IMG/VR virus record: IMGVR_UViG_2778261154_000013
Coordinates: 1 to 9,418 of that record
Source of the DNA: a virus
Taxonomy: Duplodnaviria; Heunggongvirae; Uroviricota; Caudoviricetes
Direction: 5' to 3' (one strand)
DNA length: 9,418 nucleotides
Made by a program: the position numbers and the translations under genes. The notes beneath the pieces were generated by a model. It ran no database searches and had not been told where the DNA came from. It saw nothing but the letters and a program-made list of their open reading frames with translations. Position 1 is the first letter of the stretch; every line of letters begins with the position of its first letter. Of this stretch, positions 1 through 9,418 are shown piece by piece.

Positions 1-286
1 AACTGTGCCGCGTGCGCTTAGCCGCATTCACCGCATCACAAAATTCACTTTAAAAAGGGCGGACATCAGCCAGCAATTAAACCGATGCCGCCAACTGGTA
101 CTTCACACAGCAATGTCGTTATTTACAACCGGAAGCGCACTCCCACCATTTAAATTTCACAGACAAGACCGACTCTTTATGAATACCGGAAATGCGCCTT
201 CGTGTTGTGCCCGGTTTTATTTCACCACCTCCGGGCTTTGGTGGTATCTTTACTGAAGTTTTCACACAACCAGTAAGGAAATGAAT
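1..286. other. Non-coding leader/intergenic region upstream of the 287..577 gene
   Basis: All three minus-strand frames hit stops within the first 80 nt, and the only longer minus-frame stretch (122-313) has no ATG. The + ORF 5..256 is Cys/Arg-rich with no RBS. Contains a hairpin ACCACC(224-229)/GGTGGT(240-245) with a 10-nt loop. Confidence 0.5.
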
Positions 287-577
287 ATGCCAACGTATCT
301 CGCCAGAGTAGAACTATATAATGCTGAGCCAGAGGATTACGAAGGGCTTCATAAATATATGCTCTCACTAGGATTCAGGAGAACGATCCCCCATGGAGAT
401 GGTTCGTATAATCAACTCCCGGACGGAACTTATGTTTCCGAAAAGGGCGGTGATATTTATCAAATTCGCAGCCAGATATCTGACTATGCAGACCGACTAT
501 CCGGGTATCGCGCGTCTGTTTTTGTTTGTGAATTCAGTCAATGCGCATGGTATTTATACCCCGCCAAGACCCGGTGA
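287..577 (+). CDS. Hypothetical 96-aa soluble protein in the sieB-equivalent slot; candidate moron or superinfection-exclusion gene
   Basis: ORF 281..577; the second ATG at 287 has SD AAGGA (275-279) at 7-nt spacing, whereas ATG 281 directly abuts the SD. No hydrophobic segment, so it is not SieB-like. Rightward orientation opposite the leftward early genes, as for sieB in Rac/lambda. No family recognised by eye. Confidence 0.6.
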   Translation: MPTYLARVELYNAEPEDYEGLHKYMLSLGFRRTIPHGDGSYNQLPDGTYVSEKGGDIYQIRSQISDYADRLSGYRASVFVCEFSQCAWYLYPAKTR

Positions 578-757
578 ATATCCTGCACGGCCTTCTGCTT
601 TGTAGAAGGCTTCTTCGCTATCATAATCGCCAGATTCCAGCGCTTCTTTAGCCAGCCAGATGCGTGCCCCAGTGCCTGCATTTGGCTCCAGTTGCTGGAG
701 GCGTTTTGCATCTTCTAGGAGTAGAGCGATAACGTGTTTTAATTCTGTCTCGTTCAT
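554..757 (-). CDS. Small hypothetical early-left protein (Rac YdaF/YdaG-like, tentative), 67 aa
   Basis: Minus-strand ORF 554..766 (GTG); the internal ATG at 757 has SD AGGTGA 5 nt upstream and gives MNETELKHVIALLLEDAKRLQQLEPN... The start lies 1 nt downstream of the upstream gene's stop (coupled). The 3' end overlaps the convergent 287..577 gene by 24 nt. Confidence 0.6.
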   Translation of the reverse strand: MNETELKHVIALLLEDAKRLQQLEPNAGTGARIWLAKEALESGDYDSEEAFYKAEGRAGYSPGLGGV

Positions 758-758
758 T

Positions 759-914
759 TTACTCACCTGAATGTCTTCCCAACCAACGACGTGCGCCAGC
801 TTCGGTTTTAAACGTTTTGCTTTTGGTATACGTCATGGCGGTGAATGTGCCGTCTTGATTGGGAAACACGCCACATACCAGAGATTCGTTGTTGCCAAGA
901 TCGATAGTATTCAT
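759..914 (-). CDS. Small hypothetical early-left protein, 51 aa (Rac YdaF/YdaG-like, tentative)
   Basis: ORF 759..977 begins with TTG; the internal ATG at 914 is preceded by a G-rich SD (GGGG, 5-nt spacing) and gives MNTIDLGNNESLVCGVFPNQDGTFTAMTYTKSKTFKTEAGARRWLGRHSGE. First gene downstream of the pL-like promoter. Confidence 0.6.
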   Translation of the reverse strand: MNTIDLGNNESLVCGVFPNQDGTFTAMTYTKSKTFKTEAGARRWLGRHSGE

Positions 915-1094
915 GTTGACCCCATTTCCCCTTAACGCCGGGTGGCGGAACGTTTTATCTACTGCGCTTTGTATCAATCAACAACTGCCGTCATGTTCGT
1001 ATGCCTCAGGCTGGCTACTTAGCCCTGTTCAGTGACTGGATAACTCGAGGTATTGTCCTGCCGTTCTCTGGTGGGGCGTTGTTTGGATATGCTT

Positions 1095-1136
1095 ATTAAA
1101 CACAATTTGTTTTCTTATGTCAACACGTAATGTGTT
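1095..1136 (-). promoter_or_regulatory. pL-like leftward early promoter with overlapping operator sites
   Basis: On the minus strand: -35 TTGACA (revcomp of 1118-1123), 17-nt spacer, -10 TTTAAT (revcomp of 1095-1100). Operator-like inverted repeat AACACgtaatGTGTT at 1122-1136 overlaps the -35; a degenerate copy AACACaatttGTTTT at 1099-1113 overlaps the spacer. Confidence 0.5.
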
Positions 1137-1164
1137 TTATGGTGGGTGTCATATGATGATGCTA

Positions 1165-1190
1165 CAAAAAAGCCCGCTGATAGCGGGCTG
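1165..1190 (-). terminator. Rho-independent terminator ending the repressor transcript
   Basis: Perfect 8-bp stem AGCCCGCT(1171-1178)/AGCGGGCT(1182-1189) with a 3-nt loop, followed on the minus strand by a U-run (+ strand A-run 1166-1170). Lies 30-55 nt downstream of the repressor stop (1220). No T-run on the + side, so it is unidirectional. Confidence 0.8.
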
Positions 1191-1219
1191 ATTGGCATAT
1201 TACTGTGATAGCAAGATCA

Positions 1220-1639
1220 TTATTCCGGTGGGGGATTATCTTTAATCCTGCCTCTCAAATATTTTTCTACATACTCATCGATTTCTTTTAGCCGGACTTC
1301 AAATAGCTCAATCATTCGTTGTTGTTCTGAGCCCGGTAGCTGGTTAAACAACTCAAGAAGTTTTCGTTGGGATTCATTTAACCACAATTCAGAAGATTCC
1401 TGTTCTCCAAAGAGGAGCTCAGGAGGAGATATGCCAAGTGCCTTTCCCAATACGACAGCGTCATGTACTCCAACATTTCTGCTGCCCGCCTCATAGTTAC
1501 CTATACGCGATTGCGTCCATCCGCAGATTTCAGCAAGTTTTCCTTGAGATAAACCAAGCTTCTGCCTGCGCTCTTTAAGACGCATTGCAATTTTGTCATT
1601 GAGCCTACTAGCGGCAATTTTTTCGTTTTCTTTTTCCAT
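1220..1639 (-). CDS. Prophage repressor, XRE-family helix-turn-helix, no S24 peptidase domain
   Basis: 139 aa; HTH signature LGLSQGKLAEICGWTQSRIGNYEAG; ATG at 1639 with SD AAGGA. Divergent from the Cro-like gene, the classic cI/cro arrangement. Too short to carry a LexA-like autocleavage domain. Confidence 0.85.
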   Translation of the reverse strand: MEKENEKIAASRLNDKIAMRLKERRQKLGLSQGKLAEICGWTQSRIGNYEAGSRNVGVHDAVVLGKALGISPPELLFGEQESSELWLNESQRKLLELFNQLPGSEQQRMIELFEVRLKEIDEYVEKYLRGRIKDNPPPE

Positions 1640-1735
1640 TGCATCCTTGTATCACGAATCGTGATTTACATAAAACACAAAACAGCTTGACTATATAACA
1701 CAAGGTGTGTTTAAAATTGTCATCGGAGGTTTTCA
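1640..1735. promoter_or_regulatory. Divergent immunity operator/promoter region (pRM-like leftward, pR-like rightward)
   Basis: Perfect palindrome ATCACGAaTCGTGAT at 1651-1665. Second palindrome AACACAaggTGTGTT at 1697-1711, of the same AACAC..GTGTT family as the oL sites. Putative rightward -35 TTGACT at 1687-1692 and -10-like TAAAAT at 1712-1717 (spacer about 19 nt, so the alignment is uncertain). SD GGAGG at 1725-1729. Confidence 0.6.
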
Positions 1736-1960
1736 ATGAACAAAATTTCAACATATCGAAAACAGCTTGGGCTGTCTCAAAGACAACTTGCTGTTCAGTT
1801 AGGGTGGATACAAAGCCGACTGGCAAATTACGAAGCAAATTTTCGTACCCCTGGACTAGAGGAGTGCAGAAAAATTGTTTCTACCCTTAATCGGCTTGGC
1901 GCTCATTGTGGACTTGACGATGTATTCCCCCAGACGGTAAGCATAGCGAAAACAGCATAG
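1736..1960 (+). CDS. Cro-like small HTH regulator (XRE family)
   Basis: 74 aa; HTH LGLSQRQLAVQLGWIQSRLANYEAN; SD GGAGG 6 nt upstream; first gene of the rightward operon, divergent from the repressor. Confidence 0.85.
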   Translation: MNKISTYRKQLGLSQRQLAVQLGWIQSRLANYEANFRTPGLEECRKIVSTLNRLGAHCGLDDVFPQTVSIAKTA

Positions 1961-1973
1961 GAGCGGTTGATTC

Positions 1974-2396
1974 ATGAAAATCAGGCATGAGCACATCGAA
2001 TCAGTGTTGTTAGCCCTGGCAGCCGAAAAAGGGCAGGCGTGGGTCGCTAACGCAATTACTGAAGAATATCTGCGCCAGGGGGGCGGCGAATTGCCCCTTG
2101 TACCAGGCAAGGACTGGAACAATCAGCAGAATATCTATCACCGTTGGTTGAAAGGTGAAACGAAAGCGCAAAGGGAAAAAATTCAGAAGCTGATCCCAGC
2201 AATTCTGGCAATCCTTCCGCGCGAGCTGCGTCACCGACTCTGCATCTTCGATACCCTGGAACGCCGTGCATTACTGGCGGCGCAGGAAGCGTTGAGTACG
2301 GCAATTGATGCGCATGATGATGCAGTCCAGGCCGTTTACCGGAAAGCGCATTTCAGCGGCGGCGGGTCTTCCGACGATTCTGTCATTGTTCATTAA
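1974..2396 (+). CDS. ydaT: CII-like regulator, Rac YdaT-like protein
   Basis: 140 aa, same length and position (immediately after the Cro-like gene) as Rac YdaT; the sequence matches my recollection of YdaT (MKI.HEHIESVL.ALAAEKGQAWVANAITEEYLRQGGGELPLVPG...). SD AGGAG upstream. Confidence 0.7.
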   Translation: MKIRHEHIESVLLALAAEKGQAWVANAITEEYLRQGGGELPLVPGKDWNNQQNIYHRWLKGETKAQREKIQKLIPAILAILPRELRHRLCIFDTLERRALLAAQEALSTAIDAHDDAVQAVYRKAHFSGGGSSDDSVIVH

Positions 2397-2459
2397 GCAA
2401 AAGTTTCCATGCTGTTTGTGCTTATTCTAAGCAACCGGGCAGCATCATACGGGGCAATT

Positions 2460-3608
2460 ATGGCCGCATTACCATACATGCAACTGTACATAGCTGATTA
2501 CCTGGCTGACACCATGCATTTGTCAGCAGAGGAGCACGGCGCGTATTTGTTGCTGATGTTCAATTACTGGCAAACAGGAAAGCCAATACCCAAAAACAGG
2601 TTGGCAAAAATTGCCCGTCTGACTAACGAGCGATGGGTTGATGTTGAACCATCCTTGCGGGAGTTTTTTTGTGATAACGGCGACGAATGGATGCATCTTC
2701 GGATTGAGGAAGATCTGGCATCTGTCAGAGAAAAATTAACCAAAAAATCAGCCGCAGGAAAAGCATCTGTTCAGGCCAGAAGAAGCAGAAAGGAAGCAGA
2801 TGTTCAAACAAAACAAGAGAGAAATTTAACAGGTGTTCAAACAGATGTTGGAGTGATGTTCGAACATGATGCCAACACAAAGGCAACTAATAAAGATACA
2901 GATAAAGATCTAAAAACAGATCTAACCCATCCCAAACCCTTCCCTTCCGGAAGGGAGTTTCGGGATTTTGTGGCTGGAGTGCTTGAGGGGAGATTATCTG
3001 GCGGTACTGCAGCGGAATTTTGTAATTCTGCGGTGGTTGCGTTGCAGGCTGCTGGCCTGGATGTCTGTCGTGAGTATCCGGTGCCAGAGCGTGGTGACGG
3101 TTGCGGAGGGCGGATTGATATCGTCGTGACTGACAGGAACGGTGTCCGGTGTGGGATCGAGCTTGACCGAAATTCTCCGCGACAGAAATCACTGCTCAAA
3201 ATCGGTGCTGTTGAAACCGGGATATGTGTCTTGCGGCGCAGTGATATCGCAAGGCACACCGAGCAGGGAATTCTGGTTATCGGTGGGGCTGTTCGCCAGA
3301 AAAAATTTGACCCGTTGTCAGTTGATCTGCCCGACTGGTTGCCAGAAACACTCTGGCATGAGTGGGTCCAGTTCAGGCAGGCATTGCGAAAACCGATTCG
3401 AACGGAGCAGGGCGCTAACGGGGCGATACGGGAACTGGAAAAATTCCGTCAGCAGGGTTTTACACCTGAGCAGGTGATTCGACACAGCATCGCCAATGAA
3501 TACCAGGGTCTGTTCGCGCCGAAAGGTGTTCGGCCTGAGACGTTGCTCCGACAGGTTAACACCGTCTCGTTGCCGGACAGTGCGATCCCGCCAGGCTTCA
3601 GGGGGTAA
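2460..3608 (+). CDS. Replication initiation-associated protein, DUF1376 (YdaU-like) N-terminal domain, 382 aa
   Basis: ORF 2409..3608; start preferred at ATG 2460 (SD GGGG, about 6-nt spacing), since ATG 2409 has no SD. N-terminus YMQLYIADYLADTMHLSAEEHGAYLLLMFNYW is the DUF1376 hallmark. Sits in the lambda O position, directly before the DnaC-like gene. Confidence 0.8.
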   Translation: MAALPYMQLYIADYLADTMHLSAEEHGAYLLLMFNYWQTGKPIPKNRLAKIARLTNERWVDVEPSLREFFCDNGDEWMHLRIEEDLASVREKLTKKSAAGKASVQARRSRKEADVQTKQERNLTGVQTDVGVMFEHDANTKATNKDTDKDLKTDLTHPKPFPSGREFRDFVAGVLEGRLSGGTAAEFCNSAVVALQAAGLDVCREYPVPERGDGCGGRIDIVVTDRNGVRCGIELDRNSPRQKSLLKIGAVETGICVLRRSDIARHTEQGILVIGGAVRQKKFDPLSVDLPDWLPETLWHEWVQFRQALRKPIRTEQGANGAIRELEKFRQQGFTPEQVIRHSIANEYQGLFAPKGVRPETLLRQVNTVSLPDSAIPPGFRG

Positions 3609-3614
3609 CAGACC

Positions 3615-4361
3615 ATGAAAAATATTGCGACAGGAGGCGTTCTGGAGCGTATCCGCAGACTGACCCCACCACATGTAACCGCCCCATTCAGAACGGTTGC
3701 GGAGTGGCGCGAGTGGCAACTTGCTGAAGGCCAGAAACGTTGCGAGGAGATCAACCGCCTGAATCGTCAGTTGCGGGTGGAAAAAATCCTGAACCGCTCC
3801 GGCATCCAGCCGTTGCACCGGAAGTGTTCGTTTGCGAATTACCGGGCGCAGAACGACGGTCAGCGACATGCACTGAGTCAGGCGAAATCCATAGCTGACG
3901 AACTGATGACAGGCTGTACGAATTTTGTGTTCAGCGGTAAGCCCGGCACCGGAAAAAATCATCTTGCAGCCGCGATTGGCAACCGGCTGATGGCGAAGGG
4001 GCGTAGCGTGATTATCGTCACCGTGTCCGATGTCATGAGCGTGTTGCATGAGAGCTACGACAACGGCAAATCCGGTGAAAAATTTTTACAGGAGCTTTGT
4101 GGTGTTGACCTGCTGGTCCTGGATGAAATTGGCATGCAGCGGGATACGAAAAACGAGCAGGTGGTACTGAACCAGATTGTTGATCGCCGGACGGCATCGT
4201 TACGCGGTGTGGGGATGCTGACAAATATTAACCATGCAGCGATGAATACACTTCTCGGCGAGCGGGTGATGGATCGCATGGTCATGAACGGCGGGCGCTG
4301 GGTGAATTTTAACTGGGAGAGCTGGCGTCCGAATGTTAGCCATTCGAGGGTTGTTAAGTAG
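3615..4361 (+). CDS. ydaV: DnaC-like replicative helicase loader (IstB-like AAA+ ATPase)
   Basis: 248 aa; Walker A FSGKPGTGKNHLAAAIG and Walker B LLVLDEIG closely resemble DnaC; start 7 nt after the upstream stop, with SD GGGGG. Confidence 0.9.
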   Translation: MKNIATGGVLERIRRLTPPHVTAPFRTVAEWREWQLAEGQKRCEEINRLNRQLRVEKILNRSGIQPLHRKCSFANYRAQNDGQRHALSQAKSIADELMTGCTNFVFSGKPGTGKNHLAAAIGNRLMAKGRSVIIVTVSDVMSVLHESYDNGKSGEKFLQELCGVDLLVLDEIGMQRDTKNEQVVLNQIVDRRTASLRGVGMLTNINHAAMNTLLGERVMDRMVMNGGRWVNFNWESWRPNVSHSRVVK

Positions 4362-4375
4362 TTTCAGGAGGATTT

Positions 4376-4798
4376 ATGGCGAAACCTTTTACTCCCGAAC
4401 AGCGGGAAGAACTGAAGACGCGAATTGTGGAACTCGTGCATCAGGACGGTCGGGTCACGATTCGGCAGTTGTCAGATGAAACAGGTATCAGTCGTGCGTC
4501 TGTCGGTCGCTTATGCATGGAACTGGTCGCAAGTGGTGATGTATATAATTCTGGCTACGGCTTATTCCCGTCTGAACAGGCTCGCAAGGACTGGCAAAGC
4601 GCCCGCAAAAAACTCTTGAGAGTAAAGGTGAGGAAACCGGTTGTTGTTGATCCGGACCTTATCTGGTCATTACCTGACGGAGAAATACGCCGCTACGACA
4701 GGCGCCTGAATATAATCTGTCGCGAGTGCCGGAAAAGCAAGGTTATGCAGCGTGTGCTGGCGTTCTATCAGGGTAACTTTCAGGAGGTGATGGCGTGA
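4376..4798 (+). CDS. Hypothetical protein with N-terminal winged-helix-like DNA-binding region
   Basis: 140 aa; SD AGGAGG 7 nt upstream; N-terminal segment VTIRQLSDETGISRASVGRLCMELVASGDV resembles a wHTH; stop overlaps the start of the next gene. Confidence 0.7.
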   Translation: MAKPFTPEQREELKTRIVELVHQDGRVTIRQLSDETGISRASVGRLCMELVASGDVYNSGYGLFPSEQARKDWQSARKKLLRVKVRKPVVVDPDLIWSLPDGEIRRYDRRLNIICRECRKSKVMQRVLAFYQGNFQEVMA

Positions 4799-5100
4799 GG
4801 GTGAGAGTTTATATTGCCGGTCCAATGACCGGGTATAAAAATTTCAACCGTGAGGCGTTCCACAAGGCGGAAGAGAAGCTGAAACAGAAAGGGTGCACGG
4901 TGTTGAATCCGGCAGTGCTTCCTGGTGGGCTGACACAGGCGCAGTACATGGATATTTGTACGGCGATGCTCCGCTGTGTGGATACGATTTACATGTTGAA
5001 AGGCTGGCATCGGTCGGCAGGTGCTAAGGCAGAACTGGCGCTGGCGGCGAAACTGGGGCATGAGGTTGTATTTCAGGAGGCAACCAGTGAGCAAGATTGA
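4795..5100 (+). CDS. DUF4406 family protein (nucleoside 2-deoxyribosyltransferase-like fold)
   Basis: 101 aa; GTG start at 4795 with SD GGAGG (4783-4787); N-terminal motif VYIAGPMTG...NF....F typical of DUF4406/NDT-like proteins; overlaps the upstream stop by 4 nt (GTGA). Confidence 0.75.
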   Translation: MRVRVYIAGPMTGYKNFNREAFHKAEEKLKQKGCTVLNPAVLPGGLTQAQYMDICTAMLRCVDTIYMLKGWHRSAGAKAELALAAKLGHEVVFQEATSEQD

Positions 5101-5695
5101 CTATCAGGCACTGCGTGAGGCGGCACAGAACGCGAAAGATTTAGGTGGGATTAAGAATTACAAGCGAGGTGAGCAAGCTGTTGCCGAATTTGAGTCCTTG
5201 ATAACGGCACACCTTGTGCTGGCACTGCTGGATGAACGGGAAAGAAACCAGCAATACATAAAACGCCGCGATCAGGAGAACGAGGAAATTGCGCTAACGG
5301 TAGGGAAGCTGCGTGTTGAGCTTGAAGCAGAAAAATCAAAACTCAACGAGCAGCGTGAGTATTACGAGGGAGTAATCGCGGATGGAAGTAAGCGCATAGC
5401 AGAACTGGAAGCACGGGAAATAAAACCAGCCAAAGGCGAAGTTCTTGTCGTTGTATCTGGTTTTACTGGTTGCGGGAAAAGCGCCATTGCCGGGGAAATA
5501 GAAATTGCGATGAAAGCTATTGGTGTGCCGGTTCTATGGACTAATGGCGATGCGGAAAAGCGCATGACAGGAGCTGACTGGCTGACAGCGATTGAGATGT
5601 ACAAACCAACTGTGCGCATCGTGGAAGTTAATGTGCCACGCGCCGCTGGCATTCGCATCAAAGGAGAGGAGCATGCAAATAAAACCAGAAGATGA
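5087..5695 (+). CDS. Ead/Ea22-like coiled-coil phage protein
   Basis: GTG start at 5087 with SD AGGAGG (5075-5080); N-terminus SKIDYQALREAAQNAKD... typical of ead/Ea22-like prophage proteins; central coiled-coil (LRVELEAEKSKLNEQREYYEG); overlaps the upstream gene by 14 nt. Confidence 0.7.
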   Translation: MSKIDYQALREAAQNAKDLGGIKNYKRGEQAVAEFESLITAHLVLALLDERERNQQYIKRRDQENEEIALTVGKLRVELEAEKSKLNEQREYYEGVIADGSKRIAELEAREIKPAKGEVLVVVSGFTGCGKSAIAGEIEIAMKAIGVPVLWTNGDAEKRMTGADWLTAIEMYKPTVRIVEVNVPRAAGIRIKGEEHANKTRR

Positions 5696-6029
5696 GTTAA
5701 GTAATATTGTTTTATTTCCGGTAAAGGAGGATGACCCACGTGATCAGGTTAATTTTCTTTATGAGCCATCGGAAAGACCATACTGCCATCACGCTTCTGT
5801 CCGGGTTGACGAAAAAGAGCGTCAGGTCCGCTGTAAAATCTGCGGTGCAGTTGTGGAGCCATTTGACTGGATGCTCTCTGTGGCGAAAAGAGAAACCAGA
5901 CTGGCAGATGATGTAAGGTTATTGCGCCAGGAGGAACAGGAAAGGCGGAAAAATATAGAAAAGCTGATACAGATTGAGCGTAACGCGAAAGCGCGGATAC
6001 GCAGGGCGACAAAATCCAGAACTGAATAA
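5673..6029 (+). CDS. Hypothetical small protein with putative zinc-ribbon (C-H-H ... C-x2-C) and basic coiled-coil tail
   Basis: ATG 5673 with SD AAGGAGAGGAG immediately upstream; the listed start at 5592 has no SD and lies deep inside the ead-like gene. Motif YCHHASVRVDEKERQVRCKICG. Overlaps the ead-like 3' end by 23 nt. Confidence 0.6.
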   Translation: MQIKPEDELSNIVLFPVKEDDPRDQVNFLYEPSERPYCHHASVRVDEKERQVRCKICGAVVEPFDWMLSVAKRETRLADDVRLLRQEEQERRKNIEKLIQIERNAKARIRRATKSRTE

Positions 6030-6121
6030 TTAAATTTAGCACTGTTAAAAATTTAATCCTTAACCGGAGGGATTTCTGCACCCTCAAATCATCAGGAGAC
6101 CGCCCGAAAGGGCGGTAATGA

Positions 6122-9418: not shown

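Follow-up and report, generated by a model that had tools for sequence, protein, structure and literature searches.

Genes and promoters of the immunity region

The DNA stretch analysed here (the window, 9,418 nt) comes from a Rac-family lambdoid prophage of Escherichia coli, of which it is the immunity region. In order from the left, a leftward operon of small genes is followed by oL/pL, a terminator, the minus-strand gene for an HTH repressor, oR, a gene for a Cro-like HTH protein, a YdaT gene and the replication genes. The repressor and cro-like genes diverge from an intergenic region of 96 bp. The features are listed in Table 1. Of 5,426 complete E. coli genomes, 153 contain positions 1000–2000 of the window, covering the immunity region, at a coverage of at least 80%; O157:H7, O145 and APEC strains are among them. 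A search of Rfam with positions 1–2400 returned no RNA family.

Table 1. Genes, promoter-like elements and putative operators of the immunity region (positions in the window)
Feature	Position	Strand	Description
pL-like promoter	1095–1123	−	-35 TTGACA (1123→1118), 17-bp spacer, -10-like TTTAAT (1100→1095); read from the sequence
OL1-like weak operator	1099–1113		AACACAATTTGTTTT; 1 mismatch; within the pL spacer, abuts the -10; 23 bp from OL2
OL2-like strong operator	1122–1136		AACACGTAATGTGTT; exact match; overlaps the pL -35
Intrinsic terminator, end of repressor transcript	1171–1189	−	8-bp stem with 6 GC pairs, then a T-run; between the repressor gene and oL
CI-like repressor gene	1220–1639	−	139 aa; N-terminal HTH_3 (Pfam, E = 4.6e-13), recognition helix GWTQSRIGNYE, C-terminal helical hairpin
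OR3-like operator	1651–1665		ATCACGAATCGTGAT; perfect palindrome ATCAC-N5-GTGAT, 2 mismatches to the AACAC pattern; 12–26 bp upstream of the repressor ATG
OR2-like half-site	1674–1688		AACACAAAACAGCTT; conserved left half; right half overlaps the pR -35
pR-like promoter	1687–1717	+	-35 TTGACT (1687–1692); -10 TTTAAA (1710–1715) or TAAAAT (1712–1717)
OR1-like strong operator	1697–1711		AACACAAGGTGTGTT; exact match; between the pR -35 and -10
Cro-like HTH gene	1736–1960	+	Pfam HTH_3, E = 5e-10; recognition helix GWIQSRLANYE; 3′ end frameshifted in the window
YdaT-family (CII-equivalent) gene	1974–2396	+	Pfam YdaT_toxin, E = 8e-12; PHROG 163 CII-like activator, E = 2.8e-37

A Pfam search of the repressor gave significant matches to HTH families only (HTH_3 and HTH_31) and none to Peptidase_S24; the protein ends at residue 139. 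The NCBIfam model of the DicA subfamily (NF007257) aligned with residues 15–133 at 57.3 bits, which is below the cut-off of 101. The repressor is DicA-like in architecture and lies outside the DicA subfamily. Its AF2 model (pLDDT 85.5) consists of an HTH domain and a helical hairpin. The DNA-binding domain is superimposed on those of C.AhdI and P22 C2 with an rmsd of about 1 Å (about 1.1 Å for P22 C2), and on that of the 434 repressor, with which it shares 33–38% identity, with an rmsd of 1.4–2.1 Å. Sequence and fold searches of the PDB returned the generic HTH domain only and nothing for the C-terminal hairpin. The repressor gene has a conserved Shine-Dalgarno sequence and is thus probably not leaderless. 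A Salmonella homologue of the repressor is 84% identical to it.

The HTH of the Cro-like protein is 45% identical to that of CI over 42 aa. A run of C in the cro-like gene comprises five residues in the window vs six in 61 of 64 relatives. In a prophage 99.9% identical to this one (VL40), the left operon, in a part outside the window, also encodes a Rha-family regulator, which is a candidate antirepressor only.

The putative operators are flanked by good -35 hexamers and A/T-rich -10-like elements. A consensus promoter and terminator scan found the repressor terminator and called neither pL nor pR; pL was missed because its -10 has no A at position 2. In a relaxed scan pR was recovered with a 19-bp spacer only, and no sequence resembled a sigma-70 promoter well enough to be taken for pRM. 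Neither -10 element is clear-cut, since TTTAAT has no -11 A and TAAAAT requires the 19-bp spacer. The pR spacer is 17 bp with TTTAAA and 19 bp with TAAAAT, and OR1 is enclosed by the promoter. Position 1714 is polymorphic (A/G) among relatives, giving TAAAAT or TAGAAT, and for this reason the 19-bp reading of pR is favoured. The TTGACA/TTGACT plus TTTAAT arrangement, as at pL, was seen again in relatives and in phage mEp213. In view of the two scans the assignments of pL and pR stay at the level of sequence, and it is at this level that the placements made in the first-pass annotation hold: the strong oL site shares 2 nt, at the -35, with the minus-strand -35/-10 unit of pL, which encloses the weak OL1-like site, and the strong oR site lies between the -35 and the -10 of pR.

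Motif copies and their conservation

The first-pass annotation had pointed to a palindrome, AACAC-N5-GTGTT, common to oL and oR. Exact matches are indeed found at OL2 and OR1 and nowhere else in the window, where 0.01 matches are expected from shuffles over both strands of the 9.4 kb; none of 200 shuffles contained two or more. The degenerate copy reported at 1099–1113 was likewise confirmed and differs from the motif by one mismatch. At up to two mismatches, the window contains eight matches vs 4.3 expected, which is not above chance, and the weak sites (OL1, OR2 and OR3) are therefore supported by position and conservation. The latter two, a half-site and a perfect palindrome in oR, had been overlooked; the set described earlier as the repressor/Cro operators is supported in its repressor part and was too small.

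The site centres lie at 1658, 1681 and 1704 in oR and at 1106 and 1129 in oL, with a spacing of 23 bp in both clusters, and all five sites fall on a 23-bp lattice. Positions 1096–1141 and 1669–1714 form a 46-nt inverted repeat with 74% complementarity, which shows pL/oL to be a copy of pR/oR in inverted orientation. A search for a third oL site at 23-bp steps (1076–1090 and 1145–1159) found no resemblance to the motif at either. Citrobacter, Serratia and Klebsiella relatives do retain a GTGTT half-site there.

Comparison with homologous immunity regions had been proposed in the first-pass annotation as a check of the motif. When this comparison was run, the half-sites proved to be invariant, the spacers free to vary, and the outer half-site bases to follow the recognition helix of the repressor. 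In a set of 36 unique oR sequences, all 25 half-site columns are constant, whereas 38 of the 71 other intergenic columns vary (Fisher p = 4e-7), a statistic that overstates independence because the relatives are phylogenetically related. In the same sequences none of the 10 half-site columns vary at OR1, where 4 of 5 spacer columns do, none of 10 vary at the OR3-like site, and the left half of the OR2-like site is without variation. The OL2 half-sites do not vary in 48 unique oL sequences. The spacer occurs in 11 versions at OR1 and in 15 versions at OL2. The left half of the OL1-like site, AACAC, shows no variation in E. coli and Salmonella relatives; its right half, GTTTT, is retained in nearly all E. 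coli relatives (GATTT in one, L069) and is degenerate in the Salmonella group.

Invariant half-sites with free spacers were found in relatives from E. coli, Salmonella, Citrobacter, Serratia, Klebsiella and Enterobacter. The operator prediction was borne out in Citrobacter phage Chris1 and, at a CI identity of 60–61%, in Serratia, Klebsiella and E. hormaechei. The OL2 motif is present at the equivalent position in Serratia, Klebsiella and Citrobacter relatives, and at OR2 the Serratia and Klebsiella relatives retain the other half of the site, with GTGTT fused to TTGACA. In loci with the helix class of the window repressor, the distance of OR2 to OR3 and to OR1 is exactly 23 bp (80 of 80), and the OR1 motif is located at +57/58 from the CI start (83 of 84). 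The OR3 position carries A[T/C]CAC-N5-GTG.. in all CI helix classes, with the exception of a subset of ATASRVGNYE loci and of an atypical Raoultella locus (L004). The latter has the recognition helix of the window repressor, yet only sites with one or two mismatches and no oL cluster. Only half-sites were found in Yersinia (SQSR helix).

The conserved bases might instead be promoter sequence, kept by duplication and by contacts with RNA polymerase and not bound by a regulator. The 46-nt inverted duplication of the two promoter–operator units agrees with such an origin, as does the location of every site on or directly beside a -35 or -10 element. However, the strong oR site takes up the spacer between -35 and -10, which is under little promoter constraint, and there ten half-site bases are fixed and the central five vary. 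The sites are also dyad-symmetric, and the OR3-like site, which lies outside the duplicated promoter, is conserved to an equal degree. Moreover, the outer half-site bases switch with the helix class of the repressor in an otherwise constant promoter layout. Preservation as promoter sequence is thus very improbable.

Repressor recognition helix and operator half-site

A census of 219 loci (430 kb) was grouped by the recognition-helix class of CI. Of 84 loci with a [T/A]QSRIGNYE repressor, 83 have a single exact copy of the motif in each of oR and oL, and no further copy occurs in the 430 kb. None of the 135 loci of other helix classes has the exact motif; at the equivalent positions they carry the variants CTCAC, TTCAC or GACAC. 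The helix SGSSRIANYE goes with CTCAC, S[A/G/T][A/P/S]SR[L/V]ANYE with TTCAC and ATASRVGNYE with G[A/T]CAC. The motif is absent from a relative (L006) whose repressor has an unrelated N-terminal DNA-binding domain. The outer two bases of the half-site thus covary with the recognition helix. The invariant part of the helix, Ser-Arg...Asn-Tyr-Glu, would then read the invariant CAC core, and its first residues (Thr-Gln in the window repressor) would read the outer AA.

From the comparison of sequences, the AACAC-N5-GTGTT palindromes are most probably the operators of the lysogeny repressor of the prophage, with a probability that we put at about 0.88. It is extremely improbable that, in place of the CI-like repressor, they are bound by another regulator, such as YdaT, LexA or a different host factor. 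YdaT is a DNA-binding tetramer whose gene adjoins cro (PMC9986795), but the only near match to the CP-933P YdaT site TTGATT-N6-AATCAA (one mismatch) lies at 1967–1984, at the cro/ydaT junction and outside oR and oL. In addition, the ydaT gene of locus L001 is 96% identical in DNA to that of the window, yet the operators of L001 are of the CTCAC type. No LexA box was found when one was looked for in the window, including in or near the region. The motif, in contrast, tracks the helix class of CI.

The role of Cro is less straightforward. The first-pass annotation had treated the motif as a consensus shared by repressor and Cro; AACAC does track the repressor, but it does not track Cro, the same Cro HTH being found with CTCAC-N5-GTGAG operators as well. 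A fully shared consensus, in which the two proteins differ only quantitatively in their use of the sites, is a possibility that we regard as doubtful. It is consistent with the 45% identity of the two HTH domains, with the pattern Q-S-R-x-x-N-Y-E found in both helices, and with the binding of both proteins to one operator region in lambda, 434 and CP-933P (PMC8630535). On the other hand, an identical Cro HTH (GWIQSRLANYE) accompanies AACAC in 80 loci and CTCAC-N5-GTGA[G/A] in 56 loci, so that binding of Cro at the AACAC sites is an assumption only. The homology of L001 to the window restarts exactly at the cro start codon, so that oR moves together with cI rather than with cro. The OR3-like site, which is nearly identical in the two CI classes that use the identical Cro, is the only full dyad (ATCAC-N5-GTGA[T/A]) nearly unchanged between the AACAC and CTCAC classes. 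Since the identical Cro pairs with both classes and this dyad alone is common to them, Cro may read only the CAC...GTG core or prefer the OR3-like site. A covariation of the OR3-like site with Cro (ATCAC with ..RLANYE and ACCAC with ..RLSNYE) was also considered and was dropped, as E. hormaechei has the Cro helix KQSRIANYE with ACCAC.

We tentatively suggest that immunity specificity could be a two-part code, in which the residues at the start of the helix are matched to the outer dinucleotide of NNCAC-N5-GTGNN. The repressor and operator would recombine as one module at the cro start codon, and the AACAC and CTCAC classes, at least, would be served by one Cro despite being heteroimmune, probably via the shared core or the OR3-like ATCAC; this scheme has perhaps a one-in-three chance of being correct. 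If it is true, Cro from one prophage could stop a heteroimmune prophage in the same cell from making its repressor, a cross-talk at the level of Cro analogous to the action in trans of the Gifsy antirepressors. Both the AACAC and the CTCAC class are present on at least one IMG/VR contig.

Proposed switch and comparison with known systems

The 139-aa CI-like protein is predicted to bind as a dimer of HTH domains of the 434/P22 C2 type, each operator being a 15-bp dyad N2-CAC-N5-GTG-N2 with half-site centres 10 bp apart. In oR, the repressor would occupy the strong OR1 site in the pR spacer and the OR2 half-site over the pR -35, probably cooperatively, and occupancy of the two together would keep cro, ydaT and the replication genes from being transcribed from the predicted pR start. 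oL would mirror this arrangement, with the strong site over the pL -35 and the weaker one over the spacer and -10. The OR3-like site, just upstream of the repressor RBS, is the likely point at which repressor synthesis is lowered, by Cro and/or by excess repressor. Induction by RecA cleavage of the lambda type is not expected of a repressor that lacks the S24 self-cleavage domain, and an antirepressor is probably needed, as in Gifsy and Qin.

The layout resembles that of lambda OR/OL in the divergent repressor and cro genes, in three oR dyads with a centre spacing of 23–24 bp that overlap the pR-like promoter and the putative promoter region of the repressor, in a further cluster on the far side of the repressor gene at the pL-like promoter, in a strong promoter-proximal site beside a weaker, presumably cooperative neighbour, and in a CII-type third regulator downstream of cro. 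Unlike in lambda, the sites of the window are 15-bp dyads (5-N5-5) of another sequence, oL has two sites instead of three, the repressor is a 139-aa protein without an S24 domain, its gene with the conserved Shine-Dalgarno sequence is probably not leaderless, the CII role belongs to an unrelated YdaT-family protein, and within the window there is no N gene after pL.

The closest experimentally studied layout is the PaaR2/YdaS/YdaT switch of CP-933P from E. coli O157:H7 (PMC8630535, PMC9986795), in which a short repressor of the HTH type is paired with a divergent Cro-like protein (YdaS), YdaT stands in for CII, and OR sites as well as a PL/OL set are present; its OR and OL operators have been footprinted (PMC8630535). 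An O_M-like YdaT site, TTGATT-N6-AATCAG, is present at the cro/ydaT junction of the window too. However, CP-933P has four 18-bp palindromes with the half-site consensus GTTTAGTAA, and its repressor operon includes the paaA2-parE2 toxin-antitoxin pair, whereas the repressor gene of the window ends at a terminator.

Qin DicA/DicC and the Gifsy repressors GfoR, GfhR and GtgR (PMC3441716, PMC10448788, PMC3121763) share with the window the divergent repressor/cro arrangement and a repressor of about 130–140 aa with an N-terminal HTH, a short helical C-terminus and no Ala-Gly/S24 module. The operator Oc of Qin DicA, TTGTTAGTCATAACTAACAA, is unrelated to the motif described here. Antirepressor control has been shown in Gifsy and Qin, and in the prophage of the window it is only a prediction.

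With 434 repressor/Cro and P22 C2, the window proteins have in common the five-helix fold of the DNA-binding domain, closely related recognition helices in repressor and Cro, and operators with conserved outer half-sites and a sequence-free centre. The 434 operator is a 14-bp ACAA-N6-TTGT and the P22 operator is 18 bp long, vs 15 bp in the window, and the 434 and P22 repressors, unlike that of the window, are two-domain proteins cleavable with RecA. Among relatives, phage mEp213 (PV340538) has a CI with a 58% identical DNA-binding domain and three oR and three oL sites of the type [A/T][A/T]CAC-N5-GTG[A/G/T]T at a spacing of 22–24 bp; its CI, in contrast, is canonical and cleavable, with an S24 domain, and its pL leads to an N gene. 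Citrobacter phage Chris1 (ON041214) encodes a short repressor 65% identical to that of the window and has exact AACAC-N5-GTGTT at the OR1 and OL positions. No published operator analysis of mEp213 or Chris1 was found in the literature searched, and searches of full texts for the motif and for the operators of mEp213 likewise returned no description of these operators.

Judged by its sequence, the switch itself is almost certainly of the ordinary lambda-style type, with an operator sequence for which the literature searched holds no description, and the general picture of how such switches work is unchanged. The analysis provides a precise, comparison-backed operator consensus for one immunity type of Rac-family prophages, together with a small natural specificity table relating the helix start to the outer operator dinucleotide. 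Such a set may serve as a clean system for the engineering of orthogonal repressor/operator pairs. For the relatives examined, prophages of several Enterobacterales genera, superinfection-immunity groups would be predictable from sequence.

Organization of the immunity region

The window corresponds to the early region of a lambdoid prophage of the Rac family. An E. coli VL40 prophage, integrated at the ttcA-intR-xisR site, is 99.9% identical to it. The layout of the immunity region matches that of phage lambda, and the closest layout match is the footprinted PaaR2/YdaS/YdaT switch of CP-933P (PMC8630535).

Features of the immunity region and neighbouring genes, in window positions
Feature	Position	Strand	Remark
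PHROG 30817 gene	554-766		leftward small-gene pair
DUF1391 gene	759-977		leftward small-gene pair
Proposed oL/pL region			between leftward small genes and terminator
Intrinsic terminator	1171-1189	minus	between oL/pL and repressor gene
Repressor gene, HTH_3, 139 aa	1220-1639	minus	
Repressor/cro intergenic region			96 bp, holds oR
OR3-like site, perfect palindrome ATCACGAATCGTGAT	1651-1665		12-26 bp upstream of repressor ATG
OR2-like half-site AACACAAAACAGCTT	1674-1688		over pR -35
Cro-like HTH gene	1736-1960		
YdaT-family gene, CII-equivalent	1974-2396		
DUF1376/YdaU replication gene, then DnaC-like ATPase gene			downstream of YdaT-family gene

The motif AACAC-N5-GTGTT, described in the first-pass annotation as common to oL and oR, is present as the exact copies AACACGTAATGTGTT (1122-1136, OL2) and AACACAAGGTGTGTT (1697-1711, OR1) and nowhere else in the window; shuffles expect 0.01 exact matches, and two were reached in 0/200 of them. 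The degenerate copy reported at 1099-1113 (OL1) carries one mismatch. The OR2-like and OR3-like sites, absent from that annotation, lie on the same 23-bp lattice. With these additions, the site centres (1658, 1681 and 1704 in oR; 1106 and 1129 in oL) are arranged much as in lambda, with a strong site beside a weaker one and a third proximal to the repressor. Judging from an inverted repeat of 46 nt (1096-1141 versus 1669-1714, 74% complementary), pL/oL as a whole is a copy of pR/oR in opposite orientation. The proposed promoter hexamers were also found, namely TTGACA (1123->1118) and TTTAAT (1100->1095) with 17 bp between them on the minus strand for pL, and TTGACT (1687-1692) followed by TTTAAA (1710-1715) or TAAAAT (1712-1717) on the plus strand for pR. 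A stricter consensus promoter scan of the window called neither, and both promoters are putative, sequence-level assignments.

The pL leader (985-1091), between oL and the DUF1391 gene, contains a stem-loop-like element at 1054-1078, which matched no Rfam family and might form an RNA structure in the left operon's leader; the leader is 99% identical in the relative PP818812 (L001), which has a different CI and operators. Near its 3′ end (1921-1960), the cro-like gene carries a frameshift that leaves the HTH untouched. The C-run at 1927-1931 has five C, versus six in 61/64 close relatives, giving the window a 74-aa Cro-like protein with a different tail; the usual form has 80 aa, and its TGA stop overlaps the ydaT ATG (ATGA coupling). 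Either a sequencing error or a genuine mutation could account for the frameshift. At the cro/ydaT junction, TTGATTCATGAAAATCAG (1967-1984) overlaps the ydaT start codon and differs by one mismatch from TTGATT-N6-AATCAA, the inverted repeat protected by CP-933P YdaT (site O_M), which occupies the same place. It is a likely site through which the CII-like YdaT would act on a pRE-type promoter.

For the DUF1376/YdaU replication ORF (2409-3608, 399 aa), the annotation of the VL40 and FDAARGOS_944 prophages shows a pair of incomplete YdaU pseudogene fragments, which suggests, these prophages being near-identical to the window, that foreign sequence was inserted or fused mid-gene. A hok/sok-type toxin-antitoxin locus is located at 8020-8344. 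The Rfam sok antitoxin RNA match (8020-8194; 118 bits versus a gathering score of 59) overlaps an ORF at 8132-8344; its C-terminal 51 residues make up the peptide that in both of those prophages is annotated as Hok/Gef.

Half-site conservation and repressor helix classes

Conservation in homologous immunity regions, on which the first-pass annotation had staked the operator reading, was checked in relatives of the repressor gathered with their flanks (a census of 219 loci, with eight more examined separately); half-sites were fixed and spacers free. In E. coli/Salmonella-type oR (36 unique sequences), 0/25 half-site columns were variable versus 38/71 other intergenic columns (Fisher p = 4e-7, which overstates independence, the sequences being related by descent). 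OR1 varies in 0/10 half-site and 4/5 spacer columns, and the OL2 half-sites do not vary among 48 unique oL sequences; the spacers exist in 11 (OR1) and 15 (OL2) versions. The left half of 1099-1113 is retained in all E. coli and Salmonella relatives and the right half in almost all E. coli relatives, the exception being locus L069 with GATTT. Fixed half-sites around a free centre are what is predicted for a dimeric HTH operator, not for a promoter spacer.

Family classes were set by the start of the repressor recognition helix, G-W-x-x-S-R-x-x-N-Y-E, with its invariant residues. At the OR1/OR2/OL positions, AACAC...GTGTT accompanies [T/A]QSRIGNYE, the class of the window; CTCAC...GTGA[G/A] accompanies SGSSRIANYE, TTCAC...GTGAA S[A/G/T][A/P/S]SR[L/V]ANYE, and G[A/T]CAC...GTG[T/A]C ATASRVGNYE. 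One oR and one oL copy of exact AACAC-N5-GTGTT were found in 83/84 [T/A]QSRIGNYE loci and none elsewhere in their 430 kb; the other classes had none in 135 loci (about 460 kb in total). Nor was the motif found in L006, a locus whose repressor has the same C-terminal domain and an unrelated N-terminal DNA-binding domain. Predicted for further xQSR-helix repressors, it was borne out in Citrobacter phage Chris1 and in Serratia, Klebsiella and Enterobacter hormaechei; in the last three, the motif keeps its position (+58) relative to the repressor start and recurs over the pL -35. The exceptions are Raoultella (L004), with near-matches only and no oL cluster, and Yersinia, with half-sites only.

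Repressor and Cro as possible readers of the operators

The mosaic relative PP818812 is 99% identical to the window up to base 1091, and the match restarts exactly at the cro ATG (1736) at 96%; between them, the repressor is another one, with an SGSSR helix, and the operators are of the CTCAC type. One and the same Cro recognition helix, GWIQSRLANYE, accompanies AACAC operators in 80 loci and those of the CTCAC type in 56, and both repressor classes occur with both Cro alleles. The mosaic and the shared Cro helix together argue that the operator region is inherited with the repressor and that AACAC specificity is the repressor's. Of the repressor/Cro operator set first proposed, the repressor part is supported, as the motif follows helix class, and a consensus shared with Cro is less likely, one Cro helix being found with both motifs. 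The only full dyad nearly unchanged between the two classes is the OR3-like ATCAC-N5-GTGA[T/A]. Lambda Cro prefers OR3, and Cro here may read the common CAC...GTG core or prefer the OR3-like site. A Cro-residue/OR3-base rule first seen in the collection was dropped, being contradicted by E. hormaechei.

The HTH-coding stretches of the two genes form an inverted repeat (1531-1560 versus 1764-1793, 83% complementary over 30 nt), and the proteins share 45% identity over 42 aa. Repressor and Cro are thus paralogues whose recognition helices (TQSRIGNYE and IQSRLANYE) are nearly identical.

PP818812.1 (locus at 2428-3861) is deposited as 'Actinobacillus phage vB_Apl-pPE4' (Actinobacillus pleuropneumoniae) and is E. 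coli-like at this region: outside the immunity cassette it is 96-99% identical to the present E. coli prophage region, and the SGSSR-type cassette is seen in E. coli-type IMG/VR contigs. Its host assignment looks doubtful. The 58.5-kb contig IMGVR_UViG_2574180332_000004 carries two immunity regions (L062 and L095), one of the AACAC and one of the CTCAC class, which share one orientation and are separated by about 45 kb; they are probably tandem heteroimmune prophages with the same Cro helix.

Proposed mechanism and relation to known switches

The repressor model (pLDDT 85.5) comprises a five-helix HTH domain (17-77), a linker and a C-terminal helical hairpin (89-133); no solved relative of the C-terminal part was found. 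Superposition of the HTH domain gives about 1 A with C.AhdI and P22 C2 and 1.4-2.1 A with 434 repressor. A dimer touching two successive major grooves would fit the 10-bp distance between half-site centres. In the helix alignment, the Gln of T-Q-S-R is the counterpart of Gln28 in 434 repressor, the residue in contact with the outermost A of that repressor's operator. In classes without this Gln, the outermost position is C, T or G, which supports a division in which the helix start would read the outer dinucleotide and the invariant S-R/N-Y-E the invariant CAC. Occupancy of OR1 and OR2 would block pR, that of OL2 and OL1 would block pL, and OR3, which adjoins the conserved Shine-Dalgarno sequence of the repressor gene, would keep repressor production in check.

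No S24 domain is present in the repressor, which is DicA-like along its whole length, with a score below the subfamily cut-off. Induction therefore probably depends on an antirepressor, the route shown for Gifsy and Qin (PMC3121763, PMC10448788); one candidate is a Rha-family gene found outside the window, in the VL40 prophage's left operon. The CI of phage mEp213 is of the canonical, cleavable type, and its DNA-binding domain is 58% identical to that of the window repressor; the phage has three sites in oR and three in oL that fit [A/T][A/T]CAC-N5-GTG[A/G/T]T, so the operator type predates the short-repressor architecture. The window motif is unlike the CP-933P half-site consensus GTTTAGTAA (PMC8630535) and the DicA Oc operator TTGTTAGTCATAACTAACAA (PMC3441716), and our literature search found no paper on AACAC-N5-GTGTT or on the mEp213 operators.

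The sequence evidence thus supports the operator reading of the repeated motif, corrected in the number of sites and in assigning specificity to the repressor. The switch is of a well-known kind, with a specificity newly defined here; its only less ordinary aspect would be a modular repressor/operator code with a shared Cro.

Follow-up and report, generated by a model that had tools for sequence, protein, structure and literature searches.

The repressor gene at 1220-1639 (minus strand) of the viral DNA that we analyzed (IMGVR_UViG_2778261154_000013:1-9418; the whole stretch of 9,418 nt is referred to here as the window) encodes a protein that, by homology and domain content, is a further member of the published GfoR/GfhR/DicA class of short lysogeny repressors that do not cleave themselves. 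Our comparisons indicate that this repressor is most likely inactivated by the binding of a small antirepressor and not by cleavage, and that its cognate antirepressor is most likely a 70-residue GfoA-family protein encoded in the same window (8623-8835, plus strand), where a preliminary description of this DNA had found no antirepressor gene evident. We consider the model as a whole, in which SOS control of the antirepressor has probably been lost in cis, to be probable.

Domain content and genetic setting of the repressor

In a six-frame ORF list the repressor gene had an ATG start with an AAGGA Shine-Dalgarno sequence 5 nt upstream, and a stop codon upstream left no room for extension. The same ORF carries the RefSeq annotation 'helix-turn-helix domain-containing protein' in E. 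coli VL40, a genome that matches the whole window at 99.9% identity. The repressor and the features that surround it are as follows.

1220-1639, minus strand: immunity repressor, 139 aa, assigned from the ORF, its Shine-Dalgarno sequence, Pfam, an AlphaFold2 (AF2) model, homology and a family alignment; its parts are an XRE HTH (about residues 14-77), a linker (78-88) and a C-terminal two-helix domain (89-133)
1171-1189, minus strand: intrinsic-terminator-like hairpin just past the repressor stop codon
1736-1960, plus strand: Cro-like protein of 74 aa with an HTH, encoded divergently from the repressor
1974-2396, plus strand: CII-like regulator YdaT, sharing 98% identity with YdaT of K-12 Rac, at the right edge of the swapped cassette

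Pfam matched the repressor to HTH_3/HTH_31 only, in residues 18-75 (HTH_3 at 21-75, E=5e-13), and found no Peptidase_S24 even at E<=1, while a positive control, the cI protein of mEp213, returned PF00717 at 3e-25. The AF2 model, built from 33 family members (mean pLDDT 86.7), was all-helical and had no strands, with five helices in the HTH followed by helices at 89-99 and 103-133 and a linker (78-88) of lower confidence. The ORF list, Pfam and the AF2 model thus agree with the earlier reading of a 139-residue protein with an N-terminal XRE HTH and a short helical C-terminus, and the domain search that the preliminary description had proposed returned the HTH alone, with no degenerate S24 domain. 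S24 domains consist mainly of beta-strands and require ~120 residues; only ~55 residues follow the HTH of the repressor, all of them predicted to be helical. A tblastn search of the window with the S24 domain of mEp213 cI as query found no match (best E=1), so no frameshifted S24 remnant is present there. Homologs of the repressor across Enterobacterales were mostly 119-143 aa long among the matches listed, so its short length is the family norm and not a truncation. Given that it has no S24 domain, the repressor should be unable to cleave itself on RecA filaments. The further claim that it has no Ala-Gly or Cys-Gly cleavage site held for the linker (78-88), which contains neither dipeptide, but not for the protein at large, as both Cys-Gly (39-40) and Ala-Gly (51-52) are present within the HTH fold; these dipeptides are irrelevant because there is no S24 domain. 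By sequence and model, then, we found neither the domain nor the linker scissile bond of LexA/CI-type (MEROPS S24) proteins, and would not place the repressor among them.

The minus-strand repressor gene is followed by a cro-like gene and a ydaT/CII-like gene on the plus strand and then by genes for a replication initiator (YdaU type) and a loader resembling DnaC. Lambdoid immunity regions have this order, which together with homology bears out the earlier identification of the protein as the immunity repressor. The Cro-like protein was unrelated to either K-12 YdaS or DicC, and the YdaT of CP-933P (8bt1) was only a distant relative of the YdaT in the window (E=8e-6). In VL40 the prophage lies next to ttcA, the Rac attachment site. 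The preliminary description had used the term Rac-like, which fits the prophage (the ttcA site in VL40 and the 98% identity of YdaT) but not the repressor, as a BLASTP comparison with K-12 RacR gave E=2.1. Because YdaT is 98% identical to its K-12 counterpart while RacR and YdaS are unrelated to the window's proteins, and because DNA comparison showed an immunity cassette at about 1079-1967 to be non-homologous, we regard the prophage as Rac-like but heteroimmune. The same immunity region is present in a prophage of O145:H28, and taken alone it also matched other O145 strains and one O157:H7 strain.

Both regions flanking the repressor gene contain a candidate promoter of the form TTGAC(A/T)-N17-TTTAA(T/A) that is overlapped by two candidate operator sites:

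1123-1095, minus strand: candidate leftward promoter PL, TTGACA-N17-TTTAAT
1099-1113: candidate operator OL1, AACACAATTTGTTTT, overlapping candidate PL
1122-1136: candidate operator OL2, AACACGTAATGTGTT, overlapping candidate PL, with its center 23 bp from that of OL1
1651-1665: candidate operator OR3, ATCACGAATCGTGAT, a perfect palindrome that either the repressor or the Cro-like protein might bind, located 23 bp from OR2 and 12-26 nt ahead of the repressor start codon
1674-1688: candidate operator OR2, AACACAAAACAGCTT, with a degenerate right half, abutting the -35 of PR and 23 bp from OR1
1687-1715, plus strand: candidate rightward promoter PR, TTGACT-N17-TTTAAA, read from the sequence, which would drive the cro-like gene and ydaT
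1697-1711: candidate operator OR1, AACACAAGGTGTGTT, located in the spacer and -10 of PR

A search for AACAC-N5-GTGTT found three sites, a number reached by none of 200 shuffles, and with the pattern A(A/T)CAC-N5-GTG(T/A)T at one mismatch or fewer all four matches (1099-1113, 1122-1136, 1651-1665 and 1697-1711) fell in the two regulatory regions. The PL region (minus strand, ATAAAACACATTACGTGTTGACATAAGAAAACAAATTGTGTTTAAT) and the PR region (plus strand, ATAAAACACAAAACAGCTTGACTATATAACACAAGGTGTGTTTAAA) are paralogous, and candidate operator centers are 23 bp apart on both sides of the repressor gene. OR2 was assigned from a reading of the sequence and its paralogy with the PL region, evidence that is weak taken alone. 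From sequence symmetry, the candidate operators have a lambda-like OL/OR layout.

Relatives of the repressor and exchange of its modules

Full-length matches to the repressor were found in GfhR (35% over 129 aa, E=2e-21) and GfoR (33% over 125 aa, E=2e-19) of the Salmonella Gifsy prophages and in DicA of E. coli Qin (29% over 129 aa, E=2e-15). With GtgR of Gifsy-2 it has the C-terminal motif in common (46% over 35 aa, E=1e-6). This motif of the repressor family reads LLELFNQLPgSEQ..RLKEID.YVEKYLRGR, and in the family alignment the strongly conserved C-terminal block is LLxLFxQLPxxEQxxMIxxFxxRLKEIDxYVEKYLRGR. The GfoA, GfoR and GfhR sequences used here were reconstructed from IMG/VR contigs by way of primer-derived termini and not taken from the ATCC14028 record, the first and last codons being read from the primers that Lemire et al. 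used for tagging (their Table S1, PMC3121763).

Published work on the Gifsy repressors, DicA and PaaR2 means that the class of short, non-cleavable repressors is well described. Gifsy repressors are not cleaved upon induction and are instead removed from DNA by small antirepressors (Lemire et al. 2011, PMC3121763); the same authors named DicA and RacR as relatives of the Gifsy repressors. The inactivators of these repressors are GfoA, GfhA, GftA and Rem (PMC3121763, PMC10448788), with Rem being the antirepressor of DicA (Ragunathan et al. 2023, PMC10448788), and PaaR2 of CP-933P is likewise without a peptidase motif (PMC8630535). The window repressor has the traits of this class, namely a length in the range of about 130-155 aa, an N-terminal XRE HTH, no peptidase domain, and a gene that lies in the immunity region, diverges from a cro-like gene and has candidate operators over PR and PL. 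With full-length homology to GfoR, GfhR and DicA, antirepressor-type induction as in the Gifsy prophages, which the preliminary description had suggested, is the right class of mechanism to consider.

The HTH of the repressor (residues 12-80) was 58% identical over 72 residues to that of mEp213 cI. The latter is a protein of 213 aa whose Peptidase_S24 spans residues 85-206, and it did not align with any part of the repressor past residue 80. Because the HTH is this similar to that of an S24-bearing repressor and only the C-terminal module differs, we conclude that the C-terminal domain was swapped. A second combination was seen in Salmonella phage SPN3UB, whose CI joins a GtgR-like HTH to a C-terminus that has 51% identity to the one in the window repressor. 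Judging from these alignments, DNA-binding and C-terminal modules have evidently been exchanged independently among repressors.

The candidate antirepressor gene and its linkage to the repressor

The right end of the window carries three features that bear on the antirepressor:

8132-8435, plus strand: hok-type toxin locus and terminator region, with the Hok ORF at 8189-8344
8623-8835, plus strand: candidate antirepressor of the GfoA family, 70 aa, with a GTG start after a GGAGG Shine-Dalgarno sequence
8907-9418, plus strand: irsA homolog (DUF1367), 54% identical to Gifsy-2 IrsA and truncated by the window end

In Gifsy phages irsA lies directly downstream of the antirepressor gene (PMC3121763), and in the window the irsA homolog starts 72 nt downstream of the 70-residue ORF, with a junction sequence similar to the corresponding junctions of SPN3UB and pAEv1818. 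An hhalign comparison of the GfoA family with the family of the ORF gave a probability of 96.6% and E=6e-10 over 71 columns. BLASTP of the ORF against GfoA itself was of low identity, with E=7e-5 and only 39 residues aligned; gp59 of SPN3UB forms a bridge between the two, matching GfoA at 38% identity (E=2e-15) and the ORF at 8e-5 by tblastn. Because of the hhalign and BLASTP results, the gp59 bridge and the synteny with irsA, we identify the ORF as a GfoA-family homolog in the canonical slot; it is, by sequence, a further member of that family, and as expected of the family it is a small ORF directly before irsA in the nin region, with the non-AUG start that is often seen there. The GfoA used in these comparisons had the reconstructed N-terminus MSNSALQK and C-terminus RRLGYRVTPPSD; the exact 40-nt gfoA primer was unmatched in IMG/VR while its 20-nt core was matched, and the published primer for the C-terminus of gfoA differed by a small indel from the IMG/VR contigs used.

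Homologs of the ORF in other phages lie in the expected operon. In SPN3UB and pAEv1818 the homolog takes the third place in the order LexA box, dinI, homolog, irsA, with a terminator ahead of the box, and the primer sequences that Lemire et al. give for Gifsy-1 (14028) match the dinI promoter of SPN3UB exactly. In Chris1 the homolog again follows a LexA box and dinI, and the next gene is not irsA. By other means the ORF drew little notice: Pfam gave no match, PHROGs only phrog_1813 (function not known), and RefSeq and a protein-cluster look-up only the name 'hypothetical protein'. The AF2 model of the ORF had four beta-strands and a C-terminal helix (pLDDT 79), for which a Foldseek search of BFVD found nothing at E<=0.001. 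The exact sequence of the ORF was present on 922 contigs, homologs across genera keep its conserved residues, and its protein cluster includes members from Shigella flexneri.

Two other published antirepressors were tried as homologs of the ORF and rejected. Rem gave nothing by BLASTP and only E=0.013 by hhalign (probability 3%, covering just the C-terminal 24 residues), and the family comparison with GftA gave E=0.5. A control comparison of Rem with GftA failed as well (hhalign E=0.16), so such tiny proteins appear to lie beyond the reach of hhalign tests unless the right family is used. Rem and GfoA were weakly linked (hhalign E=9e-4).

The ORF and the repressor, both early-region genes of enterobacterial lambdoid phages, also tended to occur together. 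By tblastn the ORF was present in 10 of 50,697 phage records, and the C-terminal domain of the repressor (residues 85-139) in 19; eight of the 10 ORF-bearing records were among these 19, and the eight included the five closest full-length homologs of the repressor. The hypergeometric P values for this co-occurrence (3e-27 over all records, and 1e-7 within the 185 irsA-bearing records) are overstated because the records are not phylogenetically independent. In SPN3UB and FSL SP-016 only the C-terminal domain is held in common with the window repressor, and the ORF family is still present. This pattern suggests that it is the C-terminal domain that has been inherited together with the ORF family, and that the two may interact.

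From the domain content, homologies, synteny and co-occurrence given above we infer the following mechanism. The XRE HTH of the repressor would bind the A(A/T)CAC-N5-GTG(T/A)T candidate operators, spaced 23 bp apart, over PL (1095-1123) and PR (1687-1715), and the C-terminal two-helix domain (89-133) would mediate its oligomerization. The small antirepressor would then bind the repressor stoichiometrically and pull it off the DNA. Induction might be started by some signal, by read-through after derepression (a positive feedback), or by cross-acting antirepressors of co-resident prophages.

SOS control, alternative routes to induction, and known systems

The hok locus is 92% identical in DNA to hokD of K-12 Qin, with homology ending at 8435, and occupies the place that the LexA box and dinI have in Gifsy-type phages. 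We found no dinI homolog in the window, and searches of the window for LexA boxes (CTGT-N8-ACAG and CTG-N10-CAG) gave chance-level matches only, none of them near the ORF. In the VL40 prophage the first 41 kb had no LexA boxes, and the only boxes upstream of a gene were two before a dinI-like gene at the right end, after which we detected no antirepressor homolog. The LexA-controlled antirepressor for which the preliminary description had advised a search was therefore found neither in the window nor in the VL40 prophage, and dinI co-transcription from a LexA-repressed promoter, otherwise a trait of the GfoA family, is missing for this ORF. Since the LexA box and dinI have been replaced by hok, the antirepressor is probably not under SOS control in cis; on the same sequence evidence SOS coupling is probably absent here or supplied in trans.

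Upstream of the ORF on the plus strand (8440-8620) we saw no convincing sigma-70 promoter, and the operator-pattern search placed no phage operator near it. With no LexA box, dinI or convincing promoter before it, the ORF may be silent or a relic. The options for its expression are an unrecognized promoter, read-through after derepression, as with FsoA of Fels-1, whose expression the phage repressor controls (PMC3121763), or silence with induction in trans.

The alternative to be weighed most seriously takes up this last point and supposes that there is no dedicated inducer at all: the repressor and the Cro-like protein would form a bistable switch flipped stochastically or by general stress, and the 70-residue ORF would be an unexpressed relic. 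The missing LexA box/dinI promoter module and the want of a clear promoter speak for it, and precedents can be found in Gifsy-1, which a single -10 change in PdinI-gfoA makes non-inducible in S. Typhimurium D23580 (PMC5322425), in the DicA/DicC switch of Qin and the PaaR2/YdaS switch of CP-933P, which flip spontaneously and independently of RecA (PMC10448788, PMC8630535), and in the DicA-repressed promoter dicBp of Qin, which mitomycin C does not induce (PMC10448788). Against this, the ORF is intact, identical on all those 922 contigs and with conserved residues that homologs across genera keep, and its linkage to the repressor type persists through mosaic changes elsewhere. A prophage of O145:H28 illustrates such change, having the same immunity region and different nin-region genes and yet keeping the hok-ORF-DUF1367 arrangement. 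Moreover Rem, which is also hok-adjacent, is a functional antirepressor (PMC10448788). We therefore rate a switch with no inducer as unlikely, with a modest share of the probability.

We think it improbable that the antirepressor is instead a larger protein of another type (Rha, ORF6N/KilAC or KilA-N), encoded by a different gene of the prophage and comparable to the Ant-like antirepressors of P22. Such genes do occur in the VL40 prophage, with a Rha-family gene just left of the window and ORF6N and KilA-N genes right of the Q region, and the O145:H28 relative likewise has an ORF6N gene. The Rha gene, however, is absent from that O145:H28 prophage in spite of its having the same immunity region, and the VL40 LexA boxes lead, as described, to no antirepressor homolog. 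To our knowledge, moreover, no Rha, ORF6N/KilAC or KilA-N protein acts on repressors of the GfoR/DicA type.

We give only a slim chance to removal of the repressor by the host proteases Lon or ClpXP, or by another post-translational route with no phage partner, a general possibility for small repressors with nothing specific to recommend it here beyond the fact that antitoxins of neighboring prophage toxin-antitoxin (TA) systems are Clp substrates (PMC8630535); we identified no degron in the repressor, and the homologous Gifsy repressors are stable and inactivated by binding (PMC3121763). A cryptic or degenerate LexA-like capacity for self-cleavage, for which only the two dipeptides could be cited, is effectively refuted by their position inside the HTH, the ~55 helical residues that follow it, the lack of any S24 match or remnant, and a family whose members are mostly 119-143 aa among the matches listed.

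Returning to inactivation by a GfoA-family antirepressor, the findings leave the established picture of Lemire et al. 2011 and Ragunathan et al. 2023 unchanged. Their value is in annotation and prediction: a DNA-damage response by repressor self-cleavage is not to be expected in such prophages, and their inducibility would hang on a 70-residue 'hypothetical protein' gene and its control. This bears on whether SOS-triggering antibiotics mobilize these prophages, given that the immunity region occurs in O145 strains and one O157:H7 strain and that the protein cluster of the ORF has Shigella flexneri members. Two points appear to extend the literature slightly: hok has taken the place of the SOS-sensing module, and the antirepressor family seems to track the repressor C-terminal domain, a pairing that gives a testable rule from which prophage cross-talk could be predicted. 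More tentatively, we suggest as a doubtful but possible extension that a GfoA-type antirepressor has been unplugged from SOS by the hok/sok replacement and, separately, that the exchangeable C-terminal domain, rather than the HTH, may determine antirepressor specificity. In the first case the trigger for induction would be something other than SOS, or would come solely as antirepressors that other prophages provide in trans; in the second, lambdoid repressors would follow a two-module 'operator code plus inducer code'. The SPN3UB CI chimera, which pairs with the family of the ORF, is the basis for the reading of specificity by the C-terminal domain.

Among known systems, GfoR and GfhR are closest to the window repressor in size class, in the arrangement of an HTH with a helical C-terminus, in position within the immunity region, and in the common motif LLEL[FY]xQLP...RLKE[IL]D...KY[LM]xxRI; in both settings, too, a GfoA-family gene lies just upstream of irsA. 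The differences are in the HTH and operators, which make the window prophage heteroimmune, and in its host (E. coli or Shigella) and site (Rac, at ttcA, in the near-identical VL40). With Gifsy-2, where the operon runs dinI-antirepressor-irsA, the window has the irsA homolog in common, but in Gifsy-type phages the antirepressor is co-transcribed with dinI under LexA control, and the window ORF is preceded by neither. GtgR, which belongs with GftA, is likewise short and non-cleavable and has the C-terminal motif LLxLFNQLPxxE, whereas its HTH has no detectable similarity to that of the window repressor. RacR and PaaR2 resemble it in being short immunity repressors with an HTH alone, from prophages of the Rac-like or YdaST type; at the PaaR2 locus (paaR2-paaA2-parE2), however, TA genes are present, whereas the window repressor is followed by none, only by the terminator at 1171-1189 and then the PL region.

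Lambda CI, P22 C2, mEp213 cI and LexA are comparable in their XRE HTH, genetic position and role, and in the OR/OL layout of spaced operators, and differ in that their Peptidase_S24 is replaced in the window repressor by a helical hairpin of ~50 residues. A Foldseek search of the PDB with the repressor model found HTH-domain matches only, and no precedent for the C-terminal hairpin beyond a loose analogy with SinR of the Bacillus subtilis SinR/SinI pair (1b0n_A, 105 columns aligned at a high rmsd of 8.4 A), in which a helical C-terminal domain likewise comes after an XRE HTH. The C-terminal domain of SinR mediates oligomerization and is bound by the small antagonist SinI; beyond the HTH there is no sequence relationship to our repressor, and the comparison is one of analogy only. 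For the control of the antirepressor gene, Qin DicA/Rem is the nearest parallel, as there too the antirepressor gene is directly downstream of a hokD-type locus with no LexA control described (PMC10448788), the difference being that ydfU is the next gene in Qin and the irsA/DUF1367 homolog in the window. By gene order, then, hok followed by an antirepressor gene outside LexA control is a recurrent arrangement in E. coli prophages.

Immunity cassette and genes to its right

Compared with K-12 Rac, the immunity cassette at 1079-1967 of the window, which spans OL, the repressor gene, OR and a cro-like gene, is a non-homologous replacement; homology to Rac ends at ~1078 and restarts at 1968 (97% identity), just at the start of ydaT. 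Two candidate promoter regions lie within the cassette:

1095-1123, minus strand: candidate PL region
1670-1715, plus strand: candidate PR region

These regions are clear paralogues of one another across ~45 bp and have in common the pattern ATAAAACAC...TTGAC(A/T)-N17-TTTAA(T/A), with the embedded candidate operators placed alike within each.

Two genes further to the right in the window also stood out:

2409-3608: YdaU-type replication initiator, 399 aa
4376-4798: DUF977 protein with a winged-helix N-terminus, directly 3' of the DnaC-like gene (PHROG family "Ren-like exclusion protein")

The YdaU-type gene carries an in-frame insertion of ~377 bp (2923-3299) that K-12 ydaU lacks, and by eye we saw a nuclease-like motif, GRIDIVV...GIELD, in the inserted segment. 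In VL40, an E. coli genome with a near-identical prophage, the RefSeq annotation divides this gene into two pseudogene pieces, the VL40 and window lengths differing by 1 bp.

Genes of the VL40 prophage outside the window

Four genes of the VL40 prophage were of interest, on its first 41 kb (L001) and its right-hand part (L004):

L001 18025-18873: Rha-family gene
L001 29619-30182: ORF6N-domain gene
L001 33433-33930: KilA-N-domain gene
L004 18691-18998: DinI-like gene at the prophage right end, adjoining an ipaH effector gene

The Rha, ORF6N and KilA-N domain types are found in antirepressors or regulators of other phages. Two tandem LexA boxes, CTGTTTATCCATACAG and CTGTATAAAAACACAG, lie upstream of the DinI-like gene, and no homologue of the small antirepressors GfoA, GftA or Rem follows it. 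Since one prophage arm adjoins ttcA and the opposite arm yecD/aspS, we suggest that the VL40 prophage is a rearranged or hybrid element. A ParD/ParE pair was also seen close to its lysis genes (L001).

Related phages and the gene after hok

The CI protein of Salmonella phage SPN3UB (640-1059 of L010) is a chimeric repressor: a GtgR-like HTH is joined to a C-terminal domain (51% identity) of the window/GfoR type. This phage has a GfoA-family gene rather than a GftA-type gene. PP818812.1 ("Actinobacillus phage vB_Apl-pPE4") encodes proteins with 96-100% identity to those of the E. coli prophage in the window (100% for IrsA and 96% for the 70-aa ORF), and the order hok-ORF-DUF1367 is common to both; the stated Actinobacillus host looks doubtful.

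8132-8435 (paired with L003 15031-15289): hok/sok-type locus, 92% identity to K-12 Qin hokD

In Qin and the window prophage alike, the gene right after the hok locus is Rem or a small antirepressor homologue, respectively, although the two belong to different families.

Follow-up and report, generated by a model that had tools for sequence, protein, structure and literature searches.

The DNA analysed here, referred to as the window (9,418 nt), derives from a Rac-like lambdoid prophage of E. coli and covers its early region. Positions 1000-2450 are 99.6% identical to strain VL40, and ~150 of 5,426 complete E. coli genomes, O157:H7, O145 and O111 strains among them, carry the immunity region. 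A repressor gene and a cro-like gene diverge from a common intergenic region, and ydaT, which lies downstream of the cro-like gene, is followed by ydaU/O-like and DnaC-like replication genes (Table 1). Both divergent genes encode proteins with a Pfam HTH_3 domain (repressor, E = 4.6e-13; Cro, E = 5.1e-10) and near-identical recognition helices (Cro IQSRLANYE versus repressor TQSRIGNYE). Structures in the PDB that matched the repressor were the 434, P22 c2 and lambda repressors, while its sequence homologues bore generic names only and a Pfam search gave no match to a self-cleaving (RecA-cleavable) protease domain. The Cro-like protein of the window matched only general HTH families in Pfam.

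Table 1 Genes, operators and promoters around the repressor gene of the window. Promoters are predictions, and operator names give the proposed lambda equivalents.
Feature	Position	Strand	Description
OL1 and OL2 (left operator pair)	1099-1136		OL1 1099-1113 (AACACaatttGTTTT); OL2 1122-1136 (AACACgtaatGTGTT); overlaps the PL-like promoter
PL-like promoter	-35 1123-1118; -10 1100-1095	minus	Predicted; TTGACA, 17 nt, TTTAAT; near-consensus; overlaps OL1/OL2
Intrinsic terminator	1171-1189	minus	Downstream of the repressor gene
Repressor gene	1220-1639	minus	139 aa; N-terminal HTH_3, recognition helix WTQSRIGNYE, C-terminal helical domain
Extended -10 of PRM-like promoter	1646-1654	minus	Predicted, read from sequence; TG-A-TACAAG
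OR3-equivalent operator	1651-1665		ATCAC-GAATC-GTGAT; centre 1658; arms invariant in 27 homologous regions
OR2-equivalent operator	1674-1688		AACAC-AAAAC-AGCTT; centre 1681, -42 from predicted PRM start
PR-like promoter	1687-1715	plus	Predicted, read from sequence; -35 TTGACT 1687-1692, 17-nt spacer, -10 TTTAAA 1710-1715
OR1-equivalent operator	1697-1711		AACAC-AAGGT-GTGTT; between the PR -35 and -10
Cro-like gene	1736-1960	plus	HTH_3, recognition helix WIQSRLANYE; divergent from the repressor gene
YdaT box	1967-1984		TTGATTcatgaaAATCAg; spans the ydaT start codon (1974); 1 mismatch to the CP-933P consensus
ydaT	1974-2396	plus	CII-like regulator; downstream of the cro-like gene

The window's cro has a run of five cytosines at 1927-1931 where 62 related loci have six, shifting the C-terminal reading frame, and the resulting 74-aa product, which ends at 1960, compares with 80 aa for the form that overlaps the ydaT start; its length was unmatched in 79 related loci. 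The frameshift could be due to decay of a cryptic prophage or to a homopolymer sequencing error, and given the altered C-terminus the switch may be impaired in this copy. Rfam reported a Trp leader on the minus strand at 1164-1250 with a sub-threshold score (25.8 bits versus a gathering score of 41). The match includes the repressor terminator, whose hairpin most likely produced it by chance.

Within the intergenic region, ATCACGAaTCGTGAT forms a perfect palindrome at 1651-1665, with 7-bp arms around one central base, and lies 12-26 nt upstream of the A of the repressor ATG (1639 on the minus strand; ORF 1220-1639). This is where an earlier note, made from the sequence alone, had placed it, and our check of the sequence bore out both its symmetry and its distance from the repressor start. 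The 15-mer ATCACGAATCGTGAT is present as a single copy in the window. Perfect symmetry by itself is weak evidence: ~0.65 perfect 7-1-7 palindromes are expected by chance per 9.4-kb window, and ~0.04 within the 96-bp intergenic region. When arms of at least 7 bp and spacers of 0-5 bp were allowed, the window contained 10 perfect palindromes compared to 3.8 expected. Because symmetry is insufficient alone, the significance of the palindrome at 1651-1665 rests on its position, register and conservation.

Comparison with the neighboring repeats placed the palindrome within a single family of operators. The palindrome and the AACAC..GTGTT sites share a 15-bp NNCAC-N5-GTGNN format with a CAC/GTG core, and the palindrome differs from AACAC-N5-GTGTT by one base in each half-site (T for A at position 2 in both halves). 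The combined pattern AWCAC-N5-GTGWT, with at most 1 mismatch, had only four matches in the window (1099, 1122, 1651 and 1697), all of which flank the repressor gene. On the right-hand side, the site centres (1658, 1681 and 1704) are separated by exactly 23 bp and 23 bp; the middle site has a conserved left half, and its right half is degenerate and runs into the -35 of PR. Three right operators of one dyad-symmetric family thus lie between the divergent repressor and cro genes. The spacing recurs on the left, where OL1 and OL2 are also 23 bp apart and a 46-nt segment (1096-1141) is an inverted copy of 1669-1714 with 74% complementarity. We looked for a third left operator and for an ATCAC-type site around 1095-1136 and found neither. 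The earlier note had described the palindrome as unrelated to the AACAC..GTGTT family and had counted two classes of operator in the region. Neither description fits the common 5-N5-5 layout, CAC/GTG core and 23-bp register, which instead indicate one operator family with a variant member, as is the case for OR3 in lambda. No paper in the literature that could be searched contained these operator sequences.

The repressor-proximal half of the palindrome also contributes to a predicted promoter. On the minus strand, GTG-A-TACAAG is followed by 6 nt and then by the ATG at 1639, with the palindrome supplying the TG of a predicted extended -10 (TGaTACAAG) whose hexamer, TACAAG, is without the usual final T. 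The same arrangement (GTGnTAnnnn, a gap of 6-7 nt, ATG) recurs in each of the 10 parsable pairings of a Cro helix with a repressor helix. The suggestion that the palindrome sits over a pRM-like promoter, likewise made in the earlier note, gains support in that the predicted extended -10 layout is kept in every related immunity group examined. From the spacing of this element, repressor transcription is predicted to begin at the A of the start codon and to yield a leaderless mRNA. A consensus promoter scan reported nothing on the minus strand near 1651-1665 and none of PRM, PR or PL; its rules for hexamers account for the failure at PR, whose second hexamer has no A at position 2, and at PL. 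As the scanner missed these promoters, we inferred them from motifs conserved across homologues, including the TTGAC of the PR -35, which is kept in related loci. With the PRM start, itself predicted from motifs, set at 1639, the centres of the palindrome (1658), OR2 (1681) and OR1 (1704) fall at -19, -42 and -65, respectively; relative to the start predicted for PR, the palindrome is centred at about -64. Operator centres at -19, -42 and -65 would reproduce the geometry of lambda PRM.

To evaluate conservation, we compared 27 distinct homologues of the intergenic region, all from IMG/VR prophages. None of them varied at 1651-1657 or 1660-1665, so that the arms ATCACG and CGTGAT are constant, while variation was found at 1658-1659, in the 11 nt before the site and in the 7 nt after it. 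Absence of the palindrome from homologous regions had been named in the earlier note as one result that would refute its reading; the arms of the palindrome were invariant in all 27. OR1 displays the same pattern as OR3, in which 6-7 invariant positions are followed by 2-3 variable and 6 invariant ones. On a broader scale, three such sites are present across the 10 Cro/repressor helix combinations, which come from several enterobacterial genera, and the first operator begins 11-12 nt from the repressor ATG, with one outlier at 5 nt that is due to a different start-codon call. A separate scan with the repressor family, using one genome per species, gave 15 loci; those from L169 onward have a different N-terminal domain or no recognisable cro and are uninformative for the OR3 site. 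In a single case, that of Raoultella sp. BIGb0138 (L167), the repressor has the helix WTQSRIGNYE and AACAC-like sites lie upstream, and this locus has neither a recognisable cro nor an ATCAC or ACCAC site adjoining the repressor start.

Loci in which the two regulators have diverged separately are informative as to which of them the palindrome follows. All 79 loci encoding the same Cro (at least 89% identity) have ATCACG..GTGA(T/A) at the OR3 position, around centres of GAATC, GATTC, GATGC, GATGT or GCTAC. Among these, phage pPE4 and its relatives (type B) encode a Cro identical to that of the window over residues 1-65, together with a repressor that is only ~60% identical and carries a different recognition helix (WSGSSRIANYE versus WTQSRIGNYE). 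Their OL1, OL2, OR1 and OR2 all read CTCAC..GTGAG, and yet TATCACGA...GTGA is retained beside the repressor start, with diverged sequence on either side. The reciprocal situation is found in loci L219-L221, where the repressor is 58% identical overall with an unchanged helix (WTQSRIGNYE) and the OR1 and OL half-sites remain AACAC..GTGTT. Here the Cro helix is of the Arg type (WRQSRLSNYE), and the site at the OR3 position has become ACCACgcagcGTGTT (ACCAC..GTGTT).

The same tendency was observed in 19 hand-listed contexts. Cro helices containing Arg were accompanied by C at position 2 of the proximal half-site in 10 of 12 contexts, compared to T in 6 of 7 and C in none for helices with Ile, Ser or Asn (Fisher p = 7e-4, for 19 contexts that are phylogenetically non-independent). 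The exceptions are L223/L224 and L232, which combine an Arg-type Cro with ATCAC. Because of these loci, a fixed correspondence of Ile to T and of Arg to C was dropped as a rule and only the association is retained. Part of the association could also be inheritance, as few lineages are compared and cro lies within ~100 bp of the site. The variable Cro residue aligns with Thr27 of the 434 repressor, immediately before the recognition helix, and in 434 structures the region around residues 27/28 contacts the outer operator bases. One proposal of the earlier note, that the repressor and Cro have different specificities, is thus partly sustained: the site follows Cro type in both reciprocal comparisons, and L223/L224 and L232 run against it. 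With regard to the organization of these loci, their immunity regions form a 2 x 2 mosaic (pPE4 (L001), L029, L074 and others compared with the window), in which two cro alleles that are 89% identical and share a recognition helix are each paired with both AACAC-type and CTCAC-type repressors and operators.

Taken with the register and conservation, these comparisons make the palindrome a likely equivalent of OR3, which would be the third site, nearest the repressor gene, in a tripartite right operator of the lambda style, located on PRM, preferred by Cro and weak for the repressor. A dimer on the palindrome would cover the spacer and extended -10 of the maintenance promoter, and would thereby block RNA polymerase and stop synthesis of the repressor. 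The order of binding that we infer is one in which the repressor fills OR1 and OR2 first, with OR2 at the position (-42) from which lambda CI activates PRM, and occupies the palindrome weakly and at high concentration, resulting in negative autoregulation. The Cro-like protein would prefer the palindrome and would shut off PRM as the lytic programme begins. This reading makes a testable prediction, namely that one base per half-site (T versus A at position 2) separates the preference of Cro from that of the repressor.

Among the other explanations, the one that survives best is an operator for the repressor alone, kept deliberately weak for negative autoregulation and holding no special attraction for Cro, which we regard as unlikely. 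It is consistent with several observations: the palindrome is one base off the repressor consensus in each half-site, as expected for a weak site; the type B version, ATCAC..GTGAA, fits the NTCAC half-site family of the type B repressor itself; and the correlation between Cro and operator base has exceptions. Nonetheless, a weakened site need not be a perfect palindrome with an identical substitution in both halves, and the site behaves as though it were tied to Cro, in that ATCACG..GTGA stays when repressor specificity changes and becomes ACCAC when only the Cro type changes. In addition, the Cro-like protein of CP-933P occupies the PRM side first (PMC8630535).

A target for a third regulator, either the CII-like YdaT or a host transcription factor, as had been raised in the earlier note, is very unlikely. 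The YdaT of Rac also protects DNA within the racR-ydaS intergenic region of K-12 (PMC11879457), and the segment 1661-1678 (GTGATTtacataAAACAC), which overlaps the right arm, matches the YdaT box at 9 of 12 positions. However, matches with 3 mismatches occur at chance level (10 found versus 6.8 expected), and this one is made of the arms of OR3 and OR2 and is missing from type B regions, whose ydaT is closely related. The palindrome itself did not match the box, which in CP-933P reads TTGATT-N6-AATCAA (PMC9986795). A good YdaT box is found elsewhere, at 1967-1984, and is nearly identical to the footprinted box of K-12 Rac, ATGATTcatgaaAATCAA, which lies across the ydaT ATG (PMC11879457); its presence excludes the CII-like regulator from the palindrome. 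A host factor would not account for the way in which the site changes together with the phage's own regulators among prophages of Citrobacter, Dryocola, Pectobacterium and Enterobacter. The palindrome also does not fit the consensus sequences of LexA (CTGT-N8-ACAG), CRP or Fur sites.

It is equally improbable that the palindrome binds no protein and that its left arm is conserved as part of the promoter, with symmetry arising by chance. The chance frequency of such palindromes in the window (~0.65) and the overlap of the proximal arm with the predicted extended -10 would both allow this, and the promoter does place some constraint of its own on the proximal half-site, which contains the TG and the first T of the -10. 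However, CGTGAT, the distal arm, plays no part in the promoter and yet is just as invariant while the two central bases and the flanks vary, and the 23-bp register and common CAC/GTG core would be left unexplained. Least probable of all is an RNA hairpin that controls repressor translation within an extended leftward mRNA, such as an establishment promoter might produce: although minus-strand RNA can fold into a hairpin that includes the arms, the fold is no better than that of shuffled sequences (z = -1.4; 18 of 200 shuffles as good), 1651-1665 has no Rfam match, the centres change among homologues without keeping a stem beyond the operator half-sites, and the predicted PRM transcript begins downstream of the palindrome.

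An OR3-type operator would place this region alongside characterized switches, the closest in layout being the right operator of lambda. There too, the repressor and cro genes diverge from three dyad-symmetric sites of one family, spaced at about two turns of the helix. The repressor-proximal site over PRM, the middle site near -42 and the leaderless repressor mRNA of lambda are matched by predictions in the present case. Like the palindrome, OR3 of lambda deviates from the best sequence for its repressor, and at both sites Cro is expected first. The differences are that the sites described here are 15 bp (5-N5-5) rather than 17 bp and unrelated in sequence; that both proteins are of the HTH_3 type (434/P22-like) with near-identical helices, whereas the fold of lambda Cro differs from that of CI; and that Pfam identifies no RecA-cleavable protease domain in the repressor and only two left operators were found.

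In terms of gene content, the PaaR2/YdaS/YdaT system of CP-933P from E. coli O157:H7 is similar, having the same order of repressor, cro-like gene, ydaT and replication genes (PMC8630535, PMC9986795) and an intergenic region of 97 bp compared to 96 bp (PMC8630535). It likewise has several evenly spaced operators as well as PL operators upstream of the repressor operon, and a YdaT box at the ydaS/ydaT junction (PMC9986795). For paaR2, 5' RACE and N-terminal sequencing identified a leaderless PRM transcript that starts at the start codon, and a low concentration of the Cro-like YdaS suffices to protect PRM, whereas protection of PR requires a higher one (PMC8630535). The operators themselves differ, being 18-bp repeats in four copies with the consensus GTTTAGTAA, and this half-site consensus does not occur within 1640-1735; immunity specificity therefore differs between the two. 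Unlike in CP-933P, the repressor gene is not followed by a toxin-antitoxin pair, and the comparison is one of architecture.

Phage 434 offers a parallel for the proteins. Its repressor and Cro share an HTH fold and have very similar helices, the outer bases of its 14-bp operators (ACAA-N6-TTGT) are conserved while the central bases vary, and the two proteins read the same operators with different preference, as we propose for the window. A PDB search matched the N-terminal domain of the window's repressor to that of 434 (E = 6.5e-4), and the two align helix for helix, but half-site sequence and spacing differ from those of 434. The K-12 Rac prophage (RacR/YdaS/YdaT; PMC5700373, PMC11879457) has the same backbone, with ~97% DNA identity in ydaT and ydaU and a YdaT box across the ydaT start codon (PMC11879457). 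In contrast to this similarity, the DNA match begins at the ydaT junction, leaving the repressor gene, cro and the intergenic region unaligned, and the RacR operators are unrelated to those described here. The operator sequence is common to none of lambda, CP-933P, 434 or Rac, and by analogy the palindrome would have an OR3-like role in a switch resembling that of CP-933P.

What emerges is a layout for an uncharacterised but common immunity type: there are three operators on the right and two on the left, PRM is predicted to be leaderless, and the YdaT box lies apart from the operators. It is largely a textbook arrangement, apart from one possible feature. It is conceivable, though rather doubtful, that cro and the repressor-proximal operator form a specificity module that evolves and recombines apart from the repressor and OR1, OR2 and OL. 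If so, heteroimmune prophages of type A (AACAC sites) and type B (CTCAC sites) would have one Cro and one Cro site in common, and the Cro of one phage could shut the maintenance promoter of a resident prophage of the other immunity type, with anti-immunity or induction in trans between immunity groups as a consequence. Prophages with different repressors could then disturb each other's maintenance, and such interference, if real, would bear on the stability of multiple lambdoid prophages in Shiga-toxin-producing strains. The family would also represent a natural series in which the pre-helix residue (Ile, Arg or Gly-Arg) can be set against operator position 2 (T, C and C, respectively). One IMG/VR contig (2574180332_000004; 58,484 bp) contains a type A and a type B' immunity region (L009 and L073) ~47 kb apart. 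This pair could be due to tandem prophages or to an assembly join, and bears on possible cross-talk between types.

Other perfect palindromes in the window are found away from the immunity region. A 14-bp palindrome, CCCTTCCGGAAGGG, is located at 2942-2955 within the ydaU/O-like replication gene and might be part of an origin-like region. Two more (8318-8332 and 8356-8373) are situated near the end of a small Hok/Gef-like ORF (8132-8344), where they possibly reflect the fold of a hok mRNA or a terminator. At L002, which is the homologous locus, the annotation reads Hok/Gef family protein.

Follow-up and report, generated by a model that had tools for sequence, protein, structure and literature searches.

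Initiators of the lambda O and YdaU kinds are, to our knowledge, regarded as DNA-binding organizers that lack enzymatic activity. In lambda O, an N-terminal domain binds the origin, iterons lie in the DNA for the linker, and a C-terminal domain recruits a partner protein; we know of no nuclease domain in it. YdaU of the Rac prophage (phrog_6451) has an N-terminal DUF1376 domain, a linker and a C-terminal domain, and its gene is found in an operon of the order ydaS-like, ydaT, ydaU and ydaV. The K-12-type ydaU gene is 858 nt long and encodes 285 aa as annotated from its upstream start. Our literature search found no experimental paper on YdaU function, and its role as an initiator is deduced from gene position and homology. 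Proteins that start replication by cutting the start point are exemplified by the HUH Rep proteins (phiX174 A and P2 A), which are functional analogs only of what we describe here; their fold is another one, and they become linked to DNA covalently through a tyrosine. The restriction-like endonuclease domain of R2 retrotransposon proteins is a second such analog. We analyzed a 9,418-nt stretch of tailed-phage DNA (the window; positions 1 to 9,418 of IMG/VR record IMGVR_UViG_2778261154_000013) that encodes a YdaU-type protein with an extra central segment. A first, sequence-only reading had likened this segment to Mrr-like or PD-(D/E)xK nucleases.

An extended initiator gene in a Rac-type operon

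The features of the locus are as follows (+, the strand shown).

2460..3608 (+): YdaU-type replication initiator gene; intact ORF of 382 aa from MAALPYM (ORF list)
2409..3608 (+): the same ORF from the alternative ATG at 2409, the first ATG and the start chosen by PGAP; 399 aa
2472..2720 (+): DUF1376 N-terminal domain, aa 5-87 (Pfam PF07120, E 6.7e-25)
2799, 2832 and 2855 (span 2799..2868; no strand given): three iteron-like repeats, GATGTTCAAACA, GGTGTTCAAACA and GATGTTCGAACA (repeat search)
2838..2936 (+): disordered basic/acidic linker, aa 127-159 (pLDDT < 50 in the full-length AlphaFold model)
2919..3380 (+): recombination cassette of 462 nt, in place of about 120 nt of K-12 ydaU
2949..3290 (+): predicted PD-(D/E)xK-fold domain, aa 164-277 (AlphaFold limits, first helix to last strand)
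3300..3605 (+): C-terminal helical domain, aa 281-382 (phrog_678 and phrog_18589 matches)
3615..4361 (+): ydaV, encoding a DnaC-like ATP-binding protein; the ORF starts 6 nt past the ydaU stop codon

The initiator ORF, which contains the string ERGDGCGGRIDIVVTDRNGVRCGIELDRNSPRQK, lies between ydaT and ydaV in the gene order of a Rac-type early operon, and the downstream partner gene is annotated as 'ATP-binding protein' or ydaV in all related loci. The gene is 100% identical to a copy in E. coli FDAARGOS_944, whose prophage also contains IS elements and a broken recE. PGAP (NCBI) calls the FDAARGOS_944 copy two 'YdaU family' pseudogene fragments, and in every genome inspected both halves are labeled 'incomplete; partial in the middle of a contig'. 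However, the frame is open through the entire gene in all alleles inspected, and the gene that PGAP splits is intact. As only the two fragments are reported, the full-length protein is missing from the RefSeq protein sets, and the misreporting of intact initiator genes has the practical consequence that the central domain is hidden from family databases. Queried with the segment, a word-indexed search of proteins returned no more than 5 partial matches, and an exhaustive HMMER search was needed.

The modules on either side of the segment are those of YdaU. PF07120 scored 87.7 bits (cut-off 30.1), which places the N-terminus in DUF1376 rather than in Phage_rep_O, the N-terminal domain of lambda O; its coding DNA is 97% identical to K-12 ydaU. 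In the full-length AlphaFold model this part is composed of helices (residues 5-66), a strand (76-79) and a long helix (82-123), and it is presumed to be the origin-binding module. The C-terminal domain, which is common to YdaU and some lambda O-like proteins, matched phrog_678 ('replication initiation O-like', E 1.9e-23) as well as phrog_18589, and its helices at 296-345 were modeled with pLDDT > 90. Presumably this domain recruits the YdaV/DnaC-like helicase loader. The full-length model (pTM 0.49) has three confident modules with disordered linkers between them. The match to phrog_6451 (E 2e-116) includes the YdaU C-terminal domain and falls into two stretches, the typical profile having no positions for the central domain.

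The sequence-only reading had set 382 residues against 285 for Rac YdaU, figures that mixed two start codons; counted from the same start, the two proteins differ by exactly 114 aa (399 vs 285, or 382 vs 268), and alignment with the K-12 protein gives exactly 114 extra residues. The extra segment is real, although it is not a clean insertion. Where K-12 YdaU has about 13 linker residues, the window protein has a cassette longer by 114 aa, which encodes the nuclease-fold domain and, after it, ~27 aa from the start of the C-terminal domain. The cassette is only 59-65% identical to K-12 DNA but about 95-97% identical to the Rac-like initiator gene of the ETEC6333 type, whose N-terminus is unrelated to that of the window protein. 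By contrast, identity to K-12 is 96-97% in the flanks (2409-2918 and 3381-3608). The change is a replacement by a cassette, and the domain entered the initiator gene through recombination in the linker/origin region. As K-12 YdaU lacks the domain, it is optional and dispensable for the basic architecture. The segment is not a constant part of DUF1376 homologs, since the 272 positions of the typical family, phrog_6451, match only on either side of it, an outcome in favor of the sequence-only reading. A Pfam scan detected no intein or other self-splicing family, and exchange of 462 nt for ~120 nt is not the clean insertion expected of one. Two AGATCT sites at the cassette junction raised the possibility of a link to the BamHI/BglII-like fold matches, which we rejected because the ETEC6333-type allele carries the same domain and lacks the sites.

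The iteron-like repeats fall within the part of the gene that encodes the linker and precede the cassette by 50-120 nt, and the repeat at 2855 (GATGTTCGAACA, palindrome I2) is palindromic. With up to 2 mismatches allowed, 7 matches were found in the window vs 1.13 expected, and 6 of the 7 are inside the initiator gene. By analogy with the lambda ori, which lies inside gene O, we infer that the repeats mark a candidate origin inside the gene. Three initiator types have such repeats immediately 5' of the DNA that encodes the domain. A repeat search around the free-standing domain genes of Fels-1 and PhiR12_3 (see below) found no iterons, so that a constant position next to an origin is not established for the free-standing form.

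Fold and conserved residues of the central domain

The stretch singled out at the outset, 2949-3290, encodes aa 164-277, which are the predicted limits of the folded domain. AlphaFold modeled it as globular with very high confidence (pLDDT 92.8, pTM 0.87): two helices, a three-stranded meander, a helix and further strands, giving the alpha-beta-beta-beta-alpha-beta core of the PD-(D/E)xK superfamily, a mixed sheet flanked by helices. The positions discussed are the following.

3072..3074 (+): E205, candidate metal ligand on the first core strand (Glu in 132 of 150 representatives)
3090..3119 (+): RGDG-x2-G-R-I-D motif (R211, G212, D213, G214, G217, D220)
3159..3167 (+): E234-L-D236 on the third core strand, at the '(D/E)xK' position (E234 148/150, D236 148/150)
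3180..3200 (+): conserved basic helix with R241, K243, S244 and K247 (helix 242-248 in the model)

As in PD-(D/E)xK nucleases, the second core strand of the domain carries an Asp and the third carries Glu-x-acidic. Among solved structures the nearest are TIP26 (2czr), NucS (2vld), AF1548 (1y88), the Upx restriction endonuclease (9wuf), BamHI (1bam) and Hjc (1ob8), but identity to them is just 12-22%. The BFVD matches were PD-(D/E)xK nucleases, and a profile of the domain matched AF1548 (E 0.0046) with the D and E motifs aligned: D220, the canonical 'D', aligns with the D of IDVVA and E234 with IE. Foldseek gave no PDB match at E≤1e-3, and hence the equivalence of the active sites rests on topology and one weak profile alignment. 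A single-sequence phmmer search of the PDB returned hnRNP L (E 1.6) as its only result, which we dismissed as a chance match. By its predicted fold the central segment is a separately folding domain of the PD-(D/E)xK (restriction endonuclease) superfamily.

Conservation was scored over 150 representatives of only 30-45% overall identity, among which fused and free-standing forms both retain the key residues. E205, D220, E234, D236, R241, S244 and K247 are kept in 88-100% of them. The acidic residues flagged from sequence (D of RIDIVV; E and D of IELD) proved to be among the near-invariant positions: D220 is kept in 146 of 150, and G217 in all 150. To judge from the strand limits of the model, D220 pairs with E234 in a beta hairpin, and D236 faces the same side. 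The initial resemblance to PD-(D/E)xK enzymes therefore stood for the fold and the D/E positions but not for the third catalytic position, which is Asp (D236) in 148 of 150 rather than the canonical Lys. BamHI, which has E-x-E with Glu in place of the Lys, is an active exception of this kind, and the predicted all-acidic site (E205, D220 and E234-x-D236) resembles that of BamHI. The missing Lys might be substituted by K243 (139/149) or K247 (149/149) of the basic helix, in which R241 (147/150) and S244 (148/149) are also conserved. This P-R-x-K-S-x2-K helix and the RGDG-x2-GR motif are the domain's own in comparison with PD-(D/E)xK enzymes. Codon differences between E. coli alleles were 13:2, 9:0, 11:0 and 2:0 (synonymous:non-synonymous). 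Given the same DNA in 40 of 5426 genomes, mostly synonymous changes and 296 cluster representatives (see below), the central segment is neither an artifact nor a chance motif.

A domain shared among phage replication modules

The exhaustive HMMER search with the domain recovered 296 cluster representatives at E≤1e-3. Of 5426 complete E. coli genomes, about 1500 match parts of ydaU but only 40 carry the domain DNA. The domain passed no Pfam, NCBIfam or PADLOC model. Its assignment as Mrr-like was not borne out: Mrr_cat (PF04471) matched neither the protein nor the segment at E≤1 and was outside the top 25 Pfam families over 150 relatives. The sole Pfam signal was REase_MTES_1575 (PF18741), which covers the second and third strands of the domain at 13.9 and 12.3 bits (E 0.06-0.18), far below the gathering threshold of 38.2 bits. 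Only 3 of the 150 relatives matched this model at E≤1e-3 (best 3e-5) and 147 did not; the two families are separate. The domain instead corresponds to phrog_1347 (function unknown), which the segment matched at E 5.3e-22 over profile positions 161-266 of 417, a free-standing Fels-1 protein at E 2e-58 and a Providencia O-like protein at E 2e-43. By these profile matches it belongs to a widespread unnamed family, of which we found no description in literature on DUF1376, YdaU, MTES_1575 or nuclease domains in initiators.

The domain is lodged between the N- and C-terminal domains in at least three initiator families and was found with at least a dozen initiator N-terminal types. The N-termini of its relatives are HTH_36, DUF1376, Phage_rep_O, DUF6291 or winged-helix domains and the C-termini Phg_2220_C; true Phage_rep_O proteins with the same central domain also occur (P0038, Providencia phage PSTCR7lys), and one relative (P0130) additionally carries an HNH domain. 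The domain-less initiator families PHROG 6451, 2509 and 345 each matched in two stretches, one on each side of the domain. The domain is also encoded as a small free-standing gene directly upstream of helicase and primase genes in Fels-1, phi467, PhiR12_3 and many Stx2a phages, and adjoins the helicase-primase genes of Fels-1 and of Eru1-type Shiga-toxin phages. Two further free-standing homologs are on metagenomic contigs whose short length gives no gene context. The partner proteins of domain carriers vary, being a DnaC-like loader, a DnaB-type helicase, or an SF2 helicase plus primase, which argues against one fixed mechanistic partner. An unnamed domain that recurs in many unrelated initiators and as a free-standing gene, it forms a concealed component of phage replication modules and is shuffled among them.

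Possible roles at the origin

Given the near-universal retention of the acidic site, the domain most likely binds a divalent metal and cuts or nicks DNA. We favor, with about even confidence, a metal-dependent nuclease or nickase domain held at the origin, the activity itself being what the retained site suggests. The DUF1376 module would bind the iterons within its own gene and the C-terminal module would recruit the YdaV/DnaC-like loader, so that the nuclease-fold domain, on flexible linkers between the two, would be held at the phage origin. Once the initiator had assembled there, the tethered domain could nick or cleave unwound or branched origin DNA to give a replisome entry point or a 3' end, and the outcome might be the start of, or a switch to, rolling-circle or recombination-dependent replication. 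Origin nicking of this kind is plausible. The setting differs from that of the PD-(D/E)xK relatives, which occur in restriction, repair or CRISPR proteins rather than embedded in replication initiators.

The same acidic and basic residues bear on whether the fold is catalytic at all. The domain lacks the canonical Lys, branched or single-stranded DNA is what NucS, Hjc and Bax1-type relatives recognize, and the domain is optional and paired with several kinds of helicase partner. All of this would suit a module for structure-specific DNA binding (ssDNA, forks or junctions) or oligomerization, which would promote assembly of the initiator at the origin or keep unwound DNA ready for the helicase to be loaded. 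We consider this improbable, since five acidic and three basic positions are near-invariant over the 150 representatives, the pattern of a retained metal site, and inactivated PD-(D/E)xK domains usually lose active-site residues. Also improbable, to a like degree, is a selfish homing-type cassette whose nuclease would cut domain-less initiator alleles at or near the origin/linker DNA of co-resident lambdoid phages or prophages, repair then copying the cassette in; the host protein would tolerate it because the landing site is a flexible interdomain linker. The patchy presence in E. coli noted above fits such a cassette, as do its constant location just 3' of iterons, the HNH domain of P0130 and the record of shuffling. 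Two unrelated N-terminal domains precede nearly identical cassettes (96-99.5% nt). Across the representatives, 43 of 83 fused proteins differ in N-terminal type from the protein with the most closely related domain (with domains 91% and 86% identical behind unrelated N-termini as examples), and domain and C-terminal type are shuffled against each other as well. A published precedent exists for an in-frame homing insertion in a phage gene (PMC11855218). However, ordinary phage mosaic recombination gives the same pattern, the junctions are not clean (462 nt for ~120 nt, with a diverged right flank) and intein or intron features are absent. Moreover, the catalytic residues are kept over ~300 deep clusters, purifying selection is strong, and within helicase-primase operons the free-standing copies keep to one place, all of which a domesticated function fits at least as well.

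Two further explanations fare worse. A nuclease that degrades host or competitor DNA, or acts as a toxin or defense effector, would account for the nuclease fold with its intact acidic residues, and two neighboring Rac genes, ydaS and ydaT, carry toxin annotations. We think this very unlikely, and the role in exclusion suggested by the sequence-only reading is unsupported: no PADLOC defense family matched the protein, the domain or a free-standing homolog at E≤1, and the examples examined are fused to initiators or sit in a replication operon, unlike the varied contexts of defense genes. Hardly credible is a meaningless insertion decaying in a pseudogene, as the RefSeq annotation implies. The PGAP labels and the state of the FDAARGOS_944 prophage speak for it, but it is contradicted by the open frame in all alleles, the overwhelmingly synonymous substitutions, the very confidently predicted fold of the segment and its relatives, which number in the hundreds.

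Should the domain be active, an enzymatic step would be added to initiation in many temperate phages. A bolder proposal, which we doubt, is a class of initiators with their own origin-tethered restriction-type nuclease, used either for deliberate origin cutting that would, for example, switch theta to rolling-circle or recombination-dependent replication, or as a gene-drive cassette that would cleave the domain-less origins of rival phages and prophages and copy itself into their initiator genes. Origin cutting, if it occurs, would provide a protein-encoded trigger for the switch in replication mode, which is poorly explained in lambdoid phages, and the free-standing homolog upstream of the Eru1 helicase would be an unrecognized fourth replication gene in highly virulent Stx phages. 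Among the fold matches of the domain is also the endonuclease domain of the R2 retrotransposon, likewise of the PD-(D/E)xK type, in an element that primes reverse transcription.

Initiator gene and its exchanged cassette

The initiator gene is an intact open reading frame on the + strand (2409-3608) that encodes 399 residues from the first ATG or 382 residues from the start at 2460 (MAALPYM), from which residues are numbered here. The motif quoted in the sequence-only reading, ERGDGCGGRIDIVVTDRNGVRCGIELDRNSPRQK, was found in this frame. The start codon is ambiguous: PGAP begins translation at the ATG of 2409, giving 17 additional hydrophobic residues (MLFVLILSNRAASYGAI), and the ATG at 2460 is preceded by a GGGG stretch, with the DUF1376 profile starting 5 residues past it. 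DUF1376 (aa 5-87, E 6.7e-25) was the sole domain above threshold in a Pfam scan of the initiator, REase_MTES_1575 scoring merely 13.9 bits versus a cut-off of 38.2. The operon is a Rac-type early operon composed of a repressor, a cro/YdaS-like gene, YdaT, the initiator gene and then the DnaC-like YdaV.

The gene is 100% identical to that of E. coli FDAARGOS_944, and the whole window is 99% identical to the prophage of that strain except at 4788-5642. This stretch (~855 nt, with a 101-aa ORF at 4795-5100) differs from positions 11329-12619 of the FDAARGOS_944 locus (L001), where an ISEc52 (IS3-family) element stands in its place. As the flanks are 99% identical and this stretch is different, the window is a related but different prophage copy.

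K-12-type ydaU (858 nt) encodes 285 aa when read from the start codon that corresponds to 2409. The segment had been called extra relative to YdaU, and with equal starts the window protein is indeed exactly 114 aa longer, but the original comparison of 382 with 285 residues mixed two start codons. The gene is a mosaic, as read from a three-way DNA alignment and segment identities.

Identity of initiator gene segments to K-12 ydaU and to the ETEC6333-type gene
2409-2918 (+): 97-98% to K-12 ydaU; 38-51% to the ETEC6333-type gene
2919-3380 (+), the cassette: 59-65% to K-12 ydaU; 95-97% to the ETEC6333-type gene
3381-3608 (+): 96% to K-12 ydaU; 96% to the ETEC6333-type gene

By these identities the extra segment is a cassette exchange, 462 nt standing where K-12 ydaU has ~120 nt, and not a clean insertion. 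The N-terminus of the ETEC6333-type protein is unrelated to that of the window and matches phrog_2509 ('replication initiation protein'). Three initiator families without the domain, PHROG 6451, 2509 and 345, align to their respective domain-bearing member in two stretches, one on either side of the domain. Phrog_6451, the typical YdaU family (272 positions), skips the segment, which is hence not common to all YdaU/DUF1376 homologs. Cassette DNA was present in 40 of 5426 complete E. coli genomes, in only 2 of which it lies behind DUF1376, and all four loci inspected have it between ydaT and ydaV.

PGAP splits intact domain-bearing initiator genes into two pseudogene pieces ('incomplete; partial in the middle of a contig') in 4/4 genomes inspected. 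Full-length initiator proteins are therefore missing from RefSeq protein sets, and a word-indexed protein search gave partial fragments only.

Pseudogene pieces annotated by PGAP
L001, 8950-9462 and 9862-10149 (gene intact at window 2409-3608); ETEC6333-type locus (L003), 4390-4704
Further E. coli loci L008 and L009, 2060-2506 and 2876/2903-3190

Predicted fold and conserved residues

The AlphaFold model of the domain, built from a 60-sequence alignment, had a pLDDT of 92.8 and a pTM of 0.87. The predicted topology (helix, helix, three-strand meander, helix, strand, two further strands) is that of a PD-(D/E)xK core, and the model places the domain in this superfamily at the fold level. The domain profile matched AF1548 (E 0.0046), with RvDlvv aligned to EIDVVA and aIEl to MIEC. 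In a BFVD fold search the homolog in Stx phage phi191, a free-standing one, ranked first (E 5e-9), ahead of viral PD-(D/E)xK nucleases. Foldseek against the PDB gave no match at E<=1e-3, the top-ranked entries again being PD-(D/E)xK proteins; the family is without a close relative among solved structures. Fold matches include the BamHI/BglII/BstYI group.

Three modules were predicted with confidence in the full-length model. DUF1376 and the long helix after it form the first, the nuclease-fold domain (aa 164-276) is the second, and the third is a bundle of C-terminal helices (296-345). A disordered linker (127-159) separates them and the overall pTM is just 0.49; in the model the domains are strung together like beads. 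The segment limits first proposed, 2949-3290 (aa 164-277), coincide with the folded limits of the predicted domain. The proposed nuclease-like character holds at the level of the PD-(D/E)xK fold, but the Mrr-like assignment does not: the domain failed both the Mrr_cat and REase_MTES_1575 profile tests. No model passed in Pfam, NCBIfam and PADLOC scans, and our literature search found no paper describing the domain. We therefore rate it a new PD-(D/E)xK family, with predicted nuclease activity, and regard the architecture as new among lambda-O/YdaU-type initiators. The only family housing it is phrog_1347 ('unknown function').

Conservation of putative active-site residues among 150 representatives (sharing ~30-45% identity)
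E205, 132/150
R211, 142/150
D213, 142/148
G217, 150/150
D220, 146/150
E234, 148/150
D236, 148/150
R241, 147/150
K243, 139/149
S244, 148/149
K247, 149/149

The pattern is the same in free-standing and fused forms. Judged from the strand limits of the model, D220 (strand 2) and E234 (strand 3) would be hairpin neighbours, with D236 on the same side. A conserved nuclease site within 'organiser' initiators would be unexpected to a phage replication specialist.

Aa 364-382 (window 3549-3605) show a weak likeness to the C-terminal end of the primosomal protein DnaT (E 0.0093 with NCBIfam NF002770, well short of the cut-off). This is the probable reason why phage records call YdaU 'primosomal protein I'.

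Relatives and genomic context

HMMER, run exhaustively over 1.84 billion representatives, gave 296 clusters matching the domain at E<=1e-3. Among 148 usable representatives, 74 have flanks on both N- and C-terminal sides and 58 are free-standing (~85-150 aa). By sequence, at least 12 clusters of N-terminal region can be distinguished. A Pfam scan of 150 relatives found HTH_36 (9), DUF1376 (8), Phage_rep_O (4), DUF6291 (4) and assorted winged-helix domains on the N-terminal side and Phg_2220_C (5) on the C-terminal side. In 43 of 83 fused proteins the N-terminal type differs from that of the nearest domain relative, and pairs having 91% and 86% identical domains carry different N-terminal types. 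The domain is also shuffled against C-terminal type. It is an optional, independently folding unit of nuclease fold with a conserved acidic cluster, exchanged between initiators through recombination.

In the examples examined the domain is confined to replication modules. In Providencia phage PSTCR7lys it lies inside 'DNA replication protein O', adjoining a DnaB-type helicase gene, and the enterobacterial relative P0010 is located in a cro/YdaS-YdaT prophage replication region. A free-standing ORF of 122-125 aa lies directly 5' of an SF2 helicase and primase in Fels-1, phi467, PhiR12_3 and ~65 Stx-converting phage records (L005, 2402-2770, Fels-1 STM0899; loci L006, 2426-2803, and L007, 2402-2770). 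This pair fits the Eru1 module as described in the Eru1 paper, an SF2 DEAD/DEAH helicase plus Toprim protein; that paper names eru1A-C and does not name the upstream gene (PMC8044961).

The metagenomic representative P0130 (564 aa, initiator-like) has HTH_36, an HNH endonuclease (aa 97-142) and the PD-(D/E)xK domain (aa 308-416), two nuclease domains within a single replication protein; it was the sole HNH-bearing relative among the 150 scanned.

Candidate origin and possible functions

Allowing up to 2 mismatches, GATGTTCAAACA occurs 7 times in the window versus 1.13 expected, and six of the seven lie within the initiator gene. Iteron-like repeats GATGTTCAAACA, GGTGTTCAAACA and GATGTTCGAACA are grouped at 2799-2868, with further repeats at 2555 and 2640.

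Repeats near domain-coding DNA
Window 2799, 2832, 2855: three best iteron-like repeats, within the DNA that encodes the linker, 50-120 nt 5' of the cassette
L003 3532-3555, 3724-3747, 3931-3954: three TGTAACGC-N5-GCGTTACA palindromes of the ETEC6333-type gene, the last ~60 nt 5' of its domain copy
PSTCR7lys O gene (L004 2332-2421): four tandem ~23-nt iterons, ~80 nt 5' of its domain copy

The lambda ori is located within gene O, and by analogy window 2799-2868 is a candidate origin of like layout. Domain-coding DNA would then lie right next to the presumed origin, to which the protein domain would be tethered. A search around the free-standing genes of Fels-1 and PhiR12_3 found no such repeats.

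Our best guess, at about an even chance, is that the domain is an active metal-dependent nuclease or nickase. It would act on origin or branched DNA, where the initiator would hold it, to give an entry point or 3' end for replication. A homing-type selfish cassette aimed at domain-less origins would account for a distribution that is patchy and shuffled and for the constant site of insertion, but the unclean junctions and deep conservation make this rather unlikely. We likewise doubt a non-catalytic module for DNA-structure binding or oligomerisation, since the acidic residues are invariant, although TIP26 and the missing Lys speak for it.

The exclusion role proposed from sequence, or a toxin nuclease, seems very unlikely given the lack of PADLOC matches and the replication context of all examples examined. 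That the segment is pseudogene debris is hardly credible: the frame is open, and synonymous to non-synonymous codon differences among alleles (13:2, 9:0, 11:0 and 2:0) are mostly synonymous and thus indicate purifying selection.

The window (9.4 kb) has three AGATCT (BglII) sites, every one within the initiator gene (2711, 2906, 2918); a pair of them flanks the left junction of the cassette. A tie to the BglII-like fold, drawn post hoc, is probably coincidence, as the ETEC6333-type allele has the same domain without these sites. The HNH endonuclease and Hok/Gef-family toxin genes at 6342-6707 and 8189-8344 (annotation of the matching RefSeq locus) are unrelated to the initiator finding.

Follow-up and report, generated by a model that had tools for sequence, protein, structure and literature searches.

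DNPH1/Rcl (PDB 2KHZ, 4FYH) is the described system closest in its proposed working to the protein analysed here, although the two are not orthologues. In crystal structures of Rcl the contacts to the phosphate are made by Ser87, by Ser117' of the partner subunit and by the backbone of residues 18-20 and Gly89, and those to the ribose by Gly16, Gly89, Glu93 and Met119' (PMC3834327). The catalytic triad of the nucleoside 2'-deoxyribosyltransferase (NDT) superfamily, including the Tyr of strand β1 that orients the Glu, was defined in PMC12884076, according to which nucleoside transferases are recognised by Asp/Asn in the 5' pocket and nucleotide hydrolases by small uncharged residues there, and the Tyr equivalent to Tyr6 of the protein described below is credited with excluding ribosylated substrates. 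DmtZ of Z-genome phages, a member of the NDT family described as a dAMP hydrolase and deoxyribose-5-phosphate transferase, hydrolyses dAMP and is adjacent to or fused with a dUTPase-like dNTPase (PMC12884076). The NDTs of L. leichmannii and T. brucei (2A0K) act on nucleosides, comprise ~150-160 residues and use C-terminal elements of the partner subunit. In the L. leichmannii enzyme this C-terminal region supplies Asn123 and the C-terminal carboxylate for binding of the sugar and the base. A further branch consists of the CMP and hydroxymethyl-CMP N-glycosidases MilB, BcmB and BlsM (PDB 4OHR, 4JEN, 5VTO). These enzymes act on ribonucleotides, carry Phe in place of the β1 Tyr, are longer than the protein studied here and belong to antibiotic biosynthesis clusters. 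Finally, the NDT-like effector of retron Ec86/Eco1 and the TIR domains are effectors of host defence and act by depletion of nucleotides or NAD.

The present analysis concerns a short open reading frame in a viral DNA of 9,418 nucleotides (IMGVR_UViG_2778261154_000013:1-9418, hereafter "the window"). The ORF at 4795-5100 on the plus strand encodes a product of 101 residues (N-terminal start MRVRVYIAGPMTG) and lies in the following local arrangement:

3615..4361, plus strand: YdaV/DnaC-like replication ATPase (Pfam IstB_IS21 and Bac_DnaA; RefSeq context)
4376..4798, plus strand: DUF977 winged-helix protein (PHROG 142 "Ren-like exclusion protein"), 5' neighbour of DUF4406 (ORF list, Pfam, PHROG)
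4783..4788, plus strand: Shine-Dalgarno sequence AGGAGG, 6 nt 5' of the DUF4406 GTG start (read from the sequence)
4795..5100, plus strand: DUF4406 coding sequence, 101 aa, GTG start, TGA stop (ORF list, Pfam, PHROG, RefSeq)
5087..5695, plus strand: Ead/Ea22-like protein, 3' neighbour of DUF4406 (Pfam PF13935, E=1.7e-24; RefSeq annotation)

A preliminary description of this DNA had placed a DUF4406 gene here, and the profile search bears it out. Pfam PF14359 (DUF4406) matches the ORF with E=1.4e-35 and 122 bits (gathering cut-off 22) over positions 2-91 of the 91 in the profile, and since nearly the entire profile is covered a chance match is excluded. PHROG 355 "nucleoside 2-deoxyribosyltransferase" is matched at 2e-44, and the RefSeq entry WP_073861052.1 "DUF4406 domain-containing protein" has identical coordinates and 100% identity to the product. 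The gene is a real, ordinary and already annotated accessory prophage gene. The search of NCBIfam returned no match and the PADLOC defence models, retron effectors included, returned zero matches, so that the ORF has neither a curated name nor a likeness to known defence proteins; no Rfam family overlaps the region. The lack of a PADLOC match, the phage-encoded origin and the far smaller size set this protein apart from the retron Ec86/Eco1 effector and from TIR domains.

A query of 1.4 kb (window 4300-5700, DUF4406 included) matches the chromosome of E. coli VL40 with 100% identity, in which the source element is a Rac-type lambdoid prophage at ttcA with the gene order intR/xisR, recE, immunity region, ydaT/ydaU/ydaV-like replication genes, accessory genes, lysis genes and lambda-like head/tail genes. 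There the DUF4406 gene follows the ydaU/ydaV-like genes and precedes the DUF1133/lysis genes, and the YdaV/DnaC-like gene at 3615-4361 shows it to be part of the early-right operon, downstream of the replication module. This is the position of the lambda nin region, which in the rightward early operon lies between the genes for replication and that for the late-gene antiterminator. However, no lambda Nin family in Pfam, PHROG or NCBIfam matches the ORF, and the designation "nin-like" from the preliminary description holds for the location after O/P-like replication genes but not for homology. A weak NinG match is confined to a separate HNH gene (6342-6707).

The coupling to both neighbours, also claimed before, is indeed tight. 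The DUF977 stop (TGA) and the DUF4406 start (GTG) overlap as GTGA (4795-4798), and the Ead/Ea22-like gene starts inside the DUF4406 ORF, either at GTG 5087 (14 nt overlap), preceded by AGGAGG at 5074-5079, or at ATG 5060 according to RefSeq (41 nt overlap); the PF13935 match begins at the residue coded from 5090. The search for promoter-like or terminator-like sites on the plus strand between 3500 and 6400 found none. Among 80 close prophage loci, DUF977 is directly 5' of the DUF4406 homologue in 57 and an Ead-like gene is 3' of it in 37, the neighbours being far more mosaic than the DUF4406 gene itself. We read the DUF977/Ead-like neighbourhood as lineage-specific synteny. A functional link between DUF4406 and DUF977 was considered and rejected, as the distant loci examined do not have DUF977.

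The AlphaFold model of the protein (pLDDT 93.5, pTM 0.86, from a 90-sequence alignment) has strands at residues 4-8, 35-37, 64-67 and 90-93 that alternate with helices. As modelled, the protein is a minimal, four-stranded version of the NDT/DNPH1 fold, flavodoxin-like α/β as in the solved members of the superfamily. The table given with the model lists DUF1937/PA1492 at 12.5, the CMP hydrolase MilB at 11.5, several nucleoside 2'-deoxyribosyltransferases at 10-11, Rcl/DNPH1 at 9.3 and TIR domains at 8-10. DUF1937 (PA1492, PDB 1T1J) shares 13% identity with the DUF4406 protein, constitutes a separate Pfam family and, having no assigned function, is of no help as to the mechanism. The single-protein search of PDB sequences gave chance matches only and the NDT-fold structures were reached by the family profile alone, which matches T. 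brucei NDT by sequence with E=1e-5, placing YIAGP on YIAGP and Glu on Glu. The model and this profile match uphold the NDT-like fold proposed in the preliminary description.

Three short segments of the coding sequence specify the putative active site:

4810..4833, plus strand: codons of Tyr6-Gly13 (YIAGPMTG), strand β1 and predicted phosphate/ribose-binding loop (hhalign to Rcl)
4957..4959, plus strand: codon of Cys55 (TGT), position of the canonical triad Asp, Asp69 of Rcl (hhalign, HMMER alignment)
5014..5034, plus strand: codons of Ser74-Glu80 (SAGAKAE), S-x-G-x-x-x-E motif with predicted nucleophile Glu80 and predicted phosphate-binding Ser74/Gly76

The residue equivalences to Rcl were established from sequence, profile alignment and spacing. 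The hhalign comparison of the DUF4406 family profile with the rat Rcl sequence, checked against PDB 2KHZ, is weak when taken alone (E=0.06); it pairs Tyr6 with Tyr13, Gly9 with Gly16, Met11-Thr12-Gly13 with Ile18-Arg19-Gly20, Cys55 with Asp69, Asp63 with Asp77, Ser74 with Ser87, Gly76 with Gly89 and Glu80 with Glu93. The VYIAGPMTG segment, which had been singled out as a nucleotide-binding signature of the NDT-like fold, aligns with the β1-loop of T. brucei NDT (IYIAGP) and of rat Rcl (VYFCGSIRGG), and SAGAKAE aligns with S87-L-G89-V-G-Y-E93 of Rcl, D-C-G-T-A-F-E of T. brucei NDT and S-P-G-T-H-I-E of the CMP N-glycosidase. Glu80 thereby falls on the superfamily nucleophile (Glu93 of Rcl and the corresponding Glu of T. 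brucei NDT and BcmB), and Tyr6 on the β1 Tyr (Tyr13 of Rcl). The same-subunit phosphate site of the DNPH1/Rcl type is found in the hhalign alignment as Ser six residues before the Glu, Gly four residues before it and the backbone of the β1-loop. Combined with the contacts seen in the Rcl structures, these pairs indicate that all same-subunit elements of the 5'-phosphate/ribose site, together with the nucleophile, are present in the DUF4406 protein.

The same residues stand out in the conservation analysis. Those of the β1/loop segment Tyr6-Gly13 that match ribose/phosphate contacts of Rcl are conserved to at least 90% among the relatives, and Ser74, Gly76 and Glu80 to 94-100% (426 relatives). 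Across the three groups of these 426 sequences Tyr6, Asn18, Trp71, Ser74, Gly76 and Glu80 are conserved to 88-100%, with values below 94% limited to Asn18 and Trp71 in the 50%-identity representatives. The Tyr6 position is occupied by Tyr or Phe in 157/160 close relatives and by Tyr in 120/120 distant ones. The entire family-invariant set, i.e. the β1 Tyr, the G-P-M-(T/S)-G loop, Asn18, Trp71 and S-x-G-A-x-x-E, is present in the prophage protein. Near-invariance of Tyr6, Asn18, Trp71, Ser74, Gly76 and Glu80 is the pattern expected of an enzyme and not of a degenerate binder.

The remaining member of the triad is non-canonical. The preliminary description had made its assignment depend on the catalytic Glu/Asp in a proper alignment; Glu80 is there and near-invariant, but the Asp/Asn of helix 3 (Asp69 in Rcl, Asp72 in L. 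leichmannii NDT, Asn77 in DmtZ) is replaced by Cys55, opposite which the HMMER alignment places Asn of T. brucei NDT. The distance of 8 residues from Cys55 to the conserved Asp before β3 is consistent with this assignment of the triad position. Asp53 was also weighed as the triad Asp but discarded, since Cys55 is the residue indicated both by the two alignments and by the constant distance to the Asp that precedes β3. The position is Cys in 159/160 close relatives, Cys, Asp, Thr, Ala, Gly or Ser in the 50%-identity representatives, and Ala, Asp or Gly in distant members. As the family does not conserve the residue that stands in for the triad Asp, the protein may catalyse differently or not at all. 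In the construct of the 4FYH crystal structure, Asp69 of Rcl is Asn.

The architecture is also truncated. The protein stops at about residue 105 of Rcl, which has ~45 further residues, so that the trans-acting Ser117' and Met119' are without equivalents; the composite site of the superfamily, closed by C-terminal residues of a second subunit, is lacking. Compared with DNPH1/Rcl, the DUF4406 protein is thus ~50 residues shorter and four-stranded, without the Ser117'/Met119' segment and with Cys55 for Asp69, and the similarity is seen by profiles only. DmtZ resembles it as a small phage-encoded protein of the NDT superfamily with the Tyr/Glu core, without the 5'-OH-binding Asp/Asn and with linkage to a dNTP pyrophosphatase, but differs in its ~145 residues, five strands, retained triad Asn and lid Trp from the second monomer. 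Moreover, DmtZ sits in a purZ0 Z-base cluster, and none was seen around the DUF4406 gene. The missing triad Asp and the very small size could also mean that the protein is a non-catalytic nucleotide binder or decoy, for instance a sponge or a mimic of NDT-like effectors that poisons effector assembly. We regard this as very unlikely, since Glu80, Tyr6, Ser74 and Gly76 are near-invariant in a family of >10,000 clusters, as in an enzyme, and no sequence similarity to the defence effectors in PADLOC is detectable; the gene neighbourhoods, which bear on it in both directions, are considered below.

As to the substrate class, the DUF4406 protein shares with Rcl and the CMP N-glycosidase BcmB a Ser six positions before the Glu, where T. 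brucei NDT has Asp; the Asp/Asn with which NDTs bind the 5'-OH is therefore absent, Ser74 lying opposite the T. brucei Asp (the L. leichmannii enzyme also has Asp at this position). PF05014 (EC 2.4.2.6) scores 17.5 bits against the protein, below its gathering cut-off of 28.8. The protein genuinely belongs to Pfam DUF4406 and, by its fold, Tyr and Glu, to the N-(deoxy)ribosyltransferase-like superfamily, but not to the nucleoside 2'-deoxyribosyltransferase family proper, for which it has only the sub-threshold PF05014 score and neither the 5'-OH-binding Asp nor the C-terminal elements. That it is nevertheless a genuine nucleoside 2'-deoxyribosyltransferase, swapping the bases of deoxynucleosides for salvage, is what PHROG 355 and many phage annotations say by name. 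We find this quite improbable in view of the PF05014 score, the Ser in place of the 5'-OH-binding Asp and a four-strand protein of 101 residues that lacks the C-terminal region of classical NDTs. In addition, when three NDTs of phages with unmodified genomes were assayed, two lacked transferase activity (bioRxiv 2025.10.22.683976). A nucleotide substrate is what the active-site residues suggest, and the database label "nucleoside 2-deoxyribosyltransferase" is thus probably wrong as a statement of function.

Ser74, the phosphate loop and the fusions discussed below suggest a substrate that carries a 5'-phosphate, a nucleotide and not a nucleoside, and Tyr6 suggests a preference for the 2'-deoxy form. 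A ribonucleotide or an NAD-derived nucleotide would be the substrate if the protein were a MilB-like NMP hydrolase, or a TIR/SLOG-like enzyme with an anti-defence role, breaking down immune signals of the host (cADPR isomers or cyclic nucleotides, for example). The ribo-specific CMP hydrolases have Phe at the Tyr6 position, which counts against this. Tyr6 is conserved and its equivalent excludes ribosylated substrates (PMC12884076), there is no PADLOC match, and no tie to signalling systems was seen in the fusions or neighbourhoods, which makes a ribonucleotide or NAD-derived substrate unlikely.

We therefore consider it very probable that the DUF4406 protein is an NDT-superfamily enzyme that breaks an N-glycosidic bond by means of Glu80. 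More specifically, we tentatively propose, with a probability of roughly 0.45, that it is a 2'-deoxynucleoside 5'-monophosphate N-glycosidase of the DNPH1/Rcl type, a proposal derived from the residue comparisons and the domain fusions. Ser74, Gly76 and the main chain of the Gly9-Pro-Met-Thr-Gly13 loop would bind the 5'-phosphate of the dNMP, and Glu80, oriented by Tyr6, would attack C1' to release the base and form a deoxyribosyl-5-phosphate-enzyme intermediate, which water would resolve to deoxyribose 5-phosphate. The gene is transcribed along with the delayed-early genes that follow the replication module, and the protein would thus act on the nucleotide pool during lytic growth, where its likely role would be the destruction of unwanted or modified dNMPs. 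That the reaction is a hydrolysis and not a transfer is speculative, as are the base removed and what the phage would gain.

Domain fusions are consistent with such an N-glycosidase. PHROG 12019 "MazG-like pyrophosphatase" includes a DUF4406-like segment, and the matches to the DUF4406 model in the viral structure library include two proteins with a "dATP/dGTP diphosphohydrolase N-terminal domain" and one DUF4326 fusion. A dNTP pyrophosphatase fused to a DUF4406-like domain is what one would expect if the latter consumes the dNMP product. DmtZ, a dAMP hydrolase linked to a dNTPase, sets a direct precedent among phages. In Vibrio phage 1.087.A a MazG-like gene is directly 3' of the DUF4406 homologue, with Dam on the 5' side; together with PHROG 12019 and the pyrophosphatase fusion this fits a pathway from dNTP to dNMP to base. 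As a general association, however, adjacency to MazG was rejected, being limited to one Vibrio-phage group and 2 loci. In ten relatives of greater length (200-358 aa), taken for possible fusions, no second Pfam domain was revealed and hence no functional clue, so that the informative fusions are those of PHROG 12019 and of the viral structure library only.

The DUF4406 family is widespread. A close homologue (at least 80% nucleotide identity) occurs in 585 of 5,426 complete E. coli genomes (~11%), of which only 2 carry the exact allele, and the HMMER search of 1.84 billion cluster representatives, clustered at 50% identity, returned 10,646 proteins at E<=0.001. Homologues are found in records of Vibrio, Arthrobacter, Gordonia, Pseudomonas, Aeromonas, Escherichia, Klebsiella and Mycobacterium phages, under labels that vary from "hypothetical" through "nucleoside 2-deoxyribosyltransferase" and "hydrolase" even to "deoxycytidylate deaminase". 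Full-text literature searches for DUF4406 and PF14359 returned mentions in genome annotations only and no functional study or assay, in keeping with the earlier statement that the role of the gene is not established. For the comparison of loci, a 15-sequence alignment used as the seed retrieved close E. coli relatives only, and the distant loci came from distant seeds.

In distant phages the DUF4406 gene very often lies directly beside a DNA methyltransferase gene, which it frequently overlaps. The adjoining gene encodes a C5 methyltransferase upstream in Pseudomonas phage TC7, a methylase upstream in Mycobacterium phage Brujita and a methyltransferase downstream in Gordonia phage DelRio; in phiKO2, Dam is encoded 1.6 kb upstream in the same operon. 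Among 79 viral contigs collected with a Vibrio-phage seed, a methyltransferase is encoded within 2.5 kb in 64 and directly adjacent in 18, but many of these contigs share ancestry and are therefore not independent observations; in some of them D12-Dam, DUF4406 and C5 methylase genes follow one another consecutively. A less biased sample consisted of ten distant members of the family, chosen on the sole criterion of a contig of roughly 20 kb or more. The methyltransferase is an immediate neighbour in 4/10 (P0313, P0339, P0331, P0359), one gene away in P0314 and 2 kb away in P0386, and absent in 4/10. In these ten loci methyltransferases account for 4/20 immediate neighbours versus 5/106 other genes (Fisher p=0.035), and the binomial p is 4e-5 to 3e-3 against a background of 1-3% that is assumed and not a matched control. 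The methyltransferases concerned belong to several classes (D12, Dam, N6_N4, C5). Within ~4 kb of the DUF4406 gene none was found in any of the 80 close relatives or in the window, and the annotated stretch of the VL40 prophage contains none. The pairing of DUF4406 with DNA methyltransferases in other phages is recurrent, and no report of it was found in the literature searched.

This pairing can be explained in several ways. The adjacent classes share only SAM/SAH chemistry, which would suit a helper resembling S-adenosylhomocysteine/methylthioadenosine nucleosidase that relieves product inhibition of the methyltransferase. Such a helper is extremely improbable, since SAH is a ribonucleoside without a 5'-phosphate and Tyr6 and Ser74/Gly76 argue for a 2'-deoxy-5'-phosphate ligand; the annotated stretch of the prophage, moreover, has no methyltransferase to be helped. 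E. coli also already has the Pfs nucleosidase. The non-catalytic decoy considered above gains from the fact that the gene adjoins DNA methyltransferases in many unrelated phages, and from the finding that retron Ec86 is triggered by phage Dcm and that its NDT-like effector needs dimerisation (bioRxiv 2023.08.16.553469); the count of 0/80 among the close relatives speaks against it.

We speculate that DUF4406 proteins could instead be the nucleotide-pool partners of the methyltransferases, namely DNPH1-like hydrolases of methylated dNMPs that arise from turnover of methylated DNA, although as a specific function this remains doubtful. Their targets would be, e.g., N6-methyl-dAMP or 5-methyl-dCMP, in some cases supplied by a dNTP pyrophosphatase fused to the protein or encoded next to it, and modified bases would be kept from random re-incorporation. 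The arrangement would be a phage counterpart of the sanitation by animal DNPH1, directed at 5-hydroxymethyl-dUMP. For such a role, DCTPP1 offers a further comparison. The copy in the Rac-type prophage, which is methyltransferase-less, would handle DNA methylated by the host Dam and Dcm.

Altogether, the interpretation given in the preliminary description was essentially right, and the present analysis adds to it a residue-level case for a 5'-phosphorylated deoxynucleotide as the putative substrate, the non-canonical Cys55 with the truncated architecture inferred from the alignments, and the recurrent association with methyltransferases. DUF4406 is a very large family of phages and prophages for which databases say "unknown" or, probably wrongly, "nucleoside 2-deoxyribosyltransferase". 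It is the family, and not the single locus, that merits biochemical study. The pairing with methyltransferases opens two directions, the sanitation of modified nucleotides and the interplay of phage methyltransferases with defences such as retron Ec86. If its members are indeed dNMP N-glycosidases, thousands of annotations would be corrected and a widespread enzyme would be added to the ways in which temperate phages reshape nucleotide pools.

The gene that overlaps the DUF4406 gene on its upstream side encodes a DUF977 protein, i.e. a winged-helix protein carrying the PHROG 142 label 'Ren-like exclusion protein', and it is far more mosaic than its neighbour: among relatives, DUF977 identity is 44-87%, versus 77-95% for DUF4406. 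Within the latter family, residues 19 and 53 vary together: the enterobacterial clade pairs Arg19 with Asp53, and the distant clade pairs Tyr19 or Phe19 with Arg53. The segments concerned are:

4376-4798, plus strand: DUF977 gene
4849-4851, plus strand: codon of DUF4406 residue 19
4951-4953, plus strand: codon of DUF4406 residue 53

This covariation points to the beginning of helix 1 touching helix 3, an interaction that may close the active site and that recalls the Arg19-Asp62 lid described for Rcl (rat DNPH1).

In the viral proteins A0A6J5LQ71, A0A6J5S4N9 and A0A8S5M3Y5, retrieved as BFVD matches, a DUF4406-like domain is fused to a second domain, either a 'dATP/dGTP diphosphohydrolase N-terminal domain' or DUF4326; in locus L181 (6114-6375), a separate DUF4326 gene lies near a DUF4406 gene. 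In the database protein P0125, the first 54 residues of the window DUF4406 protein (ending in YMDIC) run in frame into the last 46 residues of the window HNH endonuclease. The window segments compared with P0125 are:

4795-4959, plus strand: DUF4406 part of P0125
6342-6707: HNH endonuclease gene, of which P0125 has the C-terminal part

The in-frame joint implies a deletion of ~1.6 kb between the two genes in some prophage.

Two further loci lie in the window:

2409-3608, plus strand: YdaU-like replication initiator gene
8020-8344, plus strand: hok/sok toxin-antitoxin locus

The initiator gene is a single intact ORF of 399 codons, with DUF1376 at residues 22-104; in RefSeq the identical DNA is split into two pseudogene fragments, both partial. 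A stretch of ~130 residues in the middle of the protein has no Pfam match and may represent an in-frame mosaic insert. The Rfam sok match scores 118 bits over 8020-8194, and 8344 is the last position of the Hok ORF (Hok sequence MKQQKAMLIALIVICLTVIV...). Outside the window, an IS600 element interrupts recE in the identical prophage of E. coli VL40 (L001 11301-14031), which may therefore be partly defective.

In unrelated phages a DNA methyltransferase gene (Dam, D12, N6_N4 or C5) directly adjoins the DUF4406 gene, and in many cases the stop codon of one gene overlaps the start codon of the other (L004, L088, L091, L092, L125-type, L179, L183, L185 and L186, all outside the window). Such a gene is adjacent in 4 of the 10 sampled distant members and lies within 3 kb in 6; none was found nearby in the 80 close E. 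coli relatives.

The genomic positions of the family are varied, as exemplified by L188, L190 and the L106-type loci. The DUF4406-family gene follows the Rz lysis gene at 22 loci, and precedes a P2 gpA replication gene at six. At L188 (3001-3315) it is flanked by the Mu-like portal gene on one side and the Mu F gene on the other, and at L190 (4523-5011) a Tad2-like gene follows ~1.2 kb downstream. The DUF4406 family behaves like a mobile accessory gene.
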